This document shows, piece by piece, positions 1-64,000 of a stretch of 64,000 nucleotides of DNA. The stretch lies in the NCBI RefSeq assembly GCF_049510915.1, contig NZ_JBEKYN010000001.1. One strand, written 5' to 3'. The notes below the pieces were generated by a model, which saw nothing but the letters and a program-made list of their open reading frames with translations, had not been told where the DNA came from and did no database searches. Both the position numbers and the translations under genes were made by a program. The first letter of the stretch is position 1; every line of letters starts with the position of its first letter. The stretch comes from Methanoregula sp. Its GTDB lineage: Archaea > Halobacteriota > Methanomicrobia > Methanomicrobiales > Methanospirillaceae.

Positions 1-85
1 CAATGATAAAAAGGATGATGACAACAACGATACCGATGATCAGATGGACATTGTTACATGACGATGCCTGCCCTTTTTCCTCCAT
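1..85 (-). CDS. N-terminal fragment of a membrane protein; the gene continues past the left window edge
   Basis: Minus-strand ATG at 85..83 opens the frame MEEKGQASSCNNVHLIIGIVVVIILFII, which contains a hydrophobic helix and runs off the window. Only 28 codons are visible. Confidence 0.3.
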   Translation of the reverse strand, partial: MEEKGQASSCNNVHLIIGIVVVIILFII

Positions 86-265
86 ATGAAACCACATACC
101 CTGTTCACATGCGTGAACATTTTATGCCATGGCGTCTGAACAGATAAAATCACCTAAATAAATCTTCTACTGTACTTTACCAACTACCACCGATCAAAAC
201 CTTCTTAAATTTAATACTGCATCACAATCCTGATGGTTTGAGCCACTCAAGAATGAAGAGAACAA

Positions 266-520
266 ATGATCCGACGAATTCATTATGCATTCCTGAAAGC
301 GACGAACGTCTGGACGGAATGCGAAGAACCAAAATGGATTCGTTTACTTCGTGCCAGAGCCGAATGCTCCCGCTTACATTGTGCAGAAATATATCTGAAC
401 GGCAAAACATTTCGATATAAAATTGTGGGGCAATCCAACTGGGCGCAGGAATATGATTCCACTAAGTGCTATAGGAAATATCGTGATCACGTTTTGAGAG
501 AAAAGGCAGGATTGGAGTAA
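266..520 (+). CDS. Hypothetical small Cys-containing protein in an AT-rich spacer
   Basis: 84-aa ORF with non-repetitive composition. A TATA-like TTAAATTTAATA lies at 215-226, about 40 nt upstream. No family recognised, and competing ORFs overlap on both strands. Confidence 0.25.
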
Positions 521-630
521 CAACCCCCGCCATGCACCAGAACCTAATACGGTCTTACCAACCGCGATGCAACACCAACCGCACGTTCGGTTGATCAATC
601 TTCATTGCACCAGAACCTTTTTAGAGAATA

Positions 631-638
631 TTTATATA
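631..638 (+). promoter_or_regulatory. TATA box of the thermosome promoter
   Basis: TTTATATA lies 43 nt upstream of the thermosome ATG (681). GGTGA at 666-670 could serve as a ribosome-binding site. Confidence 0.45.
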
Positions 639-680
639 GAACCACAAACCAATTTTAGTGCTAAAAGTGGTGATAATTTT

Positions 681-2336
681 ATGTCGCAACAACTTGGAGG
701 ACAACAGATTCTCATTCTTAAGGAAGGCACCAACCGTACCCGCGGCCGTGATGCCCAGGGTATGAACATCACCGCTGCAATGGCAGTTGCCAGTGCAGTC
801 AGGACCACGCTCGGCCCCAAGGGTATGGACAAGATGCTTGTCGACACCATTGGCGATGTCGTGATCACGAACGATGGTGTCACCATTCTAAAGGAAATGG
901 ACATCGAGCACCCGGCCGCAAAGATGATGGTCGAGGTCGCAAAGACCCAGGATGACGAGGTCGGCGACGGAACCACCACCGCAGTCGTCATCGGCGGAGA
1001 ACTCTTAAAGAAGGCCGAGGCACTTCTCGAACAGGACGTCCACCCGACCATTATCGCCGCAGGATACCGGCAGGCCGCAGAGAAGGCCCAGGAACTCTTA
1101 AAGGACATCGCGTTCGACGTCAAGCCAACTGACAAGGCGATGCTCAAGAAGATCGCTGAGACCGCGATGACCGGCAAGAGCGCAGAGTCCTCAAAGGACA
1201 AGCTCTGTGAACTCGTCGTTAAGGCCGTCACCATGGTTGCCGATGCAGATGGCACTGTTGACACCGACAACATCAAGGTCGAGAAGAAGACCGGCGGCAG
1301 CATTGATGACTCCGAGATCGTTGAAGGTGTACTCATCGACAAGGAGCGCGTTCACCCGGCGATGCCAAAAAAGGTCACGAACGCCAAGCTGCTTCTCTTA
1401 AACGCAGCAGTCGAGTTCAAGAAGACCGAAGTCGACGCCGAGATCAACATCACCCACCCCGAGCAGTTACAGGCATTCCTCGATGAAGAGGAGCGCATGG
1501 TCAAGGGCATTGTCGAAAAGATCGTCGCAAGCGGTGCAAATGTTCTCTTCTGCCAGAAGGGTATCGACGATATCGCACAGCACTACCTTGCAAAGGCCGG
1601 CATCTTCGCCGTCCGCCGTGTCAAGAAGAGCGATATGGAGAAGCTTGCCCGGGCAACCGGTGGCAGTCTCGTCTCGTCGATTGACGCGATCAGCAAGGAC
1701 GAGCTCGGAAAGGCCGGACTCGTAGAAGAGCGCAAGGTCTCCGGAGAAGAGATGACCTTTGTCGAGCAGTGCAAAAACCCCAAGGCAGTCTCGATCATTA
1801 TCCGTGGTGGAACCGAGCACGTTGTCGATGAGCTTGAGCGTGCGATCCACGATGCACTCCGCGTTGTTGCGGTTGTTGTCGAGGACAAGAAGGTCGTCGC
1901 CGGCGGCGGTGCACCTGAGACCGAGCTCTCGCTCCGGCTCCGCGAATATGCGGCAAGTGTCGGCGGCAGGGCCCAGCTCGCCATCGAAGCGTTCGCGTCG
2001 GCCCTTGAGATCATTCCGCGCACCCTTGCAGAGAACGCAGGACTCGACCCTATCGACATGCTTGTCGAAATCCGTGCAGCGCACGAGAAGGGCAAGAAGA
2101 CCTACGGTCTTAATGTCTACGAAGGCAAGATAATTGACATGAAGGCAGCCGGCGTTGTCGAGCCGCTCCGTGTCAAGACCCAGGCAATCTCATCTGCAGC
2201 AGAAGCCGCGATCATGATCCTCCGCATTGACGATGTGATCGCCTCTTCGAAGTCCCCCGCCCCGGCACCCGGTGCCGGTGGCATGCCGCCAGGCATGGGC
2301 GGCATGGGCGGTATGGGTGGCATGGGCGACTACTAA
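681..2336 (+). CDS. ths: Thermosome subunit (group II chaperonin)
   Basis: Contains GPKGMDKML, the VGDGTTT nucleotide-binding motif and a C-terminal GGM-repeat tail ([14 protein letters not shown]). Start moved from the ORF-track 567 to the ATG at 681 ([16 protein letters not shown]). Confidence 0.97.
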
Positions 2337-2708
2337 GTCACTCCCTACCCCCCTTTTAAAATCCCAGTATTTTTCTTAAAATTCCCGAGAGTTCTGTTCA
2401 CATTTTTCCAGGGTTCGTATGCAGTTCTGCCGGTGGGCAGGTTCATCTGATCCATGTACCGCAGGGTTCGTTCCAGCCACGTAACTGCCGGGACTGGGGA
2501 ATCCCGCTCTCCGGAGGATATCAAACGCATGACATGGCGGGGGCAGTACATGTAAACACTCCCACGGAAGCGTCAGGGGATTTTTTGATAATATCAACCG
2601 GACCCCAGAAAATCTGTACTCCGGATAGTACCTGCGACAATCTATAAACAGACCATCACAGCGTGGAAATTCTACTAAAAAAGAAAATCTGTAGTTTTTG
2701 TGTAACCG

Positions 2709-3278
2709 TTAAAGTGAACCGTGAAGTACGGTGTTTGGCACTTGAACGACGATAGTGCCCGTGACGGTCGTGTTATCTGCAAGGGCATAGGTGAATGTAC
2801 CCGCGTTGCCGAAGGTATATGTGAACCCTCCGTTCGGAACAATATCCCCGGAATTGAACATACCTGTGTTATTCCCGATCACCTTGATCGCGTGGGTGGT
2901 GTTGTCAGTGTTCATCCAGGTGATGCCGGTTCCAGGGATCAAGACATCGGTCTGGGGTGTAAAGCCGGTGCTCGTGATGAGGATCTTGGTGACGCCGGTT
3001 GCAGGAGTTAACGTCGGTATAACAGTTGCGGATGCTACCGCTGCCGCCGTAGTTACGGTTGTCACTGGGGCCGTCACAGTTGGAACAAGAGTTTCCGTTG
3101 TGACCGGTACTGTTGTCAGGGTGGTGGTAGTGAATACAGGAGTGGCTGCATTGATGGCCTCGGTAACCGGAACCGTCGTTTGCGTTGTGGTCTGCGCAGA
3201 TGTTGATGCGGTCTGTGTGCACCCGGTGACTGCCACCAGTGCAACAAGAAGGATAATAAATCCCATAAGCAGTTTCAT
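2709..3278 (-). CDS. Secreted/lipid-anchored protein with a Thr-rich linker and a cupredoxin-like C-terminal domain
   Basis: Signal peptide MKLLMGFIILLVALVAVTGC with a lipobox-like Cys, followed by a Thr/Val/Ala-rich linker of about 90 aa. The C-terminal beta-rich domain (ITWMNTDNTTHAIKV ... GTFTYAL ... GTIVVQ) is patterned like plastocyanin/amicyanin. Confidence 0.6.
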   Translation of the reverse strand: MKLLMGFIILLVALVAVTGCTQTASTSAQTTTQTTVPVTEAINAATPVFTTTTLTTVPVTTETLVPTVTAPVTTVTTAAAVASATVIPTLTPATGVTKILITSTGFTPQTDVLIPGTGITWMNTDNTTHAIKVIGNNTGMFNSGDIVPNGGFTYTFGNAGTFTYALADNTTVTGTIVVQVPNTVLHGSL

Positions 3279-3476
3279 ATGGAGTACACATGAATTGTCT
3301 ATAATTAAATAAATTTACCTTTTTTGTGGCAGAATCCTTTGTAGATCCCTAAAAAAACCCCAAATTGCGGTGCATGCGGTGCAACCGCCGCATAATCCGG
3401 AATCGGAGCGGTCAGGCCGGGACGTTCCTCCCTGCTGCGACAGGTTAATGATACCCCGGATGCACAACACTCCTTC

Positions 3477-3878
3477 ATGAGCGACCGGTTCATCAACACC
3501 TCCTACCGCACTGACTGCTACCACTGCCGGGAAGTGGCAGACCAGCATATCCAGGCGATGCCCAACCGGGCCGATGTCACCTGCGAAAACTGCGGCGCGA
3601 CCCGGGTCTTTGTGCCCCGGATAGAGGATGTGGACGAAGCCGGGACGTTTGCCGTGCCCGGGCCCTGGCCGGTCTGGTCTCTCGCAGTGACGGCAGCGTG
3701 CAGGAACTGCGGGGTTACCGGGCTTCATGATATCACGGTCAGCTGCCGCAGCATCACGGTGCAGTGCCGCAACTGCCGGTTTACCCATCTCTACCGGTTC
3801 GATCTTGAATATATGGCGGATGATCCCAGCGAGGGCACGCCAGCCGGTGTGGTCTCCGGTCATGCAACCTGCCCGTGA
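3477..3878 (+). CDS. Hypothetical double zinc-ribbon protein
   Basis: 133-aa ORF with four CxxC pairs (CYHC, CENC, CRNC, CRNC) arranged as two ribbon-like modules. No family recognised. Confidence 0.55.
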   Translation: MSDRFINTSYRTDCYHCREVADQHIQAMPNRADVTCENCGATRVFVPRIEDVDEAGTFAVPGPWPVWSLAVTAACRNCGVTGLHDITVSCRSITVQCRNCRFTHLYRFDLEYMADDPSEGTPAGVVSGHATCP

Positions 3879-3914
3879 CGGGTGATCAGGGTACAGAAAA
3901 AATAACCGTTTTAC

Positions 3915-4637
3915 TTAACTGGACTGCCCACACTGAAGCGCCGGGTAGGTATCAGCATAGCATTCGAGGATATCTTTAAGGCGTGCCGAGAGTTTCTGGT
4001 TCTTTGCGAGTAAGAAAAAGACAATCTCGTTGTCGGTGATGATGGCCGGGCTTGAACCGGTCCGTTCTTCCAGCTGCATGCAGGCGCGCCTGACATACTC
4101 CTCGTGTTTTACCCGGGGAAAATGCTGGTAGATCATCAGGATCGAACCGCTGTCCATGCGGTCATAGAACGTTTTTACTTCCGAAAGAAGCAGGTGTTTG
4201 CTGTTCTGGCTCTCATCTTTAAGGCCGGTGTCCGGGTCAAGGAATATCAGGGAATTTTTGGGAAAATTATCAACAATCGATTGGAAATAGGCGTCCCGGT
4301 CGTGGTTCGTGAACGTTTGCCTCCCGGGAATATCGATCAGGATCATCTCTTTATCGAAATACGCACAGATGCCGCTGATATACTCAACGTCATCGTTAAT
4401 CTCCTGCAACCGCGTTAAGTGTTCCCGGAGATCCCGGTTCTGGCTGCCGGCTTTCCCGGATCGATACGCTTTTTCCAGATCTTTTTTGGCTGTGTTCTTC
4501 CGGGATCCCTCTCCCTCCGTTCCTGTCAGCATCGGGACAAAAGTAAAGCCTGCAAGCTCAGGCAGTGATTTCATGATATGCCGTACCAGATCGAATTTGA
4601 AGAGATCCCGGGTATCCCCGAAATACCTGCCGTTCAT
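3915..4637 (-). CDS. Uncharacterised protein with RlmJ-like motif layout
   Basis: 240-aa ORF. The N-terminal YFGDTRDLFKFDLVRH resembles the HAGNxADVLKH start of RlmJ-type methyltransferases. FLDPDTGL sits where RlmJ has (I/L)DPPYE, and ILMIYQHFP and IVFFLLAKN follow in matching order. Similarity is judged from memory only. Confidence 0.6.
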   Translation of the reverse strand: MNGRYFGDTRDLFKFDLVRHIMKSLPELAGFTFVPMLTGTEGEGSRKNTAKKDLEKAYRSGKAGSQNRDLREHLTRLQEINDDVEYISGICAYFDKEMILIDIPGRQTFTNHDRDAYFQSIVDNFPKNSLIFLDPDTGLKDESQNSKHLLLSEVKTFYDRMDSGSILMIYQHFPRVKHEEYVRRACMQLEERTGSSPAIITDNEIVFFLLAKNQKLSARLKDILECYADTYPALQCGQSS

Positions 4638-4816
4638 AGAGGCTTACTCCTGAATGGGTATATTCAGGCAAGGCATGAAAAAGGTTGCGGATTGCATCCC
4701 ACCATGGAAACCGTGTGGTGCAGCCGAGACGGGACACCATCCTATCCGGCAGTTTTCATCATAAAATAAACCAGTGATGCCAACTCATTTGTAAAAAGTG
4801 AACATAGTATGCGGGA

Positions 4817-5077
4817 TTACTTCTCTTCCCGCACCATTGCGATGGCTTTTTTCGGGCATTCGTTTGCGCAGATCCCACAGCCCTTGCAGAACCTCAGGTC
4901 GACCATGAGGTCTTCATCGATCGCCCCGTCCGGGCAGTACATCGCACAGAGCCCGCATTCGTTGCATTTTTCCTTGTCAACCACGGGCTTAAATACCCGC
5001 CACGAGCCGGTCTGGCCGGCGGCGCCTTCGGTCGGCCTGCTCACGGCCAGCCGGTCGCGGTTTTTAGCACTGCTCAT
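4817..5077 (-). CDS. 2-oxoacid:ferredoxin oxidoreductase, delta (ferredoxin-like) subunit
   Basis: 86 aa with two CxxCxxCxxxCP 4Fe-4S motifs (CNECGLCAMYCP, CKGCGICANECP). 4-nt overlap with the gamma gene. Confidence 0.9.
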   Translation of the reverse strand: MSSAKNRDRLAVSRPTEGAAGQTGSWRVFKPVVDKEKCNECGLCAMYCPDGAIDEDLMVDLRFCKGCGICANECPKKAIAMVREEK

Positions 5078-5601
5078 ACACGCATCTCCTGGTATGCGGT
5101 CTCGGCAGCCTTGACGTTGCGCTCATCGGTAAACATCCCCCGGATTGCCGACTTTGCCGCATCACCAGAGACGATCCCCATCTTTGCAAGCGCCCCGAGC
5201 ACCGGTGTGTTGAGGATCGGGCTTCCCGCGACCACAAGGTTTTCTTTTAAAGCGATCCCGGTCAGGTCGACATTGAACGTTGTATGTCCCGCAAACTCCG
5301 GCCGGTGGGCGCTGTTAATGAGTACCCGGCCACCCTTCTTGAGTCCGTGCAGCACATCAACGGTCTCCATCACGCTCGCGTCGAGCACCACGATCAGGTC
5401 CGGGTCCCGGATCTGGCTGTAGACCTTGATCGGGTGGTCATCGATCCGGACAAACGAGACGACCGGCGCCCCCCGGCGCTCCGCTCCGTAGAACGGGCAC
5501 GCGGTCGCGTACTTGCCGTCATGGAGTGCGGCCATCGCAAGGAGCCGGGCTGCCGTCACACCGCCCTGCCCGCCACGGGAATGGATCCGGATCTCAAACA
5601 T
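5074..5601 (-). CDS. 2-oxoacid:ferredoxin oxidoreductase, gamma subunit
   Basis: 175 aa. The N-terminal IRIHSRGGQGGVTAARLLA is typical of POR/VOR gamma subunits. Overlaps the alpha gene. Confidence 0.9.
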   Translation of the reverse strand: MFEIRIHSRGGQGGVTAARLLAMAALHDGKYATACPFYGAERRGAPVVSFVRIDDHPIKVYSQIRDPDLIVVLDASVMETVDVLHGLKKGGRVLINSAHRPEFAGHTTFNVDLTGIALKENLVVAGSPILNTPVLGALAKMGIVSGDAAKSAIRGMFTDERNVKAAETAYQEMRV

Positions 5602-6706
5602 GGTCTGTCACCCCGAACCAGAACTCCTCGCCCATGCGACGCTTACGGACAAACTCTGCCATGTCATCGTAGGTCACTTCCTGCCCGCCGAGACCGGCGA
5701 TCACGCTGTAGATCTCGCAGTGGTTCTTTGCCATGATCTCGTGGGCGACGATACCGCCATACCCGAATGAGTAGTCCCGGTCGATCACGACGACCTCTTT
5801 TCCGGCGAGATTGAGTTTCGGGAACGGCCGGAACCAGCGCAGGCGCATCGAGCCGGCCTTTATGCCCTCTTTTCGCAGGATATCAATGGCAACTTCGGCT
5901 TCTTTCCCGAATGTTCCCATGGCGATGAGGATCACGTCCGCATCTTCGCACCGGTAATTCTCGGTCGGCCCGTAGTTCCGCCCGAACCGGCGTGCAAAGT
6001 CCTTCTCGGTCGCAGCGATCACCTTTCCGGCGTCGCGCATCGAATGTTCGATATCCCACCGGAACAGGAAGTGCTGGTCCGGCCCGGTGAGACAGCCGTA
6101 CCCCGTCGGGTTCTCCGTATCGATCGCGTGGGGGAGGTGGAGCGGCGGGATAAAATCCCCCAGATCTACGGTATCGAGCGGCTGCATGATGTGCGAGAGC
6201 GAGAACCCGTCGAGGTTGACCATCACCGGCAGGAGCACATCGTTGTGCTCGGCGATCCGAAATGCCATCAGGATCGTGTCGTAGGCTTCCTGCACGGTAG
6301 AGACATATACCTGCAGCCAGCCGGTGTCGCGCTCCTCCATCGCATCGGTGTGCTCCGCCCAGATGTTCCAGCCGGGGCCCAGCGACCGGTTCACGTTTGC
6401 CATCACGATCGGGATGCGTGCGCCGGCGGCCCAGTTGATCATCTCGTGCATGTAGAGCAGGCCGTGGGAGCTTGTGGCGGTAAACGTCCGCACTCCCGTG
6501 ATGCCAGCGCCGATGCAGGCCGCCATTGCGGAGTGCTCGCTCTCGACCGGGATATACCGGCTCTTCATCTGGCCGCTCGTGACGTAATCCGCGATCGTCT
6601 CGACGATCTCGGTCTGCGGGGTGATCGGGTAGGCCGCGACTACTGCCGGCAGTGCCTGTTTGACAGCCTCGGCGATCGCCTTGTTGCCCGTTGCGATCTT
6701 CTTCAT
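5594..6706 (-). CDS. 2-oxoacid:ferredoxin oxidoreductase, alpha subunit
   Basis: 370 aa. N-terminal GNKAIAEAV...AYPITPQTEIVE is typical of OFOR alpha subunits. 4-nt overlap with the beta gene. Confidence 0.92.
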   Translation of the reverse strand: MKKIATGNKAIAEAVKQALPAVVAAYPITPQTEIVETIADYVTSGQMKSRYIPVESEHSAMAACIGAGITGVRTFTATSSHGLLYMHEMINWAAGARIPIVMANVNRSLGPGWNIWAEHTDAMEERDTGWLQVYVSTVQEAYDTILMAFRIAEHNDVLLPVMVNLDGFSLSHIMQPLDTVDLGDFIPPLHLPHAIDTENPTGYGCLTGPDQHFLFRWDIEHSMRDAGKVIAATEKDFARRFGRNYGPTENYRCEDADVILIAMGTFGKEAEVAIDILRKEGIKAGSMRLRWFRPFPKLNLAGKEVVVIDRDYSFGYGGIVAHEIMAKNHCEIYSVIAGLGGQEVTYDDMAEFVRKRRMGEEFWFGVTDHV

Positions 6707-7590
6707 GGCTGCGCCTCCTCGGCGGCCAGTTTCTGCAGGTTCTCGGTCAGGTGCTGCCGGAGGGTTTCAAGCGATTTTGCGTCGATGCCCTTGAACCGCC
6801 CCTGTGGGGCGAGGTACTCTTCGAGCGGGATCGGTTTTCTCATCGCCGCTTTCGAGGGTGCGCTTATCGTCAGTTTCCCGTGCTCGCGCTCGTAGAGCAC
6901 CCACATGCCGGATTTGACCGCGAGTTTTCCCATCTCGATCGTCTTCTCGGTCGGGTACCGCCAGCCGGGCGGGCAGGGGGCGAGGATATGGATAAAGGTC
7001 GGTCCCCGGAACGTGAGCGCTTTTGCAACCTTCTTGAAAATATCCTGCGGGTACGCGCTGCACGCGGTCGCCATGTATTCGAGGTGGTGGGCGGCCGCGA
7101 TCGCGTCGATGTCTTTCTTCTCCACGGTCTTCCCGGTGGGGGTGGTCGTGGTCTTAGCGCCAAGGGGCGTCGCGCCCGAGCGCTGCATGCCGGTGTTCCC
7201 GTAGGCCTCGTTGTCGTAGCAGATATACAGGAAATCGGTGCCCCGTTCAAAGGCGCCCGACATCGACTGGATACCGATATCAAGCGTCCCGCCGTCCCCG
7301 GCGTAGACGATCACGTGGGTCTTTTTGCCCATGCCTAAAAACGCTTCGGTCATCCCCGATGCACACGCGGCAGCGGAGGCAAACGCGACATTGTAGACCG
7401 GCACGTTCACCGCGGTGTTGGGGTAGATTCCCTGGATGACGCTCGTACAGCACGCGGGCACGACAAGCACGGTATCATGCCCGGCAGCTTTCAGCACGTA
7501 GCGCAGCGTCAGGGACGAACTGCACCCGGCGCACGCGGACGTGCATTTTTTTATGTACTCTTCCTTTGGGATTTCAGCGATGATCACCAA
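6703..7590 (-). CDS. 2-oxoacid:ferredoxin oxidoreductase, beta (TPP-binding) subunit
   Basis: 295 aa with the thiamine-diphosphate motif YAGDGGTLDIGIQS...NEAYGNTG and N-terminal Cys ligands (CAGC ... CC). Confidence 0.92.
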   Translation of the reverse strand: MVIIAEIPKEEYIKKCTSACAGCSSSLTLRYVLKAAGHDTVLVVPACCTSVIQGIYPNTAVNVPVYNVAFASAAACASGMTEAFLGMGKKTHVIVYAGDGGTLDIGIQSMSGAFERGTDFLYICYDNEAYGNTGMQRSGATPLGAKTTTTPTGKTVEKKDIDAIAAAHHLEYMATACSAYPQDIFKKVAKALTFRGPTFIHILAPCPPGWRYPTEKTIEMGKLAVKSGMWVLYEREHGKLTISAPSKAAMRKPIPLEEYLAPQGRFKGIDAKSLETLRQHLTENLQKLAAEEAQP

Positions 7591-8021
7591 CTCCTGACAA
7601 AACCTGTTGTCGGAATGAACGGATGAGCGCGAAAAGCGATCGCGGATCTATCATTATTTATCATCATGGATAGACAAAAAAGGATCTGTTTTGCCGGTCG
7701 CTGTTTGTTTCCCGGTAGACCCCCGGTGATCACTTTCGCCCCGCCCGGTCAGGGATTTAAACGCCGGTTCTTTCAACAGTTGGTATGGGGAGGATGGAAA
7801 ACCCCAAAAAGAGTTCCCGTGCCCGTCACCAGTCCGGCACGGAGAACGATCCTCCCGACCACTCAATTAAAAACCCTTGAATGATATCTATGTCAGATGC
7901 ATGAGCGGGATCCTCTCACCCCTTCTCACGCCTAAACTCTTTTCGTTTTAATGGCATTTCCCATTCTGTCAATAAAAATAGTTATCGGGAGGGAACGATC
8001 TCCGTTTTATTTTCCCGGATT

Positions 8022-8666
8022 TTATTCCCGGCGTTCTTTCAACGTACCAGAAACTTCTGAGTCGATTTTTTTTATGATATCAGGATGATTTGCCATCTCC
8101 CGCAACGCCTTCTGCTTAAGGGCATATGCCGGATACCACACGGTAAAGACGATAGCGAGTATCATGAAGACCCATTTCAGGTTGTCCCAGAACATAAGGC
8201 CCGGGTCAGGCCGGAGCAGCAGGAAAGCGTCAATAGCCATGCTGAGTGTGAATGCAACTCCCCATACCGCGGAGATAATATAATTTGCCCGCATGAATGA
8301 TGCGCTCTTCACACGCTCGGGATCCACGCCTTCCCTTGAATACTGGAGGGTGAAGGGAAACCGGAACAGCATCGTCGCCCAGCAGACAACCGTAAGGCTC
8401 AGCATCGAGAGTACCGAAATATAGTTTGCGAGAGGGTACAGCTTCAATCCGATGATCAGGATGAAGAACACAACGAAAAACACAATCGTGACCACGGAAA
8501 GGATATAGCCCTGGAGCAGTTGCCGGTAACTCGTCAGGAGAGTGAGCACGATACCGACAACAAAGGCGAGGGTCAGGCACATCAGGGGACTTCCCAGGGG
8601 AGCTTCAGCGACAAGGGTGAACGCGATCCATGGCACAAATGCCGTAAGAAGGGATATCAGGTTCAT
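8022..8666 (-). CDS. Hypothetical integral membrane protein
   Basis: 214-aa ORF with about six hydrophobic helices. No recognisable family. Confidence 0.6.
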   Translation of the reverse strand: MNLISLLTAFVPWIAFTLVAEAPLGSPLMCLTLAFVVGIVLTLLTSYRQLLQGYILSVVTIVFFVVFFILIIGLKLYPLANYISVLSMLSLTVVCWATMLFRFPFTLQYSREGVDPERVKSASFMRANYIISAVWGVAFTLSMAIDAFLLLRPDPGLMFWDNLKWVFMILAIVFTVWYPAYALKQKALREMANHPDIIKKIDSEVSGTLKERRE

Positions 8667-9043
8667 TATGGTATGTGAAGTGGATTTTCTGAATAATAAT
8701 CCTTTTTATTTTATACGTTGGTTCCTGCGGCCCCCCACATTTCCAACCAGTATTGGAACCCGCGGGATGTGTTTTGGCCGGTTTTGCAACGGGAGATTTG
8801 GAATTTTCGGGGTCCGGGGGATCTTCTTCACCATAAAGGGGGCAGGCGGGATACCTATGGAGAACTGTCATTGACTTCAGGCTTGGAGGGGGTTGACCGG
8901 CCCTGGCTCCCCCTGCCGCATAACCCGAGAGGCGTGTTTCATCAGCATCGCTGAATACAGGCAATTCTTACCGGGAAACCCCCCGGTGCAAATCCGCAGG
9001 TTTTCCGTACTGATCCGGGTCCGGAGTTCCCTGTTTCCGGTCG

Positions 9044-9673
9044 TCACCCGAAGGTGTGCTCCACACCGTAAAAGACAACGGGGAGCGTCATATATATCGC
9101 CGTACTCCAGGTGTTTCCCGCCAGTGCGAACATGATGCCCACGATGGAGACACAAGGGACCACGAGGTTCCGGAAACAGACTTTCCTGATGTACGCCGGT
9201 TTCAGCGTTGGTTCTGTCAGCCGGTAGTCGTTCGTTGCGTACCACCACTGGAGGGACATACCTATGCCGATGAGAAGGAGGTTCGACTCAAACGTCATTG
9301 CACCGACCGGAACACCGGAAAAAGCGCCGGAAAATGACGCTGAAAAGGGAAGGAGTGCAACAAACATGAGCGTTACGAGGTTAATCCAGGTGAATATCTT
9401 ATCGGGGGTCCGTACTGAATGGAACTGCATGTGCTGGCTGAGCCAGAACGCCCCGAGGATAAGAAACGCGAGAACATAGTGCATGAAACTGGAATAGAGG
9501 GCGAGGAGAACCTGAAGAGCATATGCATTTGAGGGTACCAGTGTCGCCTTATCCGGCACACTCAGACCGATAACAAGGAGCGTCATCGCGAACGCAAAGA
9601 TGCCATCCGAAAGCGCTTCCAGCCTGCCCTTGGTGAGATGGGATTCGTTACTCCCTTCAATTTCCTCAGTCAT
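9044..9673 (-). CDS. TMEM175/DUF1211-family potassium channel
   Basis: Motif RLEALSDGIFAFAMTLLV at the first helix, followed by multiple TM helices. Start moved to the ATG at 9673 (MTEEIEGS). Confidence 0.8.
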   Translation of the reverse strand: MTEEIEGSNESHLTKGRLEALSDGIFAFAMTLLVIGLSVPDKATLVPSNAYALQVLLALYSSFMHYVLAFLILGAFWLSQHMQFHSVRTPDKIFTWINLVTLMFVALLPFSASFSGAFSGVPVGAMTFESNLLLIGIGMSLQWWYATNDYRLTEPTLKPAYIRKVCFRNLVVPCVSIVGIMFALAGNTWSTAIYMTLPVVFYGVEHTFG

Positions 9674-9864
9674 AATCTCCCTCCTCCGTACTGGGAAGTA
9701 AACGGATTTATTGCTTGGGATTTTTTCAAAACGTAAATGGCCCGGATTCATCAGGTTTGATGAAAACCAGAATAGAACGGATGAGAGGGAAGAATGATCT
9801 CAGGAACTTTTCCTCATTGCAGAGTGCCAGCGGAGGAGTAATATATTTTAGGATCATTCCTCTA

Positions 9865-10359
9865 ATGTCTCCTATGGCTCTTCGATCCCTCAACCTTCCC
9901 GGTGTCGGCACAAAATACGAATTCGAGACTGACAAGGGCGATACGGTCGCGATATTTTTTACAAAGACCGGGACCATCCAGATGTATACCCTCCAGAAAG
10001 GCTGCCACACGCCAAGCGCAGCCGAGATGACACCGGTGGAAGCGCGGAGGCTCGGAAATATTCTTACAGGGGCGATCATCGAGGCCGACCAGGAGAGCGT
10101 GGAGATCGCGTTCTCGGCGCTTGCCGATCTCCGGATCACCATCCACTCGTACATCATCCCCCGGGCCATCGCAGGAAAAACGATCGAAGACCTCAGGATC
10201 CGGGCAAAGACCGGGACGACCGTTATCGCGATCTCAAGGAATGACAAGAATATCATCAATCCCCCGCCATCGTTCGTGTTCGAGACCGGCGATGCCGTAC
10301 TGGTAATAGGTGAGTCAGACCAGCTCAGACTGTTCGAACGCGAGATCATGGTGGATTGA
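9865..10359 (+). CDS. KhtT-like regulatory subunit of a cation:proton antiporter (TrkA-C/RCK_C domain)
   Basis: N-terminal LNLPGVGTKYEFETDKGDTVAIF matches the KhtT/YhaT-type start. A C-terminal RCK_C-like segment is present (AGKTIEDLRIRAKTGTTVIAISR). The stop overlaps the antiporter ATG (TGATG). Start is ATG 9865; 9874 is possible. Confidence 0.8.
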   Translation: MSPMALRSLNLPGVGTKYEFETDKGDTVAIFFTKTGTIQMYTLQKGCHTPSAAEMTPVEARRLGNILTGAIIEADQESVEIAFSALADLRITIHSYIIPRAIAGKTIEDLRIRAKTGTTVIAISRNDKNIINPPPSFVFETGDAVLVIGESDQLRLFEREIMVD

Positions 10360-11501
10360 TGGAAGGCATCATAATCGCCCTTTTTGTCTGCCTCGTGCTT
10401 GCGCTGGTCGCCAAGTACCTGACCATCCCGGCGATCCCGTTCTACATCATTGCAGGGGTCGTCCTCGGCCATGCCGGCCTCGGGATCGTCGCGTCCGACC
10501 AGATCAGCAGTTTCTTCTCCGACATGGGGCTGATCTTCCTGCTCTTCTTTGTTGGTCTCGGCCTCAAGGTGGATAAGATCTCCGAGAACCAGTCGGAGGT
10601 GCTCACGAGCGGGATGATCGATCTCAACGTCAATATGATCATCGGCTTTGTGGCTGCCTACCTCCTCGGTTTTTCGCTGGTCGAGGCTCTCATTGTTGCC
10701 GCGGCCTTCTACAGTTCCAGCACCGCGATGACGGTGACCTCGTTAATCGAGAACCGGAAACTGATGATGCGGGAGTCGGAAACCATCATCTGGCTGATGG
10801 TCTTTGAAGATCTTGTGCTGATCATCGTCCTTGCAATTCTGTCGGCCGGTAACGAGAACCTGCTTCTCTTTGCGGGGGAGATCCTCTTCGGTCTTGCGCT
10901 CATTTACGCGCTTGCCCATTATGGTAAGGAATTCCTGATCTCGATCCTCGACCGCGATGACGAACTGCCCATCATCTTCACCTTCGTTGCCGTGGTCGCG
11001 ACCGCCGCTTTTGCCCTGGAACTGGGAGTTCCCGACACCCTGATGGTGATCGCCCTCGGGGCTGCATTTGCGACCACCGACCCGGATGCGTTCGAGCAGC
11101 ATGCCCGCCCGTTCAAGGACGTATTCATGGTGATCTTCTTTGTCTTTTTCGGCATCACCATCAATCTGTCCGGCAATATTAGCGTCGGGGTGATCGCGAT
11201 CATCTGCCTTCTTGCTATTGCAAGCAAGCTGATCTCCGGTGTGCTGACCGGCATTGCGCTCTATGGATCGGCCAAATCGGGTCTTGAGATCTGGACAAAC
11301 ACCATCGGACGGGGCGAGTTTTCTATCGCGCTTGCCGTACTGTACGGCTCTCCCCCGGTCGCCGCCACCATCGCCGTGATGGTGATCGTAACCTCCCTTG
11401 TCGGGTCGTTTGTCGCGAAGTACTATGGTTCGCTCTCACGCGGGTTCGGGAGGAGAAGCCGCCATCACGGGCCGCCACACCGGGTGCATGCGGTCCACTG
11501 A
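10359..11501 (+). CDS. Cation:proton antiporter, CPA2 (Kef/KhtU) family
   Basis: A polytopic membrane protein of about 380 aa with Na+/H+-exchanger-like helices, translationally coupled to the KhtT-like gene. Confidence 0.85.
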   Translation: MEGIIIALFVCLVLALVAKYLTIPAIPFYIIAGVVLGHAGLGIVASDQISSFFSDMGLIFLLFFVGLGLKVDKISENQSEVLTSGMIDLNVNMIIGFVAAYLLGFSLVEALIVAAAFYSSSTAMTVTSLIENRKLMMRESETIIWLMVFEDLVLIIVLAILSAGNENLLLFAGEILFGLALIYALAHYGKEFLISILDRDDELPIIFTFVAVVATAAFALELGVPDTLMVIALGAAFATTDPDAFEQHARPFKDVFMVIFFVFFGITINLSGNISVGVIAIICLLAIASKLISGVLTGIALYGSAKSGLEIWTNTIGRGEFSIALAVLYGSPPVAATIAVMVIVTSLVGSFVAKYYGSLSRGFGRRSRHHGPPHRVHAVH

Positions 11502-11506
11502 CCGTC

Positions 11507-12205
11507 TCATTCAATCAATACGAGCCCTACCGAATGCACATCGCTGTGCACGATCTTCCCGTACTCCATGTTCTTGCAGGGGATCGTGACGAGGTCCCAG
11601 CCTGCATTCTTTGCCGTGGCAAAGACATCCATCCCTGCAGCCTCCATGCTGGGCCTGACCATGTCCATGTGCCGGCATTTCCGGCGCAGGCTCTCATCCA
11701 CCACGCCTTCGGCCTCCTCCGCAACACAGTGCTGGTGCTCGCACCAGATACAGGGATAGCCGCCGAAGCCGAACGCCTTGTAGAATCCGTCATAGAATGC
11801 GGTCTTCTCAAGGAAATGGACCGTCCCGTTCACCCAGAGGATCAGGTCGCGGAAATACGGGTGGAAGTCATCGGGAATGTCATCCGGCCCGAATGCCCCG
11901 TGACCCGGGACACCGTCAAAGCGGATCAGCAGCGCCGTTTTGTATTCCCCAACCATCCTCCGGGTCTCCTCCGGTGCCGGGGCATACGGCGGGCAGCCGA
12001 AGTGCTTGCCGTAGCCCTTGCAGCCATAGCGGCACTTGAACCTCACCCACTGGGCCACGACAATGTCTCCCGGATCGATCTGCTGCGCGTGTGCGCCTCG
12101 TTCCGCGGCGAGCCTGATCAGGCTCTCTATTTCACTGGCACTTTCCTGCATACCGGCCACCTCATGCAGAGGATGCCCGCCCGGATCGATAAAGTTTTCC
12201 TGCAT
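11507..12205 (-). CDS. DUF2284-type predicted metal-binding protein
   Basis: Carries CRYGCKGYGKHFGCPP plus later Cys clusters, characteristic of DUF2284. Start moved to the ATG at 12205 (MQENFIDPG). Confidence 0.7.
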   Translation of the reverse strand: MQENFIDPGGHPLHEVAGMQESASEIESLIRLAAERGAHAQQIDPGDIVVAQWVRFKCRYGCKGYGKHFGCPPYAPAPEETRRMVGEYKTALLIRFDGVPGHGAFGPDDIPDDFHPYFRDLILWVNGTVHFLEKTAFYDGFYKAFGFGGYPCIWCEHQHCVAEEAEGVVDESLRRKCRHMDMVRPSMEAAGMDVFATAKNAGWDLVTIPCKNMEYGKIVHSDVHSVGLVLIE

Positions 12206-12237
12206 GGGCACCTCTCCTTTAACAACAGGGGTTTCCC

Positions 12238-12945
12238 ATGACTGACTACCGCACCGGGTGCATGGTCTGCGGCAAACCGCTCCGCTACCTCGAGTCACCG
12301 GAGCAGCGCGAGTGTGTGTACTGCCACAAGGTCAAGACTACCAATGCTGTCTGCGTGGACGGGCACTTTGTCTGCGACCGCTGCCACAGTCTCGGTGCTG
12401 ATGATGCGATAGAGCAGTACTGTGTAAAGACCACAGAAACTGATCCTGTCAGGATGGCGATCACCCTGATGCAGAACCCGGTCGTGAGCATGCACGGCCC
12501 CGAGCACCATTTCCTCGTGCCCGCCGTGCTCCTTGCGGCGTACTGCAATGTCACGGGACAGCCGGACCGGAAGGCAAAGCTGATCGCGACGGCACGGGAT
12601 CGCGCCGGGATGATCCGGGGCGGGGCCTGTGGTTTTATGGGCGACTGCGGGGCGGCAGTGGGCACCGGGATCTTCATATCGCTGGTGACCGGCGCTACGC
12701 CGCTCTCGCACCGCGAGTGGCAGCAGGCCAACCTCGTGGTGGCGAAAAGTCTTGAAACGATCGCCATGCACGGCGGCCCGCGCTGCTGCAAGCGCAACAC
12801 CTTCCTTGCGATACAGGGTGCGGTCGCCTTTGCACAGGCACAGCTGGGGGTGACGATCCCGCTCTCCCCGTCTGTCACCTGCCAGTTTTACGATATGAAT
12901 AAGGAGTGCAGGACCCGGGACTGCCCGTTCTATCCTGACCGCTGA
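12238..12945 (+). CDS. Cys-rich hypothetical protein with an N-terminal zinc ribbon
   Basis: CMVCGKP...CVYCHKV...CVDGHFVCDRCHS at the N-terminus, with further conserved-looking Cys residues downstream. Possibly DUF5714-like; this rests on memory and is unverified. Confidence 0.65.
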   Translation: MTDYRTGCMVCGKPLRYLESPEQRECVYCHKVKTTNAVCVDGHFVCDRCHSLGADDAIEQYCVKTTETDPVRMAITLMQNPVVSMHGPEHHFLVPAVLLAAYCNVTGQPDRKAKLIATARDRAGMIRGGACGFMGDCGAAVGTGIFISLVTGATPLSHREWQQANLVVAKSLETIAMHGGPRCCKRNTFLAIQGAVAFAQAQLGVTIPLSPSVTCQFYDMNKECRTRDCPFYPDR

Positions 12946-13376
12946 TCCCCGCCGCCTCGTGCCCCGATGATCCTCTGGACGATCAGGCGCGAACTGGCGA
13001 GGTCGCCGTCCGCATATTTCCCGATCCGGACAACTTCTGCATGAAGTCCCCGCTCCGCGAGCTGGCGTCGCAGGTTCTCCTCATCGAAGTACTGGTTGAA
13101 TCCGATCGTGATGATGTCGGGATGGATCTCCTCAATGGGGCGGAACATGTCGATCTGGTCACCGAGGATCGCGTGATCCACCGGTTTGAGCGCGGCAATC
13201 ATCGACCGGCGCTGCTCCTCCGGGACGATCGGACGGGGCTTGTGTTTCACGTTTGCGTCCCGGGCCACGATCACGAAGAGCTCGTCGCCAAGTTTCTTTG
13301 ACTCGGTAAGATAGTAGAGGTGCCCCGGGTGAAGGATGTCGAAGGTGCCGGTGGCAACGACGCGCCGGGAGGTCAT
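12930..13376 (-). CDS. ribL: FAD synthase RibL / cytidylyltransferase-family nucleotidyltransferase
   Basis: GTFDILHPGH (HxGH motif) and an archaeal RibL-like length. ATGA overlap with the upstream JAMM gene. Confidence 0.8.
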   Translation of the reverse strand: MTSRRVVATGTFDILHPGHLYYLTESKKLGDELFVIVARDANVKHKPRPIVPEEQRRSMIAALKPVDHAILGDQIDMFRPIEEIHPDIITIGFNQYFDEENLRRQLAERGLHAEVVRIGKYADGDLASSRLIVQRIIGARGGGDQRSG

Positions 13377-13744
13377 GGGATCACCGCGAGTTCGCTCGGT
13401 TCGCCGTCCGCAGTAAAGCATTTCCAGTCATTCTCGCGGTACGGGGCGCCGATGATGAGGTGGTACCGTCCTGCCCGGGGAAAGAAGTTCACGTCCGCAC
13501 TGGAGGGCCGGAGCACGCCGTTCGGGTGGGAGTGTGCGCTTCCCGCGAGGTGAGTGCCCAGCGGCATCATGTCAAAGAAGATCGATGCAGATGAACTCCC
13601 GGTGATCGTTCCGGGGAGGAGATTGAGTTCACTGATCACCCCGTCCTCTTCTTTTAAGAGCGCCGCGAACTCGTTCGGGTGGCTGTTTTTGCCCAGTTCG
13701 AGCAGCAGCATGAGAAGTTCCTGTTTGATCCCGCGGATGGTCAT
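13373..13744 (-). CDS. JAB1/MPN/Mov34 (JAMM) metalloprotease domain protein
   Basis: JAMM motif HSHPNGVLRPSSAD (HxH-x7-S-xx-D) with an upstream PNEFAALL Glu. Start chosen at ATG 13744 (MTIRGIKQELL); 13792 is possible. Confidence 0.8.
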   Translation of the reverse strand: MTIRGIKQELLMLLLELGKNSHPNEFAALLKEEDGVISELNLLPGTITGSSSASIFFDMMPLGTHLAGSAHSHPNGVLRPSSADVNFFPRAGRYHLIIGAPYRENDWKCFTADGEPSELAVIP

Positions 13745-13878
13745 GATAGTGTCACGGTAAAAGAGCGAGTATTCGCTTTGGTACCGATCCATTCGTTCTC
13801 GTATGCAAAAAAACCTCGCAACCACCGGGAAAACCTCCTGATCGTTTCACCCGGATGTAAAAAAAGGATTGAGTGGAA

Positions 13879-14484
13879 TTAGGAGCCTGACTGGCCCTTG
13901 AGCCACTTCAGGAAGCTCGCGATCAGGTCGCTGTCCTTCAGGTCCTGGCTCTGTGCCTGGTTCACGCTGTCCCCCTGTGGCTGGTCTGACTGAGTGCCGG
14001 CCGCTCCGATCTGCCCGTTCTGGTTTGCGGATCCGTTGGTGTTGCCGTTATCCGGCGGGAGCTGGGACGGAGTCATGTTTCCGTCACTAGGCCCGGGTAT
14101 CATCCTGTTATCCGGTGCCGTCCAGTTACCGGGAACGGTCATGTTACTGTCCATCGGCGGGTGGTTAAAGGTTATGTTGCCGAATGCTGTCATGTTTCCG
14201 TCACCCGGTTCGGGCATGGGAATATTGCCCGTCATGTTTCTGAAATCCCCTCGTGGCGGACCCTTCGGTGCATTCGCGTTCCCGGTATTCTGATCTGTAC
14301 CGGCGTTTGAGTTCTGCCCGTTGTCCGGCATCATCATACCTCCCTGACTGAACCCGCCCTGTCCTTGGTTGTTACCCTGATTATTCTCTTGGCCGGGCCC
14401 TGCTGCGGCAACCATGGGTACCATAACGAAGGCTGCACACAACAGGATCACCGGTATGAATCCAATTTTTCGTGTAGTTTTCAT
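13879..14484 (-). CDS. Secreted low-complexity Gly/Asn/Gln/Pro/Met-rich protein, dense in N-glycosylation sequons
   Basis: Signal peptide MKTTRKIGFIPVILLCAAFVMVPMVAAA. About seven N-x-S/T sequons (four NMT, plus NIT, NWT, NGS) fall within roughly 75 aa. Confidence 0.6.
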   Translation of the reverse strand: MKTTRKIGFIPVILLCAAFVMVPMVAAAGPGQENNQGNNQGQGGFSQGGMMMPDNGQNSNAGTDQNTGNANAPKGPPRGDFRNMTGNIPMPEPGDGNMTAFGNITFNHPPMDSNMTVPGNWTAPDNRMIPGPSDGNMTPSQLPPDNGNTNGSANQNGQIGAAGTQSDQPQGDSVNQAQSQDLKDSDLIASFLKWLKGQSGS

Positions 14485-14739
14485 GATATATTCCCTCATG
14501 TTGGGCAACTGCGCATTTTTTCCTTGCAGTTGTCATATTCGGTCTTCTTTTAACAGTCTCTTATAAATTAGAAACTCGCATGGGGTCAATTACTTGCAAA
14601 AACGCGTCAATGATCATACCCGCGAGTTAACATTATCGCCGTTGCGGTTATCCCGCTGGCCGGCAACGAATATCGCGACAGCAAACGCGGTGCCAGAAAA
14701 GAGTTGAATGTAGTATTGTGCCATCCCGCGCGATCCGGG

Positions 14740-15021
14740 TTATTTCTTACCGGTCACCTTGATGACATGGTACCCGAACTGAGATTTTACCGGGCCGATG
14801 ACCGATCCCTGCTCTGCGGCAAACGCGGCCTGCTCGAACTCGGGGACCATCTGCCCTTTGCCGAACCAGCCGAGGTCTCCCCCGTTCTTTTTCGACGGGC
14901 AGGACGAGAAGCGCTTTGCAACTGCGGCAAAATCCTCGCCATCCTTGATTCGTTTCAGGATCCTGTTTGCATCCTCCTCTTTTGTCACGAGGATGTGGGA
15001 TGCGCGTATCTGTGTGGTCAT
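14740..15021 (-). CDS. Parvulin-type peptidyl-prolyl cis-trans isomerase
   Basis: 93 aa. ASHILV...GGDLGWFGKGQMVPEFE...GYHVIKV matches the parvulin/PinA rotamase domain. Confidence 0.9.
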   Translation of the reverse strand: MTTQIRASHILVTKEEDANRILKRIKDGEDFAAVAKRFSSCPSKKNGGDLGWFGKGQMVPEFEQAAFAAEQGSVIGPVKSQFGYHVIKVTGKK

Positions 15022-15659
15022 GTATAGTGATGGGGAGGTTTTGGGATAAAAGGGTTGAGAGATGGGTGTTGAAGTGGTGTTTCCAGCTGTTCCTTTAGGG
15101 CTGTCGCCTCCAGCAGGGGGACGGTTCCAAACTAAGAGAGCGTAGGTCCCGGGGGGATCGTTTCTCCGACGGAGGGCCGGAACATGGCGATCCCGTATGG
15201 CCGGTCTCCAGTGGAAGCGCTGTCCACGCCACTCAAAAAGTCTTATTTAATCGCGTTTTTTCCCGAAATTTCCCTTTTAATCAGGATTCAGACCTGCATA
15301 ATAGCGGGCTTCTGCGGGCAGGGTTTTTGGAGATGTCTACATGGTCATATGAGTGGGAGATCGGCCACCCGGAGGCCGCTATGAGCGTTTCTTAATTTTA
15401 CGTCGGAGAAATTGGTTTGAGGGGGGTGGGATCGACGGTGACTATTAGGCAGGAGACGCTCCTGGGGGCTGCCGCCCCCGCCGCGTGGGCGTCCCCCGGT
15501 TGCGATGATGCTGTATTACCTGTTCTCAGATATTCACCCCCGGCACCGGTAATACGGAGGCATCGCATACGCCCCCGCCCCCCTGTGGGGGCAGGGCTGG
15601 CGTAAGGGGGGTTGCATGATACCAAAAATCTTACAAGTACTGAATTACCCGGATCTTTT

Positions 15660-16300
15660 CCTGCACGAAATTTGTTTGGTCCCTGAAATTTTCCAGCATT
15701 CAGATCTCAAGGCCAAAATTTCCGGGCCGTTGCAACTTTCGCGCCGGATTTTTCCGGCCCGGGAAATTTCGCGGCCGGAAAAGTACCGGGTTTTCAAGTT
15801 CCACATTCCGACCCTTGCCGCAGGATTTACGGCGGAGATCTGTGACTGAGGTTCCGGCACGGTGCTTTTTTTAAAACTTTCGCGCCAACTTTTTTTGGCC
15901 CTGAGAATTTTCAATCCAATTTTTTTGGATTTTTCAACTTTCGACCGGAAAATTTTCCGGTTTTTGAAATTTCGAACCAAAAAATTTTGGCCGGAAAAAA
16001 TTTCGCGGCAAAAAAGCTCCGGCCGCCCGAACTTTCAAACCAAAATTTTTCCAGAAATAAAAATTTCGTGCCGTACGGACCGAGCGCGATCAGTGCGGAA
16101 AAATTTCGGGGCGAGTTATACTCACCGTCGGAGGCACCCTATTATAGTGGGGGTTTTACCCACTTTCGCGGCGATCCTCCGGAATTTTTTTCGCGCGAAA
16201 GTTTGTACGCTACATAATTTTGTGGCGTGAAAAGTCTCACGCAGGAAAAAAGTTCGGGCGCAACGCCGATTTTGGAGCAGTTCTTTTGAAAAGCCCATTA
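15660..16300. repeat. Degenerate array of about 30 A/T-tract plus CG-clamp units
   Basis: Units look like GAAATTTCGCGGCCGG, AACTTTCGCGCC, AAAATTTCCGGGCC and AAAAAATTTCGCGGC, with variable 12-25 nt spacing. Perfect palindromes are CCGGAAAATTTTCCGG (15945-15960) and TTTCGCGCGAAA (16189-16200). Every reading frame gives low-complexity K/R/F/I/S peptides. Confidence 0.8.
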
Positions 16301-16458
16301 TTATTCATCAAGAGTGGCCGGTCCAAGACTCTCATGCAGTTCCTGAGTCCCATTGTCAATGTTGGGTGAATTGAGCGCTATCTTCTCCACATCTTGCGAT
16401 AAGTGCCGCCGTCCCCGAAGGGACACCCCCGCAGCGGATCAGTGACCAAAAATGGTGC

Positions 16459-16508
16459 GAAAAACACTCCCTTGCCCCGCCGTGCCCCGGAGGGGCCCTG
16501 AGGCGGGG
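16459..16508 (-). terminator. Nested G+C-rich hairpin plus oligo-T, likely terminator of the upstream minus-strand gene
   Basis: CCCCGCC (16475-16481) pairs with GGCGGGG (16502-16508), enclosing GCCCC-GGA-GGGGC. On the minus strand the hairpin is followed by TGTTTTTCG and CATTTTTGG. A T7 run follows it on the plus strand too. Confidence 0.4.
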
Positions 16509-16558
16509 AGCTCTCGCTTTTTTTAATTGTTTCATTGGGATTCGGACGCCGGTCTAGT

Positions 16559-17971
16559 CTAAAACTCCCCGTCCTGCTCGAAGCTCCGCCCGTACCGTAT
16601 CGCGAGCTCCGCCTTGTAGAGTTCCCGGCCCAGGTATCCCGCATGGTCGAGGAGTGAGACATGCCCCCCATCAATGAGCGTATACAGTACGTCCTGCCAC
16701 CGGCTCCCCTTCATCGCCTTCCCATTGATCACCGCAACGATCTGGTCGCCTTCGATCCCGATCCGGAAGTTACCTTTCGGGTCGTAGGTGATCTCGTTCG
16801 GCATCCGCCCTGCCGGGATTACGGTCTTGTATTCAAGTGGCGGTTCGCGCCGGCGCCGTTTTTCCTTGAGCACCAGCAGGTCGACGCCGAGATCTTTGGG
16901 GTACGGCCGGTCCCGGGCAAGCACCATCATCTCGGTTGCCCGGCGCATCTCCCGGATCGAGCCCCGGGTCTTGTCCGAATGCTCGCTTGAGAAGATCACG
17001 GCCGCTCCCGTTTCCATTGCCATGCCGGCGAGCAGGGCATTTGTCCCGATCGAGTCCGCATCAAGAAGTTCGATCACGTTTCCCGCGCCAAAGAAAAGCG
17101 GGCAGCCGGAATCCTTGAACTGCCGAAGCGAGGTAACAAGCCCCGAGCCGACCGGTTGGAGGAGAGGGTCGGCAATGATGCAGGAGACACCGGCGCGCCG
17201 CGCCCGGGTAATATTTTTCGCGAGCGTGTTCCCGCCGGGCACCACGACCGCGGCCGCTCCCGCCCGGGCCACGTCCTTTCCTACAAGGGGAATATTTGTC
17301 TCCTGGAGCGAGAGCACGAGATCGGCACGAAAAAGCGCGGTCCGAATCAGGTCCGGGTCCTGCGTGTCCACGGAGAGCGGACCATTGATCTCCTCAAGTT
17401 CGGAGAACACCCGTTTCACGTCTGCCGGGGTCGCATCGAAGCCAAAGCCGAGATCGACGATATCGGCGCCGCAGGAAAAATACTGCTCCACACGATCTTG
17501 GATGATCTCCACGCGGTGGGCGTCCATGATCTCCGCGAGCACTTTTATCCGCGATGTTCCACCGATCTTTACGCCCCGGATCACAAACTCCGGTTCTGCA
17601 GTGATTTCCGCAGCCATGACGCGCTTTACCGCATCCTTTGCTTTTCCTGCGGCAAGGAAATCCTCCGCAGGAACCGTGCGCGAGAGCGGGACCTTTCCGA
17701 CAAGCGGGAGGATCCCTGCAAGATCCGCCGCGTGCCGTGGCCCCCGGTACACAGGTACCCCGGTCTCGCGCTCCACCTGCTCGAAAGAGACTGTGCACAT
17801 CCCCGATACCACAACCGCATCGTAAGCGCCCTTTGTAATCAGTTCACGGAGTGCATGGGGGGTAAGAAACGAGGCGATCTTTCCGGTCACCATCACGTCA
17901 GCGTTGAAACCGGCTGCTGCTTTTCTTACTATATCCACGGTTGCCGCACCGGTGGGGAGGAGGATACGCAT
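16559..17971 (-). CDS. Dihydropteroate-synthase-like (pterin-binding) protein, MJ0107 type
   Basis: The central pterin-binding domain reads GADIVDLGFGFDATP ... LSVDTQDP. The C-terminal DPKGNFRI...GYLGRELYKAELA resembles the DUF4346 tail of methanogen DHPS-like proteins. Start moved to ATG 17971 (MRILLPTG). Confidence 0.8.
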   Translation of the reverse strand: MRILLPTGAATVDIVRKAAAGFNADVMVTGKIASFLTPHALRELITKGAYDAVVVSGMCTVSFEQVERETGVPVYRGPRHAADLAGILPLVGKVPLSRTVPAEDFLAAGKAKDAVKRVMAAEITAEPEFVIRGVKIGGTSRIKVLAEIMDAHRVEIIQDRVEQYFSCGADIVDLGFGFDATPADVKRVFSELEEINGPLSVDTQDPDLIRTALFRADLVLSLQETNIPLVGKDVARAGAAAVVVPGGNTLAKNITRARRAGVSCIIADPLLQPVGSGLVTSLRQFKDSGCPLFFGAGNVIELLDADSIGTNALLAGMAMETGAAVIFSSEHSDKTRGSIREMRRATEMMVLARDRPYPKDLGVDLLVLKEKRRRREPPLEYKTVIPAGRMPNEITYDPKGNFRIGIEGDQIVAVINGKAMKGSRWQDVLYTLIDGGHVSLLDHAGYLGRELYKAELAIRYGRSFEQDGEF

Positions 17972-18012
17972 ACGTTTTCTTAATACCAGAGAGATAAAAA
18001 CACTATGATCAG

Positions 18013-18690
18013 ATGCTGACCTGCGATCTGCATGTGCATACAAATTTTTCGAAGGATGGCGAGAGCAGTGTCGAAGATATCCTCCGTCAGGCGGAGGCGG
18101 TCGGGCTTGACGTGATCGCCATCACCGACCACGACTGCGTCGATGGGGCAAAAAAAGCGCTCGCGTGCACCTGTTCCCTTCTTGTAATCCCCGGGATCGA
18201 GGTCTCGACCCTGCAGGGCCACCTGCTGGTGTTAGGTGTGACCGAGATTATTCCCGCGGGCCTTGACGTGCGCGAGACGGTCAGGATCGCCCGGCGCATG
18301 GGGGCGCTCGTCGTCCTCCCCCATCCGTACCATATGTGGCGGCACGGCGTCGCCCGGAGGATCCGGGCCGCCATGAAGATCGTCGACGCGGTCGAGGCCT
18401 TCAACAGCCGCTACATCGTCGGTTCGGCCAACCGCAAGGCAGGCAGGATCGCGTCACGGTTGAACAAGCCCTGTGTCGGCGGGAGTGACGCCCATAACGC
18501 ACGGTTCGTGGGCTTCGGGAGGACATATGTCGAGGCAAAACCGGATATGCAGGCCATCTTTGCGGCTATCCGGGCGGGGCGGGTTTCCTGCGGCGGGAGA
18601 AAAACGCCCCTGCGCACCTATACCCGCCAGTCGCTGAACAACACATGGAGAAGGATCAAACGTCTGACCCGGCGGTTCCGCGTCCGGTAA
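18013..18690 (+). CDS. PHP-domain metal-dependent phosphoesterase
   Basis: CDLHVHTNFSKDG ... VIAITDHD ... HPY ... GGSDAH are the PHP-family His/Asp motifs. Confidence 0.85.
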   Translation: MLTCDLHVHTNFSKDGESSVEDILRQAEAVGLDVIAITDHDCVDGAKKALACTCSLLVIPGIEVSTLQGHLLVLGVTEIIPAGLDVRETVRIARRMGALVVLPHPYHMWRHGVARRIRAAMKIVDAVEAFNSRYIVGSANRKAGRIASRLNKPCVGGSDAHNARFVGFGRTYVEAKPDMQAIFAAIRAGRVSCGGRKTPLRTYTRQSLNNTWRRIKRLTRRFRVR

Positions 18691-19481
18691 GGCTTGCATG
18701 CCGGGTCTCCTACCTGGGCACCCGGTTCTATGGCTCGCAGCAGCAGGAGTCCAGCCGCACAGTCGAAGGCGAGTTTATCGGCGCATGCCGGCGCCTCGAT
18801 CTTTTTTCTGACTGGCGGACTGCAGGTTTCTGTTCCGCCGGGAGGACCGACCGCGGGGTGCATGCCTGCGGGCAGGTCGTTGCATTCTCCACGCCATACC
18901 CGGACCGCGCCCGGCAGGCCCTCAACAGCCAGCTGCCACCTGATGCCTGGTGCACGGCCTCCGCTGAGGTGCCCGACACCTTCCATCCCCGGTACGATGC
19001 CCGGTCGCGCACGTACCGGTACTATTATTCAGAGACGGTACTTGATCCGCAGGCAATGGAAGCGGCGGCCACACATTTCCTTGGCGAGCACAACTTCTCG
19101 AACTTTGCCCGGGTGGGCGACAAGAACCCGTGGCGGAAGATCCTCGAAGCCCGGATCGGGACCGATGGCCGGTTCACGTACCTCGAAGTGAAAGCCGAAA
19201 GTTTCCTCTGGCACCAGGTGCGGTGCATGGCGGCCGCACTCTTATCCGTAGGCACGGGTGAACAGGATATGGACGGGATCCTCTTATTGCTCAACGAGAA
19301 GACGAGCCGGCCTATCCCGCCGGCGCCGGCGGAAGGGCTCGTGCTCTGGGATACGGACTGCGGGATCGCGTGGGTGCCGATTGAAGAGGGCGATCGCAGC
19401 GGCACGTACTGCACCGAGCTCCGGCGGCACCACGCGCTCATGGAGCAGGTCTGCCGGGTGCTCCGGCCGGGACTGCCGTAA
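18645..19481 (+). CDS. truA: tRNA pseudouridine synthase A
   Basis: YLGTRFYGSQQQ and the catalytic GRTDRGVHA motif. Overlaps the 3' end of the PHP gene by 46 nt. Confidence 0.9.
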   Translation: MEKDQTSDPAVPRPVRLACRVSYLGTRFYGSQQQESSRTVEGEFIGACRRLDLFSDWRTAGFCSAGRTDRGVHACGQVVAFSTPYPDRARQALNSQLPPDAWCTASAEVPDTFHPRYDARSRTYRYYYSETVLDPQAMEAAATHFLGEHNFSNFARVGDKNPWRKILEARIGTDGRFTYLEVKAESFLWHQVRCMAAALLSVGTGEQDMDGILLLLNEKTSRPIPPAPAEGLVLWDTDCGIAWVPIEEGDRSGTYCTELRRHHALMEQVCRVLRPGLP

Positions 19482-19535
19482 ACTCCGACATGTCTCTCTC
19501 AAAAAGACGGCTGGAAAAATTTTCAGGGGTTGGGA

Positions 19536-20759
19536 TTATTTCCCCAAGAGTGTTGCAGCAAATGTTCTGCCGATCTCAAAACACTGGTTGAGCTCGTTCT
19601 CATCCGGCACATAATAACATTCCATCTGCTCTTTGACGTCAAATCCTGCTTTCGTGAGTTCGTCAGCGATTATTTTTACTGCGCCTCCCTTTCCTCCCAT
19701 GGAACCGAAGGTGACTGCTCCCCTTTTTATGCCGGTGTGATCGAACCGCAACCCTTTGAGGTAATAGATGATGTCACCGATACTGGGAAACGGCGCATCG
19801 TGGATGGTCGGGATACCCATGCAGATTCCCTTGCTCGTGAGGATATCTTTTACAATCTCGCTCCGCTCGTCCTCATGCAGGTAATACATCTTCACGTCAA
19901 TGCCGCCGGCGATCAGCCCCTCGGCAATCGCGTGCGCCATCATCTGCGTGGAGTGGTGCATGGTATCGTAGATAATGGTCACTTTATTCTCGCACACCCC
20001 GGTCGCCCAACCGGTGTAGGCCGAAAGGATCCGTCCCGGATCCGTCCAGATCTGGCCGTGCCCCGGTGCAATCATTGTGATCTTCTCCGCGAGGCCCAGC
20101 CTGCGGAACTCATCGAGCTTTTTTACCAGCAGCTTTGAGGGATACACGAGCAGGTTGCCGTAGAACTTTGCCGCCGCTTCCATCAGGAAGGCATCAGGGA
20201 CATCATGGTCGTACCGTCTGGCATAACAGAGGTGCTGGCTGAAGGCATCATTGGAGAACAGGATGCCGTTTGGAGCGAGGAAGGTTTCCATGCTGTCCGG
20301 CCAGTGGAGGAAGGGGGTTTCCACGTTCTCAAGCGTCCGGCCCCCGAGATCTATTGTCGTGCCGGTCTTTGAGATGATAAATCCGGCCCCGGCAAGTGAC
20401 GGGTAATGTTTGAGAAGACCCTTCTCTCCGATCTCGGTGCAGTAAATGGGGGCTTTCGGGAACTTTTTATGGATCTCGAGGAGTGCCCCGGAATGATCGC
20501 GTTCGATATGGTTCTGGATGATCACATCGATGGCAATATCGCGTTTCTCGCAGGAGAAGGCATGTGCGATCCTCCCCCACATCTGGGAGGAGGTGCCGGG
20601 ATACGTATTGTCGATCAGGGCGACCTTGTCCTTCCCGAAAACAAGATAGGCATTATAGGTCGTCCCCTTGAGGGTATACCCGTGGTATGTCCGCAGGTCC
20701 CAGTCGAGCGTCCCAACCCAGTAGACGCCATCGCCGATCTTACATGACTCTGCTTTCAT
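19536..20759 (-). CDS. fprA: Flavodiiron protein, F420H2 oxidase type (FprA)
   Basis: N-terminal metallo-beta-lactamase-like domain with the diiron motif [11 protein letters not shown], and a C-terminal flavodoxin domain ([12 protein letters not shown]). Confidence 0.88.
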
Positions 20760-20929
20760 GCAGAATGATTACGCTCCGGTATATTAAGGCTGTCCTATAA
20801 AAACAATATGCCTGATATACCGGAAAAGCTGGAAGTATTTTCCCGGGAGAACCGGAACGATGGCAACAGACCAGTCCCTGCGGTCACGAAAAATTCGGGA
20901 GTGGGTAAAAAAGGTGGGGGTGGTTTTGA

Positions 20930-22150
20930 TTAAAATACCCGGGCGCAGCCGCTTGCAACCGCCGCTTCGCTCACGGCCCCTGCCACGGTTTTGACCACGT
21001 CCCGGTTGAGCATCCGGGGCAGGATGCGATCATGCCGGGGGCGTTTCACGTAACCCGCGAGGGCGTGGGCGGCCGCAACCTTCATCTCAGCGGAGATCCG
21101 GGTTGCACACACATCGAGAGCGCCCCGAAAGATGCCTGGGAAGGCGAGCGCGTAGTTGATCTGGTTGGGGTACTCGCTCCGTGCCGTGCCGACCACGGAT
21201 GCCCCGGCCAAGAGTGCGTCTTTTGGCAGGATCTCGGGCACGGGGCTTGCCAGCGCAAAGACGATCGGGTCATCTGCCATCGACCGGATCATTGCCGGCG
21301 TTACGATCCCCGGAACCGAAACGCAGATGCAGGCGTCCGCTCCCTCCATCGCATCGGCAAGCGTGCCCGTCCTCCCGCCAATATTAGTTTCCTCCCCGAT
21401 GATGAACTTGTACTTGTTCGCGTACAGCCCCTCCCGGTCCCGGTGGATGATCCCCTGCGTGTCGCAGACAATGATATCGTTCACGCTGGGAAAGAGGCCG
21501 GGGTCGTAGCCGATGTGCCGGAGCATGCGGGTGATGGCAAAGCCTGCCGCCCCGGCGCCGCAGATGACGATGTTTAAGTCCTCGAACTGTTTCCCGGTCA
21601 CCCGGCAGGCGTTGAGCAATGCGGCGAGCACGACCACGGCGGTCCCGTGCTGGTCGTCATGCATGACCGGGATCCCGATACCCTGCAGCGCCTCTTCGAG
21701 CTCGAAGCACTTGGGCGCCGCGATGTCTTCGAGCGCGATGCCGCCAAAGACCGGCGCAATGTTTTTTATGTCATCGGCAAATTCCGTGTGGTAACTCTCA
21801 AAACAGATGGGAAAGGCATCAATGCCGGCGAGTTTCTTGAACAGGAGGGCCTTTCCCTCCATTACGGGGATCGCGGCATAGCCCCCGATGTTCCCGAGCG
21901 AGAGGACGCGGGAACCGTCAGAGACGATCGCGATCGTGTTGGCCTTGAGCGTGTATTTCCAGGCAAGCTCCGGGTCTTTTGCGATCTCCTTTGAGACCGC
22001 CCCGACACCGGGGGTATAGACAAGCGAGAGGTCGTGCCGGTTTTTGATCCGGACTTTTGAATGGACCTCGATCTTCCCGCGGTACTTCTCGTGGAACGCG
22101 AGCGAGTCCGCGTAGATGTTCTCCCGCTTTTTTTTCTGTTGTCCGATCAT
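20930..22150 (-). CDS. NAD(P)-dependent malic enzyme
   Basis: DLSLVYTPGV and the dinucleotide fold VICGAGAAG, with the length of prokaryotic short malic enzymes. Start moved to ATG 22150 (MIGQQKKK). Confidence 0.88.
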   Translation of the reverse strand: MIGQQKKKRENIYADSLAFHEKYRGKIEVHSKVRIKNRHDLSLVYTPGVGAVSKEIAKDPELAWKYTLKANTIAIVSDGSRVLSLGNIGGYAAIPVMEGKALLFKKLAGIDAFPICFESYHTEFADDIKNIAPVFGGIALEDIAAPKCFELEEALQGIGIPVMHDDQHGTAVVVLAALLNACRVTGKQFEDLNIVICGAGAAGFAITRMLRHIGYDPGLFPSVNDIIVCDTQGIIHRDREGLYANKYKFIIGEETNIGGRTGTLADAMEGADACICVSVPGIVTPAMIRSMADDPIVFALASPVPEILPKDALLAGASVVGTARSEYPNQINYALAFPGIFRGALDVCATRISAEMKVAAAHALAGYVKRPRHDRILPRMLNRDVVKTVAGAVSEAAVASGCARVF

Positions 22151-22593
22151 GAAGCCACACGCCGAATAGTTCAATGGTGGAAGCGGGGCATGATGAATCT
22201 TTTGTGAAAATAGAGGGCGGGACGGAAGTATGATTCGACAGGGCAGGGGTCGCGGGACTTGCAGGGACGTTGATCCAACAAAGCAATCACTGCGGTATAT
22301 GCTGGTGCCGGGCTGGGCATTATCACGCATTCATGAAAGGGGTCTGCCCTGTGCCATAGAGCCCCATTTATGCCAGCAGCCCTGCCCCCGGCTGCAGGGG
22401 CGTTTGCGATAGCCCTCTTTCAGAATAATGTTCCCGATGTGTTGGTGGATATGCACCTGAACAAATTCATGATCAAGGTAAATGCATAGCGCAAAACCTG
22501 GCGAGGCGTTTTGCGCGTTGGGCATCGTTTCAAAATATATTTGATGGCACTATCAGAAACGAGAAACCCTGTTTTTTAAACAGCCCATGGTCT

Positions 22594-23022
22594 TTATCCA
22601 GGCAATCCGTGCCCGAACGTCTTATCGATCCATGTACAGATCGCATCCCGGACCCTCCGGTACCCGCCAAGGATCTCTTCATCGGTGCCCGGGGTCAGGT
22701 GCGGGTCGGGAAACCCGTGGTGGATCGTTTTTTTTGCGGAAGGGACGACCGGGCATATCGCGTGGGCGTTGTCGCAGAGCGTGACGGCAAGATCGAACGG
22801 CACTCCCCTGAATGTGTCGAGCGACTTTGGCTGGTGGCCGGAGATATCGATCCCGATATCCTTCATCACGTCAATCGCACGGGTACTCACCCGGCCGGCG
22901 GGGCGGAAGCCGGCCGAAAAGACCTCGTATTTATCGCCGTACTTTGCCCGGAGGTAGCCCTCCGCCATCTGGGAGCGGGCCGCGTTTGCGGTGCAGATAA
23001 AAAGAATGCGGGGCCTGTTCAT
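22594..23022 (-). CDS. arsC: Arsenate reductase, thioredoxin-coupled LMW-PTPase type
   Basis: P-loop ILFICTANAARSQMAEG, plus the downstream Cys pair TLCDNAHAICP spaced as in Staphylococcus/Bacillus-type ArsC. Confidence 0.85.
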   Translation of the reverse strand: MNRPRILFICTANAARSQMAEGYLRAKYGDKYEVFSAGFRPAGRVSTRAIDVMKDIGIDISGHQPKSLDTFRGVPFDLAVTLCDNAHAICPVVPSAKKTIHHGFPDPHLTPGTDEEILGGYRRVRDAICTWIDKTFGHGLPG

Positions 23023-23109
23023 GTTCTGCAGTCTGATGATGGACTGCCGCCTTTATACCATTTCTCTTTGAGGTAAAGCGCCACGTTCACGGGGCCATGA
23101 GACCGATCG

Positions 23110-23457
23110 TCACTGATCCCTCTTTTCAGCTCCGCACGAACACGGTTCTTCTGTCGTCCCGCCGCAGCAGGAGCCGTCTGGCCCCCCGCAGCTGCACTCC
23201 GTATCCATATTTTTCCCCCGGAGCGCCGCTCCGATCATCGCCCATGCGCATCCGACCCCGCTCTGGACTTCGATTGCCTGCACCGGGCAGTTCTTCGCAC
23301 ACGCTCCGCACTCCATGCATTCCCGGGGATTGAGGAGTTCCGCCCGATCGTTGCCTTCGGCAAAGACCCGGTGGGGGCAGACCTGCGTGCACCGCCGGCA
23401 GTTGATGCACTTCTCCGGGAAATACCGGAGCGTGTTCTCCGCGTAACAGTCAAACAT
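23110..23457 (-). CDS. hgcB: Mercury methylation ferredoxin HgcB
   Basis: Two CxxCxxCxxxCP motifs (CINCRRCTQVCP, CMECGACAKNCP) and a Cys-rich C-terminal tail that includes vicinal CC (GSCCGG). Lies immediately downstream of hgcA with a 1-nt TGATG overlap. Confidence 0.88.
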   Translation of the reverse strand: MFDCYAENTLRYFPEKCINCRRCTQVCPHRVFAEGNDRAELLNPRECMECGACAKNCPVQAIEVQSGVGCAWAMIGAALRGKNMDTECSCGGPDGSCCGGTTEEPCSCGAEKRDQ

Positions 23458-24521
23458 CAGGCCACCCCCGTGAGCCGGAGAACGCCAAGCGCGATCCCGA
23501 GGACCGTCCCGGCGCCGGCCATGAGCACCATTGCCGGCACGTACCGGAAGATCTCTTTTTTCACGCCCGTCCGCGAGGTGAACGTGGTCGAACCCGTGAA
23601 GTTGAGGGCAAGGTACGCGACAACGGCCGGTATGAGGAGGAACGGGACAAGCACTGTGATGACCTGCGTGAGGCCGGAGAGGCCGGGTGCCTGAACAAAT
23701 GCGCCCGCAAACGGGATCGCGATAATGGCCCCGAGGATGAAGCCCTTCGTGGAGAAGTCATGTGTCGGGATAACCGGGAGCAGCGTGGGGAAGAGTATTG
23801 TTCCCGCGAGCACGGTGGCAACAGCGGCGATCCCTGCGACCGGGCCGGCAAGGAAGTACAGCACGACGGCTACCGCAATCATGGGGAGGAAAGCGTGCAC
23901 AAGTTCCATGGGACAGAGGACGAGCCGGTCGGCAAGTGGGAACCGGACGGTACGCATCTCCCGGGTTGCCGTGCGGGTGGCAAGATATGCCGGGAGATCC
24001 CGGACCCGGACCGGGCCGTACTCGACCGAGAAGCCGGTCCGGCGGGTGACCTCATGTGCCGAAACCCCGGGCGCCGAAAGCTGGGGGAGGATGATCCTGC
24101 GGTGCGAGACAACTCCGGAAAGGCCGGTGGCATCGATGCGCCGGACCAGTTCGTCCGTCCCGAACGTGCCTTTCCCGGCAGCGCACCAGACGTTGATGCC
24201 TTTTGTGTCGAGGACAAGTATCCATGCATCAATGCCGGCGAGCGCCGAACGGAGCGCGTCAAAGCTGAGCGTGTAGTTCGCGGAGGCAAAGACCGGTGAC
24301 TCTTTTGTCGGGTTGCCGAGCCGGTACAGGCCCGGCGGAACGATCCGGCCCATCCGGTTGACGCCCCACCGGGCAAGGAAGTGGCCTCGCCGGTCTTTTC
24401 CGGTGATTTGGGAGCTGGTGGTGCGAATCTCTTGGACCGGGCCAGCTGCCCCGGAGCAGCAGCATGCGGCAACCGGTTCTTGTGCGGATTTTCCGCAGCA
24501 GGCATTTTCTGGTTGTTCCAT
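23457..24521 (-). CDS. hgcA: Mercury methylation corrinoid protein HgcA
   Basis: Cap-helix signature NVWCAAGKG at nt 24168-24194, with four to five C-terminal TM helices. ATG at 24521; an in-frame GTG at 24530 is the ORF-track start. Confidence 0.92.
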   Translation of the reverse strand: MEQPENACCGKSAQEPVAACCCSGAAGPVQEIRTTSSQITGKDRRGHFLARWGVNRMGRIVPPGLYRLGNPTKESPVFASANYTLSFDALRSALAGIDAWILVLDTKGINVWCAAGKGTFGTDELVRRIDATGLSGVVSHRRIILPQLSAPGVSAHEVTRRTGFSVEYGPVRVRDLPAYLATRTATREMRTVRFPLADRLVLCPMELVHAFLPMIAVAVVLYFLAGPVAGIAAVATVLAGTILFPTLLPVIPTHDFSTKGFILGAIIAIPFAGAFVQAPGLSGLTQVITVLVPFLLIPAVVAYLALNFTGSTTFTSRTGVKKEIFRYVPAMVLMAGAGTVLGIALGVLRLTGVA

Positions 24522-24534
24522 GTCTGGCACTTCA

Positions 24535-24606
24535 TTTCAAATTTTGTTGAAACATTATCCGCAGGTCAATGGTTTATACTTTGGCATTTCATAATATTTT
24601 GAAATG
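24535..24606. promoter_or_regulatory. Divergent hgcA/arsR control region with two inverted repeats and a TATA box
   Basis: IR1 is TTTCAA-ATTTTG-TTGAAA (24535-24552). The TATA-like TTTATACT sits at 24573-24580. IR2 is CATTTCA-N8-TGAAATG (24585-24606), and its right arm contains the arsR ATG. Confidence 0.5.
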
Positions 24607-24984
24607 AAATCTTCCGGAAGATCCTGCTGCGGTACGGGAAAACCCCTCGATAAGAAACGGGCGACATCCGACATCGGCCTCGAGGCGATCGAGCGCATTG
24701 GCGGCGAGGAGGCTCTCTCCCGGGCAGTTCCGGAGGAAACCGAGCTGACCGCAATGAGCCGGCGGTACCATGCCCTTTCCGACCCCCTGCGCCTCACGAT
24801 CCTCTACCTTCTCAAAGACCAGCCGCTCTGCGTCTGCGTGATCAACCGGTTCATGCGGATTTCCGATTCAAAACTTTCCTACCATCTCACGGTCTTAAAA
24901 GAGAGCGGGCTTATCGAAGGCGAGTGCCGCGGAAACTGGATCATTTATTCACTCACTGAGACCGGGAAAAAATTTGTGTTGTAA
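24604..24984 (+). CDS. arsR: ArsR/SmtB-family metalloregulator
   Basis: The winged-helix core LSDPLRLTILYLLKDQPLCVCVINRF carries the CVC metalloid-binding motif. An N-terminal extension holds SCCGTG. Confidence 0.88.
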   Translation: MKSSGRSCCGTGKPLDKKRATSDIGLEAIERIGGEEALSRAVPEETELTAMSRRYHALSDPLRLTILYLLKDQPLCVCVINRFMRISDSKLSYHLTVLKESGLIEGECRGNWIIYSLTETGKKFVL

Positions 24985-25245
24985 TTATTTTGTCATGGCC
25001 CGGTGGTATTCGGCCAGCACCGCCACGGCGTACTCGTCCACAAGGGCCGGCGGGATGTAATTGTTCTCCCGGATCCGGCGAATAAGTTCCGCGCTGATCG
25101 CTGCATTGCCGGTGAGCCCCCGGGTCTGAATGACTGCGAAGGCAGCATCGAGGCCGGTGATCCCGACCTGCTTTCCCGCGACCGTGAGCTGCCGGGTGCT
25201 AAAAAGGGTGTCGGCCACACAGGGAGGGAGCGAATCTTTCGCCAT
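24985..25245 (-). CDS. Hypothetical 86-aa protein
   Basis: ORF with normal composition, 3 nt downstream of the cbiA-like gene on the same strand. No family recognised. Confidence 0.5.
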   Translation of the reverse strand: MAKDSLPPCVADTLFSTRQLTVAGKQVGITGLDAAFAVIQTRGLTGNAAISAELIRRIRENNYIPPALVDEYAVAVLAEYHRAMTK

Positions 25246-25248
25246 TGT

Positions 25249-26604
25249 TTACCGCGTTCCTGCGTTTTTCCTGAATGCTGCCGCAGCTGCTACGAATTTT
25301 TTGCAGAACGCGTCGGTGAAATATGCATGGGTGTATGCCCCGATGGTTGAATACTCCGTAAGCCCGTCATTGCCGCCCCCGATACCGGCGCCCTGCCCGA
25401 GCCGGATCGCAAAGCGTGCCTCCGGATCGCATTCGACTCTGGAGTAATGGAACTCGTGGCCCCGGATCGCCACCGTTCCCGTCCAGAGACCGGGCCGGCA
25501 CCCAAATGCGCCCGTCACGTACCCGAGCGCCTGGAGTTTTGGTGTCATGACGGCCCGGCCCGGGAGGATGCCAGCCATTGCATATGTCTGGTTGTCTGCT
25601 TCGAGCGATCCGCAGAGGTACATAAGCCCCCCGCACTCGCCATAGATCGGCATACCCGCTTCAGCCTGATCACGAATGAATTTCCGGCACCGCGAGTGTT
25701 CGAGCATTTCCGCATGCAGCTCAGGATACCCCCCACCGATGTAGATTGCATCTGCGTCCGGCTCTTCATCTTTCAGGGAAGAAAAGGGCCGCACTTCCGC
25801 GCCGGCTCTGGCGAGCCGGTCAAGGTTGTCCTGGTAATAGAAGCAGAACGCCTCGTCCCGTGCGACTCCGATGACCGGACGGTGCCGGGTCGCGGGGGCT
25901 TTTTGTGTGGCAATCGCCGGGACACTGATCGGAGGAGCGGCCCGGGCGACCGCGAGGATCCGGTCGAGGTCGCACGATTCGGCAATCACCCGGCCATAGG
26001 TCTTCATCGCCGGCGACTCATGTGCCATCACGAGGCCGAGATGCCGGCTCTTTACTTCGCTCTCCGGCTGCTTTGGCACCCAGCCGAGCGCCGGGACGAA
26101 CTCCTCCTCTGCGATCATCTGCCGGTGCCGGTCACTCCCGATTTTGTTGTAGATGATGCCGGCGATCTTCACCCGGGGATCAAAGTCCCGGAAGCCCTTC
26201 ACCACCGCGTGGATGCTGCGCGAGACCGCGTGGACATCGACGACAAGGATGACGGGCGCTTTGAGGATCCGGGCCACGTGTGCGGCGCTTGCGGTATCGC
26301 TCCCCTCTCTCCCGTCAAAGAGGCCCATCGCCCCTTCGATGATCGCGACATCGGCGCCGGCCGAAGCAGCGGCAAACGTCCGTCGTATCCCGGTCTCTCC
26401 CATCATGCAAAAATCGAGGTTACGGGACGGCCGGCTGCAGATGAGCGTGTGGTGGGAGGGGTCAATGAAGTCCGGGCCGGTCTTGAACGGCTGAACCTTA
26501 CAGCCGCGGGCGACAAGCGCCGCCATCAGGCCGCTTGCGATCGTCGTCTTGCCGCAGCCGCTGTGCGTGCCGGCGATCACGACCCGGGGGATGTCAGCCT
26601 GCAT
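25249..26604 (-). CDS. cbiA: Cobyrinate (or Ni-sirohydrochlorin) a,c-diamide synthase
   Basis: N-terminal P-loop IAGTHSGCGKTT and a C-terminal glutamine-amidotransferase domain (YGECGGLMYL). CbiA and its paralogue CfbB cannot be told apart by eye. Start moved to ATG 26604. Confidence 0.85.
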   Translation of the reverse strand: MQADIPRVVIAGTHSGCGKTTIASGLMAALVARGCKVQPFKTGPDFIDPSHHTLICSRPSRNLDFCMMGETGIRRTFAAASAGADVAIIEGAMGLFDGREGSDTASAAHVARILKAPVILVVDVHAVSRSIHAVVKGFRDFDPRVKIAGIIYNKIGSDRHRQMIAEEEFVPALGWVPKQPESEVKSRHLGLVMAHESPAMKTYGRVIAESCDLDRILAVARAAPPISVPAIATQKAPATRHRPVIGVARDEAFCFYYQDNLDRLARAGAEVRPFSSLKDEEPDADAIYIGGGYPELHAEMLEHSRCRKFIRDQAEAGMPIYGECGGLMYLCGSLEADNQTYAMAGILPGRAVMTPKLQALGYVTGAFGCRPGLWTGTVAIRGHEFHYSRVECDPEARFAIRLGQGAGIGGGNDGLTEYSTIGAYTHAYFTDAFCKKFVAAAAAFRKNAGTR

Positions 26605-26842
26605 GATGATGTTGTTTGCCGGCTTTGAAGGAATAATTTGTCGTTCGGGGCACCCTGCGAGGAGCACATTTTTCCGGGCATAAGAATCCCCAAGAGACTG
26701 CGTGTATCCCATACTCTCTCGTATATCTGAGGATCCGGGTACCCGGTGATCCGAAACGCGGACGCTGGCAGGAAGGGGAAATTCTGGATGTTTCCGTGGA
26801 CCTTGCATGACGGAATAACTAAAAAAAGAATTTGTTCTGTAA

Positions 26843-27202
26843 TTAAGCGGTCACGTTCGCGGCCTTGCAGCCCTCGCCACGGAAGAGCGCCCACTCTTCG
26901 CAGGTTGTGCCGTTCGGGAACGTGCACATACCGTACTGGCCGCCGTCAGTGTTCGTCATGATTTCGGTAGTGCCACCAATGTTGCCGCAGTTAACAGAAG
27001 CGGGGTTAGCGAGACCGGTCTGGTTGGATGTGGAGCCGCTACCCGCCCCAGCCTCTGCGGCCTGCGTTGTCGAAGGTGAAGTAGGTGTGGTGGTTGTTGT
27101 CGATACCGGTGTGGACTGCCGGGTACACCCGGCAATGATAAGGCCGGCACCAATGCAGAGGCACAAAACAAGTACTATGAAAGATTTCGAAGCCATAATC
27201 AT
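26843..27202 (-). CDS. DUF333-domain lipoprotein
   Basis: Signal peptide with lipobox IIAGC, a Thr/Ser-rich linker, and the C-terminal NPASVNC...GMCTFPNGTTCEEWALFRGEC typical of DUF333. Confidence 0.7.
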   Translation of the reverse strand: MIMASKSFIVLVLCLCIGAGLIIAGCTRQSTPVSTTTTTPTSPSTTQAAEAGAGSGSTSNQTGLANPASVNCGNIGGTTEIMTNTDGGQYGMCTFPNGTTCEEWALFRGEGCKAANVTA

Positions 27203-27285
27203 GACCGGATAGGTTTTTACCGGCCCGTGCTAAAAAAAGATTGGATTAGCTCTCTCCTCGGGCCTCATGCGGAAATGATCGTGTG

Positions 27286-28079
27286 TCAGTGTCCCGTCGC
27301 CTTTTTCATCCTGGCAACATACTGCCTGAGATCTTTTTCCATTGCCATGGTATCGCCAAGGGTCTTTTCCACGATATCCACAATGGCGCTTCCGACAATC
27401 ACGCCATTGGCACCTGCTTTCGCGCAGGTCGTTACGTGGGCCGGTGTCGAGATCCCAAACCCGAGTGCAAGCGGGAGCGTCGTGTGCATGCGGACCCGGT
27501 GCAGGAGCGCGAGGGCCTCGGGCGAAACGATCTTTCGTGCGCCTGTGACCCCGAGCACCGAGACAAGGTAGAGGTACCCGCGTGCCCGGTGCACGATTGC
27601 GTCCATGCGCTCATCGGACGTGGTCTGCGTGATTAGGAAGATCGGGTCGATCTTGTATTTTTGTGCAATCTCAACCACTTCCTTCGATTCCTCAACCGGC
27701 ATATCGGCCACGAGAATGCCGTCAACGCCGGCCTCGTGTGCCTCACGGTAGAATCGTTCGATCCCCCTCCGGTAGATCGTATTGTAATACGTGAGGAAGA
27801 CGATCGGCACTGCCGAATACGCCCGGACTTCCCGGACAATTTCGAAGATCGTATCGGGCGTGGTGCCAGCCGCGAGTGCCCTGTCGTCCGCCCTCTGAAT
27901 GGTCGGGCCGTCCGCGACCGGATCTGAGAACGGTATACCGAACTCAAGGATATCGGTCCCGCCATCAATGAGCGCCTTTGCGATCCGGATCGATGTTTCC
28001 TTATCCGGATCACCTGCTACGGCAAAACCGATAAACGCGGTCGTGCCTTTTTTCCGGAACACTGCATCGATGCGTCCCA

Positions 28080-28083
<4 letters not shown>
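27286..28083 (-). CDS. trpA: Tryptophan synthase alpha chain
   Basis: [20 protein letters not shown] motif. ATGA overlap with the trpB stop. Confidence 0.95.
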
Positions 28084-29246
<1,163 letters not shown>

Positions 29247-29247
29247 C

Positions 29248-29826
29248 TTATACCTCCTGTGCTGCAGCAATGAATGCCGCTATTTTTTTGTGATCTTTTA
29301 TTCCGGGACGCTCTTCAACGCCGCTTGCGACATCGACCGCGTACGGGTGGATCCTCCGGATCGCGTCCCCGACATTCTCTGGGGTTAGTCCCCCGGCAAG
29401 GATAACCGGGATGGTTGAGTGCTCCACCGCATCGAGGGCATACGATGGATCATATTTCTTTCCCTTTCCATGGCTGTCATCGATAATAATCGCATCACAG
29501 TCTTCCGGCAGCGGGTCGCCCCTTCCGATCACCCGGATTACCTGCACACCCGGATCTTTTTCGAATTTGAACGGGTGCGAGATCTGGATAGCTCTGGGAT
29601 GAAGGGCAATCATATGAGCAAGTTCCTGTTCGGATTTGGTATGGCTTACTGCAACGGTCGCCGTAAATGGCCCGACCGCGTCAAATATTGCCTGTGCCCG
29701 GTCCAGAGGTACGGCTCGGCGCGATACGCCCCCGGAAAAGACAACAACGCCAATCGCATCGGCCCCGGCTTTTTCGGCAAACCGTGCATCCTCTATACGG
29801 GTGATCCCGCAGATTTTCACGCGCAT
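29248..29826 (-). CDS. trpF: Phosphoribosylanthranilate isomerase
   Basis: [14 protein letters not shown] start. The long upstream ORF extension (to 30075) lies inside trpC and is rejected. Confidence 0.9.
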
Positions 29827-30572
29827 ACGAACTCCTCCAGTTTTTTCCCGGGTGCCTGGTGTGCCATGAGGGACGAACCGATCAGGAACGCATCGCAGTA
29901 CGGGCGCATCTCCCGCACATCGTCCGCGGATCGCATCCCGCTCTCCGAGATGATGATCCGGTGGTCTGCCCGAACTTTTTTCGAGAGGATCCGGGTGGTT
30001 GACCGGTCGATGCTCATCGTTGAAAGGTTGCGGTTGTTGATCCCGATCAGGCGCGCCCGTGTGGCAAGGGCGCAATCGACTTCCCCTGCGTTATGCACTT
30101 CCACGAGCGGTTCGAGGCCGGCCCCGTACGCGGCATCGACAAACTCGGGGATTCGGTCACCAAGGACGGCCGCAATGAGGAGCACCGCATCCGCCCCGAG
30201 CGCCCGGGTTTCATCGATCTGGCGCATGTCAACGACAAAATCCTTTCGCAGGACCGGCACGCTGACGGCCGCCTTGACCCGCGCGATATCCGCACCAGAG
30301 CCGCCAAAGAAGTACGGCTCGGTGAGCACGGAGAGCCCGACGCAACCGCCATCAACGAGAACACCGGCCATCATCGCCATGTCCACGTTGCGCCGTATGA
30401 CGCCTCCTGACGGGGATGCGCATTTGATCTCGGCGATCACCGGGTTCTTTTGCTGCGCCGAACAGATCGCGTCCGTAAGGCTCGCATGCGTGCAGCCCAT
30501 CTGCTCCGGGAACGTCGCGGGCAGTCTCTCCACCCTCTTTTGGGTGCGCCTGACGATCTCGTCAAGGATCAT
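29817..30572 (-). CDS. trpC: Indole-3-glycerol phosphate synthase
   Basis: [20 protein letters not shown] and GINNRNL motifs. Confidence 0.93.
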
Positions 30573-31588
30573 GCCGCACCCTGCGTCGCACAGATAAGTG
30601 CATCCAGTTTTTCCTGTGCTTTCCCGGAATCAATGGATGTAGCGGCGAGTCGCATCCCCTCTGCGAGTGTTCCGGCCCGACCGCCCACGCAGATTGCGGC
30701 TCCCGCATTCATGAGAACGATATCGCGTGCGGCCCCCTTTTTCCCGGCAAGGATGTCGCGGAGGATGCATGCGTTCTCCTCCGGGCTTCCACCGGAAAGA
30801 TCGGCCGGTGCGACCCGTGCAAGCCCGAACATTTCCGGCGAAATGGTATATTCCTGAATTCGATTTCCGGCAAGTTCGGTCACAATTGTCTCGCCGGTGG
30901 TCGTGATCTCGTCAAGCCCGCTGCCATACACGACCATCGCCCGGGAAACGCCGAGAATCCGCAGTACTTCTGCGACCGTTCCTGTGAGATTTTCAGCGTA
31001 GACCCCGAGCACCTGTGCCTCCGCCCCTGCCGGGTTTGCAAGCGGGCCAAGAAGGTTGAAGACCGTCCGGCACCCGAGGTCCTGCCGTGCTGCCATCACG
31101 TGCTTCATCGCCGGGTGGTGGCTCGGTGCAAAGAGGAATGCAATCCCGATCTCCTGCACGATTTTTACCTGCACGGCCGGGTCGACGGCAATTGTGACAC
31201 CAAGTGCCGCGAGCACATCGGCCGATCCACACCGGCTGCTCACGCCCCGGTTGCCGTGCTTGACCACCGGGACGCCGGCTCCTGCCGCAACAAATGCGGC
31301 AGCGGTACTGATGTTAAAGGTCTGTGCGCCATCGCCCCCGGTGCCGCAGGTATCGACCAGTGTTCCGGGAACCTGTGGCCTGATGTTGACCGCATGGTCC
31401 CGCATCACCCGGGCAAATGCTGCGATCTCCTCCGGGGTCTCACCTTTTATGCGCAGGGCGGTCAAAAAACCGCCGATCTGCGCCGCTGTCGCCTGACCGT
31501 CCATGATTGTATTCATAACCGCAACTGCTTCCGTTGGCGCGAGATCACGCATCTCCACCACGTGTGCGATAGCGTCTTTCATGGTCAT
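30569..31588 (-). CDS. trpD: Anthranilate phosphoribosyltransferase
   Basis: DTCGTGGDG and KHGNRGVSS motifs. Confidence 0.95.
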
Positions 31589-32178
31589 GCGCCCACCCGC
31601 CGCGGCCCGAACAGGAAGTTTTTCATAAGCGCGTCGCCGTCATGAGAGAGGATGCTCTCCGGGTGGAACTGCACGCCTTCAATGGGATAGTTCGTGTGCC
31701 GGACGCCCATAATAAAACCGTCGTCAAGGCTCTCGGCCACAACGGAGAGGTCCTGTGGCAGCGAGTCCCGTTCTGCCACAAGTGAATGGTAGCGGGTGGC
31801 GGTAAATGGGGAGGGCAGGCCTTCGTACACGCCCTTCCCGTCACTCTTGATCTCCGAAGTCTTGCCATGCATGAGATGGCCGGATCGTACGACCCGGCCG
31901 CCAAACGCAGTGCAGATGGCCTGGTGGCCGAGGCAGACACCGAGCGTCGGGATTGTTTTGCTCATGGTGTCAAGGACTTCGAGGCAGACACCGGAATCGT
32001 CCGGGGTGCCAGGCCCGGGCGAGAGGATGATCCGGTCGCAGCCGGTTTTTTCGAGCTGCGAGAGCGGAGTGTCGCAGGTGAAGACCATGGGTTTTGCCCC
32101 GAGTTTTCCCACCTGCTGGTACAGGTTGAACGTGAAACTGTCGTAGCAGTCCACGATAAGGACGGTCGGGACGCTCAT
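31585..32178 (-). CDS. trpG: Anthranilate synthase component II (glutamine amidotransferase)
   Basis: [15 protein letters not shown] (catalytic Cys) and GVQFHPES motifs. Confidence 0.95.
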
Positions 32179-33713
32179 GGCGAGACCCCCGCCCGTTCGA
32201 TCGCCCTCATCATCGCTGCTGCCTTGTTCTCAGTCTCGATCCATTCGTTCGCGGGTACCGAGTCCGCAACGATGCCAGCCCCTACCTGGATGCTCGCCCT
32301 GCCGTTCTTCACGCTCACGGTGCGGATCGCGATGGCAAACTCGAGGTTTCGGTCAAAGCCGATATACCCGACTGCGCCCGCGTAGAGCCCGCGTGCATCC
32401 GGCTCGATCCCGCTGATGATCTGCATCGCCCGGATCTTCGGCGCGCCAGAGACCGTCCCGGCCGGGAAGCAGGACTTGAGTGCATCGTAGCAGTCGAGGT
32501 GGTCCATGAGCGTCCCGGTGACGGTCGAGACCATGTGCTGGACATGGGAGAACTTTTCGATGCCCATGAACTCGGTGACATCGACCGACCCGAACTTGCA
32601 GACCCTCCCGACATCGTTTCGTGCGAGATCGACCAGCATTGTGTGCTCGGCCCGCTCTTTTTTGTCGAGCAGTAATTCCTGTGCGAGCCGTTTGTCCTCG
32701 CTCCTGTCGTGGCCCCGGGGCCGGGTGCCGGCGATTGGTACTGTCGTCACGCGTCGTTTCTCCACCCGCACGAGCATCTCTGGGCTTGCCCCGATTACCT
32801 GCTCGTCCCCGAAATCGAGGAAGTACATGTACGGGCTCGGGTTGATCGCCCGCAGGGCAGCGTAGATCGGGAACGGGTCAGCGCCCATCGCACATTCCAT
32901 TCTCCGGGAGAGCACGGCCTGGAAGATATCCCCGGCCACGATATGCTCTTTAATCCCTTCGACCGCATGCGAGAACGCCTCCTTGCCGGTGTTGTCCGAA
33001 ATCTCCAATGGCTTTCCGGGTTTCATATCCCGGGGTATAGTTGATGCCGGTGGTTTTTCTGCGATTGTTTCGATCTGCTGTTTCAGTGCCGCGATGTGTG
33101 CGACACAGCGCCGGTATTCGGCAGCCGGGTCCGATTCGTAGGTCAGGAACGGGCTTGAGAAGATAAACAGTCTCCGGTCCCGGTGATCGAAGACAACACA
33201 GTCTTTCGTAAACATGAATCGGGCATCAGGAGTGGCAACAGCCGTGCTGCTCTTTGTGCTTTCAACCTGCCCGAAGAGCGAGTGTACGATATCGTAGGAA
33301 AAGTATCCAACCATCCCCCCGAAAAACCGCGGGGCCCTGAGGTTTATGTAATTGAACCGCGAGAGAACCGACCGGATTTTATCGACCGGGTTTGCACCCT
33401 CCGGTTCGCGTGCGATGGCAACAAACGCCTCGCTGCCAGTCACGACCACGTCATCACCGAGCGTAATCATACCCATGGGATCGATGCCGACGTATGAGTA
33501 CCGGGCGATCTTCTCGCTTCCTTCTATGGATTCAAGGAGGAACGCGTTTCCCGTCCGGGTTTTCAAGAACACGTCCAGCGGCGAACACCGCGGGAGCGGA
33601 AATTCGGTGCAGAGCGGAATCACCAGCGGTTTTGGCTGGTTGTTTACTGCAGTAAGGAATTCATCGGGCCCAAGATTCAGGTTCAGTTCTTTTTGAGTAA
33701 TATTCGTCTCCAT
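32175..33713 (-). CDS. trpE: Anthranilate synthase component I
   Basis: Chorismate-binding domain with GAGIVADS and GGAVGY-type motifs. Start moved to ATG 33713 (METNITQKE). Confidence 0.93.
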   Translation of the reverse strand: METNITQKELNLNLGPDEFLTAVNNQPKPLVIPLCTEFPLPRCSPLDVFLKTRTGNAFLLESIEGSEKIARYSYVGIDPMGMITLGDDVVVTGSEAFVAIAREPEGANPVDKIRSVLSRFNYINLRAPRFFGGMVGYFSYDIVHSLFGQVESTKSSTAVATPDARFMFTKDCVVFDHRDRRLFIFSSPFLTYESDPAAEYRRCVAHIAALKQQIETIAEKPPASTIPRDMKPGKPLEISDNTGKEAFSHAVEGIKEHIVAGDIFQAVLSRRMECAMGADPFPIYAALRAINPSPYMYFLDFGDEQVIGASPEMLVRVEKRRVTTVPIAGTRPRGHDRSEDKRLAQELLLDKKERAEHTMLVDLARNDVGRVCKFGSVDVTEFMGIEKFSHVQHMVSTVTGTLMDHLDCYDALKSCFPAGTVSGAPKIRAMQIISGIEPDARGLYAGAVGYIGFDRNLEFAIAIRTVSVKNGRASIQVGAGIVADSVPANEWIETENKAAAMMRAIERAGVSP

Positions 33714-33872
33714 CCCATCGGCATCACCAACTAACGTATCGCGTGAATGTGTCCCGGTCAGGAACGAGGTGTGTAAAGGTTCCTGCCCTGGCAGACAGTA
33801 CAGGCACAGGCATCGTGCGAAGAATCGATCAGATCCCGCAGGCAGCCCGCCCAAACGCTTAGTTTTGGTTGT

Positions 33873-33927
33873 TATTGTACATATTTATACATTGTTGTTA
33901 TTTTATGTAAGTCAATGCATGTGCAAT
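33873..33927 (-). promoter_or_regulatory. Putative trp operon promoter/operator region
   Basis: TATA element TATAAATAT (minus strand, 33881-33889) is bracketed by TGTACA (33876-33881) and TATACA (33886-33891). The motif CAATGCATGTGCAAT lies at 33913-33927. The whole region is about 170 nt upstream of the trpE ATG. Confidence 0.4.
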
Positions 33928-34077
33928 ACAGTATGCCCATGCCGGGTATTGACAAAAGAGAAGGCGATCCCGGAAAATCAACGGCGATAAATAACGATCC
34001 AGGCGTAACTGAAAGCCTTGAAAAGCGGCGCAGAATGTGGCTATGAACCGGGTGTGCACCAAAGACCCATGCCCTGA

Positions 34078-34356
34078 TCACTCTACTTTTATACCCTTGC
34101 CGCGGAGTGTTTCGGTCTTCTTCTTTGAACATTCTTCGCACCGGAACCCGGGAGCCGCATCGTTGCTTTTGTCATAGTCCCCGGACCGTACCAGCCGGTA
34201 CCCCCGCGCGACTTTGCCGCAGTCCACGCAGGAGATGTTCTCTTTGACCTCCCACTGCGCAGCAAGCGACCGGGAAGTAAAGATGAACTGGTCGACCCGG
34301 AAGAAGATCAGCCCTCCGATCAGGTTTGCTACGATAGCGGCTAGGCTCTGTCCCAT
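34078..34356 (-). CDS. Small membrane-anchored zinc-ribbon protein
   Basis: One TM helix (MGQSLAAIVANLIGGLIFFRV) followed by CVDCGK ... CEECSK. The longer ORF to 34512 adds an implausible S/G/P/C-rich N-terminus. Confidence 0.5.
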   Translation of the reverse strand: MGQSLAAIVANLIGGLIFFRVDQFIFTSRSLAAQWEVKENISCVDCGKVARGYRLVRSGDYDKSNDAAPGFRCEECSKKKTETLRGKGIKVE

Positions 34357-34568
34357 TACGGCAAAGAGAATGCCGACCCCAGGCAAGGATCGGAGTGCCT
34401 GCCTGCCAACGGAGCAGGGAGAGTGCGTACCGCTTGAAATTGATCCGCATACAGGAATCTTTTCGGGCCGGGGAATTAAAAGGGATTGTGCCGTTCCCCC
34501 TATGCACTGCACGAGGACTTTATACCCTGCCGGACAAATACTAGGAAATACACTTGACGTGAGGATAT

Positions 34569-35159
34569 ATGTGGCCGAACAAGCAGCACTCGCTCGGGTG
34601 GGTTTTTATCACGCGGATGATCGGGATCATAAGTTTCCTGATTGTGGTCGTGCTGGCAAATATTCTGGACTTTTACGTCGGGAGCTCGCTCTATCATTCG
34701 GGTGTCGATTTCCTGAATCTGAATTTCTGGCTGCTGCTCCTCATCGGCATCATCATTTTTGTCGCTGACATTTTCGGGGCGTTTCCCTTCCCGTTGAACC
34801 TGCCGGCCCCGATTATTAAGGCAATCGGCAGTGTCTTTATCATCGCGTTCCTGCTCCGGGTGTTTGATTGGGTAGACTCAACCACCGGCAACAATATTTA
34901 CCATTATTTCTGGCTGCTCTCGTTTGTGATCGTACCGATCGTCTTTATCATAGTGCTTTTAGCTGGGTACTATGAGATCATCTACGATCTCTGGGCGAAA
35001 GCAAAGATCCGTGAGGGATCTAACGTGGCTGTCGCCGGTTCTGCAGATAACCCGCAAGCAATCTCCTCTCCCAAATCCTGGGAAGATGTCAGCGCCGAGT
35101 TACGGATGATGCTGTACGAAATTATCCACAGGTTCCGCGAAGAGATCCGGAAACGTTAG
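34569..35159 (+). CDS. Hypothetical integral membrane protein
   Basis: 196-aa ORF with about five hydrophobic helices. ATG preceded by GAGGAT. Confidence 0.6.
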   Translation: MWPNKQHSLGWVFITRMIGIISFLIVVVLANILDFYVGSSLYHSGVDFLNLNFWLLLLIGIIIFVADIFGAFPFPLNLPAPIIKAIGSVFIIAFLLRVFDWVDSTTGNNIYHYFWLLSFVIVPIVFIIVLLAGYYEIIYDLWAKAKIREGSNVAVAGSADNPQAISSPKSWEDVSAELRMMLYEIIHRFREEIRKR

Positions 35160-35238
35160 CACTCGCGGGTTACTGTCCCTTAAGCAGGAGAGTTTGTGCC
35201 AAAAACGTCGAGGATGACATTTCCCGTATAACTATCAC

Positions 35239-35472
35239 TCACCAGTTAGGGTTTTCCTCACGGAATTTTCTCTCTTTTTCAACAAGTTCTTCGCTCGTGA
35301 GATGGGCCGGCATACAGATGCAGCGGTGTTCAATAAAGACGCCGTCCTTGAAACTGCCCTGCGGTTCACCCGTACGACAGGCGCCATAGATGTCAGCATC
35401 GCAGTCATGGTAGACCTGCGGGAGATTCTTCTCTCTGGCGTACATAAGTGCCTCATGCCATGATGCTGCCAT
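35239..35472 (-). CDS. Hypothetical 77-aa Cys/His-containing protein
   Basis: Sequence is MAASWHEALMYAREKNLPQVYHDCDADIYGACRTGEPQGSFKDGVFIEHRCICMPAHL..., with GATATAGTA about 28 nt upstream of the ATG, consistent with a leaderless transcript. The 5' part of the listed 142-aa ORF overlaps the zinc-ribbon gene in another frame and is rejected. Confidence 0.45.
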   Translation of the reverse strand: MAASWHEALMYAREKNLPQVYHDCDADIYGACRTGEPQGSFKDGVFIEHRCICMPAHLTSEELVEKERKFREENPNW

Positions 35473-35572
35473 AATTGCAGTATTGTGGCGTACAGGTACT
35501 ATATCTGGCGTGTGGTAACAGCATCCAGCTAAAGACATCCAAAAAAGAAAAAAATGAATGAGATTTATGTAA

Positions 35573-35740
35573 TTAGAACCGGGGTTTCCGGTGCTTGGGC
35601 AGGCAGTCCCTGCAGTAAACCGGCCTTCCCTCAGTTGGCTTGAAGGGGACTTCGCACTCTTTTCCACAGTCTGAACAGACCGTCTTTGTCATTTCTCTGG
35701 GACCGAAGTTTCTCGGGCCACCAAATCCTTTTCTTTCCAT
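35573..35740 (-). CDS. CxxC-x17-CxxC zinc-ribbon protein (55 aa, absent from the ORF track)
   Basis: Hand translation gives MERKGFGGPRNFGPREMTKTVCSDCGKECEVPFKPTEGRPVYCRDCLPKHRKPRF. The C-x2-C-x17-C-x2-C module (VPFxPxxxRPVYCxxC) is a widespread domain. An oligo-T run follows the stop. Confidence 0.75.
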   Translation of the reverse strand: MERKGFGGPRNFGPREMTKTVCSDCGKECEVPFKPTEGRPVYCRDCLPKHRKPRF

Positions 35741-35841
35741 TGTATTACTCATGCAGTTTTATATCTGCATATATTCATCATACCATTCAGTATAAATACA
35801 TCTGCATCTGATCAGGCATCCATCCGACCAGTTCTGCGGGG

Positions 35842-36969
35842 TCAGGGAATGATTTCGCACCCATTGAACTTCTCGTGGGCAAAGTCAGGAAGGCTGATGC
35901 GCCCGGAATCTATCAGGGCCCGTACACGGGGGAGTGCATCCATTAAAGAATCGCGCAGGTTTTCCACGGTACCGCACACGAGCTGTCGGCCGGCCGGGTT
36001 CCAGGGCTGCACGATGCTCGAGTACAGGCACCGGCCGCCACAGAACGTGCGGATGTGACATGTCGTACACTCGCCACCCACCGGGATCCGGGGCAAGCTC
36101 TGCGGGTCTGCGTCCGCGATATGGCCGGCATAATATTGTCTCATGCCGATCATAATCGGGCAGGGCGCGATATGACCGTCGGTCATGATCGCATAGTTCG
36201 CGTGCCCCGCCCCGCACCGCAGGGGGCTCTCCCTCCCGTACAGAAGATCTTCCATGGGATCGATGAAGGGGTACCAGCGATTGACCTGCCCGTTCTGTTC
36301 CATATGGTCGACCCATGCCGTGACAAGTGCACGGATACCGGGATTATAACTTTCCGTTACCCATTCTGCAAACCGGCGGCGGGAGAGATCGCGGGTGAAG
36401 TTTGCATCCATCTGCCAGTGGATAGATGTAAATGAGTATACCGGATTCTCCGCGAGGTACCGGACTGCGTCGAATATATCGGTGCGCTCGGTCACGGTCA
36501 TCCGGGCAATCAGTTCGCCGCGATAGCCGTCTGCCCGGATCTTTCTCACGTTTGTCATCACCCGGGAAAAAACACCGGCCCCCCGGTTTTCATCGGTGAG
36601 GGTTTCGCGCCCGTCCAGCGAGACAAGGATCGTGGAGAATCGGTTGACGATATCAGGAGCGAGCTGGTCGAGCAGGAGGCCGTTGGTCTGGATCATGAAC
36701 CTTTGCACCGGGGCCTCACGGACAATCCTTTCGATCAATACCGGACGCAGGAGCGGTTCGCCGCCATAGAATGTCACGGTTGGCGAGGGATCCCGCGCAA
36801 GGAACCGGTAGAGCAGTTCAGGATCGTAACTGAGATCCGGTGCGAGGTTCGCATCGATCTCGACCGGCACTGCATCCGGACCCTCTTTATCTTCATCCTC
36901 GAACGCCTTGGCCCGGCAGTACCGGCAGCAGAGGTTGCAATCGTCGGTGAGGATGAGATGGAAGTACAT
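35842..36969 (-). CDS. Radical SAM enzyme with a C-terminal SPASM domain (putative peptide/protein-modifying)
   Basis: The N-terminal CNLCCRYC is a CxxxCxxC radical-SAM cluster motif. The C-terminal Cys set CGAG...APCP...CTTCHIRTFCGGRC is typical of SPASM auxiliary clusters. It resembles the archaeal putative peptide-modifying rSAM families; this is from memory. Confidence 0.85.
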   Translation of the reverse strand: MYFHLILTDDCNLCCRYCRAKAFEDEDKEGPDAVPVEIDANLAPDLSYDPELLYRFLARDPSPTVTFYGGEPLLRPVLIERIVREAPVQRFMIQTNGLLLDQLAPDIVNRFSTILVSLDGRETLTDENRGAGVFSRVMTNVRKIRADGYRGELIARMTVTERTDIFDAVRYLAENPVYSFTSIHWQMDANFTRDLSRRRFAEWVTESYNPGIRALVTAWVDHMEQNGQVNRWYPFIDPMEDLLYGRESPLRCGAGHANYAIMTDGHIAPCPIMIGMRQYYAGHIADADPQSLPRIPVGGECTTCHIRTFCGGRCLYSSIVQPWNPAGRQLVCGTVENLRDSLMDALPRVRALIDSGRISLPDFAHEKFNGCEIIP

Positions 36970-37072
36970 AGATAAATTCCTGTTATCATGGGAAGCCCCA
37001 GACGATAAATCCGCGGGATTTCGGTATGAACAACCATTTTTTCTATGGTGTGGCTGTATTAATCAGGTCTGT

Positions 37073-37906
37073 ATGCCACAGATCATTGTGAAAAAGTCGG
37101 AGCAGGACACGGGAACCGGATTCGGCTGGGATGCTGCGGACTATGCACGGAGTTCCCAGGCACAGAAGCAGTGAGCGCAGGAACTGCTAAAAAAAATCGA
37201 TCTGTCAGGCAGCGAAAAGGTGCTTGATATCGGGTGCGGTGAGGGTACCGTGACTGCCGCACTTGCGAAACGCGTGCCGGAAGGATCCGTTCTCGGTATC
37301 GACCTCTCTCCTGACATGATCCGGTTTGCGCGTGAACAGTTCCCGCAGGATGCGCATCCCAACCTGTCGTTTGCAGAAGGAGACGTTCAGGTTCTCGGAT
37401 TTTCTGGAGAATTTGATATTGTCTTTTCAAACGCCGCACTCCACTGGGTGTATGATCACGGCCCGGTCCTTGCGGGGATCGCCCGGGCGCTCCGGAGCGG
37501 CGGGCGGATGATTGTCCAGATGGGAGGGAAAGGTAATGCAGCTCAGGTCTTAGTCGCTCTTGACGTAATGCGTGCAGATCCCGGGTGGAGTCAGTACTTT
37601 CGCGGATTTTCCTTCCGCTATGGTTTCTTCTCACCGGCAGAGTATATCCCGTGGCTTGAAACGGCTGGCCTTGCACCGGTTCGCGTTGACCTCATCCCCA
37701 AAGAGATGGTGTATCCGGCACGCGACGGGTTCTGCAGCTGGCTCCGTACAACCTGGCTCCCGTACCTGGAGAGGGTGCCCCAGGCCCGGCGGAATGAGTT
37801 TGTTGATTCACTTGCCGATCAGTTCCTTGCTGTAAATCAACCGGATCCGGATGGCACCATTCACGTAAAGATGGTAAGGCTCGAAATCGAGGCGAAAAAA
37901 CGCTGA
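37073..37906 (+). pseudogene. Class I SAM-dependent methyltransferase (Tam-like) interrupted by an in-frame TGA
   Basis: ORFs 36908-37174 and 37220-37906 share one frame. The read-through is ...ADYARSSQAQKQ*AQELLKKIDLSGSEKVLDIGCGEGTVT, and the TGA (37172-37174) sits where related enzymes have Trp (TGG). SAM motif I is LDIGCGEG. Confidence 0.7.
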
Positions 37907-38375
37907 TCCCTGCCCGATAAGTGTCGTAATGTATAAACTATTTTCCTGTAATTCATTCTTATGGCCGGGGGAGTACTTTGCAGAGAATATCGATATCTTG
38001 GAACGCGGCGAACTTGACGCCCTGATCATGGGATGAGTACATCAACCCCCCCCAAATGGAGATCTGGCGTACTGATGTACAACCTCGTGAACCGTCAGTG
38101 ACCATCGGAGGGCAGGGTGGTGCGCTGGCATCATTTTTTGCCCTGCTGCATCTCCGAAGGTGTAATGGTTAATGCGCCTTTATTTAAGCAAATAAGCGCA
38201 AACCGGCCAATATTTTCGCCTATTTAATCGGAGTTAATAGTGCGCCACAATACCGAAAATACCATTGAAAATATGGCTAAATTTGATATTTCGACGTGTT
38301 TTCGACGGAAACCTTTTATATTATCAGGCGTTAACTCTCATTATCAAAACCCAAACGGGGTTTTGAGGTGTTTAA

Positions 38376-38591
38376 ATGGGACAGAAAATTGGAAAGGAAA
38401 AGATCCAGCGCGAAAAGGGATTCCTGTACTTCATTGGGAAGGACGGGTATGTCTGGGCAGCCCCGATGAAGCACAACAAGACCGGCAAGAAGAAGAAAGT
38501 CGGTACTGAAAAGATTGCCAAGGAAAAGGGCTACATGTATTACATTGGCAAAGACGGATTCGTCGCAAAAGCCAAGATGAAAAACGCATAA
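38376..38591 (+). CDS. Small basic protein made of two tandem 29-aa repeats
   Basis: The two repeats are KIGKEKIQREKGFLYFIGKDGYVWAAPMK and KVGTEKIAKEKGYMYYIGKDGFVAKAKMK, joined by a Lys-rich linker. A TATA-like TTTTATATTA is present about 55 nt upstream and GAGGTG 8 nt upstream of the ATG. Confidence 0.65.
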   Translation: MGQKIGKEKIQREKGFLYFIGKDGYVWAAPMKHNKTGKKKKVGTEKIAKEKGYMYYIGKDGFVAKAKMKNA

Positions 38592-38599
38592 ACCGAACA

Positions 38600-38668
38600 T
38601 CTTTTTATCATTGCAGTCGGATATGGTGCCGGGGCAATCCGGTACTGCCCGACTGCATATAATTTTTC
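38600..38668 (+). terminator. Oligo-T runs and a long hairpin downstream of the 71-aa gene
   Basis: A T5 run at 38602-38606 follows the stop. The stem TGCAGTCGG (38612-38620) pairs with CCGACTGCA (38649-38657), with an inner GTGCCGG/CCGGTAC pairing, followed by a second T5 at 38663-38667. Confidence 0.4.
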
Positions 38669-38968
38669 CCCTGACGGGATCGTTTCTCACAATATTTCTT
38701 ATTATGTGCATCTGTCAGGTATCATTGAATGGTAAATGTGAATCAGCAGATCTGATGCGGCATTATTGCGGATGAATAAGTGCAGACCGTTCTCGGCTAC
38801 CCTTCTGATTTCTTACCGGGGAGTTCCCTTGGTGCATAGTAATGTATGTGCAATGCATGTGCAATCTATTGTGAAACCTGATGTCTATATTTATACCCTA
38901 TTGTTTCCACTGGAAAATCAAAGAATTATGGTTTTTTTGGTTAAATACTGATAATCCACTGGATCTTT

Positions 38969-39151
38969 ATGGACAACCTGAAAGCAGAATACGAAAGGAA
39001 ATCAGATCGTATATACACGGATCACAACATCATAGTAACCGAGGAACCGATCAGCAAGATTAACTCTGAACGTCTCATGAACGGCATCTGTGGTCTCACC
39101 ATAGCGCTCATGATCCGGAACAGCCAGCCCTCCCGGCCCTGTTCATTGTAA
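38969..39151 (+). CDS. Hypothetical 60-aa protein
   Basis: ORF MDNLKAEYERKSDRIYTDHNIIVTEEPISK... lies downstream of a TATA-like ATATTTATAC (38887-38896). No family and no obvious RBS. Confidence 0.25.
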   Translation: MDNLKAEYERKSDRIYTDHNIIVTEEPISKINSERLMNGICGLTIALMIRNSQPSRPCSL

Positions 39152-39385
39152 AACCCGGTTCAGCCGGTCCTGCACTGCAGCCGCTACACTGTATAATTGA
39201 TTTCGCCGGCTATCCCGCCGAGACCGATGTGTATCGCGTGCCTGACGAAGGGTGTATGGATCATCCGGCCTGATCCCGTTCACGAAGAGCGGTTTCATGG
39301 TCGAAGTGAATGGGAACAGGCATTAAAAAAAGGATGTGGCATACTGGTGGGTGGTTTCAATTGCGCAAACCGCAATAAAAATGCA

Positions 39386-39459
39386 TGGGCCCGTCGTGAT
39401 TCGAACACGAGATCTTCGCCGTGTGAAGGCGACGTCATAGCCAACTAGACCACGAGCCC
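39386..39459 (-). tRNA. tRNA-Val (anticodon CAC)
   Basis: The reverse complement folds as a cloverleaf: acceptor GGGCTCG/CGGGCCC, anticodon arm TCGCC-TTCACAC-GGCGA, T arm TCGTG-TTCGAAT-CACGA. No encoded CCA. Confidence 0.9.
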
Positions 39460-39462
39460 TCA

Positions 39463-39533
39463 TGCATCGACCGGGAATCGAACCCGGGCTATAGGCTTGG
39501 AAGGCCTAAGTCATACCTCTAGACCATCGATGC
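39463..39533 (-). tRNA. tRNA-Gly (anticodon UCC)
   Basis: Acceptor GCATCGA/TCGATGC, anticodon arm TAGGC-CTTCCAA-GCCTA, T arm CCGGG-TTCGATT-CCCGG. A TATA-like CATTAATAAA lies about 30 nt upstream on the minus strand (39561-39570). Confidence 0.9.
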
Positions 39534-39752
39534 ACTGCGCTCTACAATTTTGGTGGGGAGGTTTATTAATGCTTACTTCTCCCGCACTGATCAATGTTTC
39601 CGGCCCTGCCTACACATCATGTGGTTTGTTCCTCATTCCGGCCGTACTCATGTCCAATGTCTTTGTCCTGTATCATAACGCACATCCCCGATAAGGGGGT
39701 AGACAAAAATGTGAAAATTCCTGGTAAATGCTGCCCGATAAAATATTATGGA

Positions 39753-40643
39753 TCAGTTTCCTCGAAGCTCGATCCCGATCTTTTCAAGCGCGGCGATCCG
39801 CTTCTCTATTGGCGGGTGAGTGGAGAAGAGTTCCATGATAGTGTTACCCGAAAGTGCCGGAATAATAAAGAATGCATTTGCGCCTTCAACCTTGGCTTTT
39901 GCCTGAGGGGGGACGACCTCCATCCTGCCACTGATCTTGTTTAAAGCCGAAATAAGCGCCTGAGGGTTTCTTGTGATGAGCGCACTGCCCCGGTCCGCCG
40001 CAAATTCGCGGTATCGGGAAAGTGCGAGGATTAACAGTGTGCTCAGCGCATAGACAATGATCGAGACGATCCAGACTACGATCCACCCTGCGCCATTGTC
40101 GCGATTATTGCCACCGAAGAGCGCGGAAAAGAAGAAACTCTGCATGATCATCGAGGCGATCATTGCGACGAAGCTTGCCATGGTCATCGTGAGAATGTCC
40201 CGGTTCTTCACATGCGAGAGTTCATGGGCGAGCACTGCCTCAAGTTCGTCTTTTGTCAGAAGGCGCAGGATTGAGTCGGTGCAGGCAACCACCGCATGCT
40301 TCGGACTACGACCCGTAGCAAACGCATTGGGCACCGGGCTCTGCATGATTGCAATTTTCGGCATGGGCAGGTCGGCCTCATGACATAGTTTCTCGACCGT
40401 GCGGTGAAGTTCCGGGTATTCGTCATCGGTTATGATGCGCGAATGCGTGGTCCAGAGCACCAGTTTGTCCGAAAAGAAATACTGGATAAAGCCCATTACC
40501 ACCGCTAGACCGACAATCAGCCAGATACTGACCCCGGGAAAGAACACCACGAGTACCGTCATGAACGCCAGGTAGAGGATGAACAGTAAAAATCCTGTCA
40601 GCAACACTCTGGTTGTCAGACCCCAGTCTCTTTTCCATTCCAT
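39753..40643 (-). CDS. htpX: Zinc metalloprotease HtpX (peptidase M48)
   Basis: HELSHVKNRD (HExxH) between TM helices, plus a second pair of helices and the REFAAD motif. Confidence 0.92.
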   Translation of the reverse strand: MEWKRDWGLTTRVLLTGFLLFILYLAFMTVLVVFFPGVSIWLIVGLAVVMGFIQYFFSDKLVLWTTHSRIITDDEYPELHRTVEKLCHEADLPMPKIAIMQSPVPNAFATGRSPKHAVVACTDSILRLLTKDELEAVLAHELSHVKNRDILTMTMASFVAMIASMIMQSFFFSALFGGNNRDNGAGWIVVWIVSIIVYALSTLLILALSRYREFAADRGSALITRNPQALISALNKISGRMEVVPPQAKAKVEGANAFFIIPALSGNTIMELFSTHPPIEKRIAALEKIGIELRGN

Positions 40644-40729
40644 AATTAGTACATTTCTGCTGCCGCCGCTCTTAAATCATTCGAAAATGGCAGTGTATAA
40701 CAATTACCCGCGCTCGTTTCACGTTCCGG

Positions 40730-41479
40730 ATGACCCTTGTTATCCATCCGGTGCGTGACAGGGAGTGCCGGACTGTCTTCATACCAAAACAGAAACTATT
40801 TTTCGGCATAACACCGGACTGGTACAATATGGACGAAGTCGATTCCGAGGCTCTGGCTGATGTGGCATACGGCATCTTCGATCACCTTCTCACCAGGAGA
40901 CTCCAGACGCAGGGAAAGTATCTCTATGCGCTCGTTGAAGGAGGCGTTGACTTCACCGCAGACCTGACTGAGACTGTTGAGCAGTTCACCGATGAATATC
41001 CGCAGCTCGCTGAGGCGCTCCTTGCACGGTTTGGCCCGGTCGACACGATCTACCGGATGCTCTGCGAGGGGGAAGGTGTCATTCCCTCAAAGACGACGCA
41101 GATGTACTGGATCGTGCAGGATGCTCCGGGCAGCGCACCCGAGGCAATTGAAGACGAGCATGCCGGCAAGTGGCTGATCTTTCAGGAACCCGAAGGGGCA
41201 GATGCCGCGTGGAAGAAAGTGCGGGACGCAACAGTTGCACATGATTTGGGTATCTCGGCAAAGGTCAGCACGGCAAAACCAAATCCGGATTCCCGGGACA
41301 GCCGCAGGGTTATTTATGTCTATACAAAGGACTGGGCAGACGAGGCTGATGTGATGCGGGTGCGGGAGAACCTCCGCAGGCTCGGGTTTGTTGACCGGAT
41401 CGGGTACAAGCGCAACCTCGAGACGTTTGCCGGCGAGTACGCGCAGAAAGGCAAACGGGTCACGTATTACTCTGCATAA
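40730..41479 (+). CDS. DUF1917/Bles03-like domain protein
   Basis: The C-terminal GKWLIFQEPEGADAAWKKV...GISAKVST...VIYVYTKDWADEADVMRV pattern is as I remember for DUF1917 (also annotated as a putative phosphothreonine-lyase domain). Alternative start at ATG 40829. Confidence 0.6.
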   Translation: MTLVIHPVRDRECRTVFIPKQKLFFGITPDWYNMDEVDSEALADVAYGIFDHLLTRRLQTQGKYLYALVEGGVDFTADLTETVEQFTDEYPQLAEALLARFGPVDTIYRMLCEGEGVIPSKTTQMYWIVQDAPGSAPEAIEDEHAGKWLIFQEPEGADAAWKKVRDATVAHDLGISAKVSTAKPNPDSRDSRRVIYVYTKDWADEADVMRVRENLRRLGFVDRIGYKRNLETFAGEYAQKGKRVTYYSA

Positions 41480-41540
41480 ATCTTCGGTTTTTGTACAAAT
41501 AAAGCAAAAAAGAAAAACTATATTGAGAGAGAAAATTCAG

Positions 41541-41687
41541 TTACGCTTTCCGCTCCTTGTTTTTCGGTCGCAGGTTCTTGTACCCGCACTTGCGGCATGT
41601 CGTGGCGCGGATCGCATTGCGTGCATTGCAATGCATACATATTTTCACGTTGAGTAACCGGGCTTCGGCTTCTGGGAACTTTGCCAT
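41541..41687 (-). CDS. rpl40e: 50S ribosomal protein L40e (48 aa, absent from the ORF track)
   Basis: Hand translation gives [48 protein letters not shown], matching the archaeal L40e zinc-ribbon protein. Confidence 0.9.
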
Positions 41688-41764
41688 GGATATACACTCC
41701 TGTCTGCCCTTATAACAATGTTCTTTGATCTTTTAACCGTTTGTGTCTACCCGATATCGGTATC

Positions 41765-42313
41765 CTACCGGTTTACGAACCAGTCACGGAATGCCGTGAG
41801 TGCGCGTGCACGGTGGGAAATGGCGCTTTTGTCCTCAAGCGGGATCTCGGCAAGGGTCTGTCCGTTGACCTCAAAGATCGGATCATACCCGAATCCTCCG
41901 GTGCCCCGGGGCGCCATTATGATCCTGCCATCAATCGTGCCGGTGAAGATCTCAATTCCGGTTTCATCGGCAAATGCAATCGCGGTGGTGAACCGGGCAT
42001 TGCGATCCACAACACCGTCCATCAGCCTGAGGATACCGGTGTTGCCGATCGATGTGAGTACGTACGCCGCATATGGTCCCGGGAACCCGTTGAGTGCATC
42101 GATAGAGAAGGCAGTGTCGTCAACGATGAGCGGCACGTGCAGGTGATCGTATGCGAACTGGGCTTTCTCACGGGCGATTTTCTTGACATCATCGGAGCGG
42201 AGTTCCGGGATATCGAGCGCCACATGCCTGACCTCAATAGATCTGCCAAAAAATGCCGCGACCTCTTGTGCCTTGTGGGCATTGCTGGTGACGATGGTCA
42301 GGTTCCGGTTCAC
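41765..42313 (-). CDS. rdgB: Non-canonical purine NTP pyrophosphatase (RdgB/HAM1)
   Basis: IVTSNAHKAQE ... GFPGPY ... RGTGGFGYDPIF motifs. Confidence 0.9.
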   Translation of the reverse strand: MNRNLTIVTSNAHKAQEVAAFFGRSIEVRHVALDIPELRSDDVKKIAREKAQFAYDHLHVPLIVDDTAFSIDALNGFPGPYAAYVLTSIGNTGILRLMDGVVDRNARFTTAIAFADETGIEIFTGTIDGRIIMAPRGTGGFGYDPIFEVNGQTLAEIPLEDKSAISHRARALTAFRDWFVNR

Positions 42314-43893
42314 AGGTACCTCCCCCGGAGTTCTATCTCCTGCTCCCGGGCCAGCACCTCTTCTGCACCGGCAAATGTCTCCGCGTACCCCCGGGCAAAT
42401 GCCGCACTGAACACGCTAGCCTCGTTTGGGTTGGTGCTTTTGAGTGTCTGGAACATGACGTGGATATCAACGCCCCTCTGCTCGATCTCCGTAGTCACCT
42501 GCGATAAGCCGAAATCGATCAGCACGCACCTGCCGTCACCGTCACGCAGGATCATGTTGCTCGTGGTAAGATCCCCGTGCATGATGCCGGTCGTGTGCAG
42601 CCGGCCGACTATCCGTCCTGCCTCCTCGCAGTGCGCTTCCGTGAGATCTCCTGAAAGAAGCGTGCCGGTGATCTGCTCCATCACGATGGAGTCATGGGTG
42701 ATATCGCTTATAACTGGTGTGGGGACGCCTCCTTTGCGTGCCAAGTGGATAAGCCGGGCCTCAGCCCGGGTCCGTTCCGCGATCAGTTTTTTGTCAAGCG
42801 CCGGTACCCTGTACCGTTTGGATACTCGCTGCTTGATCGCGTTTCCGTTCCTGAAACTGACGATGGCCTCTGCCCCCCGTTTCTGCCCGGCGCTGCTGTA
42901 TTGTCCGCGATCCGGCGCGTGCGTGACTTCATGTTTCCAAGTGACCTCCACCTCATCTGAGCGGAAGGACGGGTTGACCTGTGAATTCTCGATAGCAAGC
43001 GACTGGCCGCTCTCGAGCATCAGTTTTCCCGTATAGGCGATCATGGCGCCATTGTCACCGAGATACTTTCGCTCTGGTACATAGAAACGTGCACCCCGCT
43101 CCTTGCACATGATCCCGAGCATCTCCTGCAGCCGGGCGTTGGCCCCTACGCCGCCGACAAGGAGCACCTCGTCTTTTCCGGTGAGCGAGAGCGCCCGTTC
43201 TGTCACTTCCACGCACATAGCAAACGCCGTCTCCTGTAGGCTGCAACAGACGTCGGGCAGCGGTTTTTTTGCATCCTTTGCGGCAGAGACCAGTCCGGAG
43301 AATGCAAGATCCATGCCCTTGACCGTGTAGGGAAGTTCAAAATAGTTCCCGGCTTTTGCCTGCGCCTCGATCAACGGCCCCCCGGGATGCGGGAGATCCT
43401 TTGCCCGGGCAAACTTGTCCAGCGCATTTCCTATGCCGATGTCGAGCGTCTCTCCAAATATGCGGTATCTCCCGTTGAGGTACCCGATTACCTGCGTATT
43501 TGCCCCGCTTGCGTAGAGTACAATCGGATCGCGGCAGCCGGTCGCCCAGCACCCGATCTCCACGTGGGCTACGCAGTGGTTTACTCCAACGAGCGGGACA
43601 TCAAGGGCCAGTGCAAGCGAGCGTGCAGCCGTTGCCACCGTCCGCAGGCAGGGTCCAAGCCCCGGCCCCTGCGAGAAGGCAATCCCGGTAACTTTCTCCG
43701 GATCTTCGAGAACCGAGGAGATGACTTCTTTTATCACCGACGCGTGGTGCTGTGCCGCCTCGCGCGGGTGAATACCACCGTGGGCAGGTAAATACGGGTG
43801 CGAATACAGCGCGAGAAGATTACGGTCAAAAAGAGCAGCACTGAGGTTCCAGGCTGTCCCCTCAATGCCAAGTATCTGCCCAAATGCAGGCAT
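42310..43893 (-). CDS. kae1: Bifunctional Kae1-Bud32: tRNA t6A threonylcarbamoyltransferase fused to a Bud32 kinase
   Basis: The N-terminal Kae1/OSGEP ASKHA domain (GIEGTAWN...GVNHCVAH) is fused to a C-terminal RIO-like kinase (HGDLTTSN, DFGLS), as in Methanocaldococcus MJ1130. Confidence 0.93.
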   Translation of the reverse strand: MPAFGQILGIEGTAWNLSAALFDRNLLALYSHPYLPAHGGIHPREAAQHHASVIKEVISSVLEDPEKVTGIAFSQGPGLGPCLRTVATAARSLALALDVPLVGVNHCVAHVEIGCWATGCRDPIVLYASGANTQVIGYLNGRYRIFGETLDIGIGNALDKFARAKDLPHPGGPLIEAQAKAGNYFELPYTVKGMDLAFSGLVSAAKDAKKPLPDVCCSLQETAFAMCVEVTERALSLTGKDEVLLVGGVGANARLQEMLGIMCKERGARFYVPERKYLGDNGAMIAYTGKLMLESGQSLAIENSQVNPSFRSDEVEVTWKHEVTHAPDRGQYSSAGQKRGAEAIVSFRNGNAIKQRVSKRYRVPALDKKLIAERTRAEARLIHLARKGGVPTPVISDITHDSIVMEQITGTLLSGDLTEAHCEEAGRIVGRLHTTGIMHGDLTTSNMILRDGDGRCVLIDFGLSQVTTEIEQRGVDIHVMFQTLKSTNPNEASVFSAAFARGYAETFAGAEEVLAREQEIELRGRYL

Positions 43894-43899
43894 CAGCGT

Positions 43900-44082
43900 T
43901 TATTTCTTGAATTCTGTGTATCCGCACTTTCCGCAGGCAACACGATCCTTGTGGTCGGCCATCATGACGCCGGGGCCGCAGCGGGGGCAGTACTTCTTGG
44001 TGGTGGTGACTTTTTCACCTTCAACCTTGAAGAACGCACTGCGTGACGGCCCTTTTACTGCTGCTTTCTTTGCTGCTGCCAT
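43900..44082 (-). CDS. rps27ae: 30S ribosomal protein S27ae
   Basis: Zinc ribbon [27 protein letters not shown]. Confidence 0.9.
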
Positions 44083-44084
44083 GC

Positions 44085-44384
44085 TTATGCCGCTCCTTCC
44101 TCTTTGGGCTTGGGCATGCCGCGTGCGGACAAGTACGGGCGTTCGGTCTTCTTCTTTGCATCTTCAGTATCGTACACACGCGCCTTGCCGGTGACTACAG
44201 TCTTGCCAAAATTGCTTTTCAGACTGTCAAGAACAACCTGTGGCTCTTTTGTATTGAGCAATGCGCACAGTTTGCCGATGATCTGCATGCGGGAGGGTGT
44301 AGCGCCATCGTATGTGAGAGTAAACTGAATCTCTCTCCGTGATAAAAGTTCATTCCTTTTATCGCTCTCGATTTTAAAGTCCAT
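44085..44384 (-). CDS. rps24e: 30S ribosomal protein S24e
   Basis: [31 protein letters not shown] matches the S24e N-terminus. Start moved to ATG 44384. Confidence 0.9.
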
Positions 44385-44499
44385 CGATATCCTGTAATTA
44401 TTGGAAACCGTGTTATTTAAAACCAGAACCCTGCTTTTAGAAAAGAACAGAATACGCCTCAAAAATCAAAAAAGGGGAAAATATCCTGTTTTTTTAAGA

Positions 44500-44991
44500 T
44501 TATGCGCCGACCCGGACAAACAGCCCGAGAAGTTCTTGTGCGGCGGCTTTTGCTCCGGCATCAATCGTGCGGAGCACGATCCCTTTATGCGGCTGGCCAT
44601 AGAGCACGACTGCTGCTTCCGGTGCGGCGATCACCAGCGGGATCACGGCAAGGTCTTCCTCTCCATTGACCATGATGGTAACAGGAGTATGGTTAATCGC
44701 GTAGGTAAGCGCTTTGACCAGATCATCGGTGATGGTGCCGGCCGGGTTTTCTACACGGATACATTCACCGGAGAACTCCGGCATCCGGCTGCATGGTGAA
44801 CGCATTGTCTGGCCGTCCACCACGGCGATTGAGGGGGTGATCCCGTTTTTCTGCAGGGTGTGGGTAACAACATCCCCCACCGTATAGACCGTACGCCCGG
44901 CAAGTTCCGGGAGCACCGTGCTGATATCCCGGTGGAGTATTCCGAAGGGGCCCTTGAAGAGTTTGCGCGACTCTTTGGGAAGCACGAGCAT
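44500..44991 (-). CDS. DUF359 protein (GTP-dependent dephospho-CoA kinase family)
   Basis: VGDVVT motif and a conserved position between spt4 and rps24e, as in other archaea. Confidence 0.75.
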   Translation of the reverse strand: MLVLPKESRKLFKGPFGILHRDISTVLPELAGRTVYTVGDVVTHTLQKNGITPSIAVVDGQTMRSPCSRMPEFSGECIRVENPAGTITDDLVKALTYAINHTPVTIMVNGEEDLAVIPLVIAAPEAAVVLYGQPHKGIVLRTIDAGAKAAAQELLGLFVRVGA

Positions 44992-44992
44992 T

Positions 44993-45199
44993 TTAGCGAA
45001 CCTTTAACGCATAACGTCCGGGAAGCTTGATATTCATCCGTTTTGCCACGTCGGAATTTTCCGGGTCGATGATGACAAGATAGCCCGACCAGTCATCGCT
45101 TAAATTTGCCGTTCCGCAGATCACGCAGTTCTCGCCTTCAACCACCCGGTGGCATTCCCGGCAGACTTTACCCTGTTTTTTCTTATTCATCGGCGGCAT
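44993..45199 (-). CDS. spt4: Transcription elongation factor Spt4
   Basis: Zinc ribbon CRECHRVVEGENCVICG followed by DDWSGYLVIIDPENS. Confidence 0.88.
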   Translation of the reverse strand: MPPMNKKKQGKVCRECHRVVEGENCVICGTANLSDDWSGYLVIIDPENSDVAKRMNIKLPGRYALKVR

Positions 45200-45824
45200 T
45201 TTCTTTCCTCTTGCCTTTGGCCTTCACGGGCTTCTCCTTGGGGGCGCTCGTAACACCGGCGGCCGCTTTCTCTTTCTCCTTTTCGATCTCCTCTTCGAGC
45301 CAGAGCGCTGTGCCAAGGCCGGCCTGCCGCATGGTGAGCCCTATTTTGCTGTCCCGCGGCTCGCGCTCGTTTAAGGAGAGCGTTACCACGCGGACCCTGA
45401 CAATATCGCCGACTCCGATGAAGCGTTTGGATTCCTGGCAGATGAGCCGGGCGTTCTTCTCATCGAAGTTGATGTACTCGTCCGAGATCTGGCTCACGTG
45501 CAGCATGGCATCGATGGGCCCAAGGCTTACGAATGCCCCGAAACTCGTGGTCTCCACAACGAGCCCCTCAATAACTTCCTGCAGGGAGAGCCGGAGTACG
45601 AGCCCCTCAAATTTCACATCGTAATACACGCCGCCGTCACCGGGTACGATCTCGCCCTCACCGACGTCTTCAACTTTTGTGACAGCGATAAAGATCCCGA
45701 GTTCCTTATCGATACTCCCTTCGAGCTGCTCCTGAAGGACATCCAGAAGGACCTTTTCCAGTTTTTCGCCAAGCCGGGTGGGGGGCACCCTGACTTTGTC
45801 TTCCAGCATCATCTTGTAATACAT
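45183..45824 (-). CDS. rpoE: DNA-directed RNA polymerase subunit E' (Rpo7)
   Basis: The N-terminal MYYKMMLEDKVRVPP is followed by an S1-like domain (GLVVETTSFGAFVSLGPIDAMLHVSQI). Start moved to ATG 45824. Confidence 0.9.
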   Translation of the reverse strand: MYYKMMLEDKVRVPPTRLGEKLEKVLLDVLQEQLEGSIDKELGIFIAVTKVEDVGEGEIVPGDGGVYYDVKFEGLVLRLSLQEVIEGLVVETTSFGAFVSLGPIDAMLHVSQISDEYINFDEKNARLICQESKRFIGVGDIVRVRVVTLSLNEREPRDSKIGLTMRQAGLGTALWLEEEIEKEKEKAAAGVTSAPKEKPVKAKGKRKENAADE

Positions 45825-45831
45825 AACCCGC

Positions 45832-46212
45832 CTACCTTCGCAATATCTCAAGTTTTTTCTGTTTTCTCATGGATATAACCCCGATACCCTGTGCGAGCAG
45901 CGCGTCCCTGACCCGGCGGTCGTTGGTCACCACCAGACCCCCGTTGTCTGTGGCCCAGGCAATAACCTGATCGTCCACCGGAATGAATGAACCGGTGCCT
46001 TCCGCAACCGTGCACTGCCCCGTAAGCGCAAGCCCGAGCCGGGCCGCGGCGCCATCATTGCCTTTTGCCCGGGACAGCCCGGCCAGTTCCTGCACCACGC
46101 CGGGAAGCACCACCGGTTCAAAACTACCGAGCAGCTCGCGGATCTCACTGAAAAGATCGATCTTAAACTGCGCCGGCATCATGAGCGCGTTAGCGTCCAG
46201 CAGGACTTTCAC
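45832..46212 (-). CDS. PIN-domain protein (Fcf1/Utp24-like)
   Basis: MKVLLDANALMMP ... VVTNDRRVRD acidic PIN residues, in the conserved position between aIF2-gamma and rpoE. Confidence 0.8.
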   Translation of the reverse strand: MKVLLDANALMMPAQFKIDLFSEIRELLGSFEPVVLPGVVQELAGLSRAKGNDGAAARLGLALTGQCTVAEGTGSFIPVDDQVIAWATDNGGLVVTNDRRVRDALLAQGIGVISMRKQKKLEILRR

Positions 46213-47444
46213 TCGTTGAGGACACCCATTCCGATTAACCGCCAGCGTGCTCCCACCTGCCGGCTGATAGCGATCCGGGCTCCCTGCTCTGCGCAGACCG
46301 GACGCTTCAGCTGCACTTCGACTGCCTCTTTCTTTGTGCTTGTGACTACACCCACCGTGACCGCGGTACCGACGGAAAGCATGAGCGGTTCGTTGTATTT
46401 TAGGGGTTCAATGACAAGTTCGCTCGTTGCTCCCACGACCCGTTCCATCAGAGTGACCTGGCATTTGATCTTATCCCATACCGGGGGCAGTTTCCCGACA
46501 TGGCCGACGACCTGACCGGCCAGTGCATCGCTTTTGGTGAGCGCCGGGTCAAGTTTGGTCCCGACACCGAGAAGCCCCCCCGGTGTCGCTTCTTTTACAG
46601 TTTTTGTACCAGCGTTGATGGAGGTAACTTCTGTGATGATCGGGATCCACTTGATTCGGTTCTCGATCTGCGTCTGCCTGCCGGGCCGGATCTCAATAGC
46701 ATCGCCTTCGCGGAGGATGCCCCGGATAAGAGACCCTCCGACAACACCTCCTTTTACCTCCTTCCAGTTGCAGCCGGGTTTGTTAATGTCAAATGAGCGG
46801 GCAACAAGCATCACCGGCTCGGCTGAGGGGTCGCGGACCGGCTCGGGAATGGTCTGGTCCAATGCCTGCACCAGTGCTCCCATGTTGATACCTTTTTGGG
46901 CTGAGACCGGGATGATGGGGGCGCTCTCGGCAACGGTTCCTTTCACGAATGCCTTAATCTGCTGGTAATTATCGATCGCCTCTTTCTGGGAGACGACGTC
47001 AATCTTGTTCTGGACGATCACGATCTTTTTGATGCCGACAAGCCCCAATGCCATGAGGTGCTCTTTTGTCTGGGGCTGCGGGCATTTCTCCGTGGTGGAG
47101 ATGACCAGCATCGCCCCGTCCATCAGTGCCGAACCCGAAAGCATCGTCGCCATCAGGGTCTCGTGCCCGGGTGCATCCACAAAAGAGACGGACCGGAACG
47201 GAGTCCCGGTTCCGCCGCAGACCGGGCAGACCGGCTTTGTCGAGTATGCATCCGGGCCTTCGCAGTTCCCACACTTATAGAATGTTGCATCCGCGTAACC
47301 CAGCCGGATGGATATTCCCCGCCGCACCTCCTCACTATGCCGGTCCGTCCAGGTTCCGGTGAGCGCATTTACGAGCGTGGTTTTCCCGTGGTCCACATGG
47401 CCCACCACCCCGATATTTACACTGGGTATTGTCACATCATGCAA
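46209..47444 (-). CDS. eif2g: Translation initiation factor aIF2 gamma subunit
   Basis: G1 motif GHVDHGKTT, the zinc knuckle CGNCEG...CPVCGG, DAPGHE and NKID. The ORF-track start at 47444 is TTG, 10 nt after AAGGAGGT. Confidence 0.95.
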   Translation of the reverse strand: MHDVTIPSVNIGVVGHVDHGKTTLVNALTGTWTDRHSEEVRRGISIRLGYADATFYKCGNCEGPDAYSTKPVCPVCGGTGTPFRSVSFVDAPGHETLMATMLSGSALMDGAMLVISTTEKCPQPQTKEHLMALGLVGIKKIVIVQNKIDVVSQKEAIDNYQQIKAFVKGTVAESAPIIPVSAQKGINMGALVQALDQTIPEPVRDPSAEPVMLVARSFDINKPGCNWKEVKGGVVGGSLIRGILREGDAIEIRPGRQTQIENRIKWIPIITEVTSINAGTKTVKEATPGGLLGVGTKLDPALTKSDALAGQVVGHVGKLPPVWDKIKCQVTLMERVVGATSELVIEPLKYNEPLMLSVGTAVTVGVVTSTKKEAVEVQLKRPVCAEQGARIAISRQVGARWRLIGMGVLNE

Positions 47445-47481
47445 ATAAAATCGAACCTCCTTATCCTATTTCTAATAGGCA

Positions 47482-47508
47482 TACTTATACATAACCTGTA
47501 AAGGCTGG
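47482..47508. promoter_or_regulatory. Perfect 10-bp inverted repeat just upstream of the aIF2-gamma promoter
   Basis: AACCTGTAAA-ggctggt-TTTACAGGTT lies directly upstream (minus-strand sense) of TGTATAAGTATG and the AAGGAGGT RBS. Confidence 0.35.
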
Positions 47509-47599
47509 TTTTACAGGTTCGGGATGTTTTTTTACTGGCAACAAGTAATAAAAAAGGAAAAAAGCCGGTATCCCGGATACTGAAGTACCGTCGTGGGAA

Positions 47600-47911
47600 T
47601 TAGCCCCCGCCTTCACAGCTCTGGTCGATGTTTTTCAGGGCTTCCTGGAGTTCACTTCCTGCAGCAAATTCCCGCTCACGCCGGATCACTTCTTTCGCGT
47701 CCTCCTTAATGGCAGTGGTCGACTGCTTTGTGCGTTCTGCAGGGATCAACAGGTCAGTACGATAGAGAAGGTGCGTGCTGTCCAGCTCGGCAAACTGGTT
47801 TCCCGCCACCTGCTCAATCCGGACCACGGCACCGGTGGTCCCGGTGCGGGGATACCGCACCCGTATGCCAAGGGCGATCTCTTGAGCGAGCATACTAGAG
47901 AATGAGTTCAT
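47600..47911 (-). CDS. Conserved archaeal hypothetical protein (possibly DUF2098)
   Basis: 103-aa ORF followed by oligo-T runs. The family assignment is from memory only. Confidence 0.55.
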   Translation of the reverse strand: MNSFSSMLAQEIALGIRVRYPRTGTTGAVVRIEQVAGNQFAELDSTHLLYRTDLLIPAERTKQSTTAIKEDAKEVIRREREFAAGSELQEALKNIDQSCEGGG

Positions 47912-48076
47912 TGCAGTATAGAAATATTACGGCCGTCATGACACAATGGGTGTGCTTTTGGTGCATGAAAGTATCATAATTAAAAAAAAAATTTACCCCC
48001 TTATGGCAGATATACAAAAAAGCAGTTCCGATCCGTCAGAGGTATTCCCTCACAGCGAGCCCTCTAAAAAAAAAAA

Positions 48077-50671
48077 TTAATTGATGGTCAGGCCCTGCAT
48101 GACTGCCGATTCGGGCACGTCAAATGTCGTGTCTGTTCCTTCTATCCGGTATTTCCCGGTGGCTTTTACATCGTAGGGATTACCCGTAGTGGAATAGGGA
48201 ACAATAAATTCACCGTTAATACTCTGCTGGCGGTAGGTGAAGTTCCTGCCGGTGTTTGTCACCAGCGGGATATCGATGATACCGGATCCCTTTATGTGAG
48301 CGCCTTTGACATATTCAAAGATCTTCACGTATTTCACATCGGTCTTGTTCGTGGTGAGTTCGCTCGTCGGGGATTCATGGACAAGACGGTAATGCTGCAG
48401 GGCAGGAACATCCGTGATCGGCAGTACGATGGAAGGGCTGAGTACATCCGCATGGTAGCCGGCCGGGGCGTTCTGGTTGTACTGTGCAGCCCGGGCTGCG
48501 GCAGCAGATGCGTTCATCGCCTCGGCGTTGGTAAGAACCGGGTACGAGACATGCGTAATATTCTGGTCTGCATATTCGACATAATATGCTGCAGTTGCCG
48601 TGGCCATCGACCCATCAAAGTTATGGAGCCGTGAGATCATCGTATTATAGTATGCATTCTCGTTGAGGAGTGCGGATCCATAACTGCTGGAATCCGTCTG
48701 GCCGGGGACAAGCATAGTCATCTGGTAGGGTGCACCAGCTAATGTGGTGTTGAACCAGGTTGCCATCGCCCAGAATTTTCCGGTATCCATCTCAATATCG
48801 GTGATCACGTACCGGGTACCGTCATGATCGAGGATTGCATTGGCCGTCGGCTCATCTATTGCCATGAAGTAGGCCGCTGCGCCATTTGGGCCGTCAACTC
48901 CTGCCTGGAACGGGTTCGCGTTCGGGATTCGTTGTGCGATATAGGTGATCATGTGGCCGTAGTCCCACCAGGACATGACCCCATAGGAGGAATTAGGATA
49001 GGTAAAACTGTTTCTGTCATAGATCGTGTAATAGTTGACCCCGGTCGCCGGGGTGTTGTTTGCCATCCAGTCTAGTGACTCGCGCCAGTCAGAATTCATC
49101 AACAACGGGCTCCCGGATGCGTTGATGTAACTGTACGAGGCGGATGTGGAGACAAAAAGGATGCCAATACCTGCCGATATGACCACCAGTGCGAGGACAA
49201 GGTACTGATGTGTAGCGGATTCTGTATTTTTTTTCTGGGTTTTCTTCTGTTTTTTCCGTTTTATCGCAGGCTCGTCAGCATGTTCGGGAGTCTCGTCCTG
49301 TCCGACACTTTTTGAGATGCCCCTGGCAAGACGGGCAATATCCTCCCGGCCGCATTCATAAACAAAACTCACGCAGATGGCTGAGAGCAATGCGACATTG
49401 ATGGCAAGGTAGTATTCGTACCTGATGTGCTGACATGTTGAGAAAAGTATGACAGCCGACCATACCAGCGTAAAGATTTCGTGGGGGCGGTCCTCACGGA
49501 AGACACTATACAGGATAACCAGTGCCCCGCCGAACATAAGAATAAGTCCATAGTTGAAGGTGGTCCACGCGGCTGCCATGGACCAACCACGGGCTTCCTG
49601 AACGGTGTTTGTTACCGGTGCCTGTCCGAAAAACTGGACGATCGCATCGACGAGCTGGTTGAAGAACTGCGGGCCTGCTATAAACAGAACTGCCGCAAAA
49701 ACCACTGCCAGACCGATGAGCGATAAGGGATAATAGTATTTTGCCTTTCCTTTGAGGTACTTGGAGAGAAGGTACAGGATCGCTGTTCCCGCTATGATGG
49801 CAAGATATGCGTAAACATGCCCGATGGAATAGGTAGAGAGGTCAAGACTGGCGCTTTTAAATCCGAAGATAAGGAGTCCGATGATTGCTACAGCAAAAAT
49901 AATCGTATTTGCCACAAGAAGGTATTCTTCCGATTTCTCGCGGTAAACGCTGATAACAAACTGGATAACCGTAAATATTACGACCATGAGGGCAAACACG
50001 ATCATCGTCGGCATCAATAGAAGACCCAGCATGTACGCAATGCCGGCAAGAACTGACAACAATGCAGTTCTTTTCCATGTTGCAAAGTTTTTCAGGTCGA
50101 TCTTGGCATCCTTCTCTGACAAGAGAATATACAGATACACCAGACAGAACAAGGTTGAAAAGAGCACTTCCCCGATGTGGTGATCAAAGTAACCGTATAG
50201 GGACCGATAGAAAAACTGTCCTGAAACAACCGCCGTAAACCCCGCAGCCAGAAGGCCGGTCTTCCAGTCGCCGCAGACTTTCCCGACATAGTACATCAGG
50301 AGAACGGTTACTGCAGCCATTGCAACTGGTACAAGAAGGCAGATACTGATGATTTCCGGGCGCGTTACGGCTCCTGCGATCAGACAGGCAAATCCGGAAA
50401 TATAGATGAATAACGGCCCCCAGTAGACTGTACTTCCAACGGGATACTGGGTCATCGGGTCAAACCACGTATACGTGAAGTGATTGGCGAGCAGTTGTTC
50501 TACCTGGCGCAGGTTATAGAGCGGGTCGTCACTGCCCACCATCGAGAGGATATCTGTATGGCCCATGGATAGCATAGGCAATACGCGGAGCCAGACCGCA
50601 AAGAGGACAAAAAAAGCGACGAGTCCCGCGATCACCCAGTTCCGGCGGTTTTTAAAATCAAGCTGTACCAT
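48077..50671 (-). CDS. aglB: Archaeal oligosaccharyltransferase AglB (STT3 family)
   Basis: About 13 N-terminal TM helices and the catalytic WWDYGH motif (MSWWDYGHMITY), plus a large C-terminal soluble domain. Confidence 0.93.
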   Translation of the reverse strand: MVQLDFKNRRNWVIAGLVAFFVLFAVWLRVLPMLSMGHTDILSMVGSDDPLYNLRQVEQLLANHFTYTWFDPMTQYPVGSTVYWGPLFIYISGFACLIAGAVTRPEIISICLLVPVAMAAVTVLLMYYVGKVCGDWKTGLLAAGFTAVVSGQFFYRSLYGYFDHHIGEVLFSTLFCLVYLYILLSEKDAKIDLKNFATWKRTALLSVLAGIAYMLGLLLMPTMIVFALMVVIFTVIQFVISVYREKSEEYLLVANTIIFAVAIIGLLIFGFKSASLDLSTYSIGHVYAYLAIIAGTAILYLLSKYLKGKAKYYYPLSLIGLAVVFAAVLFIAGPQFFNQLVDAIVQFFGQAPVTNTVQEARGWSMAAAWTTFNYGLILMFGGALVILYSVFREDRPHEIFTLVWSAVILFSTCQHIRYEYYLAINVALLSAICVSFVYECGREDIARLARGISKSVGQDETPEHADEPAIKRKKQKKTQKKNTESATHQYLVLALVVISAGIGILFVSTSASYSYINASGSPLLMNSDWRESLDWMANNTPATGVNYYTIYDRNSFTYPNSSYGVMSWWDYGHMITYIAQRIPNANPFQAGVDGPNGAAAYFMAIDEPTANAILDHDGTRYVITDIEMDTGKFWAMATWFNTTLAGAPYQMTMLVPGQTDSSSYGSALLNENAYYNTMISRLHNFDGSMATATAAYYVEYADQNITHVSYPVLTNAEAMNASAAAARAAQYNQNAPAGYHADVLSPSIVLPITDVPALQHYRLVHESPTSELTTNKTDVKYVKIFEYVKGAHIKGSGIIDIPLVTNTGRNFTYRQQSINGEFIVPYSTTGNPYDVKATGKYRIEGTDTTFDVPESAVMQGLTIN

Positions 50672-50712
50672 AAAATCTCCTAATTGTGGTTACAAGGTCG
50701 TGTTTTGGGGCA

Positions 50713-51867
50713 TTAATCGTTTGGATGATTCTTGTCAAGCAATCGCGCAAATACAGATTCAAACTGGCGGGCCTTCTCTTTCCAACTGTAGTTTTCCAGA
50801 TTGATACGGTACGTTTCCGGGTTGTCCATCTGGCTTTTAACCTGTGCTATAAATTCGTCCCGTGTCCTGTAGACAAAGAGGTTAGGTCCCCCGATGCGGG
50901 CGACATCCGGTATCGGACGCATGATAATCGGCTTTCCGCAGGCCGAATATTCAAAGAACTTGTTGGGCAGGGCGATATCCACCCACTGGGGTGGAAAGAG
51001 GGGAATTGTGCAGATATCCATACATGCAATATAACGGGGGAGCTTTGAGTAGGGTTTTGTCCCGGTAAAGATCACATGATCGGACACCCCGAGATCCACG
51101 GCAAGGCGCCGGAGATCCTGTTCGTAATCGGTAAACAGTGAGCCGCCCACGACCAGCAGGCGCGTGTTGTTCCGGTACCGGATCAGCTCGGGGAGTACCC
51201 GGATCATCTCGTCGATCGCATACCAGCGCTCGACACTTCCCGCGAAGCCGATGACAAAATCGTCATCCCTGATACCCAGCTCGTGCCGTGTCTGCGATCC
51301 GTCCTGCGGTACGAAGAGTCCCGTGTCGACGCCATTGGTGATCAGTTCTGCGGAGAACCCCAGACCTTTGAGTTTATCGACAAGCGAGGGGGAGACCGTT
51401 GTGATCCTGTCGCTCTGTGCGAGATTTCTCCGGGTGATCTCCCACACACCTTTTCTGACGCACTGCGCGACGAACCTGTTTTTGAAGTAGGCTGCCGCAG
51501 AGTCCGGAAACCAGTCCTTGAGATCGAACACAACCGGAACGTGATATTTTTTTGCTGCATAGATCACGGCAGATCCTGCAAGGACATGGGCCGCAACGAC
51601 AACATCAATCTGGTTGTCCCGGATGATCTTTTTGAAAATATGATAATGATAGGGTGCGTTGAGCGTGTAGTGCAGGAGAGGATTTTGTACCGGGAACTCT
51701 GTGGCCTCTTCCACAATAAGCCGGGTGGGGCGGGTTTCACCCCGACTGACATGGAAATGCGCTACATGCACCTCGTGGCGTCGGGCAAGTTCCTCGAAGA
51801 TGTAGTGGTGCCGCGAGGGGACGGGGTGATGGATGTAATCCTGGGTGGAGACAAGGAGAATCTTCAT
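50713..51867 (-). CDS. GT-B fold glycosyltransferase (family 4/1)
   Basis: 384 aa. C-terminal region with PNKFFEYSACGKPII (EX7E-like). Adjacent to aglB. Confidence 0.8.
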   Translation of the reverse strand: MKILLVSTQDYIHHPVPSRHHYIFEELARRHEVHVAHFHVSRGETRPTRLIVEEATEFPVQNPLLHYTLNAPYHYHIFKKIIRDNQIDVVVAAHVLAGSAVIYAAKKYHVPVVFDLKDWFPDSAAAYFKNRFVAQCVRKGVWEITRRNLAQSDRITTVSPSLVDKLKGLGFSAELITNGVDTGLFVPQDGSQTRHELGIRDDDFVIGFAGSVERWYAIDEMIRVLPELIRYRNNTRLLVVGGSLFTDYEQDLRRLAVDLGVSDHVIFTGTKPYSKLPRYIACMDICTIPLFPPQWVDIALPNKFFEYSACGKPIIMRPIPDVARIGGPNLFVYRTRDEFIAQVKSQMDNPETYRINLENYSWKEKARQFESVFARLLDKNHPND

Positions 51868-51928
51868 GGGTACCTCGTGTTTGCCGGATTAAATGGTAAA
51901 AAGAACCTTTTTTTATCAAGCCCCTCCG

Positions 51929-52534
51929 TTACCGGGGCCTCCTTTTGGCAAGAGCTGACGGCAGATCCTGTATCTTTGCCGGTGCACCAACGGCAAGTGT
52001 GTGCGCCGGTACATCCCGGGATACAATCGCGCCTGCCGCAACGAGTGCCCCCTCACCGATATGGATGCCCGGGAGGATGGTAGCATTGGCACCGATGACG
52101 GCATAGTTCTCGATCACCGGCCCCACAAGCCCACCTATGCCCGAAGGGGGATACCGGTCGTTTGTCAGCACTGCATTCGGGCCAATAAAGACATGATCCC
52201 CGATCGTGGTATTAGTTGGGATATACACCATACTCTGAAGGCTGACATCACTCCCCATCCGGGTGTTCCCCTCAATAATAACCGCAGTGCCGATGGAGAC
52301 CCGGTCCCCGATCCGTGTTTTTTCACGAATCATGACATTGTGCCCGGACTGGAACCGGTCTCCGATGATCACATCGCAGTAGATAATGGTACCTGACCGG
52401 AGTAGCGCATCCTTTCCAATCGTCGTACCGGCAAAGCCGGTTTTTCCGATATGTTCCCGGGAGGGAAACCCCAGCGTCACCGGTTCAAATACCTGCAGGC
52501 CCTCTCCCGTTTTGTTGATCCCGTATTCGATCAT
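51929..52534 (-). CDS. Left-handed beta-helix (hexapeptide-repeat) acyl/acetyltransferase
   Basis: Repeated [LIV]-G-x-x-x-x hexapeptides throughout ([40 protein letters not shown]). Confidence 0.8.
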
Positions 52535-54273
52535 TCTACCGTCACACTCTTTGCAAGGTTTCGTGGCTTGTCAATGTCCCGCTCCAGTGCCACTGCGGTC
52601 TGATATGCAAGAATCTGAAGCACGACGAGGCTTGTGAGTACCTGGACAAAGGGGTGTGTCTTTGGCAGAGGGATGAACCGGTCGATGATATCTGGCAGCT
52701 CCTGGTCTCCATCGCTCCCGACCGCGATGACCGGGGCCCCCCGGGCTTTGATCTCCTTGATATTGGAGACCATCACCCCGTAGGTCTCTCCGGGCATGCA
52801 GATAGCAATAACCGGTGTTTCCGGTGAGAGGAGGGCAAAGGGTCCATGTTTTAACTCCCCTGCCGCATATCCCTCTGCATGGATGTAGGAGATCTCCTTC
52901 ATCTTGAGGGCGCCTTCCAGCGCGACCGGATAGAAAGGGCCCCGCCCGATGTAAAAGATACTCTCTGCACTCCTGCACTGTTCAACAGCCGCTGAGAGAT
53001 CCATCAGGAGTACCTCTTCTATTGCCTCATGCGCGTGCAAGAGAATCTCCTCGTACCTGCCCTCAGAGCGGGCATCAATGATCTGCATGAGAACCGCCAG
53101 CTGGGCGACAAAGGATTTGGTGGCTGCGACGCTGATCTCGGGCCCTGCACGCATAAAGAGCGTGGCATCGGCAACCCTGCTCACGGAACTGCCGAGAACA
53201 TTTGTTATGGCAAGGGTTCGGCAATTATGTACCCGCGCCTGCCTGAGTGCAGTCAGCGTATCCGCCGTTTCTCCCGACTGTGTGATCCCGATCACGAGAC
53301 CGTCTACAGGCGGGAGAAAATACCTGAATTCCGAAGCAAAATCCACACGTGCAGGTACCCCGCAGGACTCTTCGAGCAGGTATTTGAAGATAAGCCCGGC
53401 ATGGTACGATGAACCGCAAGCGACAACGGTCACTGATGAGGACTGGCAGACAAATTCCGGGAGGGAACTTTTGTCGACTGCCTGTATTGTGTTGAAGAAT
53501 GCCTGCGGTTGTTCGTAGATCTCCTTGAGCATGTAATGGGCGAAACCGCCTTTCCTGACTTCTTCGGGTGACCAGTCGATCAGTTCCACCGGGCGGCTCA
53601 CCGGTCGGGCATCCTGATAAATATCCACGCCGTTCCCGGTCAGGCAGGCAATATCCCCGTCTTCGAGAAAGATTGCACGCTCCGTGTACTCCAATACGGG
53701 TGTCATATCCGACGCGGCAAAATATTCTTTGTCGCCGATCCCCAGCACCAGCGGACTTTCTTTCCGAGCCGCGATCAGGCAGTCTGCCCCGGATGCAATA
53801 ACCAGAAGCGCGTACGAACCTTTGAGACGTGGAAGTGCGCCCCGGACTGCGGACAGCAGATCCGGTGTTTTTGCATACTGTTCCTCGATAAGGTGAACCA
53901 CGACCTCCGTGTCGGTTTCTGACCGGAAGATGTGTCCCTTTGCAGCCAGCTCTTTTTTTAGTTCTGCATAATTTTCGATGATCCCGTTGTGAACTATAGC
54001 GATCCGGTTGTTGCAGTCCATGTGCGGGTGAGCATTTACATCATTTGGAACACCATGCGTTGCCCACCGTGTGTGACCTATGCCAATGGTGCCGTTCAAC
54101 CGTATCCCGCCGGCATATTCCGAGATCCGGCCTTTGTGTTTGTCAATCTCAATGTGGCTTCCCAGCGTTGCAATCCCAAACGAGTCATATCCCCGGTATT
54201 CGAGTTTTTTTAAGCTATCGAGGATCAGGGGTGCTGCCTGCCGCCTGCCAATGTACCCCACAATCCCGCACAC
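52531..54273 (-). CDS. glmS: Glutamine--fructose-6-phosphate aminotransferase
   Basis: N-terminal nucleophile MCGIVGYIG, two SIS domains and the C-terminal AKSVTVE. Confidence 0.96.
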
Positions 54274-54274
54274 G

Positions 54275-55429
54275 TCATATCACCAGGGAATTGTCCGGGA
54301 TGACCCGGGAGCACACATCCCGGTTTCCTTCCAGGGTGACATTGTTCCCGATGATGCAGTTCTTGAACCGGACAAATGAACCGCTTTTTACATTATCTCC
54401 TATAATGGCCCCGAACTCCGAGAGGGTCGGGAAACCCTCGATCTCCAGAATGCCTCTTGTCATATATATCGAGGTATGATCAGCTAGCGTACAGCGTTCG
54501 CCGATAACGGAATCCATGATGCGGGAGTGCGAGGAGATCGTTGTGTCATCCATAACGATCGTGTTCCCAATCAGGCTCATTGGCTCAATAGTGACCCGGG
54601 ACCCGATACTTGTATCGGACAGGATAACGCAGTTCGGCCCGATCGTGCAGTTGTTTCCGATGATAACCGGGCCCGAGATCACGGTATTCGGACCGATGGT
54701 CGTTCCTTTTCCGATATGGACCGGCCCGTTGATCGTGGCATGGCGGCTGGACGTGCCTTCCCGTGCCACAGGAAGATGTTTAAGAAGGCGCTGGTTCATT
54801 ATGAGCAGATCCCACGGGTAGATTGCATCCTGCCAGTCGTCAGCGGTAATAGCATTGATGATAGTACCGGATTCTATCATGCAGGCAATAGCATCCGTCA
54901 TATTATTGCCACGGACATACCGGAAAAAGTCTCTATTTAACGAATATATCCCGGTGCTTACCAGGAAACTGGGCGCATGGGCCGGCTTTTCCACGATGCT
55001 GTCCACACGTCCATCCTGAATTGACACTACGCCGAAATTGGAGGGACTGAGGTGTTCTTTTATGAGGATGGCGTTTTTGACGTCCTTAATCTTTGCCACC
55101 GAATGCGTGTCGATATAATTGTCACCGGGCAGGAGCAGGAAATCACCCGTGATACGGGATTCCGCCTGCTGGAGTGCATGGGCTGTCCCGAGTTGCTTTT
55201 CCTGGACGACGACCTCAATGGGCAGATCGAGCTGGTTTAAAAACCGTGTCACCTGCTCCTTCCTGTATCCGACAACGACAATAATGTCGCGGATGCCATT
55301 TTTTACGAGCGCATCGATCGTATACGCGATGATAGGGCGGTTTGCTACCGGGATCATCGATTTTGGCCGGCTCCATGTGAGTGGGCGGACCCGTTTCCCC
55401 TCTCCTGCTGCCAGAATGACTGCCTGCAT
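54275..55429 (-). CDS. Sugar-1-phosphate nucleotidyltransferase/acetyltransferase, GlmU-like (copy 1)
   Basis: N-terminal LAAGEGKRVRPLT nucleotidyltransferase motif and C-terminal hexapeptide repeats. Confidence 0.85.
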   Translation of the reverse strand: MQAVILAAGEGKRVRPLTWSRPKSMIPVANRPIIAYTIDALVKNGIRDIIVVVGYRKEQVTRFLNQLDLPIEVVVQEKQLGTAHALQQAESRITGDFLLLPGDNYIDTHSVAKIKDVKNAILIKEHLSPSNFGVVSIQDGRVDSIVEKPAHAPSFLVSTGIYSLNRDFFRYVRGNNMTDAIACMIESGTIINAITADDWQDAIYPWDLLIMNQRLLKHLPVAREGTSSRHATINGPVHIGKGTTIGPNTVISGPVIIGNNCTIGPNCVILSDTSIGSRVTIEPMSLIGNTIVMDDTTISSHSRIMDSVIGERCTLADHTSIYMTRGILEIEGFPTLSEFGAIIGDNVKSGSFVRFKNCIIGNNVTLEGNRDVCSRVIPDNSLVI

Positions 55430-55440
55430 AATTTTTCTCC

Positions 55441-56640
55441 CTACCAGATAACTGAGTTCTCTCCAAAATTCCCTTTAATGTATGAACCGGGCGCGAAAGC
55501 CGCATTACTGCCGATTACCGAACCGACGTTGACCGAACAGTTGATCCCAAACCGTACGTTATCCCCGATAACAGCACCAAACTTGGTGCGCCGGGTATCC
55601 TTTCCGCCGACCTGGACCGGGGCATGGTCGTGCCGGAGGTTTGCGATCTTCGTCCCAGCACCGAAGTTGCACTCGCTCCCGATGACTGAATCCCCGACAT
55701 AGTTGAAATGGGGTATCTTTGACCCCGTCATAATGATGGAATTTTTGAGTTCCGTGCAGTGTCCTATATGGCAATTGTCACCTATGCTCGTTGCTCCCCG
55801 GATGTATGCGTGGGGACCGATCCGGCAGTTATTGCCGATAACGCAGGGACCTTCGATGTATGTCCCAGATTTTACCACCGTCCCTTCTCCAATGATTACC
55901 GGGCCTGACAGGTGCACGTCTTCCTCTATGGTTCCATGATTCTCCGATACAAGTGATGTCATCAGGGCCGTGTTTGCATCGAGTAAATCCCAGGGATAGC
56001 CAACGTCCATCCATGTCGAGAGTGGAAAGGCCCGGAGCCGGTGCTCGCCAATCAGGATATTGAGGGCATCGGTCAGTTCGAGTTCTCCGCGAGACGAAAG
56101 TCCGACCCGCGCCAGCAGGTCAAAAATATCCGGGGTAAAAAGGTATGCACCGGCGTTTATAATGTTGGATCTGGGCTGTTTGGACTTCTCTTCGAGAGCC
56201 GTGACCAGACCATTCTCTACGAGGACAACGCCGAAATCCCCCGGATGATCAGTCGTACTCGTACTTATACAGGGAGGCGGGGCCCGGATCAGGCGGGCGA
56301 TATCAGCGCTCGTGAGGATCATGTCCCCGTTCATGGCAAGGAACGGCCCGGTAATAAGATCCTGTGCGGAACGGAGCGCATCGGCCGTGCCCAGCTGCTG
56401 GCGCTGCGGGGCATACGAGATGTGGATCCCGAAGTGCGACCCGTCCCCGAAGTGATGCCGGACTTCACGTTCCCCGTACCCGACCACAAATACAAAGTCG
56501 GTTATACCGGCATCCCGGGCCGCCAGCACGAGATGCTCCATTATCGGGCGGTTCGCCACCGGAAGCATCACTTTCGGGCGCCGGGCGGTGAGGGGACGCA
56601 TGCGTTTTCCTTCACCGGCTGCCAGCACAACGCATTCCAT
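55441..56640 (-). CDS. Sugar-1-phosphate nucleotidyltransferase/acetyltransferase, GlmU-like (copy 2)
   Basis: N-terminal LAAGEGKRMRPLT and C-terminal hexapeptide repeats. Paralogue of the adjacent gene. Confidence 0.85.
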   Translation of the reverse strand: MECVVLAAGEGKRMRPLTARRPKVMLPVANRPIMEHLVLAARDAGITDFVFVVGYGEREVRHHFGDGSHFGIHISYAPQRQQLGTADALRSAQDLITGPFLAMNGDMILTSADIARLIRAPPPCISTSTTDHPGDFGVVLVENGLVTALEEKSKQPRSNIINAGAYLFTPDIFDLLARVGLSSRGELELTDALNILIGEHRLRAFPLSTWMDVGYPWDLLDANTALMTSLVSENHGTIEEDVHLSGPVIIGEGTVVKSGTYIEGPCVIGNNCRIGPHAYIRGATSIGDNCHIGHCTELKNSIIMTGSKIPHFNYVGDSVIGSECNFGAGTKIANLRHDHAPVQVGGKDTRRTKFGAVIGDNVRFGINCSVNVGSVIGSNAAFAPGSYIKGNFGENSVIW

Positions 56641-56663
56641 AGGTACAGCTCCTCCTGCAATAG

Positions 56664-57914
56664 TTAAGCAGTTTTCGCCTGCCGTACGAGGGTTTTTGCC
56701 TGTTCCAGCATTTCCTTTGCTCCTGGGAGCGTGGTGCCTTCAGCAGTAATCCGGATCTTGGGCTCGGTCCCGCTGGCCCTTATGAGATACCAACCGTTTT
56801 CCCGTGCAACGCGGATACCATCAGTCGGGTTTGCTGTGCCAAGACCGGTAACGATCTGGCGTGCCCTCTCGTTTTGGATCGATTCCCGGAGGATCGGGTA
56901 AGCTGGCATGGCATCCAGCCTTTCAGCGACATCGCAGCCTGTTGCGATCTCGCAGAACAGGGCTGCGGCAAAGGGACCGTCGGGGCAGTACGAGTGGTGC
57001 GGGAAGATCCAGGCACCGCTTGGTTCTCCCCCGAAATCGCCCCACGAAAGCAGTTCTTCGGACACAAATGCATCCCCCACGGGGGTGCGGTGAACCTCTG
57101 CAATCTCCTCGATGATCATGGACGCATCGCTCGTTGTGACCACTTTTTTGGCGCCAAGGTGCTCGGCAAAGAGCATGAGCAGGTGATCGCCGTCAATATA
57201 CCGGCCTTTGTTGTCAAACGCCATCATGCGGTCGGCATCGCCATCGTGAACGACCGCGCAGCCCGCCCCCGTCTTTTTTACCATCTCTCCTACGTATCCC
57301 AGGTATTCCTTGAGTGGTTCAGAGGGACGGGCAAAATGCCCGGCCGGATTGCAGGAAAGGCAGACCGGTTTTGCCCCGGCATCTGTTAAAAGGCCGGGCG
57401 TCAGCACGGAACCGGCACCGTTCCCGCAGTCGACGACGACCGAAATGCCGGGATCGATGGAGACTGCATCCAGGATCGCTTTTTTATGGGGCGTGAGTGC
57501 ATCGAAGGAAGATTCTGTACCCTGGTGCTGCCAGTCGGCCCGGTGCGGTTCTTTGAGAAATTCCTCTACTTCTTTCTGCTGGGCCTGCGTGAACGAAGAA
57601 CCGTCGGGGTTAAACAGTTTTATCCCGTTGTAATCTTCGGGGTTGTGGGATGCGGTGATCATGCACCCGGCCGTAGCGGTGCGGGCGCTGTACGCGACAG
57701 AAGGTGTGGGGGCGATTCCCGTGAAGCGTGCGTGTCCCCCTGCACCCAGTATGCCCGCAAGTATCGTCCGGGCAAGCAGCGGGCTTGTGGTCCGGGTGTC
57801 GGTTCCTACAATACAATCAGGGAATCGTTCCCCCATGACCGCACCGACCACAAGTGCTGTGTCGACAAGCGACCGGTCAAACCGCTGACGGATCCCAGAA
57901 GACCCAAAAAGCAT
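56664..57914 (-). CDS. glmM: Phosphoglucosamine mutase / phosphohexomutase
   Basis: FGSSGIR start, active-site ITASHNPEDYNGIK and metal site HDGDADR. Confidence 0.9.
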   Translation of the reverse strand: MLFGSSGIRQRFDRSLVDTALVVGAVMGERFPDCIVGTDTRTTSPLLARTILAGILGAGGHARFTGIAPTPSVAYSARTATAGCMITASHNPEDYNGIKLFNPDGSSFTQAQQKEVEEFLKEPHRADWQHQGTESSFDALTPHKKAILDAVSIDPGISVVVDCGNGAGSVLTPGLLTDAGAKPVCLSCNPAGHFARPSEPLKEYLGYVGEMVKKTGAGCAVVHDGDADRMMAFDNKGRYIDGDHLLMLFAEHLGAKKVVTTSDASMIIEEIAEVHRTPVGDAFVSEELLSWGDFGGEPSGAWIFPHHSYCPDGPFAAALFCEIATGCDVAERLDAMPAYPILRESIQNERARQIVTGLGTANPTDGIRVARENGWYLIRASGTEPKIRITAEGTTLPGAKEMLEQAKTLVRQAKTA

Positions 57915-57955
57915 GTATGATGGTGGGCGTTTTGCATAAAAAGAGTTTTAGCTTT

Positions 57956-58594
57956 TTACCGTGACGGGTCGGGGACGGATGCCGGCACCTGCATCCCGTA
58001 CGGGCACCAGTGCTCCTGCTGCTGGAGCCGGCAGACACCCGATGTGGACGGTCCGAGGAAGATGATGCGTTTTCTCTCCTTCCATGTTGTCACCAAGTCT
58101 CCGACGCCCGGTTCAATTATCCCCTCGTTGTTGACAAGGATCGTATCGGCTTCGCCAATATCGGCAGTCACGGAAATACCACATGCCCGCTCCAGTACCG
58201 GCATCTTTCCGACACAAAATACGCGGTGCCCGCTGAGTGTTTCCGTCAGTTCACGCAGGCAGGCGGCATGCGATGCGACCGGGCTGGCATGCAGCACCCG
58301 GGAGAGGCAGTAGAACCCGGTAGCAACGTTGATAATGGCGCACGCGGCGCTGCGGACGCCGGGCGTTTCAAGGGGCGCCCCGAACATAAACGAGATCTTT
58401 GTCATCGCGCGAATGGGGTTGTCCGTGACAAACTCCGCGCTGCGCCCCCCGAACGATGCGATCATGCAGGCGCCCCGCTCGAACTGGCAGGTCTTCGCAT
58501 CGGGATCTACGTCGAGGCGAACCCCGGTCTCCTCGCAGCCGCTGTGCCGGAGGATCTCTTCGAGCCGGTTGACTGAGTCCGTGATAATATCCAT
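57956..58594 (-). CDS. Hypothetical protein, DUF364-like Rossmann domain
   Basis: VFCVGKMP ... ADTILVNNEGII ... IIFLGPSTS resembles the DUF364 putative chelation-domain layout. 1-nt overlap with the upstream cyclase gene. Confidence 0.5.
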   Translation of the reverse strand: MDIITDSVNRLEEILRHSGCEETGVRLDVDPDAKTCQFERGACMIASFGGRSAEFVTDNPIRAMTKISFMFGAPLETPGVRSAACAIINVATGFYCLSRVLHASPVASHAACLRELTETLSGHRVFCVGKMPVLERACGISVTADIGEADTILVNNEGIIEPGVGDLVTTWKERKRIIFLGPSTSGVCRLQQQEHWCPYGMQVPASVPDPSR

Positions 58595-59208
58595 TACCTC
58601 CCCCCATCTTTTTGCATGAGCACGACCCGGGCAGGTGCACCATCGATGCCGGCCAGCCGCAAAGGCAGGGCTGCCATTTCGTACTCCCCCTCTCTTACAC
58701 CGGAGAGATCGAGGAGTTCGATGATGATGCAGCCGTGGCCCAGCAGCTCCCGGTGTACCGACCCGTCACAGACAAATGCCTCGATCGAGAACGAATCGAT
58801 CCCGACGCAGAGGGTGCCGTTTGCCATGAGCAGTTCCGCTGCACCGGACGTGAGGTGTGGGTAATCCTCCCGGAACCGGTTCTCCCCGGAGAACCTCGTT
58901 TTCAAAAGGATACGTTTCGCAGTACCAATCCTCCCTGTGAGGTCTGCTGCCGTTATGGCACTACCGGCACTGCTTACATCCAGCACCCGACACGGGCCGA
59001 TCAGGTGATCGAGCGGGACCGTATCAATGGTGTCCCCGGTTTTTAAGTAATGAACCGGGGCATCGATATGGGTGCCCGAGTGGCTGTTCATGCGCACGTC
59101 GCTTATCAGGTACAGCCCTGCATCCCGCTGGGAAAACTGCGGAGGAGTATCCCCGGGATAGGATACCGTTTTTTCCGAAAGCGGGCGCGTGATGTCGATA
59201 ATTCTCAT
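58594..59208 (-). CDS. Cyclase-family protein (kynurenine-formamidase-like)
   Basis: HSGTHIDAPVH metal motif and length typical of the putative-cyclase family. Confidence 0.8.
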   Translation of the reverse strand: MRIIDITRPLSEKTVSYPGDTPPQFSQRDAGLYLISDVRMNSHSGTHIDAPVHYLKTGDTIDTVPLDHLIGPCRVLDVSSAGSAITAADLTGRIGTAKRILLKTRFSGENRFREDYPHLTSGAAELLMANGTLCVGIDSFSIEAFVCDGSVHRELLGHGCIIIELLDLSGVREGEYEMAALPLRLAGIDGAPARVVLMQKDGGR

Positions 59209-59211
59209 GGT

Positions 59212-59868
59212 TTATTCCTCCTCCCAGCCGTACTTCCCGATGAGCGGCACAAACCGGACGCCTCCATGGTGCTCCTCCGTGAACCGGTCCCCGTGTCGTT
59301 CGATTACGACAAGATCCTGGAGTGAGCGGCCGCCCACAGGGGCAACAAGCCGTCCCCCTTCTGCGAGCTGTGCTTTGAGCGGATCTGGTATTTCGGGTGT
59401 TGCGGCCGTGATGATGATCCCATTGTACGGGGCGGACGGAGGATACCCAAGCGTCCCGTCACCAAGAATAATCTCCACGTTATCCGCACGGACTGCCACA
59501 AGGTTGGCGTGTGCATGTGCTGCAACCTTTTCAATGCGTTCTATTGTAATCACCTTTCGTACGAGGGTCGACAGGATCGCTGCCTGGTATCCGCTTCCCG
59601 CCCCGATCTCAAGCACGATGTCCATAGACGTCGGACGTATAAGTTCGGTCATGAGCGCCACGATGTAAGGCTGGGAGATGGTCTGCCCATTTCCGATCGG
59701 CAAGGGTGTATCCGCGTATGCATCGCGGTCATAGGGACTCGGGACAAAAATGTGACGGGGCACATCCCGTAGCGCGGCGAGGACCCGTGGGTCGCTGATG
59801 CCCCGTGCCGCGATCTGCAGATCCACCATCCTGCGGCGCTCGTCCGATCGCGGGTACGGGAGTGTCAT
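59212..59868 (-). CDS. pcm: Protein-L-isoaspartate O-methyltransferase
   Basis: VPRHIFVP, ISQPYIVA and LEIGAGSGYQAA motifs. Start moved to ATG 59868, just after the sufB stop. Confidence 0.9.
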   Translation of the reverse strand: MTLPYPRSDERRRMVDLQIAARGISDPRVLAALRDVPRHIFVPSPYDRDAYADTPLPIGNGQTISQPYIVALMTELIRPTSMDIVLEIGAGSGYQAAILSTLVRKVITIERIEKVAAHAHANLVAVRADNVEIILGDGTLGYPPSAPYNGIIITAATPEIPDPLKAQLAEGGRLVAPVGGRSLQDLVVIERHGDRFTEEHHGGVRFVPLIGKYGWEEE

Positions 59869-59887
59869 GGATCTTGCGAAAAAGGAC

Positions 59888-60991
59888 CTAGAACCCTGCC
59901 TTCTCTGCCACGTCGATGGTGGCATCGATCTGTTTCTGGAGCGCGTCGGGAAGACCGGCGATCTTGACGTCAAGGAACCCCCGGATGATCGTCGCGGTGG
60001 CCTCGTCTTCGTCAAGCCCCCGGGACATCAGGTACTCGATCTCTTCCTGTGCCAGTTTGCCGACCGCCGCTTCATGGGAGAGCTCGGTGCCGACAACCAT
60101 CCCGACGATCTCCGGGATAGCGTGAATGATACCGTCTTTGAGGATCAGGCCCTTGCATTCGAGATGCCCCCGGGTGCCGGCGGATTTACCCTGGATATCG
60201 CCCCGGGATATGATCGTCCCGCCTCTCGTGATTGCACGGGTGATCAGTTCCGCACTTGCGCCTTTCGCCTCAAGGATCGCCCGCGAACCAACATCGATGT
60301 ACGAGGTGGGTGACGCGATGGCAATCGTCGAGAACCGGGCGACCGAGTTTTCACCTTTTAAGGTCGCTGTCGGGTACATCTGGACCTTTTTGACCGGCTG
60401 CATACAGACGTAGTTTGACAGGAAAACACCATTCTCCTCCACAATGGACGCGCTACGGGGAAAGACCTCGATATTCTCCGTCCATGTGTGGATCATGGTG
60501 AAACTGATCTTCGCGTTCTTTTTGACGTAGAACTCAGACACCCCGTAGTGTGCGGCTCCTGCGCCCACATGTCCGCCGCTCGTGCAGCCCGAGATGATGT
60601 GGAGTTCCGCGCCTTCCTCAGCGATGATGATGTTGTGGACGTGCTGGATCGTCTCGCGCCCGAGGTAGAGACAGGCTTGGATAGGGAGGATGTTGCTTGA
60701 GCCTTTATGTGCAATGATTACGTAACCTTTCGGGTCGTTCTGTGCGGCAACGTACTTCGTGATCTCGTCTTTATCCTTTGAGACTGCCTTCCAGACATAT
60801 TCCTGTAACCAGTCATGCTTCTCCATTGCTTTTTTATAGGAAAGGACCTCGATGCCCTCCTGACTGCACTCCGCATCGACAACCTCCTGATTCATCTGGA
60901 GGTAACTGCCACATCGGTTCTCCATGGAGAGGTCGATCCCCGACTGGGCGAGACGTTCCTGGTCCTCCTTTGAGATGCCCGGTGTATTCAT
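59888..60991 (-). CDS. sufB: Fe-S cluster assembly protein SufB/SufD family
   Basis: Beta-helix core and the C-terminal ...GTELSHEAAVGKL motif. Start chosen at ATG 60991, forming an ATGA overlap with the sufC stop. Confidence 0.88.
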   Translation of the reverse strand: MNTPGISKEDQERLAQSGIDLSMENRCGSYLQMNQEVVDAECSQEGIEVLSYKKAMEKHDWLQEYVWKAVSKDKDEITKYVAAQNDPKGYVIIAHKGSSNILPIQACLYLGRETIQHVHNIIIAEEGAELHIISGCTSGGHVGAGAAHYGVSEFYVKKNAKISFTMIHTWTENIEVFPRSASIVEENGVFLSNYVCMQPVKKVQMYPTATLKGENSVARFSTIAIASPTSYIDVGSRAILEAKGASAELITRAITRGGTIISRGDIQGKSAGTRGHLECKGLILKDGIIHAIPEIVGMVVGTELSHEAAVGKLAQEEIEYLMSRGLDEDEATATIIRGFLDVKIAGLPDALQKQIDATIDVAEKAGF

Positions 60992-61719
60992 GCGTGAGGA
61001 CATTCCACACACTCCCTGTACCCGCGCTGCTTGATGTCTTTTAAGATCTCGCGGGGATTCCCGTGGCACTTGATCATGCCGTCGCACATCACGTGCCCCT
61101 TGTCCGCGTCAAGGTAATCGAGAATGAATCCCGTGTGGGTGATCACGAGGCCGCTTTTCGCCCGCTTTACGATCCGTTTTTCCTTTTCGAGCAGGGCCCC
61201 GATGGCGTTCCCGATCAAAGAGATATTTTCAAGGTCGACCCCGCTCTCCGGCTCGTCGAGCATCACAAACTCCGGGTTCTGGATCATCAGCTGGAGCACC
61301 TCGCTCCTCTTGATCTCCCCGCCCGAGAATCCCTTGTTGATATCCCGTTCAAGGAATGCACCCATGTGCACCGATTTGGCAAGGCCCGGGATGTCCACGG
61401 TCTTGTCATGCGAGATGGCCGTGAGGAGCTTCCCCAGTTTAAGCCCTGATATGGTGGGCGGGCGCTGGAAGAGCATCCCGATCCCGCGTTTGGACCGTTC
61501 GTCGGCGTGCATCGCAGTCACGTCCTCCCCGTTGAAGAGGATGGTTCCTTTGGTGATTTTGTAATTTGAAAAACCCATCAGTGCCATAAGAAGCGTGGTC
61601 TTTCCGGAGCCGTTCGGGCCCATGAGCACATGGGTCTCCCCGGCGCCGATATGGAGGTCGATACCGTGCAGCACCTCTTTGTCACCGACGTTCACATGAA
61701 GGTCTTCGATGTCCAGCAT
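60988..61719 (-). CDS. sufC: Fe-S cluster assembly ATPase SufC
   Basis: Walker A GPNGSGKTT, signature FSGGEIKRSE and Walker B FVMLDEPESG. Start chosen at ATG 61719 (MLDIEDLHVNV); the ORF-track start is 61755. Confidence 0.93.
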   Translation of the reverse strand: MLDIEDLHVNVGDKEVLHGIDLHIGAGETHVLMGPNGSGKTTLLMALMGFSNYKITKGTILFNGEDVTAMHADERSKRGIGMLFQRPPTISGLKLGKLLTAISHDKTVDIPGLAKSVHMGAFLERDINKGFSGGEIKRSEVLQLMIQNPEFVMLDEPESGVDLENISLIGNAIGALLEKEKRIVKRAKSGLVITHTGFILDYLDADKGHVMCDGMIKCHGNPREILKDIKQRGYRECVECPHA

Positions 61720-61823
61720 ACGATTAACCGCATCAGTGTATGTCGATGTCTGCATTAAACGCTTTTTACTGTGCTAAGGGGGAGGGACGGGCCCCGGGAA
61801 TGCGGCCGCCCCGCCCGCTCCCT

Positions 61824-62075
61824 GAGATCGATCGGTCCGACCAGTTTTTCTGCGGAGTGAGAGGTAGGGGGGGAGGGGGGCTACCTTTGATCCTGCTGTA
61901 CGATCGGTCGCCCCGACCAATGTTCATGATCGGTCGGTCCGGCCTCTCATCAAGTACGATCGGGGCGACCACTCCGTTCCGTCTGAACCTTCAGTGGAAG
62001 AGAAGGTTACGGCACTGGAAAAAAAGAGGTCGCCCCGACCGATTTTGAGATTGATCGGTCCGACCAATTTTTTTG
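61824..62075. repeat. Cluster of short palindromic repeats GATCGGTC-N(1-5)-GACC(A/G)AT
   Basis: GAGATCGATCGGTCCGACCAGTTTTTC (61824-61850) and GAGATTGATCGGTCCGACCAATTTTTTTG (62047-62075) are near-identical direct repeats. Related copies are GTACGATCGGTCGCCCCGACCAATG (61898-61922), GATCGGTCGGTCCGGCC (61928-61944), GTACGATCGGGGCGACCAC (61954-61972) and GGTCGCCCCGACCGATTTTG (62028-62047). Confidence 0.8.
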
Positions 62076-62267
62076 GGGGTGGGGGTGGGTGATCGTGTTG
62101 AGGGGGGTCTATATGCATCATCCGTCTCCCGCGCCCTCCCATTCAGCTAACCTCCGGGTTATACCCATCCGGCCCCATTCCAGCCTCCGATTCCCAGAAT
62201 AACTACCAAAATATTCGAATCTATCGCAGGCTATATAATCTCCCTTATCATTTTTAGAATAATCACC

Positions 62268-62504
62268 ATGAGCCTGGAGTTCTGCACGAAGGTTATGAGG
62301 AAGCTCGCGAAGATCGGGTACCAGAAGAAGGTCGCCCGCCGCATCGCGAAGATCTGCTTTGTCCTCATGACCCTGACCTGCGGCCTCTTCGGGCTCTTTG
62401 AGAAGGGAAAAGCACCGATCTACCTGATTGCCGGTGCCGGGGCAGTATCAGCGGGTGCCCGGGCCGGGATCTTTTCGCCCGCCATCTCTTTTATACGTCG
62501 TTGA
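62268..62504 (+). CDS. Hypothetical small membrane protein
   Basis: 78-aa ORF with a basic N-terminus and two hydrophobic segments. No family recognised. Confidence 0.3.
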   Translation: MSLEFCTKVMRKLAKIGYQKKVARRIAKICFVLMTLTCGLFGLFEKGKAPIYLIAGAGAVSAGARAGIFSPAISFIRR

Positions 62505-62700
62505 CCGCCGGTCCGGTCGTCACTGATTTGTCATACATGACAGCGTAAGCTCCAGCGATCATCCCCGCCGCTCGGGATGATTCTGCACCGGGCCGGCGTT
62601 ATGACCTCTCCAGGCGAGCGGATGCGCTTGCCTTCCGGCACTCATGAGAATACCCCGGCCCGGGGTCACCGGGCATTACCCACAATGGAGGAATAACCCT

Positions 62701-63210
62701 ATGGAGACCATAACCACTGAACAGGACGTGATTGCGCCGGGTGCGATTGCATCCGGTGCCTCGTACAGCAACCGGATTAACCCCTGCGGGATCGTCGCAG
62801 GTGAGACAACCCTCATTATCCGGACCGAAAAGGGAGGTGAACTGACCCTTGGCCCGGAGAACTACACCCGCTGCAATGCGATCATCATTGATTCGATGCG
62901 CATCTTGGAATGCCTCAGATACCTGCCGGTGCTCGTGCGCAAGTCAAGGATCCCCCTCGACCTTATCGGGCTCCGGGCGGACGGGGCACTCATTATCGAG
63001 GTGGTCCGCTCCCGCACACCCCTGCCGGATGCGCCCACGGTCCTGCGGCAGTGCAGGAAGGAGGTCGATTACCTCCGGGAGATGAAATCCCCGTCGCAGG
63101 CCCGGAAGATGCTCTGGGTCTATTCGCCCCAGTGCCGGTGGAGGTTCTACGATGTGTTCCCCGGCGGTATCTGGCTGGCGAAGGATATGATGGAGGGAGA
63201 TGGGAAATGA
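62701..63210 (+). CDS. Hypothetical protein with a possible PD-(D/E)xK nuclease-like core
   Basis: LDLIGLRADGALIIEVVRSR resembles the D...E-x-K strand pair of Hjc/restriction-endonuclease folds; this is weak and by eye only. Start set at ATG 62701 (METITTEQD). Confidence 0.45.
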   Translation: METITTEQDVIAPGAIASGASYSNRINPCGIVAGETTLIIRTEKGGELTLGPENYTRCNAIIIDSMRILECLRYLPVLVRKSRIPLDLIGLRADGALIIEVVRSRTPLPDAPTVLRQCRKEVDYLREMKSPSQARKMLWVYSPQCRWRFYDVFPGGIWLAKDMMEGDGK

Positions 63211-63518
63211 AAGATACTTTTTTCTTTGTACTCTTGGGGGCTGTCGCCCCCGCCGCACTGGCATACCCGTGTAGCGACGACTCGCGAGAAGAGAATACAG
63301 AAATTGGCAATTTGTACCAAAGCGATTCGTGTTGTTCGTTCGATTGCCCAAAAGAAACGGAAATAATCCCGTTTCTCTCGGGATTTACGAAAAAATTAGG
63401 CGTATTGAGAATCCTTGCAGCAAGTGGTTATGAGAAAAGTGCGCCAATTTTTCACTATAATTTTTACACATTCTGTCTAAACTTATCCACCCATCGTTGT
63501 GCAGCTAATGCGATATAA
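63207..63518 (+). CDS. Hypothetical small secreted Cys-containing protein
   Basis: ATGA overlap with the preceding stop. Signal-peptide-like MKDTFFFVLLGAVAPAALAYPC. The 3' end overlaps the convergent repeat-protein gene by 55 nt, which lowers confidence. Confidence 0.3.
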   Translation: MKDTFFFVLLGAVAPAALAYPCSDDSREENTEIGNLYQSDSCCSFDCPKETEIIPFLSGFTKKLGVLRILAASGYEKSAPIFHYNFYTFCLNLSTHRCAANAI

Positions 63519-64000
63519 TCCTCACCGGAAACTGCAGATGCCCCCGTCCATAATCCAAACTTTGCGGCCTTCTTACACACCATTATAAGGACCTCTCCTA
63601 TAGACAAAACTGTTCCTTTTAGTCCTCTAGTCGCGGCATTCACACCAACAAGTACAAGACCTGGAACTATCTTCTCAATTGCATATTCTAGTTCTTTATC
63701 AGCAGCATGTTCCCCAATCGTCCCAAGTGACTTGGCCACCGCCATAATAGCTTCCACGAGGCCATTAACACTGGAACGCCTAAAGACCTGTTCAAGGGCA
63801 TCGGCTATACAGCCTGTTGCTTTCTCGAATCCATTATCAGCAGCATGAACACCAATCTTCCCAAGAGCCTCAGCTACCCGGCAAGTTGCATCCTCCAGTC
63901 TTTTATCAGCGGCATGGATACCGACAGTCTCAAGGGCTTCAGCCACTTGGTCAGTTAAATCCTCCAGTCCAATATCAACAGTATGAATACCAATTTTCCC
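63464..64000 (-). CDS. Alpha-helical repeat protein with 23-aa tandem repeats (5' end beyond the window)
   Basis: At least seven consecutive 23-residue units of type AEALGKIGVHAADNGFEKATGCI. The frame stays open to the right window edge (…GKIGIHTVDIGLEDLTDQV precedes the listed Met). Confidence 0.6.
   Translation of the reverse strand, partial: GKIGIHTVDIGLEDLTDQVAEALETVGIHAADKRLEDATCRVAEALGKIGVHAADNGFEKATGCIADALEQVFRRSSVNGLVEAIMAVAKSLGTIGEHAADKELEYAIEKIVPGLVLVGVNAATRGLKGTVLSIGEVLIMVCKKAAKFGLWTGASAVSGEDYIALAAQRWVDKFRQNV

Follow-up and report, generated by a model that had tools for sequence, protein, structure and literature searches.

In archaeal replication origins, ORB or mini-ORB repeats surround an AT-rich DUE, and orc1/cdc6 lies adjacent. 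Iteron and partition sites include sopC of F, parC of R1 and ORR1/ORR2 of the Methanococcus plasmid pURB500, and bacteria harbor mosaic intergenic repeats of 100-300 bp, such as pneumococcal BOX (boxA-boxB(n)-boxC) and the BIME/REP sequences of E. coli. Apart from origins, CRISPR arrays, small RNAs and MITEs, archaeal genomes are considered poor in structured non-coding DNA. Here, we describe a gene-less, strictly ordered element of 1.1 kb in Methanoregula, in which about 500 bp consists of A/T blocks spaced strictly at 1.5 helical turns. It was found in a 64,000-nucleotide stretch of a Methanoregula sp. contig (hereafter, the window), and we found nothing relevant in the literature on Methanoregula origins or intergenic repeats.

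The element lies in an island at positions 15022-16558, a gap of 1537 bp between the start of a parvulin gene (15021, minus strand) and the stop of a DUF4346/DHPS-like gene (16559, minus strand). We compared this interval across 61 related species. The two genes are separated by just 43-83 bp in 39 of the 61, and 19 of the 61 carry 0.5-8.4 kb of unrelated content between them. Because the flanking genes are so close together in the 39 species, we take the island to be a lineage-specific insertion at a variable hotspot and not ancestral intergenic DNA. The only part of the interval common to relatives with the short spacer is 15022-15069, the parvulin promoter region (minus strand), which is conserved in the "empty-site" genomes L011, L012 and L016 and contains a TATA-like TTTTATC (GATAAAA on the plus strand, 15044-15050) approximately 26 nt upstream of the parvulin ATG at 15021. 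One copy of the composite element accounts for about 1.1 kb of the island, from 15136 to approximately 16260, and a hairpin repeat termed Rrep fills most of the remainder. Between them is a locus-specific spacer (16261-16393) that is common only to two genomes with the element at the same locus (L014, L095). No clean insertion borders were found for the composite element in comparisons with empty sites, and five metagenome contigs break within 15111-15635.

A preliminary description of the island had recognized three parts: a G+C-rich left portion with hairpins, a central A/T repeat array, and a right portion with related hairpins. This layout was essentially right, but its borders needed refinement. 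The G+C-rich hairpin block is confined to 15451-15621, and 15136-15444 forms a separate conserved module; the A/T array runs from 15650 to 16112 with a conserved tail to approximately 16260, and the right hairpin element is 16394-16527. By nhmmer, the left and right hairpins belong to distinct repeat families, and what they have in common is a CCGTCCCC-loop-GGGGAC type of hairpin, recognized only by eye. The same description had offered a replication origin, a non-coding RNA locus, or decayed mobile or repeat DNA as explanations. The third comes closest because the island is built from dispersed repeat families at an insertion hotspot, and the idea of a conserved chromosomal origin failed.

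The view that the island lacks a convincing open reading frame was borne out, since it contains only short ORFs that overlap one another on both strands, with negative results from Pfam and codon-periodicity tests. None of nine island ORFs matched a Pfam family in a search in which the parvulin control was matched, and the largest of them, an "ORF" within the array, has two relatives among 5.8 billion proteins, both of which are array artefacts. A span of 1.5 kb is gene-sized, and the island is AT-rich with repeats, so one could imagine a decayed protein-coding gene or a conserved chromosomal oriC of the species. We find either barely credible. There is no conserved frame, and substitutions in five orthologous copies of 15150-15440 are spread 34:32:31 over the three codon positions, with no codon periodicity. 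Protein homologues were found neither in Pfam nor among the 5.8 billion proteins, and the 31-bp period of the arrays is not a multiple of 3. Moreover, what relatives have at this site is approximately 50 bp of DNA or unrelated genes. The syntenic interval, which had been proposed as the place where an intact aligning gene would betray a decayed one, thus holds almost nothing or unrelated cargo genes in relatives. A conserved chromosomal oriC is ruled out by this absence in relatives and by the lack of an adjacent orc1/cdc6 at any copy of the element.

We then consider the element as a family. Its modules occur in a fixed order (X, GC-palindrome, array A, linker, array B, tail), and the same order is found in approximately 35 other contigs. 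The composite element resides in at least eight unrelated gene neighbourhoods and in either orientation; its contexts include TfrAB/cas6b, Lon/TldD, ribosomal protein L3/L4-Mtd and S-layer-like genes. At least two copies are present on one 2.09-Mb contig (L092, L097). No neighbour gene recurs among the copies, nor is there a fixed orientation relative to neighbours, and presence on the host tree is patchy, with X/Y module swaps and clean absences. Terminal inverted repeats and target-site duplications were not found for the 1.1-kb composite, so the case for its mobility comes only from its distribution. BLAST searches of the island against plasmids (PLSDB) and phages gave no match, viral contigs scanned for exact patterns from X, the arrays, Y, GCrep and the tail likewise yielded none, and there were no rep or par genes among the flanking ORFs examined at element copies. 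The element is multi-copy, gene-less and intergenic, with ordered modules and variable units, as are BOX and BIME sequences, a resemblance of kind with no homology. We consider it very probable that the island element is a dispersed, modular non-coding repeat, and neither an oriC nor a dead gene.

Module X (15136-15444) comprises approximately 310 bp of conserved non-coding DNA, in which short invariant motifs surround an AT-rich centre. Searches with nhmmer identified 24 homologues, and 19 copies were aligned. The palindrome CTCCGACGGAG (15164-15174) has a CTCCGA core that is invariant in this alignment. Related CGNCGG motifs are found at 15401-15411 (CGTCGGAGAAA) and 15432-15442 (TCGACGGTGAC), with further occurrences in the A/B linker and the tail. 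All 19 X copies also contain a dyad of the form TTCC-N3-GGAA (15204-15218, minus strand). The window dyad reads CTTCCACTGGAGAC-CGG-CCAT-ACGGG on the minus strand, and the ORB consensus is GTTCCAGTGGAAAC-AAA-NNNN-GGGGG (PMC1868953). In each of the 19 copies the dyad is 1-3 mismatches from GTTCCAGTGGAAAC, and 10 of the 19 have a G-rich pentamer at the G-string position. The window copy, with three mismatches to the ORB consensus plus ACGGG, is at chance level in the window when taken alone. The strict dyad TTTCC-N3-GGAAA has just 13 occurrences in 1.77 Mb, nine of which are within X.

The constancy of this ORB-like core in every X copy raises the prospect of an origin-like (ARS-like) module, that is, a dispersed secondary or dormant replication origin without an initiator gene. 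Orc1/Cdc6 encoded elsewhere would bind the X ORB, and unwinding would take place in the AT-rich core, in the A/T arrays, or in both. Several copies do have the G-string at the canonical 7-nt spacing (e.g. L009 and L099, GTTTCCACTGGAAAC-CGG-TTCC-GGGGG), and the dyad faces the AT-rich core with its G-string directed away from it, but each element has a single ORB-like site with no inverted partner across that core. Archaeal origins are usually long non-coding regions with clustered direct repeats, and the arrays reach 54-64% A+T within a genome of approximately 40% A+T; their units, however, are not ORB-like. Few archaeal origins lack an initiator gene next to them, and orc1/cdc6 is absent within approximately 10 kb of any of the ~35 element copies. 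A Walker-A/B filter applied to all 280-520-aa ORFs of the window and ~130 loci returned ABC ATPases only, which agrees, together with Pfam scans of ten large ORFs, with the earlier remark that the window has no Orc1/Cdc6. Most relatives, and nested sister lineages, also lack the element at this locus, and the cumulative G-C curve, seen within the 64-kb window only, has no turning point at 15-16 kb. Taken together, we regard this reading as unlikely. Clustering of GATC as at bacterial origins was also considered and dismissed, because the frequency of GATC is the same throughout the window (9.7 per kb).

The AT-rich centre of X (15236-15313, plus strand) contains promoter-like boxes whose spacing is fixed, without indels, in 19 of 19 copies. 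TATA-like TTTTAATC (15275-15282) begins 27 nt upstream of the near-invariant TAGCGGGCTTCT (15302-15313), and a mirror-image TATA-like box, TTATTTAATC (15243-15252), points left. This arrangement suggests a bidirectional promoter-like core. The island could then be a non-coding RNA locus, in which the TATA-like box of X drives a plus-strand RNA from about 15305 through the right part of X and the GC-rich hairpins, ending at the first T-runs of the array, and a divergent RNA may cover the left part of X. The distance of 27 nt from the first base of the box to the 12-mer downstream of it is the same in all 19 copies, a small hairpin at 15384-15397 shows G-C/G-U/A-U exchanges, stable GC-rich hairpins lie downstream of the box, and the T-runs of the array would serve as archaeal terminators. 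Yet a conserved T5 run occurs just ~20 nt past the putative start, and RNA polymerase would be blocked in the arrays on both strands if oligo-T termination works as established. No supported long-range RNA structure was found in X with RNAalifold on 19 sequences: covariation is nearly absent from the consensus fold, which has 23 pairs (-13 kcal/mol), and a long-range fold that had looked plausible with five sequences collapsed with 19. At the gathering score of Rfam 15, the sole match in the window is a tRNA outside the island. A permissive search (E≤10) likewise revealed no family, the best values being 0.23 in the island and 0.14 in five other copies, which is chance level. A tRNA/tmRNA scan found none in the island, and no conserved small ORF was found. 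We therefore regard an RNA locus as doubtful, though the motifs could be conserved for the sake of an RNA transcribed from the X promoter and not for DNA binding.

The GC-palindrome, termed GCrep (15451-15621), is a G+C-rich block of three hairpins and belongs to a dispersed repeat family with approximately 20 copies in 1.4 Mb. Folded as DNA, it reaches -45.9 kcal/mol (z = -3.1). Free-standing copies in relatives are MITE-like: they are small (approximately 230-260 bp), dispersed in many copies, and bounded by 12-bp terminal inverted repeats (GCTCTGTAGAAA/TTTCTACAGAGC). The window copy lacks these terminal repeats, and neither it nor the 1.1-kb composite qualifies as a MITE. Judging from its family, the GC-rich palindrome of the composite element is apparently MITE-derived. 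Rrep (16394-16527), the two-hairpin dispersed repeat just downstream of the DHPS-like stop codon, is represented by nine copies, each at a different locus. Two of its pairs show compensatory changes, and its single-sequence fold is no better than those of shuffled sequences. Minus-strand T5 runs inside Rrep could act as a terminator for the DHPS-like gene transcript.

The remainder of the element is dominated by two arrays on the plus strand. Array A (15650-15800) is approximately 115 bp shorter in the window strain than in other genomes. It is followed by a non-repetitive linker (15801-15874, plus strand) and by array B (15875-16112), which has eight units with the consensus AACTTTCGAnCCGAAATTTTTTGGGnTTTTC that start at 15875, 15906, 15936, 15967, 15998, 16030, 16061 and 16101. 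The tail (postB; 16113-16260, plus strand) is conserved, and family homology stops near 16260; it includes an inverted Box-1 pair, ACTTTCGCGGCG (16162-16173) and CGCGCGAAAGTT (16192-16203). Twelve of the 18 matches to AAMTTTCRNNCC in the window (≤1 mismatch) fall within 15662-16203, far more than chance would give. Among pooled array units, 69 of 86 are exactly 31 bp long. The A/T content of the window arrays has a period of 15.5 bp, with a power of 8.1 compared to a shuffle maximum of 2.1, and the period is 15.5-15.6 bp in 16 of 16 arrays. In-phase A-tract curvature (10.3 bp) was rejected, with the power found at 15.5 bp instead. The linker length preserves the 15.5-bp register between the arrays. 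Between the last unit of A and the first of B, 12 genomes have 109-111 bp and two have 92-93 bp, and the phase is preserved in all 14 genomes across both linker-length classes. Because just two such classes exist, this conservation may be inherited and not selected. Runs of five or more T residues are enriched approximately 6-7-fold on both strands, and gain or loss of units is seen even among near-identical strains (L001 and L002 compared with the window).

The unit length also invites comparison with CRISPR repeats. Solitary repeat mimics, the RNA anti-CRISPRs, are known in phages (PMC10651486), and the element could be a spacer-less, CRISPR-derived or Cas6b-linked array, whose 31-nt units mimic CRISPR repeats for a stand-alone Cas6b and are bound or cut by it, as a decoy or a regulatory (Racr-like) RNA. 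In three genome types (L124, L129, L123), one paralogous copy of the element sits immediately upstream of a stand-alone cas6b. This adjacency, however, goes back to one inherited locus, and since a degenerate solitary canonical repeat is found there too, the locus resembles a CRISPR locus in decay. A further stand-alone cas6b (L133) is not accompanied by the element, and there is no cas gene in the window. One window unit has, on its minus strand, GGATTGAAA, which resembles the 3' handle of the host repeat, but likeness to the 37-nt host repeat does not exceed that of shuffled sequences in L089 and is marginal elsewhere. The units follow one another every 31 bp without spacers between them, Rfam CRISPR-DR matches are at chance level and absent in five other element copies, and none of the element loci gave a hit with a CRISPR finder. 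We rejected a CRISPR mimic because local alignments to the host repeats score, overall, no better than those of shuffled sequences, and because the locus with cas6b seems to be in decay; the broader link to CRISPR or Cas6b is very unlikely.

The explanation that we favor, with a probability of roughly 0.5, is that a gene-less, modular repeat element inserted at the hotspot and acts as a protein-binding DNA platform. The binding mechanism itself, proposed from sequence features, is more tentative. The element would act at the DNA level, with X supplying a conserved winged-helix-type, mini-ORB-like dyad that adjoins an AT-rich, TATA-like, bidirectional promoter-like core. Since the dyad is mini-ORB-like, it might be bound by Orc1/Cdc6. 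The arrays would present AnTn blocks every 15.5 bp, or 1.5 helical turns, and 31 bp corresponds to three turns; if an oligomeric DNA-binding protein binds the arrays cooperatively or wraps them, the register should be kept across the non-repetitive linker, as observed. Archaeal transcription arriving from either side should be halted by the abundant oligo-T runs of both strands. Finally, the element probably persists and moves through recombination between copies, dragging or trapping cargo genes, which would explain the variable hotspot at this site. The element could also be a purely neutral, hitch-hiking repeat.

A more specific proposal is that the X-array module is a mobile chromosomal element that lacks an initiator gene and recruits Orc1/Cdc6 through its ORB, either as a transposable or dormant origin or as an Orc1-dependent architectural or segregation site. 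The 15.5-bp-phased arrays would then provide an assembly or unwinding platform. We consider this improbable, but if true it would represent a "portable origin" spreading within Methanoregula genomes. Although conserved among Methanoregula species, the element has been gained, lost and swapped between close relatives, and it accounts for the breaks that recur in assemblies of Methanoregula MAGs and for a hotspot of gene cargo in them. The hosts belong to the methanogens that dominate methane production in peat and wetlands. If Orc1 or another abundant DNA-binding protein binds the element, it would offer a handle on origin evolution, chromatin and domain organisation, or transcription insulation.

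Several described systems share features with the element. Like archaeal origins, it is ~1 kb of non-coding DNA with clustered direct repeats, an AT-rich segment and a mini-ORB-type dyad facing the AT-rich core. Unlike them, it has no adjacent initiator gene, a single ORB-like site and units unrelated to ORB, and it is multi-copy, patchy and not syntenic. CRISPR arrays and solitary repeats have comparable units of ~30 nt, regularly arranged and with a palindromic centre, and one paralogous copy lies beside a stand-alone cas6b, but the element has neither spacers nor robust similarity to host repeats, and the window has no cas genes. Iteron and partition sites similarly display two clusters of ~5-8 same-strand repeats at integral helical turns (31 bp being three) with AT-rich DNA adjoining. 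The element differs in that it is chromosomal and multi-copy, with no nearby rep or par gene and no PLSDB match, and in that its 15.5-bp register sets successive A/T blocks on opposite faces of the helix. The GCrep family recalls MITEs in its dispersed, assembly-breaking copies and in the terminal repeats of free-standing members, whereas the window GCrep lacks terminal repeats and the composite has no detectable terminal repeats or target duplications. Compared with BOX and BIME, the element is much longer (~1.1 kb), includes A/T arrays in helical phase as well as a core that is ORB-like and promoter-like, resides in an archaeal host and bears no sequence relationship, but it matches them in being gene-less, dispersed and intergenic, with a fixed module order, variable internal units, hairpin parts and differences between strains.

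The island (15022-16558) is bounded by the start codon of a 93-aa parvulin gene (14740-15021, minus strand; Pfam Rotamase) and by the stop codon of a 470-aa DUF4346/DHPS-like gene (16559-17971, minus strand). Database gene calls and homologues place the start of the latter at MRILLPTG (17971); the mechanical ORF at 16559-18043 (494 aa, TTG start) over-extends it. The preliminary description held that the interval contains no genes, and our analysis bears this out. Its ORFs are short throughout and overlap on both strands, and Pfam searches with nine of them returned no family. A search of 5.8 billion proteins with the longest, which is the array "ORF", gave two relatives, both translations of the same array type. 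Five orthologous copies of 15150-15440 share no open frame, and their substitutions show no codon periodicity (34:32:31 by codon position), an Rfam search of the island found nothing, and the island has no tRNA. On the far side of parvulin, 13879-14508 (minus strand) encodes a 209-aa protein that is N/Q/G-rich, begins with a signal-peptide-like segment and matches no Pfam family; this gene is kept beside parvulin in relatives (206/201-aa genes in loci L001-L008).

We examined synteny in 61 species loci that have both flanking genes. These genes lie 43-83 bp apart in 39 loci and 113-175 bp apart in three, and 19 loci carry 0.5-8.4 kb of variable content, which includes membrane/secreted proteins, a TBP paralogue and PAS/response-regulator genes. 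All that the island and the "empty" sites share is 35-48 bp adjoining the parvulin ATG, which contain its TATA-like TTTTATC. The short spacer in most relatives and the restriction of shared sequence to the parvulin-proximal end indicate that the 1.5-kb island was inserted at a hotspot and does not represent ancestral intergenic DNA. The short spacer, together with the lack of an open frame, protein homologues and Pfam matches, speaks strongly against a decayed gene.

About 1.1 kb of the island (15136 to ~16260, plus-strand coordinates) forms a composite element. Module X (15136-15444; 68-87% conservation, 24 homologues) is followed by GCrep, a G+C-rich triple hairpin (15451-15621; DNA fold -45.9 kcal/mol, z = -3.1), array A (15650-15800, shortened in the window strain), a non-repetitive linker (15801-15874), array B with eight units (15875-16112) and a conserved tail that ends at ~16260. 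A locus-specific spacer (16261-16393) separates the tail from Rrep (16394-16527). This two-hairpin repeat recurs at nine different loci and shows two compensatory pairs; its single-sequence fold was no better than those of shuffles.

The composite belongs to a family with a common module order, multiple genomic contexts and patchy gain, loss and swapping. When metagenome contigs were scanned for an array 23-mer as an exact pattern, 34 stretches matched, ~25 of which have the identical module set and order; loci L124, L126 and L129 likewise share both. Copies occur at the DHPS/parvulin hotspot, downstream of TfrAB-like genes, near Lon/TldD, in the ribosomal-protein genes/mtd interval, and beside S-layer-like genes, a KaiC-like gene and others, in both orientations relative to neighbouring genes, and one 2.09-Mb contig carries two matches (L092, L097). 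Five metagenome contigs end at 15111-15635, as expected of a multi-copy repeat. Searches of plasmids, phages and viral contigs gave no match for any module, and no terminal inverted repeats or target duplications were found for the composite. In a tree of the DHPS-like gene, whose protein relatives are exclusively from Methanoregula or Methanoregulaceae MAGs, the insertion is present in a subclade. Two empty lineages (L011, L012) are nested inside this subclade, and the left module is swapped for a different module, Y, in two of its non-sister lineages. Over window 14001-18100, a JGI contig (L003) shows 100% identity; near-identical strains differ within the array, one having a different array A (L001) and another lacking everything right of ~15900 (L002). 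Locus L010 has two Y modules in direct orientation (11817-12108 and 19210-19459) with an identical ~40-nt core, TGGGCTCCGTTTAAAAATAAGCCCAAATCAGCCTTATTTT, and ~7 kb of cargo between them (a TBP paralogue, a PAS protein and a response regulator). This arrangement would fit integration via recombination within Y.

GCrep is itself dispersed, with ~20 copies in 1.4 Mb. Free-standing copies are MITE-like because they have 12-bp terminal inverted repeats (GCTCTGTAGAAA...TTTCTACAGAGC), and by this structure they appear to be a MITE family in Methanoregula; the window copy lacks these termini. Free-standing palindromes were seen at L009 8252-8432, L063 4413-4588, L048 4915-5046 and 17685-17818, and other sites, and a weak partial copy lies at window 63231-63280.

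The arrays keep a strict 15.5/31-bp register. Twelve of the 18 window matches to AAMTTTCRNNCC (≤1 mismatch) fall in 15662-16203, ten of these on the plus strand. When 86 units from 22 arrays were pooled, 69 proved to be exactly 31 bp long (consensus AACTTTCGAnCCGAAATTTTTTGGGnTTTTC). The dominant compositional period was 15.5-15.6 bp in 16/16 arrays (power 3.4-8.6 versus shuffle maxima ≤3.0), and a 10.3-bp period was rejected. Because 15.5 bp is 1.5 helical turns, neighbouring AnTn blocks point to opposite sides of the helix, and blocks two apart share a face. Between the last A unit and the first B unit, 12 genomes have a gap of 109-111 bp and two a gap of 92-93 bp; all 14 keep the 15.5-bp phase across it. 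Runs of T≥5 number seven on the plus and five on the minus strand within 490 bp, ~6-7 times the window average. Archaeal RNA polymerase terminates at oligo-T, so the array should, by prediction, halt transcription from both sides, which makes a long functional transcript of the array less likely.

Conservation in X resolves into short invariant motifs: the palindrome CTCCGACGGAG (15164-15174), CGTCGGAGAAA (15401-15411), TCGACGGTGAC (15432-15442), GAGATCGGCC and the near-invariant TAGCGGGCTTCT (15302-15313). They include a dyad, TTCC-N3-GGAA (15204-15218), that is ORB-like on the minus strand, with 1-3 mismatches to the euryarchaeal ORB core GTTCCAGTGGAAAC (PMC1868953) in 19/19 copies. The G-string position holds a G-rich pentamer in 10 of the 19 (locus L009 reads GTTTCCACTGGAAAC-CGG-TTCC-GGGGG), and 9 of the 13 occurrences of the strict dyad TTTCC-N3-GGAAA in 1.77 Mb of Methanoregula DNA are in X. 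The window dyad has three mismatches, which is chance level taken alone. The ORB-like dyad would suit an origin-like module that actually fires, a reading we regard as quite unlikely; a conserved oriC is ruled out, since the element is missing in most relatives, no orc1/cdc6 was found near any copy, the ORB-like site stands alone without a partner and there is no skew inflection in the 64-kb window. Special GATC clustering at the island was also rejected, as GATC runs at 9.7 per kb all along the window (621 occurrences, ~2.5 times the 1/256 expectation); this excess suggests selection for the tetranucleotide or methylation-related bias. Elsewhere in the window, TTTCCAGTGGAAAC at 38903-38916 (minus) matches the euryarchaeal mini-ORB consensus at 13/14 positions (~0.02 such matches expected by chance in 64 kb) and has the dyad type of X. 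The surrounding 1.5 kb (37907-39385), beside tRNA-Val and tRNA-Gly, is gene-poor and AT-rich; within it, 38376-38591 (plus) is a lysine-rich 71-aa ORF that contains an internal duplication (EKGFLYFIGKDGYV / EKGYMYYIGKDGFV) and has no Pfam family.

The X dyad faces a ~65-bp AT-rich centre in which 27 nt separate the start of a TATA-like box from the downstream TAGCGGGCTTCT, without indels in 19/19 copies, and a mirror-image TATA-like box faces left. From these features the centre looks like a bidirectional archaeal promoter, as a noncoding RNA locus driven from X would have. A long-range fold of X looked attractive with five sequences, but this support was lost with 19, for which RNAalifold gave only 23 pairs, -13 kcal/mol and almost no covariation. 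With two-sided termination also predicted in the array, we consider such a locus unlikely.

An array linked to Cas6b was suggested by a stand-alone cas6b directly downstream of one element copy in three genome types (L124 8771-10663, L129 8205-10729, L123 1-1996), where the copy follows TfrAB-like genes. The encoded protein is ~61% identical to operon-encoded Cas6b, and no other cas genes lie within 10 kb. Just upstream of cas6b, L129 has a degenerate solitary canonical CRISPR repeat (9929-9966), by which the locus looks like a decayed CRISPR locus. Array units resemble the host 37-nt repeat no more than shuffles do, and another stand-alone cas6b occurs without the element. A CRISPR mimic is thus not supported, and a Cas6b-linked array is highly improbable.

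The island is best read as one copy of a modular repeat element that carries no genes and recombines, lying in a hotspot together with MITE-type hairpin repeats. Such an element would work at the DNA level as a platform for protein binding: a winged-helix protein, possibly Orc1/Cdc6, may bind at X, and an oligomeric binder may occupy the phased arrays. It could also supply bidirectional termination and a promoter-like core. Literature searches on Methanoregula origins and intergenic repeats returned no description of such an element. The composite is alike in kind to the bacterial mosaic intergenic repeats BOX and BIME, and it borrows a MITE. Its size, helically phased arrays and ORB-like and promoter-like core set it apart from described families, and it is therefore not a member of any of them.

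What the first reader, a model, noticed from the sequence alone, without database searches (positions are those of the whole stretch)
15660..16300. About 30 degenerate A/T-tract plus CG-clamp units with embedded perfect palindromes
Nearly the whole interval parses into units of an A/T run ending in TTTC followed by a CG-rich clamp. Examples are GAAATTTCGCGGCCGG, AACTTTCGCGCCGG, ATTTTTCCGGCCCGG, AAAATTTCCGGGCC, AAAAAATTTCGCGGC, AACTTTCAAACC and AATTTTTTTCGCGCG. Spacing is irregular (12-25 nt), so this is neither a CRISPR array nor a clean tandem repeat. Two half-site types recur, TTTCCGG/CCGGAAA and TTTCGCG/CGCGAAA. They form perfect palindromes CCGGAAAATTTTCCGG (15945-15960) and TTTCGCGCGAAA (16189-16200). 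Such a dense array of dyad half-sites separated by bendable A-tracts could be a multi-site protein-binding platform (partition/centromere-like, nucleoid-associated or regulatory). It could also be an unwinding element or a decayed minisatellite.
Basis: seen in the sequence. Interest (0 to 1): 0.7.

Follow-up and report, generated by a model that had tools for sequence, protein, structure and literature searches.

The report
Phased 31-bp repeat array, Methanoregula
A non-coding stretch in an uncultured peat methanogen (Methanoregula) is a strictly 31-base-periodic array of about a dozen directional repeat units, kept in related genomes in different gene neighbourhoods; it most likely serves as a landing platform for a DNA-binding protein that is still unknown.

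Summary
The motifs and both palindromes are real, at the stated coordinates, and far above dinucleotide-shuffle expectation. Spacing is not irregular: the region is a strict 31-nt directional tandem repeat (consensus AAcTTTCGanCCrAAAwTTTTTgGgtttttc, two ~15.5-nt half-units). It forms two blocks (15686-15790 and 15875-16100), followed by a tail with one inverted unit (16173-16203).

The array lies in a 1.5-kb gene-free spacer of a Methanoregula genome. I found it, unit by unit, in 12 other Methanoregulaceae loci, at least three in unrelated gene contexts. Four close relatives lack the whole spacer at this locus. Period, block layout and a half-unit offset between blocks are conserved; individual units show positional orthology.

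The palindromes show no covariation, both strands carry many oligo-T runs, and 31 is not a multiple of 3. Hairpin, long-RNA and coding readings are therefore disfavoured. There is no Rfam, plasmid or phage match, and no Orc1, Rep, ParA or Lrp gene nearby.

Best reading (about 0.4): a helically phased platform for a cooperatively binding protein, similar in grammar to Lrp/FFRP operators or plasmid centromeres. It passes no family's membership test. Function is unproven.

The parts
15136..15413 (.). Conserved ~275-nt companion element upstream of the array. It is bounded by the 11-nt inverted repeat TTTCTCCGACG / CGTCGGAGAAA. It holds a mini-ORB-like palindrome (CTCCAGTGGAAG at 15206; TTTCCAGTGGAAAC or TTTCCACAGGAAA in other copies; ORB = origin recognition box) and an AT-rich, predicted-curved centre.
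   Evidence: Alignments. Two copies in L121. Weak covariation only. Curvature minimum at 15161-15340. It accompanies the array in the window, L001, L081, L082, L121, L158 and L196. It is not detected near the array in L004, L053, L002, L111, L139 or L147.
15466..15617 (.). GC-rich ~150-nt multi-copy element predicted to fold into three hairpins, immediately upstream of block A.
   Evidence: Extra copies in L001 (4325-4477, 512-651), L053 (4325-4488, 492-624), L005, L006, L008 and L057, plus a partial copy at window 63231-63280. Fold.
15686..15790 (+). Array block A, partly eroded in this genome. Units or half-units start at 15687, 15716, 15734 and 15764. Relatives carry 4-5 clean 31-nt units here.
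   Evidence: L082, L053 and L081 show the intact version.
15791..15874 (+). Spacer between the blocks, with a conserved GATTTACGrCGG box and a terminal T-run. From the start of the last block A unit to the start of the first block B unit is 141 nt (109 nt in three loci). That equals a whole number of units plus about half a unit.
15875..16100 (+). Array block B: seven head-to-tail units starting at 15875, 15906, 15936, 15967, 15998, 16030 and 16061. GC is 41%.
   Evidence: PWM scores of 30-40 bits. Lag-31 autocorrelation. Positional orthology with other arrays. Predicted curvature in the lowest 0.3-0.8% of the window.
16101..16172 (+). Tail core conserved across lineages: an AAATTTC start, a CGTCG box, GGTTTTTaCC and TTTCGCGGCGATC. 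Just upstream in the last block B unit (16061-16100) sits a short hairpin whose stem varies between loci around a conserved GCGATC loop.
   Evidence: Alignment. Weak consensus pairing of the two GATC boxes.
16173..16203 (-). One repeat unit in inverted orientation (AACTTTCGCGCGAAAAAAATTCCGGAGGATC on the - strand).
   Evidence: PWM score of 30.5 bits on the - strand. The same inverted unit is present in L082, L083, L121, L196 and L004.
16204..16270 (+). Degenerate extension with unit-like remnants (AATTTTGTGGCGTGAAAAGT, GGAAAAAAGTTCGGGCGC).
   Evidence: families D3, D7.
16397..16515 (.). Second GC-rich multi-copy hairpin element ending in a T-run, between the array and the stop codon of the 494-aa gene. 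It is probably not part of the array module.
   Evidence: Copies in L004 (3057-3143), L036, L042 and L070.

Best explanation
The interval is the core of a lineage-specific, non-coding cis-element of Methanoregulaceae. It consists of two blocks of four to seven head-to-tail 31-bp units, so each unit spans three turns of the DNA helix.

My preferred mechanism is that each unit is a directional binding site for a sequence-specific DNA-binding protein encoded elsewhere in the genome. The conserved contacts would be AAMTTTC at unit positions 1-7, CC at 11-12, and an A-run/T-run junction at 14-21. Because the sites repeat every three helical turns, the bound proteins sit on one face of the helix and can contact each other. 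Each ~125-220-bp block would then become a cooperative, probably bent or wrapped, nucleoprotein complex. The two blocks are offset by half a unit, so they would face opposite sides.

What such a complex would do is not shown. It could organise the chromosome, act as a centromere-like handle, or control neighbouring promoters.

Shown here: the repeat anatomy, its statistical reality, its conservation and positional orthology, the absence of hairpin covariation, and the lack of coding or long-RNA potential. Inferred: protein binding, cooperativity and wrapping.
For: (1) Strict period. Unit starts are 30-32 nt apart within blocks, or 62-63 nt where a weak unit was skipped, in 13 arrays that differ by about 30% in sequence. 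Lag-31 autocorrelation is 6 sd above shuffles.

(2) Conservation is position-specific. Positions 1-7, 11, 14-15 and 19-21 carry 1.5-2 bits each. Positions 9-10 and 23-31 carry less than 0.9. This is the pattern expected of contact positions.

(3) Units are polar. In the window, 8 AA[ACT]TTTCG sites lie on the + strand and 2 on the - strand.

(4) Positional orthology. Unit B1 is 0.80 identical and B2 0.74 identical across arrays, against 0.48-0.65 between non-corresponding units. The array is therefore old and is not kept uniform by concerted evolution, so its indel-free spacing needs an explanation such as selection.

(5) The offset between blocks is 141 or 109 nt in all lineages, always a whole number of units plus about half a unit.

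(6) The array, not its flanks, is the shared core across different gene contexts (L121, L196, L147, L111/L139).

(7) RNA and hairpin readings are disfavoured. There is no RR/YY covariation, T5+ runs reach about 20 per kb on both strands, and Rfam gives no match.

(8) Known systems have the same grammar. Archaeal Lrp-type regulators bind clusters of imperfect sites spaced two or three helical turns apart and wrap DNA (PMC2995911). The optimal FL11 site CCGAAA[AAT/ATT]TTTCGG shares the W-rich centre plus TTTCG half-site (PMC2715240).

(9) A wedge model predicts that block B is among the most curved 1% of the window.
Against: No candidate binding protein is linked to the array. No Lrp, Orc1/Cdc6, Rep, ParA/ParB or other DNA-binding gene sits next to it in any context.

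The element is dispensable at this locus in four close relatives.

Whole blocks are deleted in L081 and L002, and block A is eroded in the window itself, so any constraint is not absolute.

Nucleotide identity of the array between genomes (0.64-0.80) is not much above identity at 4-fold degenerate sites of the flanking gene (0.64-0.67).

The A/T pattern is dominated by a 15.5-bp harmonic, not a 10.3-bp one.

There are no binding, expression or copy-number-per-genome data.
Confidence: 0.4

Rival explanations
1. It is a selfish or neutral minisatellite. The array would be an old tandem duplication carried in a patchwork of non-coding repeat elements in a recombination-prone spacer, with no function of its own. 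Its period would persist only because gains and losses happen in whole units.
For: The spacer is a mosaic of multi-copy elements. The whole 1.5 kb is missing in four close relatives. Whole-unit and whole-block gains and losses occur, and the window's block A is eroded. Array identity is close to neutral-site identity. Alleles look exchanged: the gene flanking L081 is 93% identical at 4-fold degenerate sites, yet its array differs.
Against: Positional orthology means the units have diverged in place without homogenisation. Even so, spacings within blocks stay within 30-32 nt in 13 arrays at about 30% divergence. Information is concentrated at fixed positions. The half-unit offset between blocks is conserved. 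The array is retained in at least four different gene contexts.
Confidence: 0.22
2. It is a plasmid- or virus-derived maintenance site, either a relic or still active. Under this reading it would be a centromere-like partition site of the F sopC or R1 parC type (my own knowledge of those systems), or an iteron-type replication origin of an integrated element.
For: It has two blocks of direct repeats, and about half of the units contain a CC..GG dyad. The region shows presence/absence variation at this locus. In L147 the array begins about 130 nt downstream of a tRNA-Gln gene, a classic integration site. L001 and L053 carry extra inserted genes beside it.
Against: No par, rep or integrase gene lies beside any of the arrays examined. 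There is no match in 72,556 plasmid or 50,697 phage records. The only IMG/VR pattern hit is an unrelated 33% GC repeat. No terminal inverted repeats or target duplications were seen at module borders.
Confidence: 0.13
3. It acts through intrinsic DNA structure, without a dedicated binding protein. Phased A-run/T-run junctions would give a curved or rigid segment. On my own knowledge that archaeal RNA polymerase terminates at oligo-T, the segment could act as a bidirectional terminator or insulator, or as a barrier or positioning element for archaeal histones.
For: AnTn runs are enriched (24 against 4.7) but TnAn runs are not (5 against 2.7). Predicted curvature of block B is in the lowest 1% of the window. 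T5+ runs are about ten times the window density on both strands. The array sits between two genes.
Against: Structure alone does not explain the near-invariant C7 and C11, or the directional AAMTTTC core. The dominant A/T period is 15.5 bp rather than the ~10.3 bp expected for histone wrapping or strong planar curvature. Predicted curvature is moderate: an end-to-end ratio of 0.81, against 0.43-0.59 for ideal curved controls.
Confidence: 0.12
4. It is an RNA element: a transcript carrying about a dozen repeated short motifs or hairpins, either a protein sponge or a precursor of small RNAs.
For: Units are directional with an 8-nt conserved box. Neighbouring conserved elements fold somewhat better than shuffles (z = -2.6 and -2.1). 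A few stems in the tail vary in a compensatory way.
Against: There is no covariation in the unit dyads. Neither strand gives consistent G-U rescue when the mixed units are inspected. Block B has 4-5 oligo-T runs on each strand. Rfam gives no hit even at E = 5. No conserved promoter-like box was seen at either array border in the sequences and alignments.
Confidence: 0.07
5. It is a chromosomal replication origin, or another Orc1/Cdc6-bound site.
For: The companion element carries a mini-ORB-like palindrome next to an AT-rich curved segment. The palindrome reads TTTCCAGTGGAAAC or TTTCCACAGGAAA, which keeps the TTCC...GAA core motifs of the Pyrococcus mini-ORB (PMC1904270). The array is AT-enriched, repeat-rich and has one inverted terminal unit.
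Against: No orc1/cdc6 was found among the 30 large window ORFs scanned, including every gene from 11.5 to 22.3 kb. Only one ORB-like dyad is present, and single mini-ORBs elsewhere in Pyrococcus are not bound by Cdc6. The array units themselves lack the TTCC-N4-GAA core. The companion element is missing from several array loci. The module is absent at this locus in close relatives.
Confidence: 0.05

Closest known systems
Lrp/AsnC (feast/famine regulatory protein, FFRP) multi-site operators of archaea, e.g. FL11 and Ss-LrpB
   Same: They are clusters of imperfect sites on one helical face, with centre-to-centre spacing of two or three turns, cooperative binding and DNA wrapping (PMC2995911). 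Sites have a W-rich centre flanked by TTTCG-type arms; the FL11 optimum is CCGAAA[AAT/ATT]TTTCGG (PMC2715240).
   Different: The defining 13-bp form abcdeWWWedcba is not enriched here: 2 observed against 4.8 expected, and only even-centred dyads are enriched. The units are directional rather than palindromic. There are 10-12 sites, more than the few sites per target described in the works cited.
Plasmid centromeres built from tandem direct repeats (F sopC, 12 x 43 bp each with a dyad; R1 parC, two blocks of five 11-bp repeats). This description rests on my own knowledge.
   Same: The array has head-to-tail repeats, about half of them with an internal dyad, arranged in two blocks around a unique core. 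It is non-coding.
   Different: The unit length and sequence differ. The array is in archaeal chromosomal contigs. No partition genes lie beside it. There is no plasmid match.
[quoted passage not shown]
   Same: It is a repeat-rich, AT-enriched intergenic region. A single mini-ORB-like palindrome sits in the companion element.
   Different: The array units are not ORB-like. There is no adjacent orc1/cdc6, no inverted pair of ORBs, and the module is absent at this locus in relatives.
Iteron arrays of plasmid replication origins (own knowledge)
   Same: Directional direct repeats in helical phase.
   Different: No rep gene is adjacent. The 31-bp unit is longer than the roughly 20-bp iterons I know of. 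There is no plasmid homology.
Tandem repeats of Borg elements and ordinary prokaryotic minisatellites
   Same: Intergenic tandem repeats in a methane-cycling archaeon.
   Different: Borg repeats are described as recently formed and rapidly evolving (abstract of bioRxiv 10.1101/2022.05.18.492195). Here the units are old, diverged and positionally orthologous, with a fixed period.

Membership tests
Lrp/FFRP operator array | Sites of the palindromic form abcdeWWWedcba (13 bp with a 3-bp W centre) | tested here: not met
   Across the 13 arrays, perfect 5-nt arms around a 3-nt W centre occur 2 times against 4.8 +/- 2.2 in shuffles. Even-length centres are enriched instead: c = 4 gives 19 against 3.8, c = 2 gives 15 against 6.4.
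Lrp/FFRP operator array | Several imperfect sites spaced two or three helical turns apart on one face | tested here: met
   The 31-bp spacing holds throughout. The criterion is taken from PMC2995911.
Lrp/FFRP operator array | Linked lrp-family gene or a regulated promoter | tested here: inconclusive
Pfam scans of neighbouring genes found no HTH_AsnC domain. The regulator could be encoded elsewhere.
Archaeal oriC (ORB cluster) | Adjacent orc1/cdc6 initiator gene | tested here: not met
   Pfam scans of every gene from 11.5 to 22.3 kb, plus ten other 350-420-aa ORFs of the window, returned only metabolic and housekeeping families.
Archaeal oriC (ORB cluster) | Two or more ORB or mini-ORB repeats (TTCC...GAA core), typically inverted around an AT-rich unwinding element | tested here: not met
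   There is one ORB-like dyad in the spacer, at 15206. CTCCAGTGGAAR with up to 2 mismatches gives 9 hits in the window against 8.2 expected. The array unit consensus lacks the core.
Partition centromere (sopC/parC type) | Array of direct repeats that are bound by a centromere-binding protein | not testable with these tools
   The repeat architecture is compatible. Binding cannot be tested here.
Partition centromere (sopC/parC type) | Adjacent parA/parB-type (or segAB) operon | tested here: not met
   None was found beside the array in the window, L121, L196 or L147.
Iteron replication origin | Adjacent rep gene, with homology to a plasmid or virus | tested here: not met
   No rep gene. No plasmid or phage match. 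The one IMG/VR pattern hit is unrelated.
CRISPR array | Near-identical repeats separated by unique spacers of similar length | tested here: not met
   Units abut one another with no spacers and are only about 50-56% identical to each other. The only CRISPR-DR Rfam hit is at E = 1.7, below threshold.
Structured RNA family (Rfam) | Covariance-model match or covarying helices | tested here: not met
   No match at gathering threshold, and none better than E = 0.23. The unit dyads do not covary.
Transposon-like mobile element (MITE) | Terminal inverted repeats and a target-site duplication at the borders against an empty site | tested here: not met
   Comparison of the filled site with the empty sites (L003, L005, L073, L008) shows no duplication. 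No terminal inverted repeat is present at the L111/L139 module borders.

The most novel reading that the evidence does not exclude
The array is a previously undescribed type of archaeal chromosomal cis-element. Under this reading, a dedicated host protein polymerises head-to-tail on 31-bp directional units into two oppositely facing nucleoprotein blocks. These would serve as a chromosome-organising or segregation handle (a methanogen 'centromere'), or as an initiator-independent replication or topology site. The module would be able to relocate between genomic contexts by recombination.
Probability: 0.12. Interest if true: 0.8.

Novelty: new variant of a known kind. Interest (0 to 1): 0.5.

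Why it matters
Cis-acting DNA elements that organise, segregate or regulate archaeal chromosomes are, to my knowledge, poorly known outside a few model species, and none has been described for Methanoregulaceae, which are major methane producers in peatlands.

This array gives a sharply defined probe: a 31-bp consensus, two blocks, and natural deletion variants. A probe like this could pull out its binding protein directly. If a specific binder exists, it would define a new protein-DNA system in methanogens.

If no binder exists, the array is still a clean natural case of a tandem repeat whose period and phase are preserved while its sequence drifts. That would be useful for studying how repeat spacing is maintained.

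Tried and rejected
Rfam at gathering threshold and at E <= 5 gave nothing relevant.

Tandem Repeats Finder sees only fragments with period 15/16 because the units are too diverged. A hand-built PWM was needed instead.

The hairpin or palindrome reading was rejected by the RR/YY contingency table.

The coding reading was rejected. A 31-nt unit shifts the reading frame at every unit, and ORFs across the array are not conserved: L147 has none of 90 aa or more.

A histone-positioning reading was weakened. The 15.5-bp harmonic (0.31) exceeds the 10.33-bp harmonic (0.16).

A GATC cluster like that of a Dam-regulated origin was rejected. GATC occurs at 9.7 per kb across the whole window, and the module falls at the 21st percentile.

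FFRP site geometry was rejected.

The origin reading was weakened.

Plasmid and phage homology searches found nothing.

The one metagenome-wide pattern scan was largely wasted. Only 6 true arrays were recovered, so copy number per genome is unknown.

Terminal inverted repeats and target-site duplications were not found.

Literature searches for Methanoregula origins, Methanoregula repeats or 31-bp repeats found nothing relevant. Capaldi & Berger 2004 is not held in the library.
Full report
SETTING. The window comes from an uncultured Methanoregula. Its 494-aa PterinBD-DUF4346 protein is 63-86% identical to homologues in 80 Methanoregulaceae and other Methanomicrobiales genome loci. One JGI metagenome contig is identical over the region (L083).

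The finding lies in a 1537-nt gene-free spacer (15022-16558). On one side is a parvulin-type PPIase gene (14740-15021, - strand). On the other is the 3' end of the 494-aa gene (16559-18043, - strand). All neighbouring genes are housekeeping genes. No orc1/cdc6, rep, par, integrase or lrp gene was found.

OBSERVATION. Against 1000 dinucleotide-preserving shuffles of 15660-16300, the counts are as follows.
- TTTCCGG: 6 observed against 0.71 expected.
- TTTCGCG: 7 against 0.76.
- TTTC[CG][CG]G: 15 against 2.9; no shuffle reaches it.
- AA[ACT]TTTC[GA] on the + strand: 10 against 0.71.

Eight of the 11 + strand AA[ACT]TTTCG sites in the 64 kb lie in this stretch, against two on the - strand of the same stretch. 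The motif is therefore both clustered and polar.

Autocorrelation peaks at lag 31 (0.404 against 0.249 +/- 0.025 in shuffles), at lags 62/63, and more weakly at 15/16. Parsing the sequence gives head-to-tail 31-nt units.

ANATOMY. From 77 units in 13 arrays, the consensus is AAcTTTCGanCCrAAAwTTTTTgGgtttttc. Positions 1-2 (AA), 4-7 (TTTC), 11 (C), 14-15 (AA) and 19-21 (TTT) carry about 1.4-2 bits each. Positions 9-10 and 23-31 are loose.

Each unit is two half-units of about 15.5 nt.

The window array has the following parts.
- Block A (15686-15790), partly eroded.
- An ~85-nt spacer.
- Block B (15875-16100), with seven units.
- A conserved tail.
- One unit in inverted orientation (16173-16203, 30.5 bits on the - strand), which produces TTTCGCGCGAAA.

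In the whole window the unit PWM reaches 12 bits only between 15643 and 16203.

COMPARATIVE EVIDENCE. The array is present, unit by unit, at the same locus in L001, L002, L004, L053, L081, L082 and L158.

A pattern scan of metagenomes recovered the array in other gene contexts.
- L121: beside a 626-aa surface protein, with Yip1, methyltransferase and FtsX genes.
- L196: beside KaiC-like genes and a FlaI-type ATPase.
- L147: downstream of tRNA-Gln and a ThyA-like gene, near an S-layer-like protein.
- L111 and L139: two further, different sets of flanks.

Across these contexts the shared core is the array itself.

Companion elements vary.
- A 275-nt conserved element (15136-15413) with 11-nt terminal inverted repeats and a mini-ORB-like palindrome (ORB = origin recognition box) travels with the array in some loci. 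It occurs twice in L121.
- A GC-rich, three-hairpin, multi-copy element (15466-15617) precedes block A in the window, L001, L004, L053, L081 and L082 and is scattered elsewhere in relatives.

Four close relatives (L003, L005, L073, L008) have only about 80 nt between the PPIase start codon and the stop codon of the 494-aa gene, so the whole 1.5 kb is missing there. Because the array occurs in other contexts in other genomes, absence at this locus does not prove absence from those genomes.

EVOLUTIONARY BEHAVIOUR. Spacings within blocks are 30-32 nt (62-63 where a weak unit is skipped) in all 13 arrays, although the arrays differ by about 30%.

The distance from the last block A unit to the first block B unit is 141 nt in seven arrays, 140 and 144 nt in two others, and 108-109 nt in three. 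Every value is a whole number of units plus about half a unit. A half-unit offset between the blocks is therefore conserved.

Units show positional orthology. Identity across arrays is 0.80 for unit B1 and 0.74 for B2, against 0.48-0.65 for non-corresponding units and 0.50-0.56 between units of the same array. The array is thus old and is not being homogenised, which makes its indel-free period hard to explain without constraint.

The constraint is not absolute, however.
- Block B is missing in L081 and L002.
- The window has an extra unit relative to L082, and an eroded block A.
- Overall array identity (0.64-0.80) barely exceeds identity at 4-fold degenerate sites of the flanking gene (0.64-0.67).
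- L081's flanking gene is 93% identical at 4-fold sites, yet its array is a different allele, which suggests recombinational exchange.

WHAT IT IS NOT.
- Not a hairpin array. Among 44 units with a CC-RR...YY-GG dyad, RR and YY combine independently (AA/TT 9, AA/CC 7, GG/TT 9, GG/CC 7). The two perfect palindromes are chance combinations.
- Not coding. A 31-nt period shifts the reading frame at each unit, and ORFs across the array are not conserved.
- Probably not a long RNA. Block B has 5 (+ strand) and 4 (- strand) runs of T5 or longer in 226 nt, about ten times the window density. From my own knowledge, oligo-T tracts are archaeal termination signals. Rfam gives nothing.
- Not a CRISPR array, because there are no spacers.
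- Not a known plasmid or phage sequence.
- Not an ORB cluster. The spacer holds one mini-ORB-like dyad, and in Pyrococcus an isolated mini-ORB outside oriC showed no preferential Cdc6 binding (PMC1904270). The units lack the TTCC...GAA core, and no orc1/cdc6 gene is nearby.
- Not a GATC cluster. GATC is common throughout the window.
- Not histone-type 10-bp phasing. The 15.5-bp harmonic of A/T content (0.31) is twice the 10.33-bp harmonic (0.16).

BEST EXPLANATION. A period of 31 bp is three helical turns. [quoted passage not shown] This is the grammar of cooperative multi-site protein binding.

Archaeal Lrp/FFRP regulators bind clusters of imperfect sites two or three turns apart and wrap DNA (PMC2995911). 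The FL11 optimum CCGAAA[AAT/ATT]TTTCGG resembles the W-rich centre plus TTTCG core found here (PMC2715240). Tandem-repeat plasmid centromeres and iteron arrays have a similar layout (own knowledge).

A wedge model that reproduces the classic A5N5, A4T4 and T4A4 controls puts block B in the most curved 0.3-0.8% of the window. This is compatible with a pre-bent platform.

I therefore favour a phased binding platform for an oligomerising protein encoded elsewhere, at about 0.4. The protein's identity and the biological role are unknown.

Membership of each known family fails on at least one tested feature.
- The FFRP 13-bp palindrome form is not enriched: 2 observed against 4.8 expected.
- No par, rep or orc gene is linked.

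RIVALS.
- Neutral minisatellite inside a junkyard spacer: 0.22.
- Relic or active plasmid/virus maintenance site: 0.13.
- Protein-independent structural element (curvature, bidirectional terminator or histone barrier): 0.12.
- RNA: 0.07.
- Replication origin: 0.05.

VERDICT. No description of it turned up in Rfam, in the plasmid and phage collections, or in the literature I could search. Its function is not established. Interest is moderate. It would rise sharply if a specific binder, or a single conserved chromosomal position, were shown.

Noticed in passing
window 15466-15617 (partial copy at 63231-63280); L001 4325-4477 and 512-651; L053 4325-4488 and 492-624; also L005, L006, L008, L057: A GC-rich ~150-nt multi-copy element predicted to fold into three hairpins. 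The central hairpin is GCGATGATGCTGTATTACCTGT...ACAGGTAATAC..GGCATCGC with a variable loop. The 3' end CGCCCCCGCCCCC..GGGGGCAGGGCTGGCGTAAGGGGGG is conserved. It is scattered in intergenic regions of Methanoregula genomes and has no Rfam match.
   Followed up: partly
window 15136-15413; L121 840-1140 and 3280-3565; L196 1300-1605: A ~275-nt conserved non-coding element bounded by the 11-nt inverted repeat TTTCTCCGACG / CGTCGGAGAAA. It contains a mini-ORB-like palindrome (TTTCCAGTGGAAAC or TTTCCACAGGAAA) and a predicted-curved AT-rich centre. In L121 two copies flank a 626-aa surface-protein gene. Evidence for RNA covariation is weak.
   Followed up: partly
window 16397-16515; L004 3057-3143; L036 26-136; L042 3148-3250; L070 7848-7949: A second GC-rich hairpin element ending in a T-run, present in several copies in related genomes. 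It may be a terminator-like repeat.
   Followed up: no
window 38600-38970: An AT-rich intergenic region (about 43% GC) near the tRNA-Val and tRNA-Gly genes. It contains two mini-ORB-like TCCACTGGA motifs 50 nt apart (TTTCCACTGGAAAA at 38904 and AATCCACTGGATC at ~38955). No orc1/cdc6 gene was seen next to it.
   Followed up: no
window 38377-38592: A small ORF of 71 aa with an internal duplication: KEKGFLYFIGKDGYVWAAPMK and KEKGYMYYIGKDGFVAKAKMK. Function unknown.
   Followed up: no
window ~15059-16558 compared with L003, L005, L073 and L008 at about 7480-7565: The whole 1.5-kb spacer is a presence/absence polymorphism among genomes whose flanking protein is ~80-86% identical to the window's. 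L001 and L053 carry extra genes in the same gap: a low-GC ORF in L001 and a secreted ~330-aa protein in L053. This intergenic site is therefore a hotspot for insertion or replacement.
   Followed up: partly
L147 4447-4520: A tRNA-Gln(CTG) gene ends about 130 nt upstream of the first clear repeat unit in this locus. It is the only array found next to a tRNA.
   Followed up: partly
L084 (contig end corresponds to window 15635); L085, L086: Several metagenome contigs carrying the identical PPIase gene break off inside the spacer, one of them exactly where the array begins. The repeats probably fragment short-read assemblies, so the array may be under-represented in metagenome-assembled genomes.
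   Followed up: no
L089-L208 (most loci): The array pattern also matches an abundant, unrelated 17-nt satellite (GGAACTTTCGTTCCCTG) in ~40-48% GC metagenome contigs that I take to be eukaryotic.
   Followed up: no
window 63281-63480 and 47441-47640: These are the strongest predicted intrinsic curvature minima of the window in the wedge model (end-to-end ratios 0.74-0.80). Both are stronger than the array's.
   Followed up: no
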